A DNA stretch of 64,000 nt. Source: Gammaproteobacteria bacterium (lineage in GTDB: Bacteria > Pseudomonadota > Gammaproteobacteria > Eutrophobiales > Eutrophobiaceae). Below are positions 1 through 64,000 of this stretch, in pieces (position 1 is the stretch's first letter; each line of letters starts with the position of its first letter). The stretch lies in assembly GCA_965215365.1 (NCBI GenBank), contig CBDCDS010000003.1, positions 1,696,001 through 1,760,000 on the forward strand, written 5' to 3'. The translations under genes and the position numbers were made by a program. The notes under the pieces were generated by a model. The model ran no database searches. It was not told the origin of the DNA and worked only from the letters and a program-made list of their open reading frames with translations.

Positions 1-63
1 ATACCAGCCCCGTGCAACATTTATCGCATGAATCAGAGATAATTTATCGCATGATTCTACACA
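1..63 (-). mobile_element. Probable transposon/IS terminus (TGT end with two 13-bp subterminal direct repeats) abutting the Calx-beta gene
   Basis: ATTTATCGCATGA at 19-31 and 42-54 (23-bp period), then ...TTCTACACA. On the minus strand this reads TGT(GT)AGAATCATGCGATAAAT, an architecture seen in IS21 and Tn7/Tn552-like ends. Confidence 0.4.
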
Positions 64-2378
64 CGACCCTCACGGCCACGACCGACAGTACCGATGAGCC
101 GTATAACACCGAGGCCGTGGTCATCGAATTAGGCACGCCGCCCGCCGGCACCAACAAGGGCAGTCCCGCCGAGGTGACCGTCACCCTCATTGACAACAAC
201 CCCACCACCGTGACGCTAGCTGCCACCGCCGGGGATATCACCGAAGGCGCCACCAAGACCTTCACCGTCACCTCAGCGCGCGCCCTAGTCGCCGGCGAGG
301 TGCTGCCGGTGCCGCTGACCTTCACCGGTACGGCCACCCGCAACACCGACTACACCGTAGCTTGTCCGGACACCCTGCCCACCGGGGTGAGCTGTAACAA
401 CCTCAATACTGCCGCCACCCCCACCGTGACCTTCACCGGCCCGGCTGCTATGGCCGTGACCGTCACGCTGACGAGCACCACGGACAATACCACCGAGAGC
501 GGCGGTGAGACCGTGGATATTGGTTTGGGCACACTCAATGCCAGCTCCGGCACGAACTTAGGCGGCGGTGCTGCCGGCACGGACAACTTAGACACCTTCA
601 CTATCAATGACCCGCCCGCCGCCGGCGCGCTGCCCTTAACATTAGCCGCCATCGCCACGGACAATACCATCAACCTCGCCGAGAGGGCCGCCGGCTTTGC
701 TATTAGTGGCACCACCGGCAGCGAGGCCGGCGTGGCGGTGACGGTGACGGTGACTGCCAGTAAGAACGGGCTCACTGCCGCCGCAGTGACCCGCGCCCTC
801 ACGGTTGATCTCAGCGCACCCACGGCACCCACCTACACCGCGCCGGATACGCTGACGGTGGAAGATGCCGCCGGCAACCCGGCTGAGACCACGATTGATT
901 TCCCGGCGGTGGACGCGGAAATAATCAGGGTTGTTGGAGGAGGCGAAGACGTTGCTGTGACGGTTGTTGAAATGTCGACAGCCGTTGAACTGGAGGCTAT
1001 GGCGCCGACATCCGAGGCCGTGCGTCGGCAGGTGTCACCTTCGGAAGATGTCGTGTTTGCGGTGTCTCCTGTAGTGATAGAGCAGGTGGGTGACAGGCAG
1101 CTTGCCGAGGGTGAGGGGAGGTTTACGTTCTGTCTGCCGCGCGGCTCGGTTCCTGCCGGTTATACGGCGGTGATTTACCTTGCCAGCGGGGGTGATGGCA
1201 GTGAATCTTCGCATTGGGTGGCATTGCCCAATCAACAAGATGAGCCATTGCGGCAACGGGTGTGTGCGACCGTGTCAGGGTTTTCCATGTTTCGGGTGGG
1301 TTATGATGCACAAGCCGCACAAGATGAGGTGTTGGGCGTATTATCGATAAGCAGTGCCAGTGTGCGCGAGTTTGTCGGTGCACTGTTCTTCGATGTCAGG
1401 TTGAACAAGCCGGCGGCGCAGGTGGTGACGGTGGCTTATGCCACACAGGCGGGTACGGCCACGCGCGAGGTGGACTATAAGCATACGTCAGGTACACTGA
1501 GGTTCGAGGTGGGTGAGACGCACAAGCAGGTTAAGGTGAATATATTGGACGATGATGTGGTTGAGGGGATTGAGTACTTCGAGCTGGTGCTGAGCGCCCC
1601 GGTTAATGCCAGCTTGGCGCAAGCTGTGGCGACCGGCACGATTGTTGACGATGATCGCGTGCGTCTGTTCCTTCGTCATGCCAGTGCCGCTGAGGGCGCC
1701 GGCGAGATGATTTTCAGGATGGAGCTTGAGCCGTGGAGTGAAGAGCAGGTGACGGTGGACTATACAACTGTTGATCGCGCGGCACTGGCGGGCGTTGATT
1801 ACACTGCGGTCGCCGGCACGCTTACATTTGCACCGGGGCAGCGGCGCAAGGTGCTGCGGGTGCCGCTGATTGATGATGCGGTGCATGAAGACACGGAGTC
1901 GTTCACGGTGCAGTTCAGCAATCTGGTCAATGCTGAGTTCGAGCGGCTCAAGGCGGTTAATGGTTGGGTGTATGATGACGATGTGCGCGCCATCAGGGTG
2001 TCCCCGTCGATGATGCAGATGAGCGAAGGGTCAACGGAGCGTTGCACGATAGTGCTGGCCACGCAGCCCACGGGTGAGGTGACGCTGGAATTGACTACGA
2101 ATAACCGAGCTGTACAGTTGTCGCCGGCGCGACTGACTTTCGATGCGAGCAACTGGTCACGTCCGCAGCAGGTGACGGTAACGGTGCCGGCAGATACGAA
2201 TATGTTCGATGACGAGGCGCTGTTGACGTACAAGGCACGCGGCGCTGACTACGAGGCGATGCAGGGAGAGACGATATTGTACATTGAAGATATGAACCGC
2301 CCTGATAATGACGGGTTGCGCGATACGGCGCCGATCATATATCCTGACAGCCCGTTCACTCCGTTGGGTAACTTCTGA
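12..2378 (+). CDS. Calx-beta/Ig-like repeat surface protein, probably a 5'-truncated mosaic remnant
   Basis: Two Calx-beta-like repeats (VTVAYATQAGTA..DY..SGTLRF..GET.KQVKVNILDD; VTVDYTTVDRAA.AGVDY..AGTLTFAPG..IDD) and Thr/Ala-rich Ig-like repeats. No signal peptide, and the ORF starts mid-domain. Confidence 0.75.
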   Translation: MQHLSHESEIIYRMILHTTLTATTDSTDEPYNTEAVVIELGTPPAGTNKGSPAEVTVTLIDNNPTTVTLAATAGDITEGATKTFTVTSARALVAGEVLPVPLTFTGTATRNTDYTVACPDTLPTGVSCNNLNTAATPTVTFTGPAAMAVTVTLTSTTDNTTESGGETVDIGLGTLNASSGTNLGGGAAGTDNLDTFTINDPPAAGALPLTLAAIATDNTINLAERAAGFAISGTTGSEAGVAVTVTVTASKNGLTAAAVTRALTVDLSAPTAPTYTAPDTLTVEDAAGNPAETTIDFPAVDAEIIRVVGGGEDVAVTVVEMSTAVELEAMAPTSEAVRRQVSPSEDVVFAVSPVVIEQVGDRQLAEGEGRFTFCLPRGSVPAGYTAVIYLASGGDGSESSHWVALPNQQDEPLRQRVCATVSGFSMFRVGYDAQAAQDEVLGVLSISSASVREFVGALFFDVRLNKPAAQVVTVAYATQAGTATREVDYKHTSGTLRFEVGETHKQVKVNILDDDVVEGIEYFELVLSAPVNASLAQAVATGTIVDDDRVRLFLRHASAAEGAGEMIFRMELEPWSEEQVTVDYTTVDRAALAGVDYTAVAGTLTFAPGQRRKVLRVPLIDDAVHEDTESFTVQFSNLVNAEFERLKAVNGWVYDDDVRAIRVSPSMMQMSEGSTERCTIVLATQPTGEVTLELTTNNRAVQLSPARLTFDASNWSRPQQVTVTVPADTNMFDDEALLTYKARGADYEAMQGETILYIEDMNRPDNDGLRDTAPIIYPDSPFTPLGNF

Positions 2379-2398
2379 CGTGATGCTTTCTTCGCATC

Positions 2399-2417
2399 AC
2401 TTGGTGAGATCTGCGGG
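2399..2417 (-). repeat. IS-like end repeat (CCCGCAGATCTCACCAAGT family), copy 1
   Basis: acttggtgagatctgcggg followed by ttaa. The same motif occurs at 24736, 25463, 38132 and 60329-60389. Confidence 0.7.
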
Positions 2418-2426
2418 TTAAAGCAG

Positions 2427-2535
2427 ATGCGATTTGAAGAGGCTTATTGTGGTTGGACGGAACGACTCTTGAAGCAGGAGGAACTGGCGCAGTTATTGGG
2501 TGTGTGCGCCCGGACCTTCCAGCATTACATGGCCG
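2427..2535 (+). pseudogene. N-terminal fragment of an HTH-containing transposase (ISNCY-like)
   Basis: MRFEEAYCGWTERLLKQEELAQLLGVCARTFQHY resembles the N-terminal HTH of ISNCY-type transposases; no catalytic domain follows. Confidence 0.6.
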
Positions 2536-2555
2536 GTATGTTGTTCGGAGTTTGC

Positions 2556-3110
2556 TTAGGCCGCAAGGGTTTCGATGACATCGCCCTTGCGTTGCAGTAC
2601 GGTCACGCCCTGCGCCAGGGCCGCCTGCTTCAGCGCGTCATGGAAGTGGAAGGCGGCCAGCGCCAAGCGCTGCCGGCGGTCGGCATGTTCCGGGAATAAG
2701 CGCCGGAAGTTGGGCGCTTTCTGGTCCAGCAAGCGCGCCAAGTCGTTCTCATGTGCCTTGTACTTCACTTCCACGACAAACACTTCGCGACCGTTCACTA
2801 ACAGCAGGTCAAACTCGTCCTCAAGGCCGGCGCGGCTGCGGGTGATGTTCCGGTCGACGAAGTCGAAGCGCACCCCGGCCAGCACCGGATTGGCCTTGAG
2901 GCTGTTGTGATAGAACTCCTCAGCCGCCGCCCCCAGGCTGTTGCCAACGCCGCCATACATTTCCGCCAGACGGTTCAGCTTGGCCTCGGTCTTCGCCTGC
3001 TGGACAGCGTTTTTCGCCAGCTGGGCATCAGTCCTCGCCAGCTGGGCATCAGTACGGTCTTGCGCGACGGCCAAGCCGGCAACCAGCGCTTTCAGTTCCT
3101 CATCAGTCAT
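2556..3110 (-). CDS. Coiled-coil heptad-repeat protein with a C-terminal PD-(D/E)XK-like domain (DUF3782-like)
   Basis: N-terminal RTDAQLA heptads, then GNSLGAAAEEFY...EFDLLLVNG..VFVVEVK nuclease-like motif. Confidence 0.7.
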   Translation of the reverse strand: MTDEELKALVAGLAVAQDRTDAQLARTDAQLAKNAVQQAKTEAKLNRLAEMYGGVGNSLGAAAEEFYHNSLKANPVLAGVRFDFVDRNITRSRAGLEDEFDLLLVNGREVFVVEVKYKAHENDLARLLDQKAPNFRRLFPEHADRRQRLALAAFHFHDALKQAALAQGVTVLQRKGDVIETLAA

Positions 3111-3341
3111 GGCAAAACCCTCTCAACGAAGCGGCGGCTCAGTACATCCTGTCGGCGTTCGCGCCGGCATTGATGGCGCCAACAACAGGCTTTCCTGACA
3201 TCGGGCTGCTGCACCCTGTCCCCTGCCTGCGCCGCGCACGGTTTACCACCGGTTTCTATCACTGCATACATAGCCCTTACATCTGTTAACAGCTCAGGAG
3301 AGACATTCTATATCACTCAGGTTTGAAATAAAAAGGCCCGG

Positions 3342-3917
3342 CTACTGCCTGTGGAACGGCATCTTGCGCCCGGAAAACCGGGTTTTCAGGAATTCCATCT
3401 GGTCGGCCAGTATTTTCCTGTTGGACAGAGCCAGATACTCGGCCCAGTTGGGCACGTAAGGCACTGCCAGCAATGACATCTTCGCCTCGTCGGGAGTCTT
3501 GTTGCCCTTGCGGGTATTGCAGGAACGGCAGGCGGTGACGACATTGGACCAGCGGTCCTTGCCCCCGCGTGAGATGGGAATGACATGATCGCGGGTCAGG
3601 GCGCCGCCGCGGCCGCTGTTGTTGCCGCAATACATGCAGATATGGGCGTCGCGTAGAAACAGCTCGCGGTTGGTCAACGGCGGCACGTTACGGTACACAT
3701 GCTTGTGATTGCGCGAATGCTTGATGGCAATAATGGAGTTGATCGAGATGCTGGAACGCAGCCCGGTCAACCTGCAGTTGCCGCCATGGAACGTGAACGT
3801 TTCATCGCCGGCGGTCCAGCCCACCATGTCGCGGCAATACAGACTCACCGCGTCCTGCCAGGGGATCCAGGTCACCGGCATACCGGAAATATCAAGTCGC
3901 AAGATAAGTGGTTTCAT
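3342..3917 (-). CDS. HNH endonuclease (McrA-like)
   Basis: RD..ICMYCG..LTRDHVIPISRGG.DRWSNVVTACRSCN..KG motif. Confidence 0.9.
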   Translation of the reverse strand: MKPLILRLDISGMPVTWIPWQDAVSLYCRDMVGWTAGDETFTFHGGNCRLTGLRSSISINSIIAIKHSRNHKHVYRNVPPLTNRELFLRDAHICMYCGNNSGRGGALTRDHVIPISRGGKDRWSNVVTACRSCNTRKGNKTPDEAKMSLLAVPYVPNWAEYLALSNRKILADQMEFLKTRFSGRKMPFHRQ

Positions 3918-3983
3918 GTGTTAATCTAGTACTACAGTCGATTTTTGTATCAACCCCGGCGGGTCCTCGTAACGCAGACCTAA

Positions 3984-4027
3984 GGCCGCCTCTAAAAATG
4001 CCACGGAGGGTATTTTTACAGGTTCCC
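3984..4027. repeat. Multi-hairpin MITE family, stand-alone terminal hairpin H
   Basis: ggccgcctctaaaaatgccacggagggtatttttacaggttccc matches the end of the long copies at 14216, 25490 and 57173. Confidence 0.75.
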
Positions 4028-4057
4028 ATAACAATAGCTCGCAAAAATTACCGGAAT

Positions 4058-4870
4058 ATGAAGATATTACAGGCAATGCAGGAACTGATCAACATCATGG
4101 CGGCCTTGCGCGACCCGGATACGGGCTGCCCCTGGGATCGGGAGCAGACCCTGCAATCCATTGTTCCCCATACCCTGGAGGAAGTCTATGAACTGGTGGA
4201 TGCCATTGAGCATGGCAGTATGGAAGATCTTCGGGATGAGTTGGGTGATTTGCTGTTCCACGTCGTGTTCTATGCGCACCTGGCCATGGAGACCGGCGCC
4301 TTCGACTTTGCGGAGGTGGCAGCGGGGGTCTGCGCGAAGCTCAGGCGTCGGCATCCTCACGTTTTTGCCGGGCAGCAGGTAGCTTCAAGTGCAGAGGTAC
4401 AGCGTAACTGGGAGCAGCTCAAGCGGGAGGAGAACGGCGCCCGGCAGTCAGGCATGTATCTGGATAATATCGCCCGCGCGCTGCCGGCAGCGCTGCGCGC
4501 AGAGAAATTACAAAAGCGCGCCGCCACAGTCGGTTTCGACTGGGCTGAGTCCGGCCCGGTGCTGGCCAGGCTGGAAGAAGAAATCGGTGAACTGAAACAG
4601 GCCATGATCGAAGCGCAAGGAAGCGCCCGCCTGCACGCCGAACTGGGCGATGTGCTGTTTGCCACCGTCAACCTTGCCAGACATCTTGAGTTAAGCTCTG
4701 AAACCGCACTGCGCGCAGCCAACACCAGGTTTGAACAGCGTTTTCACTACATTCAGGCGACCCTAGAGGCGGCCGGGGAAGACCTGGACAGCGCCTCTTT
4801 GGAACGCATGGAGGAACTATGGGAGGAAGCGAAACAGGCTGAAGATCAAGGCAAGCTGGGGCTTACTTAA
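4058..4870 (+). CDS. mazG: Nucleoside triphosphate pyrophosphohydrolase MazG
   Basis: GCPWDREQT..SI.PHTLEEVYE..DAI...ELGDLL..RRHPHVF and a second EE.GE..ELGDVLF repeat; start placed at ATG 4058. Confidence 0.95.
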   Translation: MKILQAMQELINIMAALRDPDTGCPWDREQTLQSIVPHTLEEVYELVDAIEHGSMEDLRDELGDLLFHVVFYAHLAMETGAFDFAEVAAGVCAKLRRRHPHVFAGQQVASSAEVQRNWEQLKREENGARQSGMYLDNIARALPAALRAEKLQKRAATVGFDWAESGPVLARLEEEIGELKQAMIEAQGSARLHAELGDVLFATVNLARHLELSSETALRAANTRFEQRFHYIQATLEAAGEDLDSASLERMEELWEEAKQAEDQGKLGLT

Positions 4871-5048
4871 AGTACCTTATCAATTACGCCCAGTGCAATC
4901 AGGATGCTGACGCCAACGACCAGCATATTCAATTTAGTGTCTATGCGTTCCAGACGACGCCCCAATCATTGAGCTCGTCCGAGGCTTTTATAGCCTTGTC
5001 TTCGGTTGCGCCAGCGTCGACTAGCACTCTGTACAGTGCGGTTGTCAT
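4867..5048 (-). pseudogene. Frameshifted small coiled-coil protein with a C-terminal membrane anchor (similar to 48761-48973)
   Basis: MTTALYRVLVDAGATEDKAIKASDELNDW, then a 1-nt shift at a G4 run (4960-4963) to GRRLERIDTKLNMLVVGVSILIALGVIDKVL*. Confidence 0.6.
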
Positions 5049-5065
5049 GCTGGCAGTATAGCATA

Positions 5066-5956
5066 TTAATTCTCTCTTTCCACAATATAACGCGCAAGCT
5101 CACGTAGCGTCCCGGCTTCGGCGCCGAAATCCGCCAGATTCTCCAGGGCCTCGTCCAACGCCTGACGCGCGGCGCGTTTTGCGCCCTCCAGTCCCAGCAG
5201 GCTGGGATAGGTAGCCTTGTTGCGCTCCAGGTCGGAGCCCTGCGGTTTGCCCAGGGTTTCGGTGTCGCTTTCAATGTCGAGCACATCGTCATGAATTTGA
5301 AAAGCCAGACCGATGCATTGCGCGTAACGGGACACCCGTTCAAAGCGCTGCTCAGCCACCGGCGTCGAACAGAGTGCGCCCAGCTCAACGCTGGCCCGGA
5401 TCAGCGCGCCGGTTTTGTACGCATGCATGGTTTGCAGTTCTGCTAGGGTCAGCCCCCTGTTTTCGGCTTCCAGATCGATGGCCTGGCCACCGGCCATGCC
5501 CAGCGACCCGGCAGCATGCGCCAGCACGCCGAGCATCCGTAACCGCTGTGCGGGAGGAACCGGTATGGCAGTATCCTGCGCCAGCGCCTGGAACGCCAGC
5601 GCTTGCAGGGCGTCGCCGGCGAGGATGGCCGTGGCCTCGCCGTAAGCCTTATGGCAGGTAGGGCGCCCGCGTCGCAGGTTGTCATCATCCATCGCTGGCA
5701 GGTCATCGTGGATGAGTGAATAGGTATGGATCATTTCCACCGCACAAGCACAGGCATCGAGGGCTGCCGGTTCGACCTTGAAGGCCTCGCCACCGGCATA
5801 GACCAGCACCGGCCTGATACGTTTGCCGCCGGCGAAAACCGCATAGCGGATGGCTTCATGCAGGGATTTGGGCGCTACCGTTGACGCCGGTATCCAGCGC
5901 TCTAGGGTGGCGTTGACCCGGGCCTGATAGTCAGACAGTTTTTCGGCAAAGGTCAA
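5066..5956 (-). CDS. ispA: Farnesyl diphosphate synthase
   Basis: GGKRIRP, SLIHDDLPAMDDDNLRRGRPTCH, GLAFQIHDDVLD, KATYP; lies downstream of xseB. Confidence 0.97.
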   Translation of the reverse strand: MTFAEKLSDYQARVNATLERWIPASTVAPKSLHEAIRYAVFAGGKRIRPVLVYAGGEAFKVEPAALDACACAVEMIHTYSLIHDDLPAMDDDNLRRGRPTCHKAYGEATAILAGDALQALAFQALAQDTAIPVPPAQRLRMLGVLAHAAGSLGMAGGQAIDLEAENRGLTLAELQTMHAYKTGALIRASVELGALCSTPVAEQRFERVSRYAQCIGLAFQIHDDVLDIESDTETLGKPQGSDLERNKATYPSLLGLEGAKRAARQALDEALENLADFGAEAGTLRELARYIVEREN

Positions 5957-5972
5957 GGGCGACTATCCCCAT

Positions 5973-6221
5973 TCATAGTTCTTGCGCGCGTTCCGGCGCA
6001 AATCCGGCCAGTTCCCCGCTGTCATTATCCTGAGTCAAAATTCGCACTTTCTGCTCGGCCGCCGCCAGGGCTTGCTGGCAGCTGCGGGTCAGGCTGACGC
6101 CGCGCTCGAACTGTTGCAGGGATTCTTCTAGGGTCAGGTCGCCTTTCTCCATGGTTTCGACCAGCTGCTCCAGTTCCGCCAGCGCTTTTTCAAAATCGAT
6201 TTCAGGTTTGGTATCGGACAC
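5973..6221 (-). CDS. xseB: Exodeoxyribonuclease VII small subunit
   Basis: FEKALAELEQLVETMEKGDLTLEESLQQFERGVSL..CQQAL..AEQKV; conserved xseB-ispA order. Confidence 0.97.
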   Translation of the reverse strand: MSDTKPEIDFEKALAELEQLVETMEKGDLTLEESLQQFERGVSLTRSCQQALAAAEQKVRILTQDNDSGELAGFAPERAQEL

Positions 6222-6334
6222 AAGCCGGCCTCCGGTGAATAATGGCTTCGATTGTACCGCACATTTACCGTCCAGGTAAAAATCCGGTGTATTCCCTAAT
6301 CGACAATTAGAAATCGGTATAAATAGAAAAATCC

Positions 6335-6398
6335 TGTCCGGGTTCAGAGCAGCACCTCCCTGTGCTGCACGGGTGCCTCATGTTTGTGAGAGGCACCC
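6335..6398. repeat. Orphan IS481 end (TGTCCGGGTTCAGA) fused to hairpins B+A of the multi-hairpin MITE
   Basis: 6335-6348 matches the IS481 TIR at 8268-8281 and 54375. 6349-6398 gcagcacctccctgtgctgcacgggtgcctc...gaggcaccc matches the right part of 14216-14366. Confidence 0.7.
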
Positions 6399-6434
6399 GT
6401 TAGTTTATTGGCCAGCTGTGCGGCCCGCACTCGG

Positions 6435-7068
6435 CTACTGGTTCCCTCCGAGAAGCTCACCCGCCAGACCGACCCTCGCGCAGCCCCTGCCGCCCATGAA
6501 CAGGAAGTAGGCGCTGCCAGTTTCCGTCCATTGGCGGGTGTTTACGGGCGGGCTGAAGACCGGCACCACCATCTCACCGGGGCCTTGATTGGGATTGTTG
6601 GCATTGCGGTTGGTCCAGATGCGGGCACCGGCCTTGGGGCGCACCTCGATGATGTTCTCGCCAAGCACACCGCCGGAGAAATTGATACTCCTATTCCCAT
6701 CCGGGTTGCGCCACTGGTTGTTGCCGATCGCCGCAGTCCGCCACTCCCAGTCGCTGAAAGTGGAGCCGAAATCGTTTGCTGAGGTAATGAATCCTATGTT
6801 GATGTTGAAGCTTTGCCGCGTCACGCTGGAATTGGTGGACGACAGGATCAGCTTCATGCGGCCGGGCGTGGCGTGGTCACCGCAGCCGTCCACAACTTGC
6901 GAAACCGATGCAAGCGAGACGGTGCAGATGCTGCCGGTGCAAGTAGGAGGCGTTTGCGCCTGCGCCGGTCCTGCAAGCAGCAGGAAGCAGAGCATCGCGG
7001 CGGCGGGCGCCGCGAGGGCCGTCAGTCTAGTGGGGGGGGGGGGGGGGTAAAAGTGTATCTCGTTTCAT
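6435..7068 (-). CDS. Secreted protein with a poly-C tract in its signal peptide, currently out of frame; probably 3'-truncated
   Basis: AGGAG RBS, ATG at 7068 MKRDTLL, C16 tract (7032-7047), then the frame TRLTALAAPAAAMLCFLLLAGPAQA|QTPPTC (signal peptidase I-like site). Confidence 0.6.
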
Positions 7069-7146
7069 TGTCTGTCTCCTGATGGTTGAGTAAAACAACT
7101 CATCGGCACCGATTATACTATAATGGTCAGGAAAAGTCAAAAAAAC

Positions 7147-8281
7147 TGTCCAGGTTCAATACATATGAGACTCAGAGGCAGGCTGTGTGAGTTGTTGATA
7201 ATACTCCATTGGGGTTAATAAACCCATACCGTCATGCGGCCGGTAGGTATTGTAGTATTGCTGATACTCGGCCAGTTTGCGGTTGATGGCGGCCACGGTC
7301 AGTGGACCCTCGTAGAACGGATAGAACTCATAGCGGCTGGTGGCATTGGCGCGTTCTACACAGCCGTTGTATTCGGGTTTTTTCGGGGGCAGCACGTACA
7401 GGGGGATTCCTAAGTCCTGGCAAGCCTGCTCGAACTCATCTTAAGAACTCCGAGCCGCCATCGACTTGGATAGAACGGATGGGAAACGGCGCCTCACCGA
7501 GCAGCGCCTTTAAGAAGCGCCGGGCATTGCCACTGGTGGCCCGACTGTAGGCTCGCAGCGCACTCCATTTGCTCACCGGACAGACGGCCTTGAACTCCTT
7601 CACCGTGACGCCGTCCGTGAAGCCGACACTCATGTGGTCTATCTGCATCAACTCCCCCGGCGCCTTAGCCTTCATCCCGTAGCGCCAGCGCTTGGCATGA
7701 TGGGTAAACGCCCGGCGGCGCTTAGGCTTCACCCGGCCATAGTAAAACGCCACCGGCTTGACCCGACCTAGCCGCACCCGCTTCGCCACGATGCGCCCGA
7801 CCGTACTCTCGCTCAAAGTCCAGCCCTGCTCGCGCACCCCCACCCGCCAGAGCTTACGCTTGCCCCATAACGGATAACGTTGGCGAAGGTGCAAGACCTG
7901 CTGCTCGTGCTGGCGCGTCCATTGCGGCACACGCCGCCGCCGCGGCGCACGAGAGCCACACCCCAGACCCTTCAGCCCATGTTCACGATACCGCTTCAAC
8001 CAACGGTAGTAGGTCGCCCTCGACCCACCTACTGCTGCCAGTGCCGTCGCCTCACCACACCCATCCTCGCGTAACGTCGCAACTAATTCCAACTGCTGCA
8101 AACGACCGAGCGCGTCAGCATCGGTAGTATCATCGACGCGCCAACTGCGATATGATTTCACCCGCTTACCTTTTGATCTGCATCGGGTAGTCCTCCTGTG
8201 TAAGTTAATCGAAATCACTTTACACACTTAACTACCCGATTTCTTTATCTAAAGAGTCTCACTTGTTTCTGAACCCGGACA
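7147..8281 (-). mobile_element. IS481-family insertion sequence with frameshifted transposase
   Basis: TIRs TGTCCAGGTTCA (7147) and TGAACCCGGACA (8270-8281). Integrase-core motifs PGELMQIDH, IQVDGGSEF and KPEYNGCVERAN are split over ORFs 7436-8227 and 7156-7395; no target duplication seen. Confidence 0.9.
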
Positions 8282-8285
8282 GAAG

Positions 8286-8313
8286 TTGACACCGGTGCGG
8301 GAATGAGTAGAAT
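8286..8313 (+). promoter_or_regulatory. Putative sigma70 promoter of the rubrerythrin operon
   Basis: TTGACA (8286-8291), 16 bp, TAGAAT (8308-8313), upstream of a GAGGAG RBS. Confidence 0.5.
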
Positions 8314-8359
8314 CGACTCGCCATCAACCATAACACAGTAATCCCGAGGAGAAACACAG

Positions 8360-8779
8360 ATGAGTTTGAAAGGCACCAGAACTGAAGATAACCTGAAAGC
8401 GGCATTTGCCGGGGAGTCCCAGGCTAACCGTCGTTACCTGTATTTTGCCCAGAAAGCCGATGTGGAAGGCTTCAACGACGTATCTGCCGTGTTCCGCTCG
8501 ACTGCGGAAGGCGAAACCGGCCATGCCCATGGCCACCTGGAATACCTGGAAGAGGTGGGCGATCCGGCCACAGGCGAGCCGATCGGTTCCACCGCGAACA
8601 ACCTGAAAGCCGCAATCGCCGGAGAAACCCACGAGTACACCGATATGTATCCCGGCATGGCGAAGACTGCGCGGGACGAAGGTCTGGACGAGATCGCCGA
8701 CTGGTTCGAAACACTGGCCAAGGCGGAACGTTCCCATGCCAACCGCTTTCAGAAGGCGCTGGATAATCTTGACGCCTGA
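8360..8779 (+). CDS. rbr: Rubrerythrin (short type lacking the rubredoxin domain)
   Basis: [23 protein letters not shown]; E.GHA; GETHEY..MYP; AERSHA diiron motifs. Confidence 0.95.
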
Positions 8780-8794
8780 TTTGAGCGGGCTTCG

Positions 8795-8833
8795 AGTAAC
8801 ATCTAAAAATGCCATCCATGGCATTTTTAGAGA
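8795..8833. repeat. Degenerate hairpin H of the multi-hairpin MITE
   Basis: agtaacatctaaaaatgccatccatggcatttttagaga resembles ggtaacctctaaaaataccctccgtggtatttttagaga at 14216. Confidence 0.65.
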
Positions 8834-8838
8834 ATACC

Positions 8839-8866
8839 GAGCCGGGCGCTGTCCCGGCTCTTTTTT
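8839..8866 (+). terminator. Intrinsic terminator after rubrerythrin
   Basis: gagccggg-cgctgt-cccggctc stem followed by T6. Confidence 0.75.
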
Positions 8867-8905
8867 ATTGCCATTGGTATCATCTCTGACTATCGGTGTC
8901 GCCCT

Positions 8906-10249
8906 GTGAGTGGCAATCTGCGCGAGGGCAGCCTGGACGCGCCCACCCGACATCCCATTGACTGGAAACAGCCGGATTACTACGACCAGGGCAGCTTGTT
9001 CGCCGAACTGGAGCGCGTGTATGACATCTGCCATGGTTGTCGCCGTTGTGTCAGCCTGTGCCAGGCCTTCCCCACCTTGTTCGAGCTGGTGGATGAAGCA
9101 GATACCATGGAGGTGGATGGGGTAGCAAAGGAGGATTACGGCAAGGTCGTGCAGCATTGCTACCTGTGCGACCTGTGCTATATGACCAAATGCCCATACG
9201 TGCCGCCGCATGAGTGGAACGTCGATTTCCCCCACCTCATGTTGCGTGCCAAGGCGGTGAACTTCAGCGCCGGCAAGACGAAGTGGCGCGATCGAGTCCT
9301 GACCTCGACCAGGACCGTGGGTAATCTGGCTGGCATCCCGGTGGTTGCCCAGCTGGTGAACGCCGCCAACAAGACCCGTCCGCTACGCCAGCTGCTGGAA
9401 AAAACCGCGGGTATCCACGCCGCTGCGCCCTTGCCTCAGTTCCATTCCAGGTCATTCCGCAGCAGGGAGCAGGCCCGGCAATCGGTGCCGCGGCGCGCAC
9501 AGGCCGCCGGCCGCACCACCGGCAAGGTGGTGCTGTTTGTCACCTGTTACTGTAACCGCAATACCCCGCAGGTGGCGCAAGACCTGATAGCCGTATTCGA
9601 GCATAACGGTATTCCGATCACCTTGGCACAAAAAGAGGAATGCTGCGGCATGCCCAAGCTGGAACTGGGTGACCTGGAGGCGGTGGAGCGGGCTAAAAAC
9701 GTCAACATACCTCAGCTGGTCAAACTGGTGGAGCAGGGTTGGGACATTGTTGCGCCCATTCCTTCCTGCGTGCTCATGTTCAAGCAGGAACTGCCGCTGA
9801 TGTTCCCGGACGATGCGGCTGTGGAGCAGGTACGCCAGGCGTTTTTTGACCCGTTTGAATACCTTATGCTGCGCCATAAAGAGGGTCAGCTGAACACCGA
9901 CTTCAAGCAGCCCCTCGGTAAAATCCTTTATCACGCGCCGTGCCACCAGCGGGTGCAGAATATCGGTTTGAAGACCCGCGATATACTGGCGCTGGCGCCC
10001 GACACGGAGGTCGAGGTAGTGGAACGCTGCTCCGGTCACGACGGCACCTACGCGGTCAAGGCCGAATCCCATGAAACAGCCAAAAGAATATGCCGCCCGG
10101 TGGTGAACAAAGTCAAGCAGGCCGAGGCCGACCATTACCTCAGCGATTGCCCCATGGCCGGCGCTCAGATCGAGAACGGCATGGGCGAGGCCGGACCGGG
10201 CGTGACCGAATCTGCCTTTGCGCTGCTGAGAACCGCTTATGGAATATGA
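8906..10249 (+). CDS. Rubrerythrin-associated Fe-S oxidoreductase (GlpC/CCG-domain)
   Basis: CHGCRRCVSLC and CYLCDLCYMTKCP ferredoxin motifs; CCG and CSG domains; lies between rbr and the DUF3501 gene. Confidence 0.9.
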   Translation: MSGNLREGSLDAPTRHPIDWKQPDYYDQGSLFAELERVYDICHGCRRCVSLCQAFPTLFELVDEADTMEVDGVAKEDYGKVVQHCYLCDLCYMTKCPYVPPHEWNVDFPHLMLRAKAVNFSAGKTKWRDRVLTSTRTVGNLAGIPVVAQLVNAANKTRPLRQLLEKTAGIHAAAPLPQFHSRSFRSREQARQSVPRRAQAAGRTTGKVVLFVTCYCNRNTPQVAQDLIAVFEHNGIPITLAQKEECCGMPKLELGDLEAVERAKNVNIPQLVKLVEQGWDIVAPIPSCVLMFKQELPLMFPDDAAVEQVRQAFFDPFEYLMLRHKEGQLNTDFKQPLGKILYHAPCHQRVQNIGLKTRDILALAPDTEVEVVERCSGHDGTYAVKAESHETAKRICRPVVNKVKQAEADHYLSDCPMAGAQIENGMGEAGPGVTESAFALLRTAYGI

Positions 10250-10334
10250 AAGCGCCTGAGCATAAAGGGTGCGCAATGTAGCATTCCTCCATTGTCTCTG
10301 CCGCTGACGGAAGGACGCCGGGGGAGGGGATGAC

Positions 10335-10922
10335 ATGACCAGAAAACTAACCAGAAACGACTTATATGCGCTTGAGAAATATGCGCAGATCCGCAAGGAA
10401 TTTCGCGCCAGGGTCATGGCGCACAAGCAGACGCGCCGGCTGGCGCTGGGCGCCAACGCCAACCTCTATTTTGAAGATCAGTTGACTATCCGCTATCAGG
10501 TGCAGGAAATGCTGCGCATTGAGAAGATCTTCGAGGCCGAGGCCATCGAGGAGGAACTGGCGGCGTATAACCCGCTGATTCCCGACGGGCACAACTGGAA
10601 GGCCACCTTTATGCTGGAATACGACCAACCCGCCGAACGCCGGGATATGTTGGGGAAGCTGGTCGGGGTGGAGCACTGCGTGTGGTTGCGGGTCGGCGCC
10701 GGCTCCTTGCTGGTGCCGATGTGTGACGAAGACCTAGAACGTGCAACCGCAACCAAGACCTCATCGGTACATTTCATGCGCTTTGAATTATCGCCCGAGG
10801 ATATCAGCGCCCTGCGGCAGGGCGCCGAAATCTCCGCCGGGATCAGTCATGCGGCCTATACCGTTCAGGTCGCGCCGGTACCGGCACCACTGCGCCAATC
10901 GCTGGTTGCTGATATTGATTAA
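10335..10922 (+). CDS. DUF3501 family protein
   Basis: FED..TIRYQVQEMLRIE..YNPLIP..WKATFMLEY..KTSSVHFMRF; third gene of the known rbr cluster. Confidence 0.9.
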   Translation: MTRKLTRNDLYALEKYAQIRKEFRARVMAHKQTRRLALGANANLYFEDQLTIRYQVQEMLRIEKIFEAEAIEEELAAYNPLIPDGHNWKATFMLEYDQPAERRDMLGKLVGVEHCVWLRVGAGSLLVPMCDEDLERATATKTSSVHFMRFELSPEDISALRQGAEISAGISHAAYTVQVAPVPAPLRQSLVADID

Positions 10923-12830
<1,908 letters not shown>

Positions 12831-12844
12831 GCGGGCGCCGTTAA

Positions 12845-13292
12845 CCCAAGTTTAACATTTTTCGCCTGTTGGGGCGGGAAATCGGGGTAATTTTGGCAGG
12901 TTTTCGGTTGTAAGTCATTGATTTATTATGGTGGTGGTGGCGGGAGGCAGCAATGTAGTGCCATAATCTTTATTTTTCTGTTGACACACCTTGTCATCGC
13001 CGGTAGGCTGTCCCGTATGTTCATCCGCCGCACCAAAACCCGTACCACCGCCACCTTCCGCCGGGACGACGGGCGCACCCTGCATGTGCGTAAGGCTACC
13101 CTCGCCGAACCGCCCCAGCAGGCACTCTACGAGGCACTCGGTATCAGCACCGCACCGGGAGGAGTCCGAAAGAACATCGTCTGAGCCCGGCAACACGTAT
13201 TCCAGTACCCACTTGTAGTGCCACTCGGCCCGCCAGAACTGCGTAACCGGCTGATATACAACAAGTTCGTTCAGACCTATGTTAAACTTGGG
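12845..13292 (+). mobile_element. Internally deleted IS1634-like element (448-bp MITE derivative)
   Basis: Perfect 14-bp TIRs CCCAAGTTTAACAT/ATGTTAAACTTGGG flanked by TTAA and CTAA. Mini-ORF 13017-13184 joins a transposase N-terminus (MFIRRTKTR) to a C-terminus (TATFRRDDGRTLHVRKAT.AEP.QQALY.ALGI). tgtagtgcca occurs inside both ends. Confidence 0.85.
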
Positions 13293-13551
13293 CTAACCAG
13301 CAGTTCAAAACCGCGCGTAGCAGAAATAAAAGCGAAACCAGCTAATATCACGGGTACGCCTGTCAGCACTGTTCTGCGACCCTGAAATTGAAAAATTGCC
13401 GCAAACCATTACCCCTTTATATTTCTTCGATGAGCCAATACCATGGCGGATGCTATTAGAGGAATTGGACGGATGGACAGACATCTATCTCATCGGTTTG
13501 GACGCCGCCTATCATTATGGGAGCCAGCTACGTAATTTGGCTTTGCCCTGA

Positions 13552-13884
13552 CTATTGCGCAACACTCTTCTCCAGCGCTTGCATAATCCAACTGTTAATA
13601 CTGATGCCGCGTTGCGCTGCGGAGCCGGCAACGCGGCGATGCAGGTCTGGTCCGAGGCGAACACTGAGCCTGCCCGAAAAAGGTTTACGGGGTTCAACGC
13701 CATCCTCCTTACAGGCATTGAGATACTCGTCGATGGACTTGTGGAACTCGTTTCGAATGCCTTCCACATCGGTTGCTTCGAACGTGGCAATCGGATAAGC
13801 GCCACTGTTTACAACGCGCCCGTGCAGACGCCCTACAGAATCGTCAAACTCGATCACAGCAGCGTATTCTTTGTACTCAATCAT
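13552..13884 (-). CDS. hicB: HicB family antitoxin
   Basis: YKEY.A.IEFD...LHGRV...SIDEYL..C...G.EP.KPFSG.LSVRL.PDLH..GISINSW. Confidence 0.92.
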   Translation of the reverse strand: MIEYKEYAAVIEFDDSVGRLHGRVVNSGAYPIATFEATDVEGIRNEFHKSIDEYLNACKEDGVEPRKPFSGRLSVRLGPDLHRRVAGSAAQRGISINSWIMQALEKSVAQ

Positions 13885-14135
13885 GGCTTTACTCCCACGG
13901 CATTAAGGAATGCAGCAATGTCACGTACCGTCGCCCTCCCGGTTTCAGGTTCAGGATGCGGTCGGTGTACAACCATTCGTTCTGCGTTCTTCCTCATCAG
14001 CACACGCGCCCCCGAACGCTGGGTGACCTCTACACCTGCTGCTCTCAGCATGGAAACGATGTCCATCCAACGGATTCCTGCAGGTGTCGGTGTCCTGAAC
14101 ATATCCTCCAAGGTGCGTTGGTGCTTCGCTCTCAT
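13881..14135 (-). CDS. hicA: HicA family toxin
   Basis: KHQRTL..F..P....IRW.DI..ML...G...SGARV.....HRPHP; ATGA overlap with hicB. Confidence 0.9.
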   Translation of the reverse strand: MRAKHQRTLEDMFRTPTPAGIRWMDIVSMLRAAGVEVTQRSGARVLMRKNAERMVVHRPHPEPETGRATVRDIAAFLNAVGVKP

Positions 14136-14215
14136 GGAGGGCAAATCCTACCAGATTAAGCGCCATTCTCCAAGGGTATTCTCCAAGGCAGGCAACTTCT
14201 GCAGGAATCAGTTAA

Positions 14216-14366
14216 GGTAACCTCTAAAAATACCCTCCGTGGTATTTTTAGAGACGGAAATGAAAAAGTGTGATTTTTCATTTCCTTCATTTTCAAGCAC
14301 TTACGTGCTTAAAAATGGCAGCACATCCCTGTGCTGCACGGGTGCCTCTAATTAATAGAGGCACCC
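14216..14366. repeat. Multi-hairpin MITE, long copy (151 bp)
   Basis: Series of hairpins between ggtaacctct and agaggcaccc, flanked by TAA/TTA; near-identical inverted copy at 25490-25640. Confidence 0.85.
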
Positions 14367-14409
14367 TTAAGAGCTGCGCTTTTGCTAAGACCGTTAGGAA
14401 GTCCCCTCC

Positions 14410-16954
14410 CTACAACGTCAATAACGCAGCATTCCCGCCGATTGCGGCTGTGTTGATGGTGCAAGTTTGTTCCGTGGCGAAGCGTAACAGGTAATGCGGG
14501 CCGCCCGCTTTGGGGCCGGTGCCGGACAGGCCGCAGCCGCCGAAGGGTTGCACGCCCACTACGGCGCCGACCATGTTGCGGTTGACGTAGATGTTGCCGA
14601 CCCGTACCCGTTCACGGATGTAGTGCGCGCGTTGTTCGATTCTGCTCTGGATGCCGAGGGTCAGCCCGTAGCCCAGAGCGTTGATCTGTTCCAGCAACGG
14701 CGCCAGTTCCGCGGCGTCATAACGTAATACGTGCAGTACCGGGCCGAACAGTTCTTCTTGCAGTTCGGCAACCTGGAAAGCCACCAGGGTGGCCTGCTCT
14801 GCCGGTTTGGCGATGACCGTATTCCCGGCGGCCAGCGCCGCTGCGATCTGGCCGGTAAAGATGGCCACGGGAAAGTTCCACGGGCTGATGCAGACAAACA
14901 CGCCGCGCCCGCACAAGCGCAGGCTGTTGCTTTCACCTGCGGGCCCCGGCAGCGCGGTTTCAGCGCCCATCAGGGTACGGCTGCAGGCGGCATAGTAGCG
15001 CAGAAAATCCACCGCTTCGCGCACCTCGTCATGGGCGTCGCGCAGGCATTTGCCGGCTTCCAGCACGCACTGCGCGGCTAGCTCCGGCAGGCGTTCCTGC
15101 ATCAGGTCCGCCGCCTTGTCAAGCAGGGCGGCCCGATAGTGTGCAGTGGTGTTGCGCCATGACGGGAATGCCTCAGCGCAAATGGCCAAGGCCTGAGACG
15201 CGACCCCTGTCGTAGCATCCCATACCCGACCGCTACGTATTCTGGTGTGCGCCGGGTTATAAACGCTTCTGGACTTGCCGCGCAGGGATTGGCCGTTGAC
15301 CAGGGGCGCAGCGGTCCACTCTATGCTACGGGCGCGGGACAGGCTATCTAGCAGCAACGCCTGCTGTGTGCGCTCAGCGAAATTGAGGCCGCGGGAGTTC
15401 TGTCGCTGCGGGCGGAACAGGTCCGGCGGTGTCGGTATGCGGGGATGCCGGGTTGTTTGGTTGGCTGGCGTTACCGCCGCGACCGGGTCGGCTACCAATT
15501 CGGACAGAGCGACTCCCCGGTCGGCAATGCGGTTGATAAAAGATACGTTGGCGCCGTTTTCCAGCAAGCGGCGCACGAGGTAGGGCAACAAGTCCTCGTG
15601 CGCGCCTACCGGTGCATAGACGCGGCAGGGGACATTCAAGCCCTGCGGGTTAGTGACATGCGCATACAAGTCCTCACCCATGCCGTGCAGGCGTTGGAAC
15701 TCGAACTCCCGGCCGTCGGCGTGATGGTGGATATAGCTGACAGTGTGCGCGTTATGCGTCGCGAACTGAGGGTAAATGAACGGGCACTGTGTGAGCAGGT
15801 AACGGGCGCAGGCCAGATAGGATACATCGGTATGGTGTTTTAAGGTAAACACCGGGTAATCTGCCAGTCCCTGTTCCTGCGCGCGCTTGATCTCCATATC
15901 CCAGTAAGCGCCCTTGACCAGACGCAGCGGCAGCAGGCGTTGCTGCGCCTCGGCCAGTCCGTTCAGGTATTGCAGCAGGGGTAGGGCACGCTTCTGGTAA
16001 GCCTGCACCGCCAGCCCCAGACCCGCCCAGGCGCGCAGGCTGGCGTGGCCGAACAGGTAGGCAAAGACTGCTATGCTCAATTCCAGCCGTTCTGCCTCCT
16101 CTGCATCGATGGTGATGGCAATCCCGGCGCTGCAGGCAGCTATGCACAGTCGTAGCATGCGCGCGCAGCTCGCGTAACGCACGCGTTGATTGAGTGGGTT
16201 CAAAACGCGGGCAAAGCGACGATAACTTCACTGAAATGCCCGGTTTTTCCAGAATAGTCGTTGCCGCTTCGACCGTCCTGCCCAGGGCCTGAATGGCATG
16301 GGTGTAAGATTGTTCGTAACGGTCCGCAGCGCTGGCGGTCAGAGCCGCTTCCCCGAGCATGTCATAAGAAAAACGATAGCGCCGCAGCATGGGCTTGCCA
16401 CTGCGCTGTAGCGCCTCGTTAATGTTGCGTCCCAGCACGAACTCGGCCGCCATGATTTTCATGGCACTCTTCAACGTGGTACGCAACACCGGTTGCTCCA
16501 GCCGACCCAACAACTTGCGTAACAGATCAGGCAGTGCCCGGGCGCCGTCCTGCTCCCGGTAAAGCAGTTTTCCGGTCAGCATCAGGCCCCAAGTGGAAGC
16601 GTTGACAAATAGCGACGGATCCTGGCCCAGATGCTGCTCCCAGTTTGCTGACGTGAGTTTGTCGGCAATCAGGGAGTCCATGGTGCCGGCATCCGGGATC
16701 CGTAACAGCGCCTCGGCCAGACACATCAGCGCCACGCCCTCCTGGGAGGACAGGTCATAATGGTTGAGAAATGCGTGCAGACCGGAAGCCTGCCCCTGCT
16801 GCGCCCGCACCGCCGCGGCCAGCGTCCGGGCGGTCTCTGCTATCTGCTGCGCCCGTGCAGGTTGCGCCCGCGCCAGCGGCAGCAAGCGCGCGACAATCAG
16901 TCCTTCATCGGCAAGGTAATCGCGGTTGATAGTGGTAAATGGGTCGTCTGTCAT
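14410..16954 (-). pseudogene. putA: Proline dehydrogenase/P5C dehydrogenase PutA, frameshifted and internally deleted
   Basis: PRODH motifs (SYDMLGEAA, RLVKGAYWD, FATHNA, FQRLHGMG, YLVRRLLENGAN) are split by a frameshift near 16160-16170. The ALDH part jumps from AKPAEQA..FQVAEL straight to QEELFGPVLHV, lacking the FTGS, ETGG and catalytic Cys region. Confidence 0.9.
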
Positions 16955-17123
16955 TGGCACAGGTATGAAGCGCTTTCAGCAAGGTGTCGCTAAAAATCAG
17001 CAGCGCTCTTGAAAAAAATTATTTCAAAGAATAGCATTTTATTGTTAAATTAAGTTTTTATTATTTGAAATAAGTAAAATTTAATTCTTTATTTTTTATT
17101 TTTAATAAAATAAAATTATAGTT

Positions 17124-17594
17124 ATGACCATGAAAGACCAACTCGACCGTATCGACCTGAAAATCCTGCGCTTGTTGCAGGGTAACGGCAGGATTTCCAA
17201 CCTGGATCTGTCCCGGCGTATCCACCTCAGCCCGGCGCCCTGTCTGGCGCGGGTGCGGCGCTTGGAACAGGCCGGCTATATCAGCCGCTACCGGGCGCAA
17301 CTCAACCCGGAGCTGCTGGGCCTGGCGCTGCTGGCATTTATTGAGATTACCCTAGATCGGACTACGCCGGATGTGTTCGAGAAGTTCAAACAGGCGGTTC
17401 AGGAGGTGCCGGAAATAGAAGAGTGCCACATGGTAGCCGGCGGGTTTGACTACCTAGTCAAGGTACGCAGCGCCGACATGGAGGCCTACCGGAAAATCCT
17501 GGGAGAGAAAGTAGTAACTATTCCGGGCGTGCTACAGACCCATACCTACGTCGTTATGGAACAGGTGAAACAGGCCGGGGAGCTGAATATCTGA
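17124..17594 (+). CDS. Lrp/AsnC family regulator (PutR-like, divergent from putA)
   Basis: LDRIDLKIL..LQ.NGRISN..LS..I.LS..PCL.RVRRLE..G; ECHMVAGGFDYLVKVR; the intergenic region is AT-rich. Confidence 0.92.
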   Translation: MTMKDQLDRIDLKILRLLQGNGRISNLDLSRRIHLSPAPCLARVRRLEQAGYISRYRAQLNPELLGLALLAFIEITLDRTTPDVFEKFKQAVQEVPEIEECHMVAGGFDYLVKVRSADMEAYRKILGEKVVTIPGVLQTHTYVVMEQVKQAGELNI

Positions 17595-17595
17595 T

Positions 17596-17635
17596 GGCGC
17601 ATTAAAAATACTACGGAGGGCATTTTTGGAGGTCA
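17596..17635. repeat. Degenerate hairpin H of the multi-hairpin MITE
   Basis: ggcgcattaaaaatactacggagggcatttttggaggtca. Confidence 0.6.
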
Positions 17636-17636
17636 T

Positions 17637-17766
17637 TCACATTACCTCCCACGGGTTAGCCACCTCCAGGCCTGTTGCGATAAACGGGCCTGTATCTCTT
17701 GTAGCGATGATCATGCCGTTGGCGGCAGCCGTTGCCGCGATATAACCGTCAGCCGTACTGAATCAT
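17637..17766 (-). pseudogene. VapC/FitB PIN toxin remnant (start plus C-terminal ~40 aa)
   Basis: ATG overlaps the antitoxin stop (ATGA), then shifts into STADGYIAATAAANGMIIATRDTGPFIATGLEVANPW, a typical PIN C-terminus. Confidence 0.8.
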
Positions 17767-18017
17767 TCAAAACTCACATCTCCGGCGGGACTCCTATCAC
17801 GTACCTGGTTGATAATCGTGACTTCTTCGTCGGTGATGTTTATTTCACGCCCCAGTTCGAACAGCATCGTTCCCAGTTTGGCGCGCCCCTCGGGCGTTAC
17901 ACTTTGTTTCAGGATAGCGCGCACCTCGGCCTCGGCGCTGTTCCCATTCCGGGCCGCCTTGACTCGCAAGGCGCGATGTACGTTATCGGGTAAATTACGT
18001 ATTGTCAGACTTGCCAT
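17763..18017 (-). CDS. FitA/StbC-like ribbon-helix-helix antitoxin
   Basis: MASLTIRNLPDNVHRALRVKAARNGNSAEAEVRAIL. Confidence 0.88.
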   Translation of the reverse strand: MASLTIRNLPDNVHRALRVKAARNGNSAEAEVRAILKQSVTPEGRAKLGTMLFELGREINITDEEVTIINQVRDRSPAGDVSFE

Positions 18018-18249
18018 AATCATTACCATTAATCGCTTTCAATGATAGCAATCATACTCTTATGCTATCGCTAAGACAATAAGGTGCCTCTAAACCCTCA
18101 TGCTCAGGGCGCTGCACACCCCGCCGGTATGTAAGTTGTTGTTCGTCATACCGGACCGGGAATGGCTGGTATCTAGTCACAGGGACGTAAACAGGCAGGG
18201 GCAGGTAAATTTACACAGCAAAAATTAGGCATCCAGGTACGGCGTTGCC

Positions 18250-20019
18250 TCAGAACTGCGCTTCCCCCAACGTCATTATCGACTCGCTGCCGGCCCGGAT
18301 GGCGGCGCAATGACCGGCGCTGCGGGGCAGGTAGTGTTCGGCATAGAAGCGGGCGGTGATGAGCTTGGCCTGATAGAACCCATCACTGCTGCTGGCGCCC
18401 TTGCTGGCGGCAATCATGGCGGCTCGGGCCAACTGCCAGCCGCCGCAGACATAGCCGCTGAGCATCAGGAAGTTCATGGCAACCGCGCCGGCCGCATTGG
18501 GGTCGTGCTGAGCGTTTGTCAATAACCAGTCTGTTGCCTGCGCCAGCTGCTCGACTGCGTCGCCCAGGGCGCGTTTAATGACGGCCTGATTGACCTCATC
18601 TGTGGACAGATTGGTTACGGTCTGCCTGATCTCGGTGATGAGTTCCCGCAATGCCTTGCCCTGGTCCCGGATGACCTTGCGGACGACCAGGTCCTGGGCC
18701 TGGATGCCGTTGGTGCCTTCGTAGATACTGGTAATGCGGGCATCGCGAAAATGTTGCGCGGCGCCGGTTTCCTCAATGTAACCCATGCCACCGTGTACCT
18801 GTACCCCCAGCGAAGTGATTTCCTGCGCCAGTTCGGTGCACCAGGCTTTGACTACGGGGGTCAGCAGGGCAAACCTCTCGGCGTGACGGGCCGGCTCCGA
18901 GGAGCGGTTCATGTAATCAAGCTCGGCGGCGGCAACATAACCCAGCGCGCGCATGGCCTCGCAACCGGATTTCATCAGCATCAGCATCCGTCGTACATCC
19001 GCGTGTTGAATAATGCGGGCGCGGCCGGTCTGACCGGGCGCCTTGCCCTGCTCGCGTTCCTGTGCGTAGCTGCGTGCCTGCTGGTAGGCGCGTTCGGCGA
19101 TACTCAGGCCTTGTATGCCGACTGCCAGGCGGGCGTGGTTCATCATGGTGAACATGCAGGCCATGCCGTCGTGTCTGGCGCCCACCAGGTAGCCATGCGC
19201 GCCGCCGTTATCGCCATAGCTCATCACGCAGGTGGGGCTACCGTGGATACCCAGTTTATGTTCGACGGAAACCGCGCGGACATCGTTGCGCCGGCCGTCG
19301 GAACCGTCTGCATTGACCAGGTATTTGGGCACCAGGAACAGGCTGATGCCCTTGACTCCGGGCGGCGCCTCGGGCAGGCGCGCTAGCGCCATGTGCACGA
19401 TGTTGTCGGTGAAGTCATGGTCGCCCCAGGTGATGAAGATCTTGCGCCCGGTGAGCAGATAACTGTCCCCGTTGGGAACCGCCCGGGTCTTTATCCCGGC
19501 CAGATCGGAACCAGCCTGGGGTTCGGTCAGGTTCATGGTGCCGGTCCACTCCCCTGACACCAGTTTTGGCAGAAAAACAGCCTGCAATTCGGCTGAGCCA
19601 TGGCTGCCGAGCGCCACCGCGCAGCCTTCCGTGAGCATGGGGCAGAGGGCAAAGGCCATGTTGGCCGATTGCCAGATCTCGTTGGTGGCGGCGGCGACCA
19701 GTTCCGGCAAGCCCTGGCCGCCGTACTCGGGCGCAAACGGCAACGAGCCCCAGCCGCCTTCGGTAAACGCCCGGTAAGCGTCGCCGAACCCTGCCGGGGG
19801 AATGACCCGGGCGTCTTCACAGCGGGTGCCGGCGATGTCGCCGGCACGGTTTAATGGCGCCAGGACTTGTGTGGCAAACCGGGCCGCCTCGTCCAGCACC
19901 GCAGCTACGGTATCGGCCGTGGCATCTTCCAGCCCCGGTAGTTGGTTGAGCGCCGATAATCCCGCCAGTTCGTTCAGTACGAAGCGCATGTCGCGGGTGG
20001 GGGCGGAGTAGTCATTCAT
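18250..20019 (-). CDS. Acyl-CoA dehydrogenase (long DmdC/FadE5-like type)
   Basis: WTGTMNLTEPQAGSDL, GRKIFITWGDHD, EHKLGIHGSPTC, GVQVHGGMGYIEETG, IYEGTNGIQA. Confidence 0.92.
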   Translation of the reverse strand: MNDYSAPTRDMRFVLNELAGLSALNQLPGLEDATADTVAAVLDEAARFATQVLAPLNRAGDIAGTRCEDARVIPPAGFGDAYRAFTEGGWGSLPFAPEYGGQGLPELVAAATNEIWQSANMAFALCPMLTEGCAVALGSHGSAELQAVFLPKLVSGEWTGTMNLTEPQAGSDLAGIKTRAVPNGDSYLLTGRKIFITWGDHDFTDNIVHMALARLPEAPPGVKGISLFLVPKYLVNADGSDGRRNDVRAVSVEHKLGIHGSPTCVMSYGDNGGAHGYLVGARHDGMACMFTMMNHARLAVGIQGLSIAERAYQQARSYAQEREQGKAPGQTGRARIIQHADVRRMLMLMKSGCEAMRALGYVAAAELDYMNRSSEPARHAERFALLTPVVKAWCTELAQEITSLGVQVHGGMGYIEETGAAQHFRDARITSIYEGTNGIQAQDLVVRKVIRDQGKALRELITEIRQTVTNLSTDEVNQAVIKRALGDAVEQLAQATDWLLTNAQHDPNAAGAVAMNFLMLSGYVCGGWQLARAAMIAASKGASSSDGFYQAKLITARFYAEHYLPRSAGHCAAIRAGSESIMTLGEAQF

Positions 20020-20030
20020 AGTGTTGGAGC

Positions 20031-20978
20031 TCAGAGACTTTTATAGAGCCGGGCGGCATAGCGCAGCCGGAACTGTTCGCAATCTTCCAGTAGCGTCTGT
20101 GTGGTCTTTGGCATCGGCACCCGGTAGTTGGCCAGATCTTCCATCAGCGTGCCGCAACGGTGAATAATGTCGATGCCGCGCTTGCCCAGGGCATGCTCGC
20201 GCCGGGTTGCATTGCCGGGCAGGGCTGGCCGGCAGTCGGCGACTCGCTCGGCGGCGCTGACAAAACACGGCCAGATTTCGATGATGGCCGGATCGCTACG
20301 CAGGGTCTCCATGGCGCTTTTGCCACTCTCGGCCAGTTCCTCAACCAGTTTTACCAATCTGCTGAACAGGGGCGCCTGCGCAAACACCTCGTTGATTTTA
20401 TCGAGCAACTCGTCGATTTCCCGCATGGTGTGTGCAATTTTGATATAGCGACTTTCCAAAAAGCGGGCAACCGGCGTACTGAAAGCCCTGAAGGGTTCCC
20501 CCCAGAGTTCCTCCAGGCCCTCCCTGCCGTGTTTGACCCGGATATATTTTCCGTACTCCAGCGCGCCCATAAAACACAGGCCGCATTCCTTCAGCAGTTC
20601 ATTTTCCGGCTTGATGGTGACGCCAAGCTGTTCCAGCTCCACGGCATGGGTGAGGATATCCGCCCCCCGGTTCAGCAGGGCGCCGGCGAGCATGGCGGCC
20701 AGTACCCGCTTTCTTGAAGCATTGCTTTCCTCCTCATACCGACACCGCACCTCTTCGAGTTTGTCGCCAGGCGTGTTAATGCCGGGTTCCGCATGATGGA
20801 ACACCCGCCGGGTCAACTGGTCGATGAGGCGTTTTTTGTAAGCGAGGTTGTTCGGCACGTTATAGTGCCGGATCCAGTAACCCTCGTAGTAGATACGCTC
20901 CTGCCCGTCTATCTCCCTGAGGGTGCCGTGTGCGACTTCTTGCAGCATACCAGCCGGGCCAGCGCTATCAGGATGCAA
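20031..20978 (-). CDS. Conserved-looking hypothetical protein overlapping the end of shc
   Basis: 315-aa globular-looking ORF with host-like codon usage; overlaps the shc stop and ends 11 bp before the acyl-CoA dehydrogenase. Confidence 0.75.
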   Translation of the reverse strand: MHPDSAGPAGMLQEVAHGTLREIDGQERIYYEGYWIRHYNVPNNLAYKKRLIDQLTRRVFHHAEPGINTPGDKLEEVRCRYEEESNASRKRVLAAMLAGALLNRGADILTHAVELEQLGVTIKPENELLKECGLCFMGALEYGKYIRVKHGREGLEELWGEPFRAFSTPVARFLESRYIKIAHTMREIDELLDKINEVFAQAPLFSRLVKLVEELAESGKSAMETLRSDPAIIEIWPCFVSAAERVADCRPALPGNATRREHALGKRGIDIIHRCGTLMEDLANYRVPMPKTTQTLLEDCEQFRLRYAARLYKSL

Positions 20979-23043
20979 ATCTCGACTGGTAAGAATGACT
21001 GTTCAGCACCGGCAACGCGCCCAGGTCGATCGGGCCTTCCCGTACCAACCGCTGCTGACGGGTTTTTAGCCCCTGGCGGTGGCGCGCATACACGCCCAGC
21101 GCCCACAGCGGGAAATAGTGGCTGTAGCCGTGATAGCGCAAATAGAACACCCGCGGAAAGCCGGTGCCGGTAAAAGCCTGTTCCTGCCAGCCCTTGGCGT
21201 TGTCGAAATTACGCGTCAGGTAATGGATGCCTTGTACCACTGCTGCTGATTCAGCCTCGCCCATTGCCATCAGTCCCAGTAGCGCCCAAGCCGTTTGCGA
21301 GGGCGTACTGTCTCCCGAGCCGCCCAGCGTGGCGTCGTCATAGCTGTCACAGCGCTCACCCCAGCCACCATCACTGTTCTGGATGGCCTGTAACCAGTTT
21401 ACGGTCTTGCGCAGGTAAGGTTGCTTCGGGTCCTCGCCCAGCGCACCCAGGGCCACCAGCACTGCCCAGGTGCCGTAGATATAGTTGACGCCCCAGCGCC
21501 CGAACCAGGCGCCGCAGGGTTCCTGGTCGCGTTGCAGGAATTCGAGGCCGCGGGCGATGGGCGGGAAGGTCTTGTCATAGCCGAGCATGGCCAGCATTTC
21601 AATGCAGCGCCCGGTCAGGTCGGCGGTGCTGGGGTCAACCAGCGCGCCGTGGTCTGCAAACGGGATATTATTCAGATACTCATAATGGTTGTCGATATCG
21701 AACGCGCCCCAACCGCCGTCGCGGTTCTGCATGCCGATAGTCCAGTTCACCGCCTGGGCAATGCGCTTTTTGCGGTCGGGGTTACGGTGGGCGCCGGCGC
21801 GCAGCAGTGCCATGACTACCATGCTGGTGTCATCGACATCCGGGTAGAAATCATTTTCAAACTGGAACGCCCAGCCGCCGCCTTCCAGGTCCGGCGCCTT
21901 GCTGATCCAGTCGCCACGGGTAAATACCTGCTTGTCAAACAGCCAGTCCACGGCCGGTTTCACCGCCTTGTGGTCCGTGTTGAGGCCGGCTTCGGACAGG
22001 GCCGACAGGCTCAGGCAGGTGTCCCAGATGGGAGAGACACAGGGCTGCACATAGGTCTGTACTGCGTCTTCAATAACCAGATCTTCTATGGCCTGTACGC
22101 CGCGTTGCAGGTCCGGGTCGTTCAGGTCACAGCCGAGCAGTTTGAGCGCGTAAACCGCATTGGCCATGGCCGGGAAAATTGCGCCGATGCCGCCCTCGCC
22201 ACGCATGTGTGCCCGCATCCAGGTTTCCAGCCGGCGCATGGACAGCCGTCGGATAAAGCCCGGCACCAGCGGTTCCAGCAGTTTGAACAGGCGGTCGAAG
22301 AGGATGAATGTATTCTTGACGTGGTTGCCGGGGCTGAATTGATCGATATGTTTCAGCGTGTCCGGGTCTTTGTTGAACAATTCCCTGAGGTTCGTGCCGT
22401 GATGCACCGGCCGCTGTGAGAAGATCAGCAACAGCGGGATGATCACGCAACGTGACCAGTAGGACACCTTGTCCAGGTTGAACACCCACCAGCGCGGCAG
22501 CCAGACAATCTCCGCCAGCATGGCCGGCACGGTGCGCCAGGGCAGCTGGCCGAAGGTGGCCAGCAGGATGCGGGTGAACACGTTCACCCGCTCGGCGCCG
22601 CCGTTATTACGCACCCAGACACACGCCCGTTGCAGGGCATCTTCAGCGGGTTCATGGCCGACTGTTTTCAACGCGAAGTAGGCCTTGACGGTGGCGCTGA
22701 TATTACCGGCGCCGCCTTCGTACAAGGGCCAGCTGCCGTCGGGCAGTTGCCGGCTGAGAATATAATCGGCCAGCCGCCGCTCGCGCGCCGGGTCCACCGT
22801 GTCGAGCAGGTGCTGCAGCAAAATATATTCCGCGGGGATAGTAGTATCCGCCTCCAGGTCAAAGCGCCAGTAACCGGCCTCAGACTGGCGTTGCAGCAAT
22901 GCCGTGCCAGACTGCAGCAGCGTTGCAGCCACCGGCTCGCGGGGTAGGGCCGGGACCTCGGCCTCCTCCCGTTGCAGGAGACGAGTTGCAAACAATTCTC
23001 CAAGCGCGGGTGAAGTGACAGTTGCCGTAAGTTGTTGAGACAT
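20968..23043 (-). CDS. shc: Squalene-hopene cyclase
   Basis: Catalytic YPDVDDT (DXDD) motif, QW repeats (QLPDGSW, QNRDGGW, QNSDGGW), WFGRWGVNYIYGT, GTGFPRVFYLRY. Confidence 0.96.
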   Translation of the reverse strand: MSQQLTATVTSPALGELFATRLLQREEAEVPALPREPVAATLLQSGTALLQRQSEAGYWRFDLEADTTIPAEYILLQHLLDTVDPARERRLADYILSRQLPDGSWPLYEGGAGNISATVKAYFALKTVGHEPAEDALQRACVWVRNNGGAERVNVFTRILLATFGQLPWRTVPAMLAEIVWLPRWWVFNLDKVSYWSRCVIIPLLLIFSQRPVHHGTNLRELFNKDPDTLKHIDQFSPGNHVKNTFILFDRLFKLLEPLVPGFIRRLSMRRLETWMRAHMRGEGGIGAIFPAMANAVYALKLLGCDLNDPDLQRGVQAIEDLVIEDAVQTYVQPCVSPIWDTCLSLSALSEAGLNTDHKAVKPAVDWLFDKQVFTRGDWISKAPDLEGGGWAFQFENDFYPDVDDTSMVVMALLRAGAHRNPDRKKRIAQAVNWTIGMQNRDGGWGAFDIDNHYEYLNNIPFADHGALVDPSTADLTGRCIEMLAMLGYDKTFPPIARGLEFLQRDQEPCGAWFGRWGVNYIYGTWAVLVALGALGEDPKQPYLRKTVNWLQAIQNSDGGWGERCDSYDDATLGGSGDSTPSQTAWALLGLMAMGEAESAAVVQGIHYLTRNFDNAKGWQEQAFTGTGFPRVFYLRYHGYSHYFPLWALGVYARHRQGLKTRQQRLVREGPIDLGALPVLNSHSYQSRFAS

Positions 23044-23279
23044 GATTCCTGCTTTGGGAGGATGCTAAACGGCCGATTCTAATTTATCCTGTTAAGTTTG
23101 CAAGTGATTTTTTGTTGTGCAAAATTCGCCTTGCGTCCGGCGTTATTCGTGGTTACACTCTGTAATCAGATTGGAGGCGCCGTTTTATGCCGCGCCCTCG
23201 ACCGATAACGGCTGCCGTGGTAGCTCTCAGTAGCAAGGCGCTTTATGGAACAACCGGATACCCCATGGAGGTCAACCAC

Positions 23280-23729
23280 ATGGAAACAACGATGAACGAG
23301 CTGCTCCCCGACAAAGCCGCCGCCACTGCCGGCGCCCCGCAACCGGACGCTGCGCCCCGCACCACGCCTCGCACAGGTCGTTCGGGCGATGATGTAGTGC
23401 GCTGGGCTGAGTTCCGACTGGCGGTGTGGGCAGGGGCCTTTGCTCTGACTGTCCTTATCAGCAGCCAGGGTTTGTTGTACTCGGCCATTCTGAGCTTGAA
23501 AGACGACATGGGTATCCTGCGCGCAGAAATTGGTGTCTTGCGTGCAGACATGCAAACACAGTTTGGCGAGATGCGCGCAGATATGCAAACACAGTTTGGC
23601 CAACTGCGTGCAGATATGCAGCAACAGTTCGGCGAACTGCGTGCAGAAGTACAAGAACTGCGCGAGCGCATAGTCAGGATAGATGCCCACCTGGGCATAG
23701 GTAGCGCTGCTGCAGATAAGGGCAACTGA
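23280..23729 (+). CDS. Membrane-anchored coiled-coil protein with 11-aa repeats
   Basis: One TM segment (LAVWAGAFALTVLIS), then LRADMQTQFGE-type 33-bp tandem repeats (about 23539-23650); GGAGG RBS before ATG 23280. Confidence 0.65.
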   Translation: METTMNELLPDKAAATAGAPQPDAAPRTTPRTGRSGDDVVRWAEFRLAVWAGAFALTVLISSQGLLYSAILSLKDDMGILRAEIGVLRADMQTQFGEMRADMQTQFGQLRADMQQQFGELRAEVQELRERIVRIDAHLGIGSAAADKGN

Positions 23730-23978
23730 CCGATCAAGGTGCTTTCCAATACTGGAATAAGTCCGAAGCAGAGAGGCTCTGCCCCGGTCTCAAGCTCGTA
23801 GTGTATGCCGGGGGGCTGGGCCTGTCGGCCTGCGGCCAATGCTTGACTATATCCGGCAATGTCGTATGTTTGTTGCGCGACATTCAAGCGGCAGGCATCA
23901 GCTGAGCATTAACCGGGCACCCGCCGTGACACCTGCTCCGACTATCCCCGAAATCAAGACACTCAGGTAACACTACCC

Positions 23979-24740
23979 ATGCTGGCAGTTGCAACAACCA
24001 ACCCCATAGACATCCGGCGCGAGCAGGTATTTTTGCTGTTGGCCGGATTTTTTCTGTGTGCTATGACCTTGCTCAATGTGATCGGCATCACTCGCTTCGT
24101 GGAGCTGGGGCCGCTGTCCCTGGCGGTGGGGGTGTTGCCTTATCCGTTGACATTCCTGTGCACCGATCTGGTGAGTGAGCTGTACGGAAAACGCCGCGCC
24201 ACGTTCCTGGTGACGGTGGGTCTGCTCCTGAATATCTTCATTATTGTTGTACTCACTGTCGCTAACTACCTGCCGTCAGTCAGACCCGACACCATGCCGC
24301 CGTGGCAGCTGCTGGAACTGGCGCAAGATGTAACCCTGCCCAGCGGTCAACTGGTGTCTGGCTCCGTCGAGCTGTTCCAACTGATCTATGCCTGTACTAC
24401 CGGGTCGGTGCTGGCATCCATGCTGGCCTACGTGGCGGCGCAGTACTGCGATGTGTACCTGTTCCATTTCTGGAAGCGCCTGACCAAGGGCCGCCACCTG
24501 TGGCTGCGCAACAACTGCAGCACGCTGATCAGTCAGGGAGTGGACTCATTTACGGTAGTCAGCATCACCTTCGGCGCCACCTTTCTGGCCGGCGCTATTT
24601 CGCTGAAGCAGTTACTGCTGCTGATGGGCAGCAACTACCTGTTCAAGATGCTGGTGACGCTATTTGACACCATCCCGCTGTATATCCTGGTGCATTACCT
24701 CAGACGTTACCTTGACTTGGAGGATGATTTGCAGGGGTGA
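23979..24740 (+). CDS. Queuosine precursor transporter (VUT/YhhQ family)
   Basis: GVLPYPLTFLCTDLVSELYG; ASMLAYVAAQYCDV..FH..K..T.G.HLWLRNN.STL.SQ..D; multiple TM segments. Confidence 0.9.
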   Translation: MLAVATTNPIDIRREQVFLLLAGFFLCAMTLLNVIGITRFVELGPLSLAVGVLPYPLTFLCTDLVSELYGKRRATFLVTVGLLLNIFIIVVLTVANYLPSVRPDTMPPWQLLELAQDVTLPSGQLVSGSVELFQLIYACTTGSVLASMLAYVAAQYCDVYLFHFWKRLTKGRHLWLRNNCSTLISQGVDSFTVVSITFGATFLAGAISLKQLLLLMGSNYLFKMLVTLFDTIPLYILVHYLRRYLDLEDDLQG

Positions 24741-24750
24741 GATCTGCGGG
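24736..24750 (-). repeat. IS-like end repeat, copy 2
   Basis: ggtgagatctgcggg followed by ttag. It contains the VUT-gene stop, and the flanking tta is the SDR stop. Confidence 0.65.
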
Positions 24751-25455
24751 TTAGCGTTCCAACTGCCCCAGGTTGGCCTGCACAACGGCACCGTTCATAA
24801 CCGGATGGGTAGCACAGAAATACAGGGTTTCGGCAATTTCCACCGGGTCAATCAGGCGCCCCATGGTGGTTTTTTGCGCCAGCTCGGCCAGGGCCGCAGC
24901 GTTGTGAGCGGCCAGCTTGCGTAACATGTCCGTTTCGGTGAGGCCCGGACAAATACAGGCAGTATGAATGCCGCTGCCGGCCAGGTCCTGGCAGGTGGCG
25001 CGCATCAGTCCTGCGAGGGCGTGTTTGGAGACGCTGTATGAACAGGTATTGGCCACCGCTTTTACGCTCAACGTCGAGCCGACATAGAGCACGGCGGAGC
25101 CCGGTTCCATCAACGGCAACAGCAGCCGGTTCAACTGCACCGGCGCGACCAGATTGATTTGCAATACCTGTCGCAACGCCGCTGCGGTCAGGTCCGAGGC
25201 CGAGTCTGTGTCCAGCAGCGCCGCGTTGTGAACCAGGACGATAGGTTGTTGATGCGGGATGAGCGCGTGTAACTCTGCCGCGGCGGCCTGGTCCCAGTCC
25301 GGTTCACTCAGGTCAACCGTCAGGTTCACCACGTCCTCCGGCGGCGCTGGAGAGCGGGAAAGGTTAATGATTCGGTAACCCTGTTCCCGAAACAGTTCAG
25401 TCGCCGCCAGACCAATCCCCTTGCTGCCGCCGGTAATAATCAAATTTTTTGTCAT
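24751..25455 (-). CDS. Short-chain dehydrogenase/reductase
   Basis: TGGSKGIG, HNAA, YSVSK catalytic motif, CPGLTETDM. Confidence 0.92.
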   Translation of the reverse strand: MTKNLIITGGSKGIGLAATELFREQGYRIINLSRSPAPPEDVVNLTVDLSEPDWDQAAAAELHALIPHQQPIVLVHNAALLDTDSASDLTAAALRQVLQINLVAPVQLNRLLLPLMEPGSAVLYVGSTLSVKAVANTCSYSVSKHALAGLMRATCQDLAGSGIHTACICPGLTETDMLRKLAAHNAAALAELAQKTTMGRLIDPVEIAETLYFCATHPVMNGAVVQANLGQLER

Positions 25456-25462
25456 ATTCTAA

Positions 25463-25640
25463 CCCGCATATCTCACCAGGTCGCTTCAAGGGCACCTCTA
25501 AAAATTAGAGGTGCCCGTGCAGCATAAGGACATGCTGCCATTTTTAAGCACGTAAGTGCTTGAAAATGAAGGAAATGAAAAATCATACTTTTTCATTTCC
25601 GTCTCTAAAAATACCACGGAGGGTATTTTTAGAGGTTACC
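25463..25640. repeat. IS-like end repeat (25463-25486) fused to a long multi-hairpin MITE copy (25490-25640)
   Basis: ctaa|cccgcatatctcaccaggtcgctt, then an inverted near-copy of 14216-14366. Confidence 0.85.
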
Positions 25641-26141
25641 TCAAGACTTTCCACCCTCTGCAGTCCAACTGGCCGAGCCCCATTGTCCCGGCCCTGAAGA
25701 TACCTTAAGAACGATTGCGCTGACGGTATCGGCGACAAAAAATGCGTTATCCTCCACCAGACGGGATAACAGGTAATGTGCGTACTCTTCCACCGTGGTG
25801 TTGCGTAACGGCAGCAGTTTCGTATCCTTCCCGGCGAAATACAAGGTCTCGTCATTGAAGTTGACCACGTACCGTCCGTCATTCTCAACGATCTTCAGGT
25901 ATGGGGAATGCGCCGGCAGCAAGGTGTATTCATCCAGTTCCCGGCATAACGCCCTGAGGCGGGATTTCAACCCGGTGTAGTTGAAACACATCCCGTTCTC
26001 ATCCACCGGCGCGGTCACGGCCACGCGCACCCCGAAGTTGTGACCATGCAGACGTTCACGTTCGGTGGCCGAGAAGATGGTGAAATGGGCGGCGGAAAAC
26101 TTCAGGTCTTCCTTGCTGATTTCAATGGTGGTAATACTCAT
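25641..26141 (-). CDS. 6-pyruvoyl-/6-carboxy-tetrahydropterin synthase family protein (QueD-like)
   Basis: FSAAHF, ERLHGHNF, NTTVEE tunnel-fold motifs. Confidence 0.88.
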   Translation of the reverse strand: MSITTIEISKEDLKFSAAHFTIFSATERERLHGHNFGVRVAVTAPVDENGMCFNYTGLKSRLRALCRELDEYTLLPAHSPYLKIVENDGRYVVNFNDETLYFAGKDTKLLPLRNTTVEEYAHYLLSRLVEDNAFFVADTVSAIVLKVSSGPGQWGSASWTAEGGKS

Positions 26142-26254
26142 CCTGCGCGGTTTCGTAACGGTTTGCCGGTTGCTCGTGGTAATACAAGCTGAAAATTAAA
26201 GGTTGCCACACTCCTTATACCACACCTTGCCGTCCGATATACGGTAATATGGTG

Positions 26255-26296
26255 CTATGCTGCACGGGTGCCTCGTGTTTGTGAGAGGTGCCCGTG
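26255..26296. repeat. Partial multi-hairpin MITE (hairpin A variant)
   Basis: ctatgctgcacgggtgcctcgtgtttgtgagaggtgcccgtg matches 6361-6400. Confidence 0.7.
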
Positions 26297-26332
26297 TGGT
26301 GATAACTCACTATTCCGGTAGATAAAACGGTA

Positions 26333-27418
26333 ATGACTGTATCTGTAACCCCCAAAGTCGGGGTGATATTCAAATCCTACGAACCGTTGGCGTCCATGCA
26401 GGCGTACGCGCGCCAGACTGAACAATCCGACCTGATGGGTGGGTTCTGGATTGCCGAGGCCTACCACTGGTTCCGCCAGTACGGGCTGGAAGCGCGCGGT
26501 TGCTTCACCACGCTGGCCGCAGTGAGCATGGCGACTGCCAAAATACCCGTCGGGCTTGGCATCACGTCGCCATATATGCGCCATCCCACCATACAGGCGT
26601 CTGAGGCCGCGGCCATAGACGAGCTGTCCGGTGGACGTTTCATCATGGGCATCGGCGTGGGCAAGGTAGGTATTGAGTACCTGGAATACGACATCGAAAA
26701 ACTGCGGCCGGTAGGTGTCCACCGCGAGTCCATCGAGATCATGCGCAAGGTGTTTGCCGGAGAAGCCTACCAGTACCAGGGGAAATATTTCGAGTCATCC
26801 ATGCCGGCGTTTGACCGCACCGGCGCCGGTCTGCGCACTGAAATACCGATCTATGTGGGCGCTACCGGGCCGTTCATGCAAAAGCTCAGCGGTAGTGACA
26901 GCGACGGCATGTTGCTGGCGGGTTTGACGTCGCCGGCATTCGTCAAATATGCCCGCGCCAACATGGCGGCCGGTGCCGAAAAGGCCGGGCGCGCGCTGCC
27001 GTCGGACTTTCCGGTGGGCGGCGTAATCCTGTGCGCCTGTTCCCGCGACGGTGACAGGGCGCGCGCCGCCACCCGCCCCTATACGGGCACCTACGTGGTC
27101 AACAAGATCAGGAATATCAAGAATGACGTGATTCTGGCCGGTTCGGGTCTGCCGGATTCCGCCTGGGAGCCGTTTCGCCAGGCCATCGCAGACGGCACTC
27201 AGGACAAAGTCGCCCGGTACGTAACCGACGAGATGATGCGCAAGTTCACCGTGATCTCCGGTACGCCGGAAGACTGTCTGGAGATCACTCAGGAACTGGT
27301 GGATGCGGGCTTGAACCTGCCGTTGCTGGAGGTGGTCGGTGCCAGCGAAGCCGATAATCTGGAGACCATCCGCCTCATGGGCGAGGAGGTCGTGCCCGGA
27401 CTGAGGCCGGCGGCATGA
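26333..27418 (+). CDS. Luciferase-like (LLM) oxidoreductase, possibly F420-dependent
   Basis: FWIAE, LGITSPYMRHP..A..AA.IDELSGGRF.MGIGVG, IPIYVGATGP.M. Confidence 0.85.
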   Translation: MTVSVTPKVGVIFKSYEPLASMQAYARQTEQSDLMGGFWIAEAYHWFRQYGLEARGCFTTLAAVSMATAKIPVGLGITSPYMRHPTIQASEAAAIDELSGGRFIMGIGVGKVGIEYLEYDIEKLRPVGVHRESIEIMRKVFAGEAYQYQGKYFESSMPAFDRTGAGLRTEIPIYVGATGPFMQKLSGSDSDGMLLAGLTSPAFVKYARANMAAGAEKAGRALPSDFPVGGVILCACSRDGDRARAATRPYTGTYVVNKIRNIKNDVILAGSGLPDSAWEPFRQAIADGTQDKVARYVTDEMMRKFTVISGTPEDCLEITQELVDAGLNLPLLEVVGASEADNLETIRLMGEEVVPGLRPAA

Positions 27419-27450
27419 TGACTTAAAATTGAGCATGGACGGAAAAAACC

Positions 27451-28368
27451 ATGAAATTAGCAACATTTGACATCAACCGCAGTGGCAAGCGCACCATAGG
27501 TGTGCACCATAACGGCGCCTACGTGGATCTGGTTGCCCGCTCCGGCGGTACGTTGCCGGCGGACATGATCGAGTTTCTCCAGGGTGGCCCGGTGCTTATG
27601 GAGCAGGCCCGCAGCCTGTTGGACGGGGTCGAAGGTGGCACCGACCAGCACGTTTACGCAGAAGATGAAATAACTCTGCAATCGCCGCTGCCGTTGCCCG
27701 GCAAGATCGTGCATACCTCCTGCAATTTCGGTTCTCATCTGCAGGAGCTGACCACCTGGAAAGACCCGGTATGGGAGTCCCATAACTGGGGTGATTTCCA
27801 CTTCGAACACCCCACCGGCTTTTTGGAAGCGCCCTCATCCGTGGTGCCCAGCGGCGCAGCGGTTGAGATACCGGTATTCACCCGGCAACTGGACTACGAG
27901 ATCGAGATCGCTATCATCATCGGCAAGGAGGCTTACCGGGTCGGGGTCGAGGAAGCGTTTGATTACGTGGCAGGTTATACCATCTTCAACGACTTGTCCG
28001 CCCGTGACATACAGGCGCGCGAGCATTCCAACAAGGTGATCCTGATGGGCAAGAGTTTCAAAGGCTCCTGCCCGCTGGGGCCGTGGCTGGTCACCCTCGA
28101 CGAACTGGACGACCCCCACGACCTGGATATGCAACTGCGCGTCAACGGCGAGGTGCGCCAGGATGCCAATACCGGGCAAATGCACTATAAGACCGCAGAA
28201 CTGGTCTCCTGGTGGTCGCACATGGGCCTGTACCCGGGCGACGTTATCACCAGCGGTTCGCCACCGGGCGTGGCCGCCGGCATGGCTGAATCCAAGTGGT
28301 TGCAAGCGGGCGACACGGTGGCTGCAACCATCGCCAGGCTGGGGACACTGACTACCCGCATCATCTGA
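27451..28368 (+). CDS. Fumarylacetoacetate hydrolase family protein
   Basis: LDYEIEIAIIIGK, GYTIFNDLSARD, GKSF..SCPLGP, PGDVITSGSPPG. Confidence 0.92.
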   Translation: MKLATFDINRSGKRTIGVHHNGAYVDLVARSGGTLPADMIEFLQGGPVLMEQARSLLDGVEGGTDQHVYAEDEITLQSPLPLPGKIVHTSCNFGSHLQELTTWKDPVWESHNWGDFHFEHPTGFLEAPSSVVPSGAAVEIPVFTRQLDYEIEIAIIIGKEAYRVGVEEAFDYVAGYTIFNDLSARDIQAREHSNKVILMGKSFKGSCPLGPWLVTLDELDDPHDLDMQLRVNGEVRQDANTGQMHYKTAELVSWWSHMGLYPGDVITSGSPPGVAAGMAESKWLQAGDTVAATIARLGTLTTRII

Positions 28369-28389
28369 TCTGTAAAGAAGGCATGAACA

Positions 28390-29676
28390 ATGAATACTGA
28401 AGTGAACAAGGCGCTGCCGGCCAAGGCCATAGCCAAAGCTATCGACCATATAGACCGCCAGCGTCTGGTAAAACTCGTTATGGACCTGGTGGACATCCCC
28501 AGTCCTACCGGTGAAGAGGAAGGTGTTGCCCGTGCCCTGCACGAGATTTTCGGCACGGCAGGTTTTGACTCCACGCTGCAACCCATCGGTGATGATCGCT
28601 ACAACGCCATCGCTCGCCTGCAAGGGGAGGGTGGCGGCAAATCCCTGATGTTCAACGGCCACTTGGATACCTCGTTTGGGCCGGAACAGGCGCATCGCGG
28701 TATCGGCTACCAGTGTAAGGCGACACTGGTCGATAACGAATGGATCTACGGCATGGGTTCGTTCAACATGAAGAGCGCCATGGGCACCTATATCGTCGCC
28801 ACGGAAGCGATCCGCAAGGCCGGTATCAAACTTGCTGGCGATGTGGTCATCGCCGGGGTCGCCGGTGAAATTGAAAAAGCGCCGGTGAATGACTTCGAGG
28901 GGCGGCAGTACCAGGGTTACGGCGTTGGCACCAAATTCGCAATCACCCACGGCGCAGTGGCTGATTTCTGCATCCTGGGCGAGCCCACCAACATGATGCT
29001 GATCCCGCGCCACTGCGGCACCACCTGGCTCAAGCTCACCGTGCCGGGCCGCCTGATCCATACCGCCTGGTCGAAGACGGAGACCAACGCCATCAACAAG
29101 GCGCGCAAGGTCTTAGAGGCCATCCATGACTGGATCCCCGGCTACTGCGAGCGCAATCAGGTGGACGATTTCCAGCCGCGGGTGAACGTCTCCGCCATCG
29201 AAGGCGGCTGGCCCTGGCGCGGCGCCAGAACCCCGGATAACTGCTGCATCTACATGGATGTCAGGACTGTTCCGGGCGTGATGCCAGTGCAGGTCTATAA
29301 CGAAGTACGCGCAGTTATTGCCGGGGTTGTCGAGGCCAATGAAGAATTGGCCGGCACCAAGGTGGAGATCTTCCTGTCCGCGCCCGGCACCTCCATCCCC
29401 GACGACCACGAACTGGTGCAGACTGTCATTCGCGCGCACACCGACCAGTTGGGACAGCCGCCGCAAATGGGCATGGAAACCTGGTACAGCGATGCCGCGC
29501 ACATGAATCGCTACGGCATACCCACGGTAAATTACGGCTCCGCCGGCCGCATCCGCACCACCGGCAGCGGCGGTTTCTCCACCGCCCAAGGCGAAGCAGT
29601 CCACATCGGCGACATGCTGGATATTATCAGAGTGTACATCCAGGCCATCCTGACGATCTGCGGCGTCGCGGAGTGA
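28390..29676 (+). CDS. M20/ArgE-DapE family amidohydrolase with atypical metal ligands
   Basis: IPSPTGEE, LMFNGHLDT, IYGMGSFNMK, GEPT, DAAHM..GIPTVNYG. Confidence 0.85.
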   Translation: MNTEVNKALPAKAIAKAIDHIDRQRLVKLVMDLVDIPSPTGEEEGVARALHEIFGTAGFDSTLQPIGDDRYNAIARLQGEGGGKSLMFNGHLDTSFGPEQAHRGIGYQCKATLVDNEWIYGMGSFNMKSAMGTYIVATEAIRKAGIKLAGDVVIAGVAGEIEKAPVNDFEGRQYQGYGVGTKFAITHGAVADFCILGEPTNMMLIPRHCGTTWLKLTVPGRLIHTAWSKTETNAINKARKVLEAIHDWIPGYCERNQVDDFQPRVNVSAIEGGWPWRGARTPDNCCIYMDVRTVPGVMPVQVYNEVRAVIAGVVEANEELAGTKVEIFLSAPGTSIPDDHELVQTVIRAHTDQLGQPPQMGMETWYSDAAHMNRYGIPTVNYGSAGRIRTTGSGGFSTAQGEAVHIGDMLDIIRVYIQAILTICGVAE

Positions 29677-29749
29677 TAGAGGAACCCGTGTGCTGGCGAA
29701 GACGGGTGTGCCACCCAGAATAGCCGGATTTCTGTCTATTACGGCATCA

Positions 29750-29776
29750 GGTCACCTCTAATTAATAGAGGTGACC
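29750..29776. repeat. Multi-hairpin MITE family, stand-alone terminal hairpin A
   Basis: ggtcacctcta-attaa-tagaggtgacc perfect inverted repeat. Confidence 0.75.
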
Positions 29777-29792
29777 TGTACATAACTGTCTT

Positions 29793-30095
29793 CTATTTTG
29801 ATGCTGCTGAAACTTCTCTCAAAATCCTTTGCGTCGATTCACGATCTTCGATCTCAAGATAGTCTTTGATCGCAGTAATCCCAATTGCTATTTCAGATAT
29901 AGCATCCTTCTGCCATTTCATCTGTTTATCTACGTCGCCGAATCGTTTATCTACGTCGCCGAATCGTTTATCTACGTCGTCGAATCGTTTATCTATGTCA
30001 TCGAATCGTTTATCTACGTCGTCGAATCGCCTATTGATTTGTTGCATTGCTTGTTGAAACTCTGCTTTTGTCAGTGCTTCGTTTGATGTTGACAT
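29793..30095 (-). CDS. Small coiled-coil protein with five RF(D/G)D(V/I)DK heptads
   Basis: 21-bp tandem repeats at about 29925-30030; GAGGT RBS upstream; lower GC. Confidence 0.75.
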   Translation of the reverse strand: MSTSNEALTKAEFQQAMQQINRRFDDVDKRFDDIDKRFDDVDKRFGDVDKRFGDVDKQMKWQKDAISEIAIGITAIKDYLEIEDRESTQRILREVSAASK

Positions 30096-30117
30096 GTCTC
30101 ATACCTCTTTTGGTTAC

Positions 30118-30379
30118 TTACCGCCTTTTCGGTGGCGCAAGCAAAGCCCACGCGATCAATTCGTTATGATCCAGTTCCAAGTAACGCTTATCATCAAAAG
30201 TCCTGTCGCAGCCCTGACACATCATACCGTTTTGCTCAAGCAGAAAGTCACACATAGCCTTAGGCTTGAGTAAAAGGGGGGTCGGTGGCAATCAAGTCAA
30301 CCGACTCGGAGTTCATGGCGCGCATGAAATCCAGATTGTCTCCATGAAACAGCGTCCGATTTTTGAAGTTGGCATCCAT
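30118..30379 (-). pseudogene. Remnant of a DNA amino-methyltransferase-HNH fusion gene
   Basis: Not in the ORF track. MDANFKNRTLFHGDNLDFMRAMNSESVDLIATDPPF (motif IV) is joined out of frame to MCDFLLEQNGMMCQGCDRTFDDKRYLELDHN (start of an HNH zinc-finger). Confidence 0.8.
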
Positions 30380-30582
30380 GCTACAATGCTACTGTACGAT
30401 TAAAGGAATCTCAATTTTTCTTTGGTAGCTCAAACAAACCCGGAACCAAAATGATAAGTGTCAACAAATGAACAAATCAAACCTCAGCAACACCTTACTG
30501 AAATTCATAATGGATAACATCAATAAAGAAAACTTTCCAGGTCTTGGTTTTCACTGTTCAAATCAGCTCATCCTGTACATCC

Positions 30583-32928
30583 ATGTCAAACATTAATGAA
30601 GTTCTGTCGTGGTCTCGTGCTGATGTACGCGAGTTGATGGCGCGTGCGGCGGTGCTGCGCGACCAGGGGCACGGGCGGGTTATTTCTTACTCGCCAAAGG
30701 TTTTCATCCCGCTGACGAAGCTATGCCGCGATGTGTGTCATTACTGCGCTTTCGCACAGCCGCCGCGAGCGGGGCAACGGGCTTATCTCAGCATTGAAGA
30801 GGTGCTGGACATAGCCCGGGCCGGTGCCGCGGCAGGTTGCCATGAGGCTTTGTTTACCCTGGGAGACAAGCCGGAGCTGCGTTATCAGGTTGCACGTGAT
30901 GAACTGCAGGCGCTAGGCCATGCCTCGACTCTGTCCTATCTGCGCGCGGCGGCGCAGAAGGTACTGGACGAAACCGGTTTACTGCCGCATTTGAACCCCG
31001 GTGTGATGACCCGCGCTGAACTTGAGGAGTTGCGTCCGGTAGCGGTATCCCAGGGGTTGATGCTGGAAAGTACTTCTGCGCGCCTGTGTGAACGGGGCGG
31101 GCCCCATTACGGTTCACCGGACAAGCAACCGCAGGTGCGCCTGGACGGCATTGCCGCAGCCGGGGCGGCGCGCACGCCGTTTACCTCCGGCATTCTCATC
31201 GGCATTGGCGAGACCCGGCGCGAGCGCCTGCAAGCCCTGCTGGCCTTAAAGGAACTGCATGACGCGCATGGACATATCCAGGAGATTATCATCCAGAACT
31301 TCCGGCGCAAGCCCGGCACGAAGATGCACAGCACACCGGAACCGGCGCTGCAAGAACTGCTGTGGACTATCGCCACGGCGCGCATTATCTTCGGTGCCGA
31401 CATGAATATACAGGCACCGCCCAACCTGACTGCGGCTGAGGCCTTGCCCGACCTTATCGAGGCGGGCATTAACGATTGGGGTGGGGTCTCACCCGTGACT
31501 CCGGATCATGTCAATCCGGAGGCAACCTGGCTGCACCTAGAGCGGCTGCGGGCAGTGACTGAGGCGGCCGGCAAGACCTTGACGCCAAGACTGCCGGTGT
31601 ACCCGGCCTATATCCAGGCACGGGAGACCTGGATCGAGCCGTCCCTGCATACCCGCGTGATACGGAAAACTGACGCCGCCGGCTTCGCCCGTCCGGATGA
31701 CTGGGCGCCGGGGAGCAGGGGAGTGTTGCGGGAATCGCAGGCCAATACGCCCTCGCCCCTAGCGGCAGCGAGCCGGGCTGAGGGGTGGAGCTATGCGGGC
31801 GCGGCGATGCAGGGGCTGGGTTCCATTATCGATCAGGCTGTGGTCGGAACGCGCCTTAATGAGGCCGACATCGTGGCGCTGTTCAACGCCCGCGGCGTTG
31901 ACGAAGAGGTGGTGTTGCAGGCTGCCGATGACCTGCGCCGGCGCGTGAATGGCGACTCGGTCAGCTTTGTCATCAACCGCAATATCAACTACACCAATAT
32001 CTGCTATTTCGGTTGCGGTTTCTGCGCCTTTTCCAAGGGGCGCGTGGCGGAGAACCTGCGCGCACGCGGGTATGACCTGCCATTGGAGGAGATACAGGCG
32101 CGGGTAGCCGATGCCTGGCAACGGGGGGCAACCGAAGTCTGTCTGCAAGGAGGCATCCATCCGCACTACACCGGCGCCACGTATCTTGCCATCTTGCGCG
32201 CGGTGAAGCAGGCTCAGCCGGACATGCACGTGCACGCCTTCTCGCCGCTGGAGATCAGGCAGGGTGCGCAAACCCTGGGCCTGCCGCTCAAGGATTATCT
32301 GGGCGCATTAAAGCAGGCCGGTTTGGGCACCTTGCCCGGCACCGCCGCGGAAATTCTGGATGATGAGATCCGACAGATTATTTGCCCGGACAAGCTGAAT
32401 ACGGCAGAGTGGCTGGAAGTCATGCGCGTCGCTCACTCGCTGGGCCTGCAATCGACTGCTACTATCATGTTCGGCCATGTGGAGCAGCCGCTGAACTGGG
32501 CGCGCCATCTGTTGCGCATCCGCGACTTGCAGGAGGAAACGGGGGGGTTTACCGAGTTCGTGCCACTGCCTTTCGTGCACATGGAAGCGCCCATGTACCG
32601 CAATGGCGCGACCCGCAAGGGCCCGACCTTGCGCGAAGCGTTGCTTATGCATGCCGTCGCCCGGTTGGTGCTGCATCCCCATATCACCAACATCCAGGCC
32701 TCCTGGGTGAAGCTGGGCCGGGACGGGCTCAGGGCCTGCCTGGATGCCGGAGTGAATGACTTGGGCGGCACCTTGATGAACGAAAGCATCAGCCGCGCCG
32801 CCGGGGCTGCACATGGGCAGGAGTTCACTGCGGCCGACCTGCGGGTGCTGATCGCCGCCGCCGGCAGGACGCCGCAGCAGCGCACCACCCGTTATGAGTT
32901 AGTGAGTGACAGTAACCATGTCCGGTAA
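30583..32928 (+). CDS. fbiC: Bifunctional FO synthase (CofG-CofH fusion)
   Basis: Two radical SAM motifs (CRDVCHYC and CYFGCGFC); [51 protein letters not shown]. Confidence 0.95.
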
Positions 32929-33979
32929 CACCATCGGAAAATTGTTTACGGTAACTACCTGCGGCGAGAGCCATGGTTATGGTTACCTGTGTATTGTTGA
33001 TGGCTGTCCACCGGGCATGGCGTTATGCGAGGCTGATCTTCAACATGATCTTAACCGGCGCAAGCCCGGCAAGTCGCGGCATGTGACCCAGCGGCGGGAA
33101 TCGGATCGGGTGAAAATCCTGTCCGGGGTGTTCGAGGGCAGGACTACCGGCACACCCATAGGTCTGTTGATTGAAAATGAAGACCCGCGCAGTAAGGACT
33201 ACTCGGCTATCAAGGACAAGTTCCGGCCCGGACATGCGGATTACACCTATTGGAAAAAGTACGGTATCCGCGATGACCGGGGCGGCGGGCGCGCCTCGGC
33301 GCGGGAAACCTGTGTGCGCGTGGCCGCCGGCGCTATTGCTAGGAAGTATCTGCGTGAACAGTTTGGCTGTCAGGTGCGCGGTTATCTGGCGCAGCTGGGG
33401 CCGGTCAGGCTGGAGTTGCAGGACTGGAATGCAGTGGATAACAACCCGTTTTTCTGCCCGGATGCCGGCAAGGTCGCGGAACTGGAAGCCCTGATGGACG
33501 AGCTGCGCAAGTCCGGCGATTCCATCGGCGCGCGCGTGAATCTGGTCGCCACCCATGTTCCGGTGGGGCTGGGAGAACCGATCTTCGACCGTCTGGACGC
33601 TGACATAGCCAAGGCACTGATGAGCATCAACGCCGTCAAGGGGGTGGAATTAGGTGACGGTTTCGAGGTTGTCGCACAGCGCGGCACGCAGCATCGCGAC
33701 GAGCTTGCGGCAAGCGGCTTTTTGTCCAACCATGCCGGCGGTACGCTGGGTGGCATATCCAGTGGCCAGGACTTGCGCGCCAGCATCGCTCTGAAGCCGA
33801 CCTCCAGTATCCGCATCCCCGGCAGGACTGTGGATGTTCACGGTAACGAAACGGAGATTGCCACCACCGGCCGCCACGACCCCTGCGTCGGCATCCGCGC
33901 CACGCCCATTGCCGAGGCCATGCTGGCGCTGGTATTGATGGACCACGCACTGAGAGATCGAGCGCAGAACCCCGACTGA
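32918..33979 (+). CDS. aroC: Chorismate synthase
   Basis: [52 protein letters not shown]; overlaps the fbiC stop. Confidence 0.98.
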
Positions 33980-33988
33980 GCTGCTTCC

Positions 33989-34079
33989 GGGGGGGGGGGG
34001 GGATTTCAGATCTGTCCCCGCGTTCGCCCCCGCGTCCGCATGATGGCTGTCAGGGGGCGGATTTCAAATCCGTCTCCAG
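33989..34079. repeat. G14 tract and two degenerate GGCGGATTTCAAATCCG REP-like palindromes
   Basis: G14 at 33989-34002 followed by atttcagatctgtcccc; second copy gggggcggatttcaaatccgtctcc at 34053-34077 encodes the MFS C-terminus. Confidence 0.55.
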
Positions 34080-35807
34080 CGTCTCCGCATCCGTCCCCGC
34101 TCCGGTTTCCGTTTTTCCAAAGGTAATAACGACATGATCCGTCTTTGAGTTTTTTACTCCATAGACGTTGATGATATAGGGCAGCATCACCCAGCTGTCG
34201 CTGTCGCCCCGTAACGATGCCAGCCATTCGGCGTTGTTTCTATCGGAATCGGACCAGGGACACACGACCTCGCCGGCCTCAAGCAGCTCAATAATGGTTT
34301 GCCGCGTCGCCGGGTTGCGGGCGCCGGGTATGGCCCGGAAGAATCCGAAAAATATCTTGTTGTACAAGCTCCCGAACAGGTGCCTGCTCACCACGAAACG
34401 GATCTGACGCGGCGCTGCCATCTGGACAAAAAGCCAGAAGTTTTTGCGAATGTTTTTCCCCAGCATCAAGACGCCGCCGGTATCGGGGAAGTGCTTGAAA
34501 CCCTCCACATGCAGCCAATAGGTTTCGCCGATAGTCAGGGTCAGAATAATCCGCAGCAGGGACTGTGGCAGTTTGTACACCGTGTATATCGCCCCGCCTA
34601 AGGCAACCACCATCAACAGCGGAAACAGCAGGTCGCTGAGACCCCTCATGGAAAACAGGACGGTCAGCCCTAAGAAGCCCAGCATCACCACGTTCTGGAT
34701 GAGGCTGTTGCCGGCCAGCACTCGACCTAGCATGCGTTCGCCGGCGTGAAACTGGATCAAGGCGTTAAGCGGAATGATGAACAATCCGCTGAACATGCCC
34801 AGCAGCATAAGGTTGATGACGTGGGCCTGCATAGTGTCAAGCCACGGCAGGATGAACAGGCACACAGCCACACCTAGCGCGCCAATCGGGATCAGGCCGG
34901 TCTCGATATAGTTTCTCGAGACGATGCCGGCGATCAGCGAGCCGAACATAACCCCGGTGCCGACGTTGGCCAGCGTCCCCTGGATGACCCGGACGTCGGT
35001 GACGCCCAGATTGTCCTTGACAAAGGCCGGGAACGCCGCCAGCAGCACCTGACCAATAGACCACATGAGCGCCAGGCCGATGATCGACAGCAGAATCACT
35101 TCCTGGGAGCGGACCGTGTCCAGGTTCTCGGCCAGGTAACGGCCGGTGCGATACTTGACCCAGTCGAAGCGCAGGTTCCGGTCCGGTTTATGCCGGGTGG
35201 GCAGGCGGTAGGCCAGCTTCAGCTCCACCAGCGCGCCGGCTATCAGGAACCAGCCGATGCCTTTGATGGCGACCAGCACGTCTTCTTTGGTGGAAAAAAC
35301 CACATCGGTCAGGAATATCTCGAACAGGATTGAAAATACCAAAGCACCGGTGAGAATGGCGATGGTTGTGGTCGCTTGCACTACGCTGTTGGCGCGCGTC
35401 AGCCGTTCCTTGCCAGCAATTTCCCGTATATAACCGTATTTTGCGGGTCCGTAAAACGCGCTCTGGACTGCCAGCAGGAATGTCATGACAAACGCCGCCC
35501 AGAACCATCCCAGGTGATAGAACAAAGTGATCAGGCAGGTCAGGCCGACTGCGCCCCAGGCGGTGGTGCGCATCACCAGGTTTTTTGGAAACTTGTCGGC
35601 CAGGAAACCGGCGGGAGTAAACAACAGCACAAACGGCAGCAGGATCAGGGCGTTGACGATTGCCGTCAATATGATCAACGCATCGCCCTCATAGGTCTTG
35701 AAAATGGTATTCTGTATGGTGATTTTGTGCCCTAAGTCGACGAAGGCGTTCAGGAACAGCACGGCTATGTAGGGCAGAAAACCCCTGATTTTGAATAAAT
35801 CACTCAC
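34050..35807 (-). CDS. LplT-type MFS transporter with a degenerate acyltransferase domain (truncated Aas-like fusion)
   Basis: FLNAFVDLGHK, QSAFYGPAKYG, about 12 TM segments. The PlsC-like segment has LGKNIRKNFW in place of NHxSxxD, and there is no AMP-ligase domain. The GTG start overlaps the tldD stop. Confidence 0.8.
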   Translation of the reverse strand: MSDLFKIRGFLPYIAVLFLNAFVDLGHKITIQNTIFKTYEGDALIILTAIVNALILLPFVLLFTPAGFLADKFPKNLVMRTTAWGAVGLTCLITLFYHLGWFWAAFVMTFLLAVQSAFYGPAKYGYIREIAGKERLTRANSVVQATTTIAILTGALVFSILFEIFLTDVVFSTKEDVLVAIKGIGWFLIAGALVELKLAYRLPTRHKPDRNLRFDWVKYRTGRYLAENLDTVRSQEVILLSIIGLALMWSIGQVLLAAFPAFVKDNLGVTDVRVIQGTLANVGTGVMFGSLIAGIVSRNYIETGLIPIGALGVAVCLFILPWLDTMQAHVINLMLLGMFSGLFIIPLNALIQFHAGERMLGRVLAGNSLIQNVVMLGFLGLTVLFSMRGLSDLLFPLLMVVALGGAIYTVYKLPQSLLRIILTLTIGETYWLHVEGFKHFPDTGGVLMLGKNIRKNFWLFVQMAAPRQIRFVVSRHLFGSLYNKIFFGFFRAIPGARNPATRQTIIELLEAGEVVCPWSDSDRNNAEWLASLRGDSDSWVMLPYIINVYGVKNSKTDHVVITFGKTETGAGTDAETLETDLKSAP

Positions 35808-37249
35808 TACGCCGATGTTCCACCCACGGTCAGTTCGTCGATCCTGATGGTCGGCTGACCTACGCCGACGGGGACCGACTGGCCGTCCTTTCCGCACACG
35901 CCGATGCCGCTGTCAAGCTGCATGTCGTTGCCGGTCATGGATACCCGGGTGAGCACATCCGGGCCATTGCCGATCAGGGTGGCGCCCTTGATGGGCGCGG
36001 TCAAGCGGCCGTTTTCGATGAGCCGGGCCTGACTGGCGCTGAATACGAACTTACCATTGGTGATGTCCACCTGGCCACCGCCGAACTGGGAAGCATACAC
36101 CCCTTTTTGCACCGAGCCGATAATTTCCTCGGGATCATGCTCGCCGGCCAGCATGCAGGTATTGGTCATGCGCGGCATGGGCAGGTGCGCGTACGATTCC
36201 CGGCGTCCGTTACCGGTGGGCTGCATCCCCATCAGCCGGGCATTGAGCTTGTCCTGCATATAGTTCTTCAGGATGCCGCGCTCGATCAAGGTGGTGGATT
36301 CCGTGGGGGTGCCTTCATCATCTACGGTCAACGACCCGCGCCGGTTTGCAATGGTGCCGTCATCCACCACGGTAACGCTCGCGGCCGCAACCCGCTCGCC
36401 GATACGATTGCTGAACGCCGAGGTACCCTTGCGGTTGAAGTCGCCTTCCAAGCCATGACCGATTGCCTCATGCAGCAGGATTCCCGGCCAGCCCGGCCCC
36501 AGCACCACGGTCATGGCGCCGGCCGGCGCCGGCACTGCATCCAGATTGTCCAGCGCCTCGGTGACCGCATCATCAATGTAGCCGGACACGATGTCAGCGT
36601 CCAGGAAGTAGTCGTACCCGCAGCGGCCGCCGCCGCCGCCGCCGCCTTTCTCCAGCCGGCCGTTATGCTCGACGATAACATTCACGTTGAGCCTGACCAA
36701 GGGACGCACATCGCCACAATAAGCGCCGTCGCTGGCGGCCACCAGCACCGCGGAATAGGCGGCACTGAGTCCGGCGATCACCTGTTTTACCCTGGCGTCC
36801 TTGTTGCGAGTCTCGGCGTCGATACGTTGCAACAAGGCGATCTTCTCCGCCGGCGGGATCGATTCCAGCGGATTGGCGCCACTGTACAACGGCGCCGGCG
36901 CGCGCTTCTGCCAGGCCTGCAAGCTGTGTGCGCCGCCGCTGCGAGCAATGGCGCGGGCGGCCGTAGCGGCCGCAGTCAAGGCTGGCAGGACTATCTCATC
37001 CGAGTAGGCAAAACCGCTCTTGTCGCCGCTGACGGCGCGTACTCCCACCCCCTGGTCGATGCTGTGTGAACCTTCCCGGATAATGCCTTCCTCCAGCACC
37101 CAGGTTTCGGCCTGAGAGTATTCAAAGTACAGGTCGGCATAGTCAATATCATTGACGATCATACGGTCCAGGGTCTGTTCAAGATCCCGGCGCCCGAGCC
37201 CGGTCGGCGCCAGCAGTTGCCGGCTGGCAATGTCCAGTTGTTGCGTCAT
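35807..37249 (-). CDS. tldD: Metalloprotease TldD
   Basis: [47 protein letters not shown]. Confidence 0.97.
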
Positions 37250-38085
37250 GGTAGTGTTCTCTCTACAGTCTGGCCGAGTACCCGATGTGTCAACGCCGGG
37301 AAAGAACGTCTCAATGTGTGCATCCCGGCCAGATCAAGGTCGGCGCAGGCAACCCCCGGGCCGTCTTCCAGGCGGCACAGGATGTCGCCCCAGGGAGCGA
37401 CGATCATGCTGTGTCCCCAGGTGCGTCGGGTTTGTGTATTCTGTCCGCCCTGGTTGGCGGCGACGACGTAACACAGGTTTTCCACCGCCCGGGCGCGCAA
37501 CAACAGCTCCCAGTGGCGCTTGCCGGTGGCGTAGGTGAACGCCGCCGGCACGGTGAACATTTCCGCCTGCCGGTTCGACAGCTCCCGGTACAGTTCCGGG
37601 AAGCGCAGGTCGTAGCAGACCGTCATCCCGACCCGGCCCAGCGGAGTGTCCGCCACGACGGTGTTCTGCCCCGGCGCGATAGTATTGGATTCGTTGTAAA
37701 CCTCTTGCTCCTCAGCCTCCACCTGCACGTCAAACAGGTGCATCTTGTCGTAGCGGTGGGTGCGCAGACCGTCCGGGTTGTACAACAGGCAGGCGTTATA
37801 CACCCGCCCCGGCTCGGTGCTTTGCAGCGAACAGCTACCCGCCATCAGCCACAGCCGGTGGCTGCTGGCCTGCTCGGCCAGAAAGTCCTGCACCGGGCCG
37901 GCTCCCGGCGCCTCCCCGATACGCACCTTGGCCGTCTCGTCATCACTCATCATGGCAAAAAATTCCGGCAACAGGGCAAACCCGGCGCCGCACCGCGCCG
38001 CTTCCCCGATCAGCTCGCCCGCCCGGGCAAGATTAGCGTCAAGGTCAGCGGAGGAAACCATCTGGATTACGGCAAATCTGGACAT
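37246..38085 (-). CDS. Carbon-nitrogen hydrolase (Nit1-like deaminated glutathione amidase)
   Basis: [46 protein letters not shown]. Confidence 0.92.
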
Positions 38086-38131
38086 GCCCGGAGTATACGT
38101 GAAACCTGAATTGATTTACAGAAACCCCTGA

Positions 38132-38219
38132 CCCGCAGACCGCACCAAGTCGCTTGTTACCTTATGAAACATGATTGCTCTCAATAAGTTATGGTCACCT
38201 CTATTAATTAGAGGTGGCC
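38132..38219. repeat. IS-like end repeat (38132-38192) fused to MITE hairpin A (38193-38219)
   Basis: cccgcagaccgcaccaagtcgcttgttaccttatgaaacatgattgctctcaataagttat matches the reverse complement of 60329-60389. Confidence 0.8.
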
Positions 38220-38249
38220 TTTAGATGGGGCTATTATATAATGCCCGCC

Positions 38250-39563
38250 ATGAAACCGATAAAAACAGGCTTGCTTGGCCTTGGCACCGTGGGTGGCGGG
38301 GTGGTCGGCGTGCTCACCGGCAATGCCGATGAGATCGCTCGTCGTGCCGGACGGGAGCTGGTCATCAGCCATGCTGCGGCGAAAGAATACGACGCTGAGG
38401 CGATCCGGGGGTTGCAGCAGGTGGGGCGGCTGAGCGATGATGGTTTTGCCGTGGTGGATGACCCGGATGTCGACATTATCATCGAGCTCATCGGTGGCTA
38501 CTCACCGGCGAAGGAAATGGTGTTGCAGGCCATCGCCAACGGCAAGCATGTCGTCACTGCCAACAAGGCCCTGATCGCAGTGCATGGCAACGAGATCTTC
38601 CGCGCCGCACAGGAACGGGGCGTCATCGTGGCGTTTGAGGCCGCGGTCGCCGGTGGCATTCCCATCATCAAGGCCTTGCGCGAGGGGCTGGCGGCAAACC
38701 GCATCGAGTGGGCCGCCGGCATCATTAACGGCACTGGCAACTTCATTCTCAGCGAGATGCGCGACCAGGGCCGGGACTTTGCCGAGGTGTTGCAGGAAGC
38801 CCAGCAACTGGGTTACGCGGAAGCCGACCCGACCTTCGATGTGGAAGGCATCGACGCCGCGCATAAACTCACTATCATAGGTTCACTGGCCTTCGGCATT
38901 CCCTTGCAGTTTGACCAGACCTACACCGAGGGCATCAGCAGGATAGGGCCGCAGGATGTGGCTTATGCCGACGAACTGGGCTATCGCATTAAACATCTGG
39001 GTATCACCCGGCGTAGCGAGGGCGGCATTGAATTGCGCGTGCATCCCACCCTGATCCCGGCCCAGCGGCTCATCGCCAACGTGGACGGGGTCATGAACGC
39101 AGTGCTGGTGCAGGGTGACGCGGTGGGGCCGACCTTGTACTACGGCGCCGGCGCCGGTTCCCGGCCCACTGCGTCTTCAGTGGTCGCCGATGTGATAGAT
39201 GTGGCGCGCGCGCTGACTACCGACCCGGGCAACCGTGTGCCGCAGCTGGCATTTCAGCCCGATGCCATGTCCGAACTCCCCGTGTTGGACATGGAAGATG
39301 TCCACACCGCTTATTACCTGCGGATGCAGGCCGTGGACCAGCCCGGCGTGCTGTCTGCGGTCGCCACTATCCTGGGCAACCTGGGCATCAGCATTGAAGC
39401 CATCATCCAGAAGGAACCGGCGCCGGGCGCCGACCATGTCTCCATCATCATACTCACCCAGCGCGTGCAGGAGCGTAACATGAACACTGCCATCAGACAT
39501 ATTGAGGCATTGGACACCATAGCCGGAAACGTGCACCGGATCCGGGTCGAAAGCCTTGGGTGA
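38250..39563 (+). CDS. hom: Homoserine dehydrogenase
   Basis: GLGTVGGG, KHVVTANK, FEAAVAGGIP, GIINGTGN, GYAEADP..DVEG.DAAHK, C-terminal ACT domain. Confidence 0.97.
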   Translation: MKPIKTGLLGLGTVGGGVVGVLTGNADEIARRAGRELVISHAAAKEYDAEAIRGLQQVGRLSDDGFAVVDDPDVDIIIELIGGYSPAKEMVLQAIANGKHVVTANKALIAVHGNEIFRAAQERGVIVAFEAAVAGGIPIIKALREGLAANRIEWAAGIINGTGNFILSEMRDQGRDFAEVLQEAQQLGYAEADPTFDVEGIDAAHKLTIIGSLAFGIPLQFDQTYTEGISRIGPQDVAYADELGYRIKHLGITRRSEGGIELRVHPTLIPAQRLIANVDGVMNAVLVQGDAVGPTLYYGAGAGSRPTASSVVADVIDVARALTTDPGNRVPQLAFQPDAMSELPVLDMEDVHTAYYLRMQAVDQPGVLSAVATILGNLGISIEAIIQKEPAPGADHVSIIILTQRVQERNMNTAIRHIEALDTIAGNVHRIRVESLG

Positions 39564-39667
39564 CCCGGGCCTCGGGCAATTTCCCGGTTCGTTCTGGTGG
39601 ACATGGCTTGTCCACGATCCGGTGACAGTGAGGTTATGCAGTCGGAATGACAAGCCAGGAATTGAAA

Positions 39668-40783
39668 ATGACGCAATATTCAGGACTGATTGAACGCTAC
39701 CGTGCGCGTCTCCCCGTCGCCGACGGCGCCCGCATCATCACCCTGGGTGAGGGCAGTACTCCGTTAATTCAACTGCAAAACCTGCCTGTCGCCAACGCCC
39801 GCGACATCAGCTTGTACGTGAAGTATGAAGGGCTGAACCCGACCGGCTCGTTCAAGGATCGCGGCATGACCATGGCCATTACCCAGGCCGTCAGTGAGGG
39901 CTCGCAGGCGGTGCTGTGCGCCTCCACCGGCAATACCTCCGCCGCTGCTGCGGCCTACGCCGCGCGCGCCGGCATCGCTTGTTATGTGCTGATCCCGGAC
40001 GGCAAGATTGCCATGGGCAAGCTGGCCCAGGCCATGATCCATGGCGCCGTGGTGTTGCAGATACAAGGCAATTTTGACGACGGCATGAGACTGGTCAAGC
40101 AGCTTGCAGCCACCGAGCCCATTACCCTGGTCAATTCCGTCAACCCCTACCGCTTGCAGGGACAGAAAACCGCAGCCTTCGAGATCATTGACGAGCTGGG
40201 CGCGCCGCCCGACTTCCATTGCCTGCCGGTAGGCAATGCCGGCAATATCTCCGCGTACTGGAGCGGCTACAGCGAGTATGCCGGCCAGACTACCGGCGCC
40301 TGCAACTTCTGTGACGGGCAGTGTGCCTACCTCACCGAACCGGTCACGGATAAACGACCGCGTATGTTGGGCTATCAGGCTGCCGGCGCCGCGCCGTTTT
40401 TACGCGGCGCGCCGGTGGCGCAACCGGAAACCGTTGCCAGCGCCATCCGTATCGGCCGCCCGCAGTCCTGGGAGTTGGCCTGGGCTGCCAGCCGGGAGTC
40501 CGGTGGCTGGTTCGACGAGTTCCACGATACGGACATCCTGGCGACACAAGCGCTGCTGGCAAACACAGAAGGTATCTTCTGTGAGCCGGCATCTGCCGTT
40601 TGTGTCGCCGGCGCCTTGCGCGATATCGCAGCGGGCAAAATCCCCGCACATAGCAGCGTCGTCTGCACCCTCACCGGCCACGGCCTCAAAGACCCGGACA
40701 TCGCCATGCGCCAAAGCACAACCCCGGTCACAAAGGTCGCCGCGAACCTGGATGACGTAAGGCAAATCATACTCAGAAATTGA
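39668..40783 (+). CDS. thrC: Threonine synthase
   Basis: [42 protein letters not shown]. Confidence 0.97.
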
Positions 40784-42513
40784 AAATCACCCGTCGCGAT
40801 ATTTCTGAAAAATGCAGCCTGCCGGACTCCCTGCATCCGGTGTTGCGGCGTGTGTTTGCGGCCCGGCATATTGATTCTGCGCGCGAGCTGGATTACTCGC
40901 TGCATAACCTGCTGCCGTTTGCTTCACTGAAACATATCGCCGCCGCCGCGGCGTTGCTGATTGATGCCATCCGCGCCGACCAGCGCATACTGGTGGTGGC
41001 CGACTATGACGCGGATGGCGCCACCGCCTGTGCCGTGGCCTTGCGCGGACTGTCCATGCTAGGTGCCCGGCAGGTTCTCTACCTGGTGCCGGACCGGGCG
41101 AAACAGGGTTATGGCCTGAGCGCCGATGTGGTGCGGCAGGCGCTGGAGCAGGAACCCGACCTGCTGGTGACGGTGGATAATGGTATTTCCAGCCTGGCCG
41201 GCGTCGAGTTTGCCCGTGACGCCGGGGTTGATGTGTTAGTTACTGATCATCATTTACCGGGGAAGGAGTTGCCGTCTGCCAACGTCATCATCAACCCGAA
41301 CCAGCCCGGTGATCACTTCCCCAGCAAGTGTATCGCCGGGGTGGGTGTCATGTTCTACGTGTTGCTGGCAGTGCGGGCCGGCTTGCGTGATGTGCGCTGG
41401 TTTGAGCGGCAGGGCCTGCCGACGCCGAATCTGGCAACGTTGCTCGACCTGGTGGCGCTGGGCACCGTCGCCGATGTGGTGCAACTGGATTTCAATAACC
41501 GCATCCTGGTCGAGCAGGGCTTAAAACGCATGCGCGCCCGGCGTTGTTGCCAGGGAGTCATGGCCCTGGCCCGGGAGGCCGGCAGCGAACCGGAGCAAAC
41601 CAGCGCCGCGCAGCTCGGCTTCATGCTGGGGCCGAGGCTGAATGCGGCCGGTCGTCTGGCGGACATGCGCCTGGGTATTGAATGTCTGCTCACGGATGAC
41701 TTTGCCCAGGCGGTTTCCCTGGCTAAGCAGTTGGACCGGATCAACCGTGACCGCAGACAGGTGCAGGCGGATATGCAGGAACAAGCCGATGACCATTTGC
41801 GCGGTATTGCCGACCTGGAGCAGGGTGAGTTCCCGTTCGGTGTCTGCCTGTACGAGCCCGGTTGGCATCAGGGTGTTGTCGGCATCCTGGCCGGCAGGAT
41901 CAAGGAGATGCTGAACCGCCCGGTGATTATCTTCGCCGGCGCCGATGACGGCCAACTCAAAGGCTCCGGACGTTCCATCTCCGGCATCCACCTCAGAGAC
42001 GTACTGGAAACACTGGCCACGCAACACCCGACCTTGCTGCACCGCTACGGCGGCCACGCCATGGCCGCGGGCCTCACTATCAGGGAGGCTGAATATGAGC
42101 AGTTCAAGGAATTGTTTGACGCCGAGGTGAAACGCCTGCTGGACGGACAACTGCCGGGTGCTGAGGTTGCCACTGACGGTGCGCTGGAACCCGCCCACTT
42201 TAATCTGGAACTGGCCGCGGCCATCGAACAGGCCGGCCCTTGGGGGCAGGGCTTCCCGGAACCGCTGTTCGACGGTGTCTTCTCGGTCTCCGGCAGCCGC
42301 GTGGTGGGGGACGGCAAGCACCTGCAACTGACCCTGCTGCCAGAGGGCGGGCAAGACGCGATCAATGCCATCTCGTTCAACACGGATGAAAGCGCCATCG
42401 CCGCGGCACAACGGGTACAACTGGTCTATCAGTTGAGTGTCAACCGCTACCAAGGCAAGGAAAACCTGCAACTGATCATCCGCCATTTGGACGTTGCTGA
42501 ACCCTCGCCCTGA
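40780..42513 (+). CDS. recJ: ssDNA exonuclease RecJ
   Basis: [49 protein letters not shown]. Confidence 0.97.
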
Positions 42514-42594
42514 CATGGCAGCCAGCGGACCTTAGCGTTTTAAGAGGTTTTGGTATTCTGTTATAATCTCTCGCCACACAAAATCGGAACCGAC

Positions 42595-43693
42595 ATGCCT
42601 GAACTGACCGCCATTATTGCTCAAATCAAAGACTGCCAGGGGAGAATTGACGCCCTGAGGAGGTATCTTTGACTATGAGGATAAGCTCGAACGCCTGCAT
42701 GAGGTGCGCCAGGAACTGGAGCAACCGGATGTCTGGAGCGACCCGGCGCGCGCCCAGGCCCTGGGCAAGGAGCGGGCGCTGCTGGAAAAAACAACAGGAA
42801 CGTTGACGACGCTGGGCCAGGGAGTGAACGACCTGGAGTTATTGCTCGACCTGGCAAAACAGGAAGAGGATGACGAGGCCGTGGCGGAAATTGTTGCCGA
42901 CCTTGACGGCTGCGCCACGCAGATAGCGGAACTGGAATTTCGCCGCATGTTCTCCGGCGAGATGGACCCCAGTAACGCCTTTCTTGAAATTCAGGCTGGT
43001 TCCGGTGGTACCGAGGCCCAGGACTGGGCCGAAATGCTGTTGCGCATGTACCTGCGCTGGGGTGAACGGCGCGGCATCGGTGCCGAGTTGATCGAAGTGT
43101 CCCCCGCGGAGGTTGCCGGCATCAAGAGCGCCACCGTCCGCTACCAGGGCGATTATGCCTATGGCTGGCTGCGTACCGAAACCGGTGTGCATCGGCTGGT
43201 GCGCAAGTCCCCATTCGATTCCGGCAACCGCCGCCATACCTCGTTCGCGTCAGTGTTCGTCTCACCGGAAATCGACGACAATATCGAGGTGGAGGTTGAC
43301 CCGTCCGATCTGCGCGTGGACACTTACCGCGCCAGCGGCGCTGGCGGTCAGCACGTCAACAAGACCGACTCTGCGGTGCGTATGACCCATCTCCCCACCG
43401 GCCTGGTCGTGCAGTGCCAGAACGACCGCTCCCAGCACAAGAACCGCGACCAGGCTCTAAAACAACTGCGCGCCAAACTGTATGAGCTGGAACTGCAAAA
43501 ACGCATGGCGGACCAGAAAGCCCTGGAGGACACCAAGGCCGATATCGGCTGGGGCAGCCAGATCCGCTCCTATGTGCTGGACCAGTCCCGTATCAAGGAC
43601 TTGCGCACCGGCATGGAAACCGGCAACACCCAGTCGGTCCTGGACGGCAATCTGGACCGCTTCTTAGAAGCGAGTCTTAAAGCCGGGGTATAA
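42595..43693 (+). CDS. prfB: Peptide chain release factor 2 (programmed +1 frameshift)
   Basis: ATG 42595, 25 codons to CTT TGA, continuing in the +1 frame; SPF and GGQ motifs. Confidence 0.97.
42658..42673 (+). promoter_or_regulatory. prfB autoregulatory frameshift site
   Basis: AGGAGG TAT CTT TGA C is the canonical SD plus slippery stop cassette. Confidence 0.95.
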
Positions 43694-43695
43694 CA

Positions 43696-45195
43696 ATGCA
43701 ACCCAAAGACGACAATGACATAATCCGCCGGCGCCGGGAGCAGTTGGCAGCCCTGCGCGCGGGCGGCAACGCCTATCCCAATGACTTTCGGCGCGATACT
43801 CTGGCCGCGCAGCTGCATGAGCGTTTCGGCGCCCTGGACCGGGAACAACTGGAGGCGGAAACGGCCACATTCAAACTGGCCGGCAGGATGCTGAACCGCC
43901 GGGTCATGGGCAAGGTTGCATTTGTCCACTTGCGCGACATGTCCGGGCAGATACAGCTGTTTCTGCAGCGCAGCACCCTCTCAGATGAGACCTATACCGC
44001 GTTCAGGCAGTGGGATACGGGTGACATCATCGCGGTGACCGGGCGCGTGTTCAGGACTAAAACCGGTGAGTTATCCATCCACGCCGACAGTCTCAGGCTG
44101 CTGACCAAGTGCTTGCGCCCACTGCCGGAGAAGTTCCACGGTCTGGCCGATCAGGAAACCCGTTATCGTCAGCGCTACCTGGACCTGATCACCAATGAAG
44201 CCACGCGCCGCACGTTCTTGGCGCGCAGTCAGATCATCAACCGGATACGCGCCTACCTGGACGAGCAGGGTTTCCTGGAAGTGGAAACGCCGATGATGCA
44301 GCCCCTCCCCGGTGGCGCCGCGGCGCGGCCATTCAGTACCCACCACAATACCCTGGATATGGAGTTGTACCTGCGCATCGCCCCGGAGTTGTACCTGAAA
44401 CGGCTGGTCGTCGGCGGCTTTGAAAAAGTCTTTGAGATCAACCGCAACTTCCGCAATGAGGGTCTGTCGCCGCAGCACAACCCCGAGTTCACCATGCTGG
44501 AGTTTTACTGGGCCTATGCCGGCTATGAAGACCTGATGGCGCTCACGGAAGACCTGCTGCGCACCTTGGCAACCGCGCTGCATGGGGACACCGTGCTGGA
44601 ATACCAGGGCGAGACCTGTGATTTCACCCGACCGTTCCAACGCCTGACGCTGGCTGAGGCTAATCTGGCCTGCAATCCACACCTCACTGCCGCCGACCTG
44701 GATGATCCGCACAAGCTGCGCGCCGTGCTCACCGAGCTGGGGGTGAAACTGCAACCCGGCTACGGCCTGGGCAAGTTACAGCTGGAACTGTTCGAGAAAA
44801 CCGCGGAGACGCAACTCAGGCAGCCCACCTTCATCACCGCTTACCCGGTGGAGGTGTCGCCGCTGTCCCGCCGCAACGACTCCCAACCGGCGTTCGCCGA
44901 GCGTTTTGAACTGTTCATCTGCGGGCGCGAGATCGCTAACGGTTTCTCTGAGCTGAACGACCCGGAGGACCAGGCCCGGCGCTTTCGCCAACAGGCCGAG
45001 GACCGTGCCGGCGGTGACCCGGAAGCCATGCGTTACGATGCCGACTATGTCACCGCCCTGGAATACGGCCTGCCGCCCACAGCCGGCGAGGGCATAGGTA
45101 TAGATCGCCTGGTCATGCTGCTCACCGATGCTCCCGCGATTCGCGATGTGATACTGTTTCCGCAACTGCGTACAAAGGCATCAGCGCGCCGCTGA
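43696..45195 (+). CDS. lysS: Lysine-tRNA ligase (class II)
   Basis: [50 protein letters not shown]. Confidence 0.98.
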
Positions 45196-45257
45196 GGAGA
45201 AACTTTTCTGTACCGGCGGCGCCGATATGTATTATACTTGGCAGGCAGTCAGTCAAA

Positions 45258-45300
45258 GGCGCCATCTGAAAATGTCACGGAGGGCATTTTCAGAGGCCCC
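45258..45300. repeat. Stand-alone hairpin H variant of the multi-hairpin MITE
   Basis: ggcgccatctgaaaatgtcacggagggcattttcagaggcccc. Confidence 0.7.
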
Positions 45301-45361
45301 TTTAACTAACGGCCTGAAGACGATTCATTCATGTTAACTGTGTAATCAGGAGGTATTCCAG

Positions 45362-45748
45362 ATGTCTAAAGAGACTACTTTGAAGCCCATAGCAGCAGCA
45401 TTGGGCACCACTTTTGCGGTGTCACTGACACTCAGCCCCATCACCATCGCCGCGGACAACCCGTTCGAGATGACCGAGTTGAGCCAGGGGGGGTATATGC
45501 TGGCCGGCGAACATGGAGATGGCGAGGGCAAGTGTGGCGAAGGCAAGTGCGGTGAGGGCGAGAAAGATGGTGAGGGCGAGAAGGACGGCGAGGGCAAGTG
45601 CGGTGAAGACAAAAAGGATGCCGAAGGCAAATGCGGTGAAGGAAAATGCGGTAAAGGCGAGAAGGACGGCGAGGGCAAGTGCGGTGAAGACAAAAAGGAT
45701 GCCGAAGGCAAATGCGGTGAAGGAAAATGCGGTGAAGGCGACGCCTGA
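45362..45748 (+). CDS. HvfA-like RiPP precursor (signal peptide plus eight EGKCG repeats)
   Basis: Sec-type leader (..LTLSPITIAA|DNPF), eight EGKCG motifs and an 81-bp tandem duplication (45575/45656); lies upstream of the DUF692 and DUF2063 genes. Confidence 0.9.
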   Translation: MSKETTLKPIAAALGTTFAVSLTLSPITIAADNPFEMTELSQGGYMLAGEHGDGEGKCGEGKCGEGEKDGEGEKDGEGKCGEDKKDAEGKCGEGKCGKGEKDGEGKCGEDKKDAEGKCGEGKCGEGDA

Positions 45749-45827
45749 TACGGCGCTGACCCTGATACCGCACCGGAAGCTGCCAGTCCGCTGCGCTCCG
45801 GGCTTTGCTCCGGACTGACAGCCGGTC

Positions 45828-46697
45828 ATGTCCGCAACCTATCCGGTACAGGGTGCTGGTCTGGGTCTGCGACGAGCTTTTATCGGTTCGCTCGCAGACT
45901 CGGCCGCTTATCTGTCAGGGATAAACTTTATGGAAGTGGCGCCCGAGAACTGGATCGATGTGGGCGGGCGCTTCGGGCGGCGTTTCCGGCAAATCGCCGA
46001 ACAGGTCCCAATGGTATGCCACGGCCTGTCGTTGAATCTCGGCGGTCCGGCGCCTCTGGATGAGGCATTTCTTCGTAAAGTCAGACAGTTTTTAGATACA
46101 TTTAATGTTCGCTGTTACAGCGAACATTTGAGCTATTGCGCCGACGACGGCCACCTCTACGACCTGATGCCAATCCCGTTTACGGCCGAGGCGGTGCGTT
46201 ATACCGCAGCGAGGATTCGGCGTGTGCAGGATATTGTCGGGCGGCGTCTGGCCATTGAAAACGTGTCCTACTATGCTGCGCCCGGCCAGGAACTGACGGA
46301 ACTGGAGTTCCTCAACAATGTACTGGTTGAGGCCGATTGCGACCTGTTGCTGGATGTCAACAATATCTATGTCAACAGCATCAACCATCGTTATGACGCC
46401 GAGTCCTGGCTGCAGTCGTTGCCGGCGGCGCGTATTGCCTATGCCCACATCGCCGGCCATTACGTGGAGGCTGAAGATCTGCGGGTGGATACTCACGGCG
46501 CCGACGTGATCGACCCGGTCTGGCGTCTGCTGGAGACGGCTTACGATCATTTCGGTGTTTTTCCCACCTTGCTGGAGCGGGATTTCAATATTCCGCCGCT
46601 GGCTACGCTGGTACAGGAAGTTGACAAAATTCGGCAGCTGCAGTCTGAACGGGATTTCGCCTGGCGCGCCACCCCCCGTTCGTCATTCCGGGCTTGA
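45828..46697 (+). CDS. DUF692/MNIO multinuclear iron RiPP-modifying enzyme (HvfB-like)
   Basis: GLGLRR, EVAPENW, HGLSL, YSEHLS, IENVSYY, LLLDVNN.YVN, HIAGH, DTHG, LLERD. Confidence 0.93.
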
Positions 46698-46710
46698 CCC
46701 GGAATCCAGT
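46681..46710. repeat. GTCATTCCGG..CCGGAATCCAG palindromic repeat at the hvfB/hvfC junction
   Basis: cgtcattccgggcttgacccggaatccagt; a degenerate relative lies at 18144-18190. Confidence 0.65.
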
Positions 46711-47506
46711 GAAAGAACCCTCCTTTCAGGATATCCAGTACCGGTTCACCCGGCATATTCGTGACCCGCAACGGGTGTCGGCACCGCAGGACATTGAGGA
46801 GCGGCGCATGGGCATCTATCGGGATTTGCTGTATCGCAATGTGGAGAGCTTCCTGGCGGGCAGTTTTCCGGTATTGCGTAAAACACTCAAGGATACCGAC
46901 TGGCATGAGCTGATACGGGATTATTTCAGGAGCCACCGGGCGCGCACGCCGTTATTTCCGAAAATGCCGCAGGAGTTTTTGCAATACCTGCAGAACGAAA
47001 ATGCAGCCACCGCGAAACTGTACCCGTTCCTGACGGAACTGGCCCACTATGAGTGGGTGGAACTGGCGTTATCCCTGGACGTCAGGGAGATACCGGAGCA
47101 AGGTATCGACCCGGCCGGTGAGCTGCTCTCAGGCCGGCCGGTTCTGAACGAGCTGTCCTGGTCGCTGGCGTATCACTATCCGGTGCATCGTATCGGCCCT
47201 GATTACCGGCCCGGGGAAAAGCCTGCACAACCCACCTGCCTGTTCGTTTACCGGGACCGCCAGGATAAGATCAGGTTTATCGAACTGAACTCTTTGGCCG
47301 CGCGTCTGGTCGATTGTTTGAAAGAGAATAAGGATAACAAGAGTGGTCGCGAGCTGCTCACGGACATAGCGGATGAGAGCGCACACCCGGAGCCGGAAGT
47401 TGTCGTCAGGGGAGGGAGTGCGCTACTGGAAGATATGCGCGCCAAACAAATCATCCTGGGGGTTGTGAAACATTACGCATCCGCAACCTTAGCGCATTCA
47501 ATTTGA
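46709..47506 (+). CDS. DUF2063 RiPP partner protein (HvfC-like)
   Basis: Q..F..HIRDP...RRM.IYR.L...N...FL...[21 protein letters not shown]. Confidence 0.9.
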
Positions 47507-48674
47507 TAAAACCTGCCGCGTCCTGCTGGTCGTAGCTGCCGGCATCGCTCTCAAAGGTGGCGATATCAGCGTTGAACAGGCTGTCGGTGTCGGATTTGCG
47601 GCCGCAGACGATGACGTTGCCTTTATACAGCTTCAGGCGCACGCGGCCGGTTACCGTAGTCTGGGTAGCGTCAATCAGCTGTTGCAGGGCCAGACGTTCC
47701 GGGCTCCACCAGTAGCCGTTGTAGATCAGTCTGGCATAGCGCGGCATCAGATCGTCTTTCAGGTGTGCCAGTTCCCGGTCTAGGGTGATGGATTCCATGG
47801 CGCGGTGGGCCTTCAGCAGTATCGTCCCGCCCGGGGTTTCGTAGCAACCGCGCGATTTCATGCCGACGTAGCGGTTCTCAACAATATCGGCGCGGCCGAT
47901 ACCATGCCGACCGCCGGTTTCGTTCAGCGCTTGCAGTAATTGCGCCGGCGCCAGGGCGACGCCGTTCAGGGCGCAGGCATCGCCGTTGCTGAAATCCAGT
48001 TCGATGAGCTCCGGCGCGTCGGGAGCCTGCTCCGGGGCCACGCTGCGGCGCCATACCGACTCGGCCGGCGGCTGCCAGGGATCTTCCAGCTCCCCACCCT
48101 CGTAGGAAATATGCAGCAGGTTGGCATCCATGGAGTAGGGTGAGCCGCCGGCCCGTTTGGCCTCAATGGGGATGTCATGTCGTTCCGCATAGGCCAGCAG
48201 CTTTTGCCGCGAATCCAGGTCCCACTCGCGCCAGGGCGCGATCACCCTGATATCCGGTTGCAGCGCGTACGCGCCCAGTTCCAGCCGTACCTGATCGTTG
48301 CCCTTGCCGGTGGCGCCGTGCGCGATGGCCTCCGCGCCCGTTGCCGCAGCCAGCTCCACCAGGCGCTTGGCCACCAGCGGCCGGGCGATGGAGGTGCCCA
48401 GCAGGTACTCACCCTCATACAAGGTATTGGCCCGGAACATGGGAAATACGAAGTCCCGCACAAACTCTTGCGTCAGGTCTTCGATGAATATTTCTGTCAC
48501 TCCCAGGTTCTCCGCCTTGGCCCGCGCCTGCTCAACCTCCTCGCCCTGACCGATATCGGCAGTGAAAGTCACCACCTCGCATTGGTAGGTGTCTTGCAGC
48601 CATTTCAGGATGACAGACGTATCCAGCCCGCCGGAATAGGCGAGCACGACTTTGTTGACCGGAGTCTTTACCAT
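47451..48674 (-). CDS. argG: Argininosuccinate synthase
   Basis: [61 protein letters not shown]. Confidence 0.98.
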
Positions 48675-48760
48675 TATGTGTTGGTGTGTTAGTCTGGAAC
48701 CTGTTTCAGCGAACAGATGCAAATCTGCTTGGGAATTATATCATCACACCGGTAAAGCGC

Positions 48761-48973
48761 ATGGCTACAATGATCTCCGAAGTATATGAAGCGTTCCGCT
48801 CAGCGGGTATCCCTGATGAGCGCGCGCGCGCGGCTGCCGAGGCCCTGTCATCAGAAAATGTAGCAACCAAGCGTGATATAAACGAACTCAAGGCTACACA
48901 GAAACTGCACAGCTGGATGATCGGTTTCAACCTGGCAATCACCATGGCCATTTTCTGGAAACTTTTCAGCTGA
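48761..48973 (+). CDS. Small coiled-coil protein with a C-terminal TM anchor (DUF1640/CCDC90-like)
   Basis: EVYEAFRSAGIPDERARAAAEAL..VATKRDI...WMIGFNLAITMAIFWKLF. Confidence 0.7.
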   Translation: MATMISEVYEAFRSAGIPDERARAAAEALSSENVATKRDINELKATQKLHSWMIGFNLAITMAIFWKLFS

Positions 48974-48979
48974 TTCCGA

Positions 48980-50377
48980 TCAGAGTAGTATATCTCTAAT
49001 ATCCGTCAGTATCTCCCCCAGCGCCCGGGTAAATTGCGCCGCGGCAACGCCGTCGATGACGCGGTGATCATAAGACAGGGAGTAGGGCAGGATGAGTCGG
49101 GGTTCGAGCTTGCCGGCCTGATAGACCGGCTTGAGCGTGGCCCTGGCAACGCCCAGTATGGCTACTTCCGGGCAGTTGATGATGGGCGTGAAACCGACTC
49201 CGCCAATATGCCCTAAGCTGCTGATGGTGAAACACCCGCCCTCCATGTCGGCGGGCCGCAGTTTCTTGTCCCGCGCCTTTTGCGCCAGCGCGCTCAGCTC
49301 CGCCGCCAGGTCGAATACGCCCTTGAGATTGGCATCCTGCACTACCGGCACCAGCAGCCCCTGGTCGGTGTTCACCGCTACGCCGATATGAAAATAGTGT
49401 TTCAGGATCAAGTCCTTGCCGTCCGGACTTAGGGAAGCATTGAACTCCGGGAACTTTTTCAGGGCCACCACCACGGCCTTGACCAGGAAGCTGAGCAGGG
49501 TGAGCTTGACGCCACGCTGGTCAGCCTCGGTTTTTTTCGACAGGCGGAAGGCTTCCAGTTCGGTAATGTCGGTCTCGTCAAATTGCGTCACGTGGGGCAC
49601 ATTGACCCAGTTGCGATGCAGGTTCTGGCCGCCCAGCCGTTTCAGACGCACCAGAGGTTGAGTCTGCACCGGGCCGAATTTGGAAAAGTCCACCGGTGGG
49701 AGGTCTTGCAGCACCGGGCGTTCGAACACGCCGGCACCGGTCATAACCGATTGGGTGAACGCAGTCACATCTTCCTTGAGGATACGACCTTGTTTGCCGC
49801 GCCCCTTGACCAGACCCAGGTCCACGCCCAGCTCCCGGGCAAACTTGCGTACGCCCGGGCTGGCGTGGGCCTGGGCAGAGGCGCTGGAACCTGCGGTGCG
49901 GGCGCCGGCGGGGGTATTCGGTGCAGGTTTCTGTCCGGGACCCAGAACCGGTGGGGGTGGCTGCGGCGCAGTCGCGGTCGGTTTTTCTGCAAGGGGGGCG
50001 GGCGTGGCCGCTGTTGGCTTGGCTGGCGTGACCGGCTTCGGTGCGGTCATCGTATCGGGGGCAGCTGGCTCAGAGGTTTCAGTCGCCTCATCCGGTTCAG
50101 CCGCTTCGGGCGGCGTTGCAACTGCTGCTTCAGCCTGTTCCAGTTTGAGTATCGGGCTTCCTGCGGAGACACTGTCCCCGACCCTGACCATGAGCTCCAC
50201 CACCGTGCCGGCGGCCGGTGCCGGGATGTCCATGGTGGCCTTGTCCGACTCCAGGGTGAGCAAGGTGTCTTCAGGTTTTACCGTATCGCCCGGCTGAACG
50301 GCTATCTCAATGATCTCGACTGTATCGAAGTCACCGATATTTGGAATGACAATGTCACGGGTCGGCATCATGATCAT
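48980..50377 (-). CDS. aceF: Pyruvate dehydrogenase E2 (single lipoyl domain)
   Basis: LESDKATM lipoyl site, [26 protein letters not shown]. Confidence 0.96.
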
Positions 50378-53031
50378 ACCTTCACGGGGTCAGGTTTTTC
50401 CGGGTCAAGGTGATACTTGTTCATGGCCTCGGCCACTTTATCGGCGGAGATTTTACCATCGTCGGCCAGCGCCTTCAGGGCCGCGAGGGCAACATAATAC
50501 CGGTCCACTTCAAAAAACTTTCTCAGCCCGGCGCGAGTGTCGCTCCTGCCGTAGCCATCCGTACCCAACACCAGATACGGTGCCGGCACGTGGCTGCGAA
50601 TCTGGTCGGCGTACAGTTTCATGTAATCTGTGGCGGCGACTACCGGGCCGGCGCGGTCTTGCAGGCAGCGCCGCACATAGCTTTTCTTAGCGTCCTGTTG
50701 CGGGTGCAGCAGGTTCCAGCGCTCCACCTCCAGACAATCCCGGCGCAGTTCGTTAAAGCTGGTCACGCTCCAGACATCGGCGGCCACGTCAAAGTCGGCG
50801 CGCAGCAGCTCCGCCGCGCCCAGCACTTCGCGCAGGATTGCGCCCGAACCCAACAACTGTACCCGCAGGGTGCTATCGTCACCCTCGTGCAGCAGATACA
50901 TGCCTTTCAAGATCCCCTCCGTGGCATTATCCGGCAACGGCGGGTGCGTGTAGTTCTCATTCATCACGGTGATGTAGTAATACACATCCTCGTCCAGTTC
51001 ATACATGCGCCGTAACCCGTCATGGATGATCACGGCCAGCTCAAAGGCGTAAGTCGGGTCGTAAGAGATGCAGTTGGGAATAGTGGCAGCCAGCAGGTGG
51101 CTGTGGCCGTCCTGGTGTTGCAGCCCTTCCCCGGCCAGGGTCGTCCTGCCGGCGGTGCCGCCGAGGAGGAAGCCGCGCGAACGCAGATCGCCGGCTGCCC
51201 AGGCCAGATCGCCGATGCGCTGGAAACCGAACATGGAATAGAAAATGTAAAACGGTATCATTCGCACCCGGTGGTGTTTATAGGCCGTGGCCGCCGCAAT
51301 CCAGGATGAAAAGGCACCGGCTTCGGTAATGCCTTCCTGCAGGATCTGACCTTTTTGATCCTCCCGGTAATACATGACGTGGTCAATATCCACCGGCTCG
51401 TACAGCTGTCCCACCGAGGAGTAGATGCCAAGTTGCCTGAACATGCCTTCCATGCCAAAAGTGCGGGCTTCATCCGGCACAATGGGGACGATGTGCTTGC
51501 CCAGCTGGTCGTCTTTGGTCAAGGTATTGAGAATGCGTACAAAGGCCATGGTGGTGGATATTTCCCGTGTGCCAGTGCCCGCCAGCAGTTTCTCATGGAT
51601 ACCCAGGTCCGGCACCGACAGCCGCGGCGCCTCGGGCCATGGCTGTAACAGGAACCCACCGAGCTGGTCCCGTTGTGTGCGCATGTACTTTATTTCCGGG
51701 CTGTCGTCAGGTGGCTTGTAGAACGCGGCATTGGCAACGTCTGCATCGGACACCGGTATGTTGAAGCGCTGGCGGAAGGCTTTCAGTGCCTCCTCGCCCA
51801 TTTTCTTTTGCTGATGGGTAATATTCTGGCCCTCGCCGGCCTCGCCCATGCCGTAACCCTTGACGGTCTTGGCCAGGATCACCGTAGGTTGCCCCTTATG
51901 CTTAACCGCCGCGGCGTAGGCGGCATAGACCTTGTGCGGGTCATGGCCGCCGCGATTCAGGCGCCAGATATCCTCATCGGACATGTTCGCCACCAGTGCC
52001 TTGAGTTCCGGGTGTTTGCCGAAAAATTTTTCTCTCACGTAGGCGCCGCTGTTGGCCTTGTAAGCCTGGTATTCACCGTCCACCGTTTGTTCCATCACCT
52101 CGAGCAGCTTGCCGTCGGTGTCCCGGGCGATCAACGGGTCCCAATAAGACCCCCAGATAACTTTGATCACGTTCCAGCCGGCACCGCGAAATTCCGCCTC
52201 CAGCTCCTGGATGATTTTGCCGTTGCCGCGCACCGGTCCGTCCAGGCGTTGCAGGTTGCAGTTGACGACGAAGATCAGGTTATCAAGCCGCTCGCGAGCG
52301 GCCAGACCAATCGAGCCCAGCGCTTCCGGTTCGTCCATTTCCCCGTCCCCCATAAACGCCCATACCTTGCGGTCGCTGGGGGGAATCAGTTCCCGGTGTT
52401 CCAGGTAACGCATGAAGCGGGCCTGGTAAATGGCCATAAGCGAACCTAAGCCCATGGATACGGTAGGGAACTGCCAGAAATCCGGCATCAGCCAGGGATG
52501 CGGATAAGAGGACAGCCCGTCACTGTCAACCTCCTGGCGAAACTTACCAAGCTGCGCTTCGCTCAAGCGGCCATAGAGGAAGGCGCGCGCATAGACACCC
52601 GGCGCCGAGTGTCCCTGAATGAATATCAAGTCACCGTCCTGTTGCGCTGTGGCGGCGCGAAAAAAATGGTTAAAGCCCACATCATAAAGGGTTGCCGAGG
52701 AAGCAAAACTGGCGATGTGGCCGCCCAGTTCAGCACTGAAGCGGTTGGCCCTGACCACCATTGCCAGCGCGTTCCAGCGTATCAGTGAACGGATGCGCCA
52801 TTCCATGCCGGGGTCGCCCGGTGCCCGCGCTTCCCGGGCTGGCGGTATGGTGTTCAGGTAGGCGGTATTGGCCGAGTAGGGCAGGTAAGCGCCGGATTTC
52901 CGGGCCCGGGCAATCAGTTGTTCCAGCAGGTAATGGGCGCGCTCCACGCCTTCCTGGGCCATGACCGAATCCAGCGCTTCAAGCCATTCCCGGGTTTCCT
53001 GCGGATCGATGTCTGGTAGTTTGTTTTGCAT
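50374..53031 (-). CDS. aceE: Pyruvate dehydrogenase E1 (homodimeric)
   Basis: [44 protein letters not shown]. Confidence 0.98.
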
Positions 53032-53076
53032 GGGTGCGTTGCCGTAGCAGATAGATTATACCCGTATCGGGCGCAG

Positions 53077-53115
53077 AAAAAAATACCGCCACCAGCGGGG
53101 AGCACCGGTGGCGGT
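53077..53115 (-). terminator. Intrinsic terminator downstream of the small secreted protein gene
   Basis: accgccacc/ggtggcggt stem followed by T7 on the minus strand. Confidence 0.65.
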
Positions 53116-53212
53116 CAAAAGTGGGAGCCAGGATGCTCCCGAGGGATAGCAAAGAAGAACCTGTTCCGGAGTCGGTATCAAGCATGTACCTGATGACCTG
53201 TCAAACCAGGGT

Positions 53213-53509
53213 TTAGTTCAATGTCCCCACGCGATACAAATACCTGCCCGTGGGGTTGCGCTCAGCGACCGGCAGGCCAAGACTGCGGGCGCCGGCGGCA
53301 TTATCCGGCGCTGCCTCAGTCGGAGTAATGGCCGCATCCTCATACAGACGCCGCACGTTTTCTTCCAGTTCCTCGAAAATCTGCGTGTGCATGGCGTTAT
53401 CTAGGTAGCTGTCGAGCTCACTCGCGTGATTTTCGACACCGGTCAGGATCAACAAACCTGCAATCAAGGCAACAGCAGCAGTTTTTCTGGTAACAATACT
53501 CATGGTCAC
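53213..53509 (-). CDS. Small secreted hypothetical protein
   Basis: Signal-peptide-like N-terminus (RKTAAVALIAGLLILTGVENHA|SE); AAGGAG RBS. Confidence 0.65.
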   Translation of the reverse strand: MTMSIVTRKTAAVALIAGLLILTGVENHASELDSYLDNAMHTQIFEELEENVRRLYEDAAITPTEAAPDNAAGARSLGLPVAERNPTGRYLYRVGTLN

Positions 53510-53525
53510 TCTCCTTTTATATGTA

Positions 53526-53668
53526 AGTTATCTAACTAAATATGGGCAAAAAATAAAGTTTCAAGGGCGTTGAGTAAACCTGGGCGACGGCCAGAAAATA
53601 CTGCGATAACCTGAAGTGCCCTGAATCTTTAATATTATGTTAATAATGCTCATTTAAGTTAAATAACT
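53526..53668. promoter_or_regulatory. Two palindromic AGTTAnnTAACT sites (candidate TetR operators)
   Basis: agttatctaact 53526-53537 and agttaaataact 53657-53668; weaker agtttgttagct 54303-54314 just upstream of the TetR gene. Confidence 0.55.
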
Positions 53669-53700
53669 AACTAAAAATTAATTCAAAAAAAGTTTGTCTT

Positions 53701-54294
53701 CTATACGGCAGCCCGCGCCTGCATCAGGGAGGCCGGAACCTGTTTCTCTATCCACCCGACTACCGCTTTGAGCTGACGTTTCAGCTGCCCGGGGTCATGC
53801 AAAATATTCCCCAGCAATATGATGCCTTGCACGCGTGACACAAATTCAAACCCCAATTCCTCCGCCCGTTCCAGTCCCATGAGGCGAAACTGCTCGGTTG
53901 ACCAGTCCATAAGATATTTCATGCAACTGTCCGCGCTTTCCATAAGTTCCGGGCATTCCTCACTGAGCTCCTGGCAGAGACCACTCAGCGGGCACCCCGC
54001 TTCGGCAAGCTCCCTGCTGTGGCCAATCATCACCTTGAGCAGGTTCATCAGGGCCTCCTTTGGCTCATTGCGCCGGCAACAATTTTTCAAAGTGTGTGAC
54101 AATGACTGCTTGCGCTCCGTTACCACTGCCTTGCAAATATCCTCCTTGGTTTTGAAATAGTAATACACGTTACCCAACGGCACTTTGGCCTCTTCGGCGA
54201 TATGGGCTAGGGTAGTACGATAAAACCCCTGCCGATGAATCAAGGCGTCGGCAGCGCTTATCAAACGTTCACGTTTATCACTTAATCTAGGCAT
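53701..54294 (-). CDS. TetR/AcrR family transcriptional regulator
   Basis: KRERLI.AA..LI..QGF..TTLA.IA..A.VPLGNVYYYFKTKEDI; GCP motif in the C-domain. Confidence 0.93.
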   Translation of the reverse strand: MPRLSDKRERLISAADALIHRQGFYRTTLAHIAEEAKVPLGNVYYYFKTKEDICKAVVTERKQSLSHTLKNCCRRNEPKEALMNLLKVMIGHSRELAEAGCPLSGLCQELSEECPELMESADSCMKYLMDWSTEQFRLMGLERAEELGFEFVSRVQGIILLGNILHDPGQLKRQLKAVVGWIEKQVPASLMQARAAV

Positions 54295-54429
54295 AAACAG
54301 TAAGTTTGTTAGCTCAATGACTAACTATTATATGAGAAAATTCTGGAATGTCAAGTGTTTTTTGAAAAAAATCTTGTCCGGGTTCAGAAACAAGTGGGAC
54401 TCGAATAGATAAAGAAATCGGGTAGGTAA

Positions 54430-55947
54430 CTACTCGCCCCCCTTACCCTGATCTTTTGTTCTGATCTGGTTTTTCTTAACCGTTTTATTTTTGAGCGGTT
54501 TTTCCACCATGGTGGCGGCGTCTCCCTTGAGTGCTATCTCGATGGCGGCGAGGGGATTGTAGCCCTTCAGGGTCATAGACTGCAAGTAGCTGGAGATGCG
54601 GCAGTAGGTGTCGGCGTAGGCGGTGGTTCGGAAGCAGCCGGAGACTTTTTGTTTGACTTTAGCCATACGGATATCGCGTTCGGCGCGGTTGTTGGTGAAC
54701 GGCACGTTGGGGTCGCGGGCGAAGCGGAGGACTTCGGTTTCGTACTTGACGAGGGCATCATGGAGGTTTTGTGCCTCACATTGGGCAATCCGTCCGCGTT
54801 GGCCGGTGAGCCGTTTCGGGGGTGTGGGGAGTTCCCGTTTGGCTTGTGTCAGGATAGTCCGGTAGCGGGTGCGCAGGGACTGGTAGTCGGTCTCGCTGAG
54901 TGCCTTGTTTTTATGTGTGCGCACCTGTCGGCAGGTCTTGAGCAGGAGGCGGCTCATACGTTGGGCCCAGGCATGGCCGTGGGCGTCCTCGATAAAGGCC
55001 AAGTTACGCAACAGGTGACTGCCGCACAGGGCATGCTCGCAGTTGTCATAGGCGAAGTAGCTGGCCCAGCGGTCGTGCACGAGAACACCGCCGTAGCGGG
55101 GGACGATGCCGATGTCCTTGAGGGCGTCCCCGCCCCGCTTGCGGTGGCAGTGTTTCAGTACCAGGTTCCCGGCACTGGTGCTGTGCAGCCAGTGTTGTGT
55201 GCGGTCGATGCGCAAGGAGGTCTCATCGGCGTGCAGCACGGGCTCTGTGAGCAGGCGGGCGATAGCCGCCCGCTCCCACCCGGCCAGGGCCTCATGCACC
55301 CGCGTGAGCCAGGCCAGTAAGGTCGCCTCGGCGACGGCGCGCCCGGTCAGTGCATGAAGTGTCTGCGCCGTACGTTTGAGCGAGAGCATTTGGGCCGTTA
55401 ACAGGTGCGTGGCGAAAGCCACGATGCCAGGGCCGTATTGTAAAGGCCCCGGCATGTCATCGGGAAACGCCCCGTGGGTCTCAGTGCCACAGCGCGGACA
55501 GGTTTTTATCTCGGCGTCAATGGTCAACTCGGTCGTCTCGAAGACTATATCGACCTTGACTCGTCGCACATGGCCGGTGGGGGCGGTGCCTTTGAGATCA
55601 TGCCCGCAGGCCCGGCAGCCGGTCACGGGCACCGTGCGGGTCTGAGCCACCACGCGCCGGGACGCGCTGGGCACCGTCCCGGTCTGCGGCCCCTTGCCCT
55701 GCTTGCCGGGCCGTGTGCGCGCACTGTCATCGGGGTCGGTGCGGGAACTGGGCAGGCTGGAGTTGTGCGCCCCCTTCGGTGTGGTCTTCTCTAAGAACAC
55801 CGCCAGCAGCAACTCGAATAGCAGCAACATCGACTCGAACAGCGCACGCCCTTCGGGACTCAGCGCGCCGTCGGCGCACAACGCCTTAAAACGCATTCGG
55901 ATGGCCTCGAACTCCGCACGCAATGAGGCCTTGTTCACCGTGGCCAT
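54430..55947 (-). CDS. IS66 family transposase (TnpC; no TnpA/TnpB)
   Basis: NSSLPSS, zinc finger C..C..C..C, LHADET, VLVHDRW..Y, HALCGSHLLR, PFTNNRAERDIR..KVKQKVSGCFR; intact ORF. Confidence 0.95.
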   Translation of the reverse strand: MATVNKASLRAEFEAIRMRFKALCADGALSPEGRALFESMLLLFELLLAVFLEKTTPKGAHNSSLPSSRTDPDDSARTRPGKQGKGPQTGTVPSASRRVVAQTRTVPVTGCRACGHDLKGTAPTGHVRRVKVDIVFETTELTIDAEIKTCPRCGTETHGAFPDDMPGPLQYGPGIVAFATHLLTAQMLSLKRTAQTLHALTGRAVAEATLLAWLTRVHEALAGWERAAIARLLTEPVLHADETSLRIDRTQHWLHSTSAGNLVLKHCHRKRGGDALKDIGIVPRYGGVLVHDRWASYFAYDNCEHALCGSHLLRNLAFIEDAHGHAWAQRMSRLLLKTCRQVRTHKNKALSETDYQSLRTRYRTILTQAKRELPTPPKRLTGQRGRIAQCEAQNLHDALVKYETEVLRFARDPNVPFTNNRAERDIRMAKVKQKVSGCFRTTAYADTYCRISSYLQSMTLKGYNPLAAIEIALKGDAATMVEKPLKNKTVKKNQIRTKDQGKGGE

Positions 55948-56615
55948 GTGCACTGTGCCTCCACCGCCATCATCGCCGCCAGCACCGCCAGCCGCTCGGC
56001 CGGGGGCAAGTCACGATAACGCCGCCCCCAGTTCTCAGCCTTGCGCTTGACCTGCTGGCGGTGCGTGAAGTTGCGCCCCGCATAGCGCACCCAGTGCACC
56101 CGGTCCGGCACAAAATTGAACCAGACCCGCTCGGTCACCACCCCGCCCTGATTCATCACCTGCAAGGACACACTGCGCCAGCCCGCCAGCACCTCATCAT
56201 ACAAGGCCGAAGGATACCCCGACACCATCACCGCACAGGGCAGCCCCTGCAGTAACGCCAGCAGCGCCTCATGGTCTGAGTCCTCGTAGTCATACCGGTA
56301 ACGGTGCCGTGACTTGCGCGTGCTGTGCAGGTAGGGCGGGTCGCTGTACACCAACTCCGTGCCGTCAAACGGAAAAGTCGCCAACCAGCGGTGACAACAC
56401 CCCTGCACCAACTCCACCGGATACCTACACGTAAACCCCGCCAACGCCCGCACATCAAGATCAATCCCAATGTTGCGCAACGCCGCCGGCTTGCGCTGCA
56501 TAATCGCCCCGCCGCCTAAGTGTGTCTCAATGTACACACTGTGCGGCGGCATCATCGCAATGAGCGGCTGGCACAGACCCGTCGTGGCTTTCGACCCTCG
56601 GTACGCATTCCCCAT
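55935..56615 (-). CDS. Dam/D12-like DNA adenine methyltransferase
   Basis: YRGSK, YIETHLGGGA (motif I variant), GIDLD, VYSDPPY (motif IV), VMVSGY; intact, overlaps the transposase start. Confidence 0.88.
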   Translation of the reverse strand: MGNAYRGSKATTGLCQPLIAMMPPHSVYIETHLGGGAIMQRKPAALRNIGIDLDVRALAGFTCRYPVELVQGCCHRWLATFPFDGTELVYSDPPYLHSTRKSRHRYRYDYEDSDHEALLALLQGLPCAVMVSGYPSALYDEVLAGWRSVSLQVMNQGGVVTERVWFNFVPDRVHWVRYAGRNFTHRQQVKRKAENWGRRYRDLPPAERLAVLAAMMAVEAQCTWPR

Positions 56616-56622
56616 GACGACC

Positions 56623-56665
56623 AACATAACGCCATGACGCTATGTTGTCAAGGACGCCTTGACAA
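56623..56665 (-). promoter_or_regulatory. Putative sigma70 promoter for the MTase-transposase unit, with two inverted repeats
   Basis: TTGACA (56651-56646), 17 bp, TATGTT (56628-56623), 7 nt, ATG. Inverted repeats are TTGTCAAGG-n3-CCTTGACAA and AACATAGCG-n6-CGTTATGTT. Confidence 0.6.
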
Positions 56666-57172
56666 AAAATTCAGTAGAATTAGAGGGAGGGGGCGAGTAG
56701 TTACTCGGGTAGTTAAGTGTGTAAAGTCATTTCGATTAACTTACACAGGAGGACTACCCGATGCAGATCAAAAGGTAAGCGGGTGAAATCATATCGCAGT
56801 TGGCGCATTGATGCTACTACCGATACGACCGCACTCGGTCGTTTGCAGCAGTTAAAATGGGTTGCGAGGTTACGCGAGGAGGGGTGTAGTGAGGCGCCGG
56901 CACTGGCAGCAGTAGGTTGGTCGAGGGCGACCTACTACCGTTGGTTGAAGCGGTATCGTGAACATGGGCTGAGGGGTCTGGGGTGTGCCTCTCGTGCGCC
57001 GCGGCTCAGTTCTATCCGTTCTACGAAGGACCCCTGACCGTGGCCGCCATTAACCGGAAACCGGCAGAGTATCAGCAGCACTACAACACCTGCCGCCCGC
57101 ATGACGGTATTGGTTTATTGATCCCAATGGAGTATTATCAACAACTCACACAGCCTGACCCATGAGTCTCAT

Positions 57173-57395
57173 GGCCACCTCTAAAAATTAGAGGTGGCCA
57201 TGCAGCATAGGGACATGCTGCCATTTTTAAGCATGTAAGTGCTTGAAAATGAAGGAAACGGAAAATCACACTTTTCCGTTTCCGTCTCACAAATCTGTTT
57301 GGAACAGATTTGGACATCCACAGGATGCCCGCAGGGGGCGTCCCAAGGATGGGACGCATCAAAAAATACCACGGAGGGTATTTTTAGAGGTTCCC
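57173..57395. repeat. Multi-hairpin MITE, longest copy (223 bp, about 8 hairpins)
   Basis: Contains all modules of 14216/25490 plus extra hairpins caaatctgtttggaacagatttg, gacatccacaggatgcc and gcgtcccaaggatgggacgc; a degenerate end follows at 57401-57438. Confidence 0.85.
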
Positions 57396-57438
57396 TTAAA
57401 GGCACCATCTGAAAATAAAATACCAATGGAGGGGGCAC

Positions 57439-58920
57439 GTGCTATCAGCAGTTGAAGCAACCAGAGTAAAACTATCAAAGACTATCGAGGCGACCAAAAA
57501 GTCAGCTTTAGGCCAGTTTCTTACACCAGTAAACACTGCTGCTTTTATGGCTGGTCTTTTTCCTGACGGGGGAGGTTATTGCCGTTTACTTGATGCAGGC
57601 GCTGGAATTGGTTCGCTTTCTGCTGCTTTTCTGGAACGGTGGAACGCTGCTGGTTTTCATTTCCAAAGCGTAGAGTTGGACGCTTTCGAGATTGACGATT
57701 CGCTGCCTGTGTATCTGGATCAAACACTGGAAAAATATAAAAATATTCCGGGTTTTGTCTCAACAATCAGAAAAATGGATTTCATTCATGCTGCGACTGA
57801 GTGGCTCTCTGGAAGTTTTTTTGCAGAAGATTTCCAGCAATATACACATGCCATCCTTAATCCACCTTATAAAAAGATCAACAGCAATTCGCCGCATCGG
57901 TTGGCCCTGCGCCGTGTCGGTATTGAGACGGTTAATTTGTATTCAGCCTTTGTGGCACTGAGTGTAGCGTTGTGTGCTCCAAAGGGACAAATTGTGGCAA
58001 TCATTCCCCGTAGTTTCTGTAACGGACCATATTATCGTCCATTCCGTGATTTCATCCTTACTCGCACAGCTATTCGTCATCTGCACTTATTCGAATCCCG
58101 CGACAAAGCATTCAGGGACGATAACGTGCTACAGGAAAATATTATCATCAGACTCGAATGTGGTGCAGAACAAGGGCTGGTAACGGTTTCCACCTCTGTT
58201 GATGATACTTTTACGGACCTGACAGCCCGTAGTTTTCCATTTGACCAAATCGTGTCTCCAGACGATTCAGAACGTTTTATTCATGTGCCGTCATCTCTCC
58301 CAGACGGCATAAAACCCACCCCGGCCATTCGCCATACCCTTGCCGATCTTGGCCTCAGTGTTTCCACTGGCCCGGTAGTTGACTTCCGGCTGAAAAAGTA
58401 TTTGCGCAACATGCCGGAACCAGTGTGCGTTCCCTTGCTTTACCCTCGCCATTTTAATGGTTGCAATACTATCTGGCCGGCTCTTGATGCGAAGAAACCA
58501 AATGCTATCCTGCATAATGGCATTACTGAAAAATGGTTATTCCCAAGCGGTTATTATTGCGTGGTTCGTCGTTTTTCGTCCAAGGAAGAAAAACGGCGAA
58601 TAGTGGCAAGTGTAGTGAACCCTGAGGTCTTTGGTGATGCGACATTGCTCGGCTTCGAAAACCATTTGAACCTGTTTCATGAAAATAAGAGCGGTTTGCC
58701 AAAAGCGCTGGCATACGGATTATCGGTATTCCTCAACTCAACCCCTGTGGACGAAAATTTTCGGCGGTTCAGCGGCCACACTCAAGTCAATGCCACTGAT
58801 CTCAGACTGATAAAATATCCCAGCCGTAACAGGCTGATTGAACTTGGAAAGTGTGCCATGCAACACGGGAACCTCTCACAGGCCGTAATTGATGACAAAG
58901 TGTGCACACTTACCACATGA
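57439..58920 (+). CDS. Type II R-M N6-adenine methyltransferase (PstI/BsuBI-like)
   Basis: LGQFLTP, LLDAGAGIGSL, ILNPPY, NLYSAF, PRSFCNGPYY, FENHLN, FSGHTQVNATDL; lower GC. Confidence 0.93.
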   Translation: MLSAVEATRVKLSKTIEATKKSALGQFLTPVNTAAFMAGLFPDGGGYCRLLDAGAGIGSLSAAFLERWNAAGFHFQSVELDAFEIDDSLPVYLDQTLEKYKNIPGFVSTIRKMDFIHAATEWLSGSFFAEDFQQYTHAILNPPYKKINSNSPHRLALRRVGIETVNLYSAFVALSVALCAPKGQIVAIIPRSFCNGPYYRPFRDFILTRTAIRHLHLFESRDKAFRDDNVLQENIIIRLECGAEQGLVTVSTSVDDTFTDLTARSFPFDQIVSPDDSERFIHVPSSLPDGIKPTPAIRHTLADLGLSVSTGPVVDFRLKKYLRNMPEPVCVPLLYPRHFNGCNTIWPALDAKKPNAILHNGITEKWLFPSGYYCVVRRFSSKEEKRRIVASVVNPEVFGDATLLGFENHLNLFHENKSGLPKALAYGLSVFLNSTPVDENFRRFSGHTQVNATDLRLIKYPSRNRLIELGKCAMQHGNLSQAVIDDKVCTLTT

Positions 58921-59876
58921 ATGACAAGCACGATTATATCAGGGCCGCAAATGAGATCATCGTCTCGCTGGGCTTGCCGGGAACTCAACAAAACGAACGC
59001 TCTGCCCTTTGCTTGCTGGCTTTACTAAACCTCACTCCTGGCAAGGCATGGTCTGAAGCGGAAGACCCGCTTATGGGCATTACTCCCATTATGGATTGGG
59101 TGCGAGAGCGCTATGGCAAAGAATATGCGCCAAATACCCGAGAGACTATCCGTCGTCAAACAATGCACCAGTTTTGTGATGCAGGTATTGCACGTTATAA
59201 CCCGGATCAACCAGACCGTCCGGTAAACAGTCCACATGCAGTCTATCAAATCGAACCTGTTGCGCTGGGCCTGCTGCGTACTTTCGGCACAGATGAATGG
59301 AATGGCAATCTGAGCGGTTATCTTGCTGAACGTGAAACTTTGGTGGCCCGCTACGCCAAAGAGAGAGAACAAAATCGTATTCCGGTAAAAATCACACCAA
59401 ATACGGAAATAACACTGAGCCCCGGCGAACACAGCGAACTGCTCCGCGCTATCATCGATCATTTCATCCCTCGCTTCGCACCGGGCGGTTTGCTGATCTA
59501 TGTTGGTGACACCGGAGACAAGTGGGGTTACTTCGATATCGACTTGCTGGCAGAACTCGGTATAGAAGTAGATTCACATGGCAAAATGCCGGATGTGATT
59601 ATCTATTACAAAGAGAAAAATTGGCTGTTTCTGGTTGAAGCAGTTACCAGTCATGGTCCCGTCGATGGCAAGAGACATGACGAACTTACCAATCTTTTTG
59701 CCGCGTCAAAAGCAGGTTTGGTTTACGTAACCGCTTTCCCAAACCGTGCCGCCATGGGCAGGTATCTCGTTCAAATTGCTTGGGAAACGGAGGTGTGGGT
59801 AGCCGATGCTCCATCACACCTGATTCACTTTAATGGCCTGCGTTTTCTGGGGCCGTACGAGGTTGATCCAGAATAA
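58917..59876 (+). CDS. BsuBI/PstI family type II restriction endonuclease
   Basis: QQNERSALCLLALL, YAPNTRETIRRQT.HQF, HGKMPDV, WLFLVEAVTSHGP, IAWETEVW, HLIHFNG; ATGA overlap with the MTase. Confidence 0.93.
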   Translation: MNDKHDYIRAANEIIVSLGLPGTQQNERSALCLLALLNLTPGKAWSEAEDPLMGITPIMDWVRERYGKEYAPNTRETIRRQTMHQFCDAGIARYNPDQPDRPVNSPHAVYQIEPVALGLLRTFGTDEWNGNLSGYLAERETLVARYAKEREQNRIPVKITPNTEITLSPGEHSELLRAIIDHFIPRFAPGGLLIYVGDTGDKWGYFDIDLLAELGIEVDSHGKMPDVIIYYKEKNWLFLVEAVTSHGPVDGKRHDELTNLFAASKAGLVYVTAFPNRAAMGRYLVQIAWETEVWVADAPSHLIHFNGLRFLGPYEVDPE

Positions 59877-59910
59877 GTTTGGCGTTGAAATTTTCTGAGA
59901 ACTTATCGAT

Positions 59911-60279
59911 ATGAGGTTCATGGGTATTGAACCTGAACACATCAGCCCTATCCCCGTGGATGAAGGCGGTGGTTATCTGATTTCTTTTCCCGATTTGCCG
60001 GGATGTATGGCAGATGGAGAGAGTATTGAAGACGCCGTATCAGAAGCACGTGATGCGTTCAAGGCATGGATGATGGCGGAACTGGAAGATCAGACAACAG
60101 TGCCTGCGCCCAAGACTTACAGCGGCCAGTTTGTCCAACGCATCCCGAAAAGTCTGCACTTGCAACTCGCTAAATGCGCGGAAAATGAAGGGGTCAGCCT
60201 GAATCAACTAACGGCTACTTTACTGGCGCAGGGAGTGGTGCGTTTAACTCAACCAAACACCGTTGAAAATACTGCGTAA
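59911..60279 (+). CDS. Orphan HicB family antitoxin
   Basis: EGGGYLISFPDLPGCMADGE..E.A...ARDA...YSGQFVQRIPKSLH..LA..AE.EGVSLNQ; no hicA upstream. Confidence 0.88.
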   Translation: MRFMGIEPEHISPIPVDEGGGYLISFPDLPGCMADGESIEDAVSEARDAFKAWMMAELEDQTTVPAPKTYSGQFVQRIPKSLHLQLAKCAENEGVSLNQLTATLLAQGVVRLTQPNTVENTA

Positions 60280-60284
60280 CTGAA

Positions 60285-60389
60285 GGTAACCTCTAAAAAT
60301 ACCCTCCGTGGTATTTTTAGAGGTTACCATAACTTATTGAGAGTAATCATGTTTCACAAGGCAACAAGCGACTTGGTGAGATCTGCGGG
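60285..60389. repeat. MITE hairpin H (60285-60328) fused to the IS-like end repeat (60329-60389)
   Basis: ggtaacctctaaaaatacc-ctccgt-ggtatttttagaggttacc perfect 19-bp stem, then ...cgacttggtgagatctgcggg|ttag. Confidence 0.85.
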
Positions 60390-60406
60390 TTAGAGGGTCC
60401 CGCAAG

Positions 60407-60838
60407 TTAAACCACCTCCGGCAGCACGGTAAAGCCTTCCCGGTGTGCAGCCTGACGCAGGCTGTTGTTGAAGGAGACGAAGCCGCGGTTGTCAGTGGCA
60501 CCCTGGCACCACTGCAGCGCGGCGGCCAGTTGCAGGGCGTCTGTTGTTGCCAGGGCGTGTACTGCCAGTAGCCGTTCCGCCCGGCGGCGCAGCGCTTCGT
60601 GTGGTTGAATTTCTGCCCACACCTGTGCTAGGACATTTAATACCCGGCGTGCGGCGTGCTCACCGGCGGCTGTCAGGTCTTCGGTTTTTGTCTGTTGCGC
60701 CAGTGCCGAGCTGCATTCGATACGCGTTCCCCACCAGACTATGAGGCAGGTGTCGGCAGTGAGCAGCTCCCGTACTATCGTTGAATTCGGTTCATGGACG
60801 CACAGGGGTATGATGGCTGAAGTATCCCAGAATTTCAC
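60407..60838 (-). CDS. VapC family PIN toxin
   Basis: FWDTSA, E..SAL, L.T.DALQLAAA, FVSF...L..AA..EGF. Confidence 0.9.
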   Translation of the reverse strand: MKFWDTSAIIPLCVHEPNSTIVRELLTADTCLIVWWGTRIECSSALAQQTKTEDLTAAGEHAARRVLNVLAQVWAEIQPHEALRRRAERLLAVHALATTDALQLAAALQWCQGATDNRGFVSFNNSLRQAAHREGFTVLPEVV

Positions 60839-61125
60839 CGGCCTTGTTCCCGCTCCCGTGAAACCCTGAGCCGGACCTTGGCATCGGGGTCGCTGGGACG
60901 AGATAAATCCCAGAAATCAGTCGGCAAAGGCGCCCGCGGGCGTTGCAGTTGCCCTCTGTTTTCCATTTCCAGCAGGTGCTTGGACAACGGCACCACCTCT
61001 TCGATCGGCGCGACGCGGACGACGGTGCGACCACGTTCGGTTATCAGCAATTCCTCGCCGCCCTTGACCTGACGCATATAGGCGCTGATGAGCGCCTTGA
61101 AACTGGTGACGGTTGTAACCTGCAT
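60835..61125 (-). CDS. Phd/YefM family antitoxin
   Basis: V..FKA.ISAY.R.VK.GEE.LITERGR.V; overlaps the vapC start. Confidence 0.88.
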   Translation of the reverse strand: MQVTTVTSFKALISAYMRQVKGGEELLITERGRTVVRVAPIEEVVPLSKHLLEMENRGQLQRPRAPLPTDFWDLSRPSDPDAKVRLRVSREREQGR

Positions 61126-61149
61126 ACTATCGCCGGGTCAATCGAAACA

Positions 61150-64000
61150 TCAACCCACCCAGGCCCTGGCGTTGTGGAACATCCGCATCCAGGGGCTGTC
61201 GGGGCCGGGATGGGGGTGGGCGACCCAGGACAGCTGTTGGGTCAGGAAGACCCGTTCCGGGTGTGGCATGAGAATGGTGAAACGGCCGTCGGCGCTGGTG
61301 AACCCGGTGAGACCGCCGGGGGAACCGTTGGGGTTGCCGGGGTAGGTTTCGGTGACTGCGCCATGGTTGTCAACGAAGCGCATCACCGCGCCGGCCAGGG
61401 TTGCCGGGTCGGGCTGCACAGCCCCTGCGACGGCAACCCGGCCTTCTCCGTGCGCCACCACGATGGGTAGTCTGGCGCCGCTCATATCGCGGAAGAACAG
61501 GGAAGGGGAGTCCAGGATTTCCACCATGACTACCCGGGATTCAAACTGCTCGGAGCGGTTGCGGACAAACGCCGGCCAGTGCGCGGCGCCGGGGATTATG
61601 GCACGTAGGCGCGTCAGCATCTGGCAGCCATTGCAGACTCCCAGGCCGAAGCTGTCGGGGCGTTGAAAGAAACGTTCGAACTCGTCTCGCAACCGTTCGT
61701 TGTAGAGAATTGAACCGGCCCAGCCGCCCCCGGCGCCGAGTACATCGCCGTAGGAAAATCCGCCGCAGGCCACCAGGCCGGTCAGTGGCTGCAGCGTTGC
61801 GGCGCCGGTGATGAGGTCGTGCATGTTGATATCAATGCAATCGAAACCGGCGCGGTCGAACGCTGCGGCCATTTCCACCTGGCCGTTCACGCCCTGTTCA
61901 CGCAGGATGCCGAGCGCAGGTCTGGTGCGGTGCCGCGCTGGCGTTGCAGTCTTGCCCCAAACTGTCGCGGAAAACCTGGTTTTGGAAAATCCGCCGGCAG
62001 TGGCCGGCGCCAGCTCTGCCGCAGCCATCGTTATGCCGGACGCTGTCGGTGCCGGCTGCGGCTGTTGTGCAGCCTGTTCCCGGCTGGTCGGCATGATTGA
62101 CAATCCGGGGTCGTGCTCGTCCTGTAACCCGGCAAACTCTTCATCCGCACAGTCGGGATTGTCCCGCAAGCGTTGCAGGTGGTAGCTGGTGAGTGACCAG
62201 AGCCGGTGCAGTTCACTCAATCTGGCGGAATAGCTCAGCTGCCCCAGGTGTTTGACCGTCAACTCCCTGTTTTCACTGGGTTGGGCAACGGTGCTCAGGC
62301 TGGCGGCCGGCAGGCCGGATTGCAGCAGCGTCTTTCGCACCCGCTGCAGGTGTGCCGCGCGCACTTGCAGCACGAGGCCGGGTTCTTCGTTGAACAGAAA
62401 GGCCGTTAAGTCCGCATCTTCAACTTCAATGTCCAGCCCGCAACGTCCGGCCAACGCCATTTCACACAAGGTGACGAACACGCCGCCATCGGAACGATCG
62501 TGACAGGCCAGGATATAGCCGGTTTCGTTCAGCAGCTGCATGCCGTTAAAACAGGCTGCCAACAGCACTGGGTTATCCAGGTCGGGAGTGACTGTGTCGG
62601 TGCGCGCGGTGACTTGCGCCAGCGCCGAACCGCCCAGACGGTTTTGTCCCAGACCCAGGTCGATCAGCAGCAGCCGGGTGTCTGTGTCCCGCTGCAACTG
62701 CGGCGTCAGGGTTTTGCCTACATCTGCAACAGGCGCGTAGGCGGTGATAGTCAATGACAGCGGTGCGCTGACCCGTTGTTGCTTGTTATCTTGCGTCCAG
62801 GCCACGCTCATGGACATGGAATCCTTGCCTACCGGAATGGGGATGCGCAACTGTTGCGCCAGCGTCGAGACCGCGGCCACGGTCGCATACAATGCCGCCT
62901 GCTCGCTCGGGTCATTGGCTGCGGCCATCCAGTTGGCAGACAGGGCCAGTTCCTCCAGGCGCAGGATGCGGGTGCCGCACAGGTTGGTCACGGCTTCCGC
63001 CACGGCCAGCCGTGCGGAGGCCGGCGCATTGTGGACGGCCACAGCTGGACGCTCGCCTAACGCCATAGCCTCGCCGCTACAGGCGCCGAAGCCGGCGGCG
63101 GTGACTGCGCAGTCCGCAACCGGAGTCTGCCAGGGGCCGACCATCTGGTCGCGCGTCACCAGACCGGAGACACTGCGGTCGCCGATGGTGATCAGGAAGC
63201 GCTTATCTGCCACGGCGGGCAGTTGCAGCACCCGGGCGATGACCTCATGCAGCGCGCTGTCTGATGCTGGCGTTGCGCTGGCAATCCGGGCTGAAGCAGC
63301 TGTCAGACTCGACCAATCGGCGGTGCCGGCCAGCGCCGGTGACGTTTCCCGTCGGTCAGGTCGGGCCGCGGTGTTCGTGTCGCCTGCTCCCGTGTAGAGC
63401 TCCACCCGGAACGATAACCCTGGAGTTTTGCCGAGTAGCAGATCCAGCGGCACATCCATCGGTGTCGTGCCGTTGTCTCGGTCGATAACCAGCAGTTGTC
63501 CGCTGTCATTGGTCTCACCAATCACCGCGCAGGGCGCCCGCTCCCGTTCACACAGGGCCATAAAGCGTGGCACCGCCGCCGCCGGCAGGGCCAGCACGTA
63601 GCGTTCCTGTGCTTCATTGCACCACAGTTCCATGGGGGACAGGCTGCGGTCGGCGCTGGGCAGCGCGCGCAGGTCGATGCGGGCGCCGATGCGTCCCTGA
63701 TGCACCAGTTCCGGCAGGGCATTGGACAGGCCGCCGGCGCCCACATCGTGGATGGACAGTATCGGGTTGGCCGCGCCCAGCGCCCAGCACTGATCGATGA
63801 CTTCCTGGCAGCGGCGCTGTATTTCTGCATTATCCCGTTGCACCGAGGCGAAATCCAGTTCCTCGCTGCTGGCGCCCGCGGTCATGGAGGACGCGGCGCC
63901 GCCGCCCAGGCCGATGAGCATGGCCGGCCCACCCAGTGCCAGGATACTGCAACCTGCCGTGAGCGCCTGTTTGTGGATGTGCGGCGGCCGCACCACGCCA
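61150..64000 (-). CDS. purL: Phosphoribosylformylglycinamidine synthase (large type; 5' end outside the window)
   Basis: IGLGGGAASS, IHDVGAGGLSNA, IPVGKDSMSM, HDRSDGG, REQGVNG, GGFSYGD, GVCNGCQ, MPHPER. Confidence 0.97.
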   Translation of the reverse strand, partial: GVVRPPHIHKQALTAGCSILALGGPAMLIGLGGGAASSMTAGASSEELDFASVQRDNAEIQRRCQEVIDQCWALGAANPILSIHDVGAGGLSNALPELVHQGRIGARIDLRALPSADRSLSPMELWCNEAQERYVLALPAAAVPRFMALCERERAPCAVIGETNDSGQLLVIDRDNGTTPMDVPLDLLLGKTPGLSFRVELYTGAGDTNTAARPDRRETSPALAGTADWSSLTAASARIASATPASDSALHEVIARVLQLPAVADKRFLITIGDRSVSGLVTRDQMVGPWQTPVADCAVTAAGFGACSGEAMALGERPAVAVHNAPASARLAVAEAVTNLCGTRILRLEELALSANWMAAANDPSEQAALYATVAAVSTLAQQLRIPIPVGKDSMSMSVAWTQDNKQQRVSAPLSLTITAYAPVADVGKTLTPQLQRDTDTRLLLIDLGLGQNRLGGSALAQVTARTDTVTPDLDNPVLLAACFNGMQLLNETGYILACHDRSDGGVFVTLCEMALAGRCGLDIEVEDADLTAFLFNEEPGLVLQVRAAHLQRVRKTLLQSGLPAASLSTVAQPSENRELTVKHLGQLSYSARLSELHRLWSLTSYHLQRLRDNPDCADEEFAGLQDEHDPGLSIMPTSREQAAQQPQPAPTASGITMAAAELAPATAGGFSKTRFSATVWGKTATPARHRTRPALGILREQGVNGQVEMAAAFDRAGFDCIDINMHDLITGAATLQPLTGLVACGGFSYGDVLGAGGGWAGSILYNERLRDEFERFFQRPDSFGLGVCNGCQMLTRLRAIIPGAAHWPAFVRNRSEQFESRVVMVEILDSPSLFFRDMSGARLPIVVAHGEGRVAVAGAVQPDPATLAGAVMRFVDNHGAVTETYPGNPNGSPGGLTGFTSADGRFTILMPHPERVFLTQQLSWVAHPHPGPDSPWMRMFHNARAWVG

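Follow-up and report, generated by a model that had tools for sequence, protein, structure and literature searches.

Insertion sequences are usually pictured as a transposase gene and its ends, with regulation borrowed from the host, and the control of IS10 and IS50 by Dam is the textbook case. In the IS66 family the target-site duplication is of 8 bp and the inverted ends typically start with GTAA; the ISBst12 group of ISfinder gathers the members devoid of tnpA and tnpB, which have the transposase gene alone. According to the available part of one source, host Dam controls IS10, IS50 and IS903 (PMC9296519). The available part of a second source defines the transporter IS (tIS) by a non-transposase gene located within the IS ends, and IS220, of the IS1380 family, is said there to carry a methyltransferase (PMC11891212). 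A search of the literature, with ISfinder and REBASE outside its scope, found no description of an IS66 or other insertion sequence with a Dam-like methylase cassette.

The element described here lies in a window of 64,000 nucleotides, which is the whole stretch of DNA that was analysed. Its features are the following.

54418..54425: target-site duplication, left copy, 8 bp, TCGGGTAG
54426..56704, genes on the minus strand: IS66-family insertion sequence, complete, 2279 bp, with 13 full copies in the genome
54426..54441: terminal inverted repeat, transposase-distal, the right end as transcribed; 16 nt, 100% complementary to 56689-56704
54430..55947, minus strand: gene for a tnpC-type IS66 DDE transposase, 505 aa, from ATG 55947; an in-frame upstream GTG at 55953 would give 507 aa
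55935..56615, minus strand: Dam/D12-class N6-adenine methylase-like gene, 226 aa, from ATG 56615; its last 13 nt overlap tnpC
56623..56651, minus strand: promoter-like site of the cassette, with TTGACA at 56651-56646, a 17-nt spacer and TATGTT at 56628-56623
56640..56644, minus strand: one half-site, CATAG, of the repeat in the promoter spacer; the other, CTATG in most relatives, reads TTATG in this element, a degenerate form that overlaps the -10 hexamer
56689..56704: terminal inverted repeat beside the methylase promoter, the left end as transcribed, which pairs with 54426-54441
56705..56712: target-site duplication, right copy, 8 bp, TCGGGTAG

The 16-nt inverted ends read GTAACTACTCGCCCCC (16/16 complementary) and recur in related elements, which also have in common GTAACTACTC[GA]CCCC at the methylase-promoter end. 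The original prediction had described 16-bp inverted repeats and a perfect 8-bp duplication around a 2279-bp element, and the inverted-repeat and direct-repeat coordinates agree. Two co-oriented minus-strand ORFs, for the methylase and the transposase, are the only gene content, and the 13-nt overlap claimed between them holds with the tnpC start at ATG 55947, where relatives begin aligning, from residue 3. The structural reading put forward at the outset, a self-mobile IS66-family element lacking tnpA and tnpB, in which the gene for a Dam-like methylase overlaps that of the transposase, was right. Judged from its sequence, the arrangement establishes a two-gene operon, predicted to run from a sigma-70-type promoter just inside one end through the methylase-like gene to the transposase gene.

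The genome holds other copies of the element, a point that the original prediction had not seen: the same 2279-bp unit is present 13 times with an identity of at least 99.9%. Twelve of these have the full length and differ by no more than 2 substitutions, and the 13th is 1 nt shorter; no internal stop was found in either gene window (0/13), and the methylase gene lies within the inverted repeats in every copy. Different 8-bp duplications at several loci had been proposed as a check, and a perfect duplication, with a sequence that differs at each site, indeed flanks 10 of the 13 full copies. Since so many copies are this similar and most have their own duplication, the boundaries of the element are beyond chance, and the 2279-bp element is an intact, recently active insertion sequence. 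Its distribution within the genus is patchy (4 of 18 other genomes), and intact methylase genes number 15 in this 2.7-Mb genome and up to 29 in a relative. The window had also been depicted as full of decayed mobile elements; this did not stand, as a Pfam scan of 50 ORFs revealed just two transposase-like HTH fragments, at 7436-8227 and 56717-57037. A PstI-like restriction-modification pair adjoins the copy of the element in the window.

The transposase is matched by two IS66 models, PF03050 (145.9 bits, cut-off 23.1, E 2.1e-42) and NF033517 (249 bits, cut-off 180), and the family features found comprise the DDE transposase type, the 8-bp duplications and the inverted ends beginning with GTAA. 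The canonical accessory genes tnpA and tnpB are absent ahead of tnpC, and TnpB_IS66 (PF05717) has no match anywhere in the genome (completeness 97.56%); the element, with two genes only, is therefore grouped with the members devoid of tnpA/tnpB and not with the canonical group. No Pfam match to zf-IS66 was obtained in this TnpC at E ≤0.01, and CRACG...CPRCG is visible in its sequence; TnpC of a related element, L061, matches PF13005. The NCBI labels for close TnpC homologues are just "IS66 family transposase".

The longest methylase ORF, 55935-56627, codes for 230 aa and contains VYSDPPYL; ATG 56627 falls within the -10 hexamer, and translation is taken to start at ATG 56615 instead. A phmmer search of PDB sequences with the single methylase sequence gave no match, and a family profile was needed: the profile built from 41 sequences matched DpnM (E 4.9e-10), E. 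coli Dam and T4 Dam across the N-terminal SAM-binding and DPPY parts. Residues G11, H29, G38, D96, P97, P98, H119, G184 and R190 are invariant in the 41-sequence alignment. In the N-terminal motif X (G-x-K), G11 and K13 are conserved, and the profile aligns to DpnM residues 16-82; the SAM-binding motif I is ETHLGGGA, in which G38 is invariant and G40 almost invariant, and a motif-I-like stretch is found in 119 of 120 distinct IS-borne genes. The catalytic motif IV, DPPY, is present in 120/120 of these genes, and Y99 is found in at least 90% of the 41 diverse relatives. The AlphaFold model has a pLDDT of 90.7, and its top Foldseek match is E. coli Dam (E 1.4e-6, TM 0.51). Curated D12 models stay below their cut-offs (PF02086, 18.6 versus 22 bits; TIGR00571, 22.9 versus 114.85), and the PADLOC MTase_II model matches at E 5.2e-21. 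In the profile, positions 71 and 82 are matched with residues 82 and 183 of DpnM, which leaves about 100 residues (DpnM 83-182), corresponding to the DNA target-recognition insert, without a counterpart, and a basic two-helix C-terminal tail, residues 187-226, is found in place of the insert. The methylase specificity is thus not readable from homology, because the GATC-recognising segment of Dam is missing. The protein is best classified within the Dam superfamily, as a compact branch that has diverged, and we infer that it is an active N6-adenine DNA methylase. A median dN/dS of 0.18 (5007 pairs among the 120 distinct genes) demonstrates, as far as substitution patterns can, that the methylase clade is under purifying selection.

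In all, 160 related methylase loci were collected, which are not independent, 27 of them deriving from one genome and the downstream proteins forming 51 clusters at 85% identity; 134 have a readable downstream ORF. Each of the 160 gives a stop-free match across the aligned region. An IS66-type transposase gene follows the methylase in 121 of the 134, ISKra4 genes in 2, DDE_Tnp_1-type genes in 4 and IS701 genes in 4, with 3 unclear; the gap from the methylase stop to the next start is mostly of -4 to +18 nt, and a free-standing methylase occurs at one locus of the 134, L056. The pair of methylase and TnpC is therefore general and not a one-off capture; the sharing of the cassette with ISKra4 and DDE_Tnp_1-type elements had gone unseen in the original prediction. 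In the ISKra4 case, the cassette and the transposase gene are enclosed by 23-nt inverted ends and a 9-bp duplication, and a second copy of this type, 93% identical, is found in another metagenome with different flanks. Homology of this element with its IS66 sister (87.6%) is confined to the methylase gene, as far as its stop, and the 51 nt that precede its start; in the DDE_Tnp_1 elements, detectable nucleotide homology is limited to the methylase coding region. One of the latter, L021, is part of a unit repeated three times in its genome, which extends past the 4.9 kb examined, and the location of the cassette inside IS ends is demonstrated for the IS66 and ISKra4 types only. Two further recruiting families, IS1634 and IS701, were considered and rejected: comparison with L034 shows that the IS1634 gene of L033 has been inserted, and at the IS701 loci about 80 nt of the tnpC 5' end remain after the methylase stop, so both represent nested insertions into IS66-type elements.

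In a quick tree, for which SH-aLRT values are the only support, the IS-borne methylases group together in a single clade of 117 rows (SH-aLRT 98), and those linked to ISKra4 or DDE_Tnp_1 are nested among the IS66-linked ones. Comparison of these loci shows the methylase gene to be a portable cassette, with which the promoter travels along in the ISKra4 case, and which has been exchanged between IS66 and two or more transposase families unrelated to it. The same data bear on a non-enzymatic role in transposition, in which the methylase fold and the basic C-terminal helices would bind DNA and replace TnpA/TnpB. The gene does occupy the tnpA/tnpB position, and the element has transposed at least 10 times in a genome without any TnpB_IS66 homologue. 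However, a purely structural role would not demand the conservation of both DPPY and the SAM-binding glycines, the same protein serves the unrelated ISKra4 and DDE_Tnp_1 transposases, whose ends differ, and the single-gene ISBst12-type relatives move, as far as is known, with no accessory protein; a role of this kind is decidedly improbable.

The cassette promoter has the form TTGACA-17-TAnGnT in the relatives, with the same architecture in 100 distinct upstream sequences, among which TTGACA is conserved in 100%, the spacer triplet TAG in 99-100% and CTA in 96-100%. An inverted repeat, CATAG-N10-CTATG, sits in the spacer and the -10 region; the strict form, CATAG-N7-10-CTATG, is found in 44 of 101 distinct promoters and a relaxed form in 71 of 101. 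RNA polymerase has no need of the bases in a promoter spacer, and the conservation of the spacer triplets therefore suggests that another factor constrains them; to judge from its occurrence, this putative factor must go with the methylase, whichever transposase is present. The repeat could alternatively be the binding site of a host factor or part of an unusual promoter. Between the centres of its half-sites there are about 15 bp, a spacing that does not readily suit a symmetric dimer. Among the papers listed by a search for CATAG as a published methylation motif, none contained the word. The leader that separates the promoter from the methylase start was also searched for a hairpin: with the transcript beginning at the expected start, z < -2 was obtained in 0 of 93 leaders, and a post-hoc definition of the leader from within the -10 hexamer gave z < -2 in 24 of 93. 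The hairpin in the relatives is suggestive only, and the element in this window is without such a leader.

These findings also weigh on another account of the gene, a single capture by an IS66 ancestor followed by passive, neutral carriage. Insertion sequences with passenger genes, methyltransferases included, are a recognised class in the available part of the tIS account, with IS220 as an example (PMC11891212). Passive carriage is, however, hard to reconcile with a dN/dS this low, with intact catalytic motifs and the integrity of all 13 local copies, with the stop-free match at all 160 related loci, with independent moves of the cassette into other IS families, or with the extreme conservation of the promoter; this account was already disfavoured and has very little probability left.

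Methylases of the wider family, with 40-52% identity, are found in viral contigs of about 35 kb (257 confirmed loci) and in 190 plasmid records, 133 of which are predicted conjugative, including IncP-1 "upf31.0". At the four phage loci examined, the methylase is near P2 gpA-like replication genes, and portal and terminase are present; for this reason, the possibility that contigs near 36 kb represent Mu-like transposable phages was rejected. The methylase is the only gene known to be common to these phages and the IS elements. Upstream of 60 phage methylase loci, CATAG is enriched 3.7-fold overall; eight loci have 3-7 CATAG/CTATG within 165 nt, and 52 have no CATAG cluster.

The abundance of the family on viral contigs and on plasmids fits an anti-restriction or host-range role, in which an orphan methylase would modify the DNA carrying the IS, either plasmid, phage or chromosome, which would then survive restriction after horizontal transfer or the arrival of a new restriction system in the host. 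The patchy distribution in the genus would fit frequent horizontal arrival, and the PstI-like pair next to the window copy is in line with such a role. However, a methylase produced after entry is a poor shield for the incoming DNA, and the gain for a chromosomal IS is small; moreover, the invariant spacer triplets, the tight coupling to the transposase gene and the fact that, in three unrelated families, the transposase operon always begins with the cassette are left unexplained. Anti-restriction is thus rather unlikely, although far from negligible.

A role at the level of the host has also to be weighed, in which many copies would methylate the chromosome at a short motif and be kept as a benefit to the host or by entrapment, with any effect on the IS being secondary; a change in gene expression, addiction, or a shield against competitors whose defences are methylation-sensitive are examples of such forms. 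The number of intact methylase genes, 15 here and almost twice as many in one relative, is in favour of this role, as is the frequency of a 5-bp motif such as CATAG, which occurs 3218 times in the genome. The observed/expected ratio of CATAG is 1.32, and the motif is neither depleted nor otherwise marked. Against a host-level role, the gene is physically tied to the transposase and promoter inside the IS ends, a free-standing methylase being the exception, and no host phenotype is known; it is improbable as the primary function.

The original prediction had listed shielding from restriction, regulation of the element's own transposition and rewriting of the host methylome. Self-regulation is favoured over the other two because a conserved inverted repeat lies inside the promoter of the cassette. 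In the proposed mechanism, the methylase would recognise the CATAG-N10-CTATG repeat of its own promoter, and the repeat, once methylated or occupied by the methylase, would feed back on transcription of the methylase-transposase operon, so that the supply of transposase would be set by whether the promoter of the element is methylated. The input may come from a brief hemimethylated phase that follows replication, or from a dose of methylase rising with copy number. The constrained spacer triplets and the CATAG enrichment ahead of phage methylase genes speak for this mechanism; the limited share of promoters with the strict repeat, the degenerate half-site of the present element, the half-site spacing, the 52 phage loci lacking a cluster and the unremarkable frequency of CATAG in the host genome speak against it. 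Action of the methylase on the promoter repeat, with consequent tuning of the operon, is the best explanation as a whole, and we give it somewhat less than even credence.

Such a circuit would be a self-contained counterpart of the host Dam that governs IS10, IS50 and IS903; its control would be independent of the host and would suit any transposase located behind the cassette. More tentatively, the promoter-plus-methylase cassette might be a portable epigenetic governor for DDE transposons, which would methylate CATAG in its own promoter and provide a host-independent switch, either replication-coupled or copy-number-sensitive. If so, its uptake by unrelated IS families and its tens of copies in symbiont and sediment bacteria would be explained. 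A methylase with a matching promoter would constitute a self-contained epigenetic control unit, usable in hosts devoid of Dam and transferable between transposon families, and would make it possible to test cleanly whether control of copy number can evolve in transposons themselves. Homologues of the methylase number thousands in public data; if CATAG is the target, the cassette would give rise to abundant adenine methylation in the genomes of symbionts and of environmental bacteria, a methylation that, to our knowledge, has not so far been tied to it, with a bearing on methylome-based binning and on the reading of orphan methylases. The cassette also offers a compact putative methylase, of 226 aa, with a presumably new specificity.

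Compared with E. coli Dam, T4 Dam and DpnM, which are D12-class enzymes of the alpha-group, the IS methylase has in common the Rossmann methylase fold, the G-x-K and SAM-binding motifs and DPPY, but it lacks the target-recognition insert of about 100 residues and has the basic two-helix tail in addition. P2-like prophages and conjugative plasmids carry orphan Dam-family methylases, which belong to the same family and have the same compact architecture, and some of the phage copies have upstream CATAG clusters; unlike the IS-borne genes, these methylases have no link to a transposase and fall outside the IS-borne clade in the tree. With the ISBst12-type IS66 elements, the present one shares the IS66-type DDE transposase, the 8-bp duplications, the GTAA ends and the absence of tnpA/tnpB; those elements have one ORF, whereas here a second gene, for the Dam-like methylase, has its own promoter and lies ahead of, and overlaps, the transposase gene. 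As tIS are defined in the available part of the source (PMC11891212), the element is one of them, with the methylase gene inside the inverted repeats and moving with the element in all 13 copies. It differs from the tIS described there, IS220 included, in that a conserved promoter-plus-gene cassette heads the transposase operon; since this cassette is common to hundreds of elements and to several IS families, it points to a working part and not to cargo. Finally, the likeness proposed with the Dam control of IS10, IS50 and IS903, as presented in the available part of the source (PMC9296519), is that adenine methylation in the transposase promoter would set the expression of the transposase; there, however, a host methylase acts at GATC in the transposase promoter and in the ends, while here the putative methylase is the element's own and the candidate site is CATAG.

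The insertion sequence is 2279 bp long (54426-56704), and the two real genes that it holds lie on the minus strand.

54418-54425 and 56705-56712: 8-bp direct repeat TCGGGTAG, immediately outside the inverted repeats
54426-54441 and 56689-56704: terminal inverted repeats GTAACTACTCGCCCCC, perfect over 16 nt
54430-55953, minus strand: transposase ORF, 507 aa with a GTG start, 505 aa with the ATG start at 55947
55935-56627, minus strand: methylase ORF, 230 aa, containing VYSDPPYL

In this stretch, where G+C is about 63%, the remaining ORFs on both strands lie inside these two genes or overlap them. The transposase is an IS66-family DDE enzyme (PF03050, 145.9 bits; NF033517, 249 bits with a cut-off of 180); since alignments with its relatives begin at residue 3 of the window protein, ATG 55947 is the likely start, and with this start the 13-nt overlap of the two genes that had been proposed earlier is borne out. 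The transposase family, the 8-bp duplication and the GTAA ends are those of IS66; tnpA and tnpB are absent, so that the element was grouped with the single-gene branch of the family, presumably the ISBst12 group of ISfinder. This anatomy, a two-gene IS66-type unit, is read with very high confidence.

The insertion sequence is multi-copy and active: the 2.73-Mb assembly of the same genome contains 13 full-length copies with at least 99.9% identity, plus nine partial matches; 12 of the 13 are exactly 2279 bp long with at most two substitutions, the other has a 1-nt deletion, and none has a stop in either gene. Perfect 8-bp direct repeats, every one different, flank 10 of the 13 copies; the same methylase and transposase pair is found at several loci with different duplications, in line with the original prediction of a self-mobile unit. 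These independent target duplications indicate that the whole unit, a mobile two-gene operon, was transposed. The duplication is absent from the other three full copies, two of which have the left flank of a third copy; a 12-nt left flank, ATTTATTTCAAG, is common to the copies at C1:66951, C3:879837 and C3:1921378 (contigs of this genome), with the matching right duplication in one only, and suggests either that IS copies have recombined or that the target is a repeated one. No TnpB_IS66 homologue was found anywhere in this genome (97.56% complete), indicating that the element moves without the canonical IS66 accessory proteins. The methylase is patchy in the genus, being present in four of the 18 other genomes searched, with 1 to 29 copies each; chromosome C2 of one relative, G021, carries two methylase lineages, 85% and 69% identical to the window protein, in about 12 and about 16 copies.

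The surroundings of the element form a lower-G+C stretch, with values of about 0.44-0.54 across most of 53250-60250 (the element itself excepted), and the remainder of the window carries housekeeping genes. Its neighbours are as follows.

53701-54294: TetR-family gene, on one side of the element
56717-57037: decayed transposase fragment, on the other side
57439-59876: PstI-like restriction-modification pair, an Eco57I-type methylase gene overlapping a BsuBI/PstI-family restriction endonuclease gene
59911-60279: HicB antitoxin gene, after the restriction-modification pair in the same lower-G+C stretch

With the restriction-modification pair, HicB and the IS, the stretch resembles a small island of defence and mobile genes. 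A sigma-70 promoter matching the consensus at 12 of 12 positions (TTGACA, 16 nt, TATAAT; 54327-54354, minus strand), some 70 bp beyond the IS end, is aimed at the TetR-family gene. A broken transposase N-terminus with HTH_23/HTH_29 matches, in two frames (56717-57165), adjoins the insertion site, which falls within an arm of an inverted repeat (TCGGGTAGT, 56705-56713; ACTACCCGA, 56753-56761); the end of an older, decayed IS may have been the target of the present one. Elsewhere in the window, a PutA-like proline dehydrogenase/aldehyde dehydrogenase gene (14410-16960, minus strand) is split into overlapping ORFs, 14410-16203 and 15752-16960, which could reflect a frameshift, a pseudogene or an assembly error; at 45828-47506 a gene for an MbnB/TglH/ChrH-type RiPP-modification enzyme is followed by a DUF2063/NGO1945-type gene, a pair typical of small peptide-modification loci.

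Curated models match the methylase weakly (PF02086, 18.6 bits with a cut-off of 22; TIGR00571, 22.9 with a cut-off of 114.85), and the single sequence had no match among PDB sequences. A profile of 41 diverse relatives matches DpnM (E 4.9e-10), E. coli Dam and T4 Dam, in an alignment that spans both the N-terminal G-x-K/SAM-binding region and the DPPY region; about 100 DpnM residues between these parts have no counterpart in the profile, a segment which we take to be the DNA target-recognition insert of Dam-type enzymes. Residues G11, H29, G38, D96, P97, P98, H119, G184 and R190 are invariant in the 41-sequence alignment. The AlphaFold model (pLDDT 90.7) predicts a Rossmann-type core and, behind it, a C-terminal pair of long helices (187-205 and 209-226); Foldseek matches the model best to E. 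coli Dam (E 1.4e-6, TM 0.51), and PHROGs and PADLOC annotate the protein as a DNA methyltransferase. On the profile and the predicted fold, we assign the protein to the Dam superfamily as a divergent, compact branch. Pairwise dN/dS has a median of 0.18 (interquartile range 0.15-0.23), taken over 5007 pairs with dS between 0.1 and 1.5 from 120 distinct coding sequences, and DPPY is kept in all 120. The gene is conserved and under selection, and its neutral hitch-hiking with the transposase is among the less likely explanations; the methylase is probably an active enzyme, and a non-enzymatic cofactor role is likewise less likely.

At E≤0.001 the methylase family counts 6131 cluster representatives (clustering at 50% identity), and 608 at ≤1e-30. 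Relatives with 40-52% identity are found on viral contigs of about 35 kb (257 confirmed loci), where P2 gpA-like replication genes, portal and terminase lie near the methylase gene in the four loci examined, and on plasmids (190 records, all below 60% identity, 133 predicted conjugative), including the IncP-1 'upf31.0'. These phage and plasmid relatives agree with the main rival explanation, namely that the methylase is anti-restriction cargo. Closer relatives (65-90% identity) were retrieved from 80 genome loci and 80 metagenome loci, and the downstream gene was defined as an ORF of at least 120 aa starting -80 to +250 nt from the methylase stop. Such an ORF was readable in 134 of the 160 loci, the other 26 being mostly short contigs; the loci are not independent, as 27 come from one alphaproteobacterial genome and the downstream proteins form 51 clusters at 85% identity.

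Gene downstream of the methylase in the 134 readable loci
IS66-type transposase: 121 loci (one group of 120, plus L237)
IS701-type: 4 loci
DDE_Tnp_1-type: 4 loci (the L021 group and L019)
ISKra4-type: 2 loci
Unclear: 3 loci

All members of the IS66 group tested with NCBIfam matched the IS66 model, the weakest scores being those of one complete protein (173.6 bits, slightly short of the cut-off of 180) and of one truncated ORF (well below). The two genes are usually spaced by -4 to +18 nt, and the recorded hosts are Gamma-, Alpha- and Betaproteobacteria, Chloroflexota and Acidobacteriota, several source genomes being marine-animal-associated or from sediment. This fixed place at the head of a transposase operon is not accounted for by anti-restriction cargo.

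IS1634 and IS701 were rejected as recipients of the cassette (the methylase gene with, where traceable, its own promoter): the IS1634 gene of locus L033 is an insertion relative to L034, and about 80 nt of the tnpC 5' end remain behind the methylase at the IS701 loci, so that both represent nested insertions into IS66-type elements. The ISKra4 case is sound. At locus L053, the cassette and an ISKra4 transposase (NF033572, 345 bits) are bounded by 23-nt inverted repeats (3753-3775 and 6161-6183) and by a 9-bp direct repeat, AAATGACAT; the element ends match contig-end repeats of that assembly, and a second copy, 93% identical, lies on an unrelated metagenome contig with different flanks. Nucleotide identity to the closest IS66-type relative, L061, is 87.6% and covers the methylase cassette only, beginning at the promoter, 51 nt ahead of the methylase start, and ending at the methylase stop codon. 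Coupling to a DDE_Tnp_1-type transposase is known from gene adjacency in two genomes, where the methylase and transposase genes share 4 nt or are separated by 12 nt. The transposases of the two genomes have 52% identity, and homology to IS66-type elements is limited to the methylase coding region. A quick maximum-likelihood tree groups the IS-borne methylases in a single clade (117 rows, SH-aLRT 98), separate from seven phage sequences, and places those linked to ISKra4 and DDE_Tnp_1 at different positions within the IS66-linked ones. Some IS66 elements with transposases only 25-34% identical to the window's carry methylases about 70% identical to its own, which fits either cassette exchange or a much stronger constraint on the cassette. 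The cassette has been exchanged between transposon families.

Its promoter was aligned from 100 distinct upstream sequences, with the last TTGAC ahead of the gene as anchor. The -35 hexamer, TTGACA, varies in the final A only (93%), and is followed by a 17-nt spacer and a -10 hexamer TA-n-G-n-T; the triplets TAG (spacer positions 9-11, 99-100%) and CTA (positions 22-24, 96-100%) are nearly invariant, and both are dispensable for RNA polymerase. With their neighbours they form an inverted repeat, CATAG-N10-CTATG, present in strict form in 44 of 101 sequences and in relaxed form in 71, and retained in the ISKra4- and DDE_Tnp_1-linked cassettes. The cassette promoter thus contains a strongly constrained repeat, which anti-restriction cargo again leaves unaccounted for; we regard this rival as rather unlikely. 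The window's element carries the following sites.

56651-56646 and 56628-56623, minus strand: promoter-like site, TTGACA, 17 nt, TATGTT
56640-56644: CATAG half-site, the second half-site being degenerate (TTATG)

Since the first ATG of the long methylase ORF (56627) falls within the -10 hexamer, the real start is probably ATG 56615, giving an almost leaderless message and a protein of 226 aa, in agreement with close homologues (221-226 aa). In many other cassettes (loci L063, L080, L075, L193, L244 and others) a hairpin of variable sequence lies between the -10 hexamer and the methylase start, with a 5' arm that begins within the hexamer or directly behind it and a 3' arm that ends at the start codon; z is below -2 in 24 of 93 on a post-hoc definition. 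In read-through transcripts this hairpin, absent from the window's element, could hide the signals for translation.

Eight of 60 phage loci with related methylases have 3-7 CATAG/CTATG within 165 nt upstream, about 0.2 being expected from background, and the other 52 have no such cluster; L106, a viral contig of a P2-like phage, has seven in about 110 nt before the methylase gene (2880-2997). Pooled over the 60 loci, CATAG is 3.7-fold enriched, the second strongest of all 5-mers. As far as can be told, the methylase is the sole gene that these phages share with the insertion sequences, so CATAG is most simply read as its own site, a lead provided by motif distribution. The distant phage relatives L162 and L163 show repeated GTAG/CTAC-containing motifs, including TTGACA-ACGTAG-N10-CTAC, which hints that the motif changes with the methylase.

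In the mechanism that we tentatively propose, an active methylase would act on the CATAG-N10-CTATG repeat of its own promoter, and this action would feed back on the production of both methylase and transposase; the mechanism as a whole is possible rather than probable, and a host-level epigenetic role for the methylase is less likely. Full-text literature searches for the cassette and for the CATAG motif did not find a promoter and Dam-like methylase cassette common to IS66, ISKra4 and DDE_Tnp_1 elements. Insertion sequences with passenger genes are a recognised class, which according to PMC11891212 includes a methyltransferase in IS220, of the IS1380 family. The logic proposed here parallels the Dam control of IS10, IS50 and IS903, as outlined in PMC9296519; there, however, the methylase is the host's, whereas here it is the element's own.
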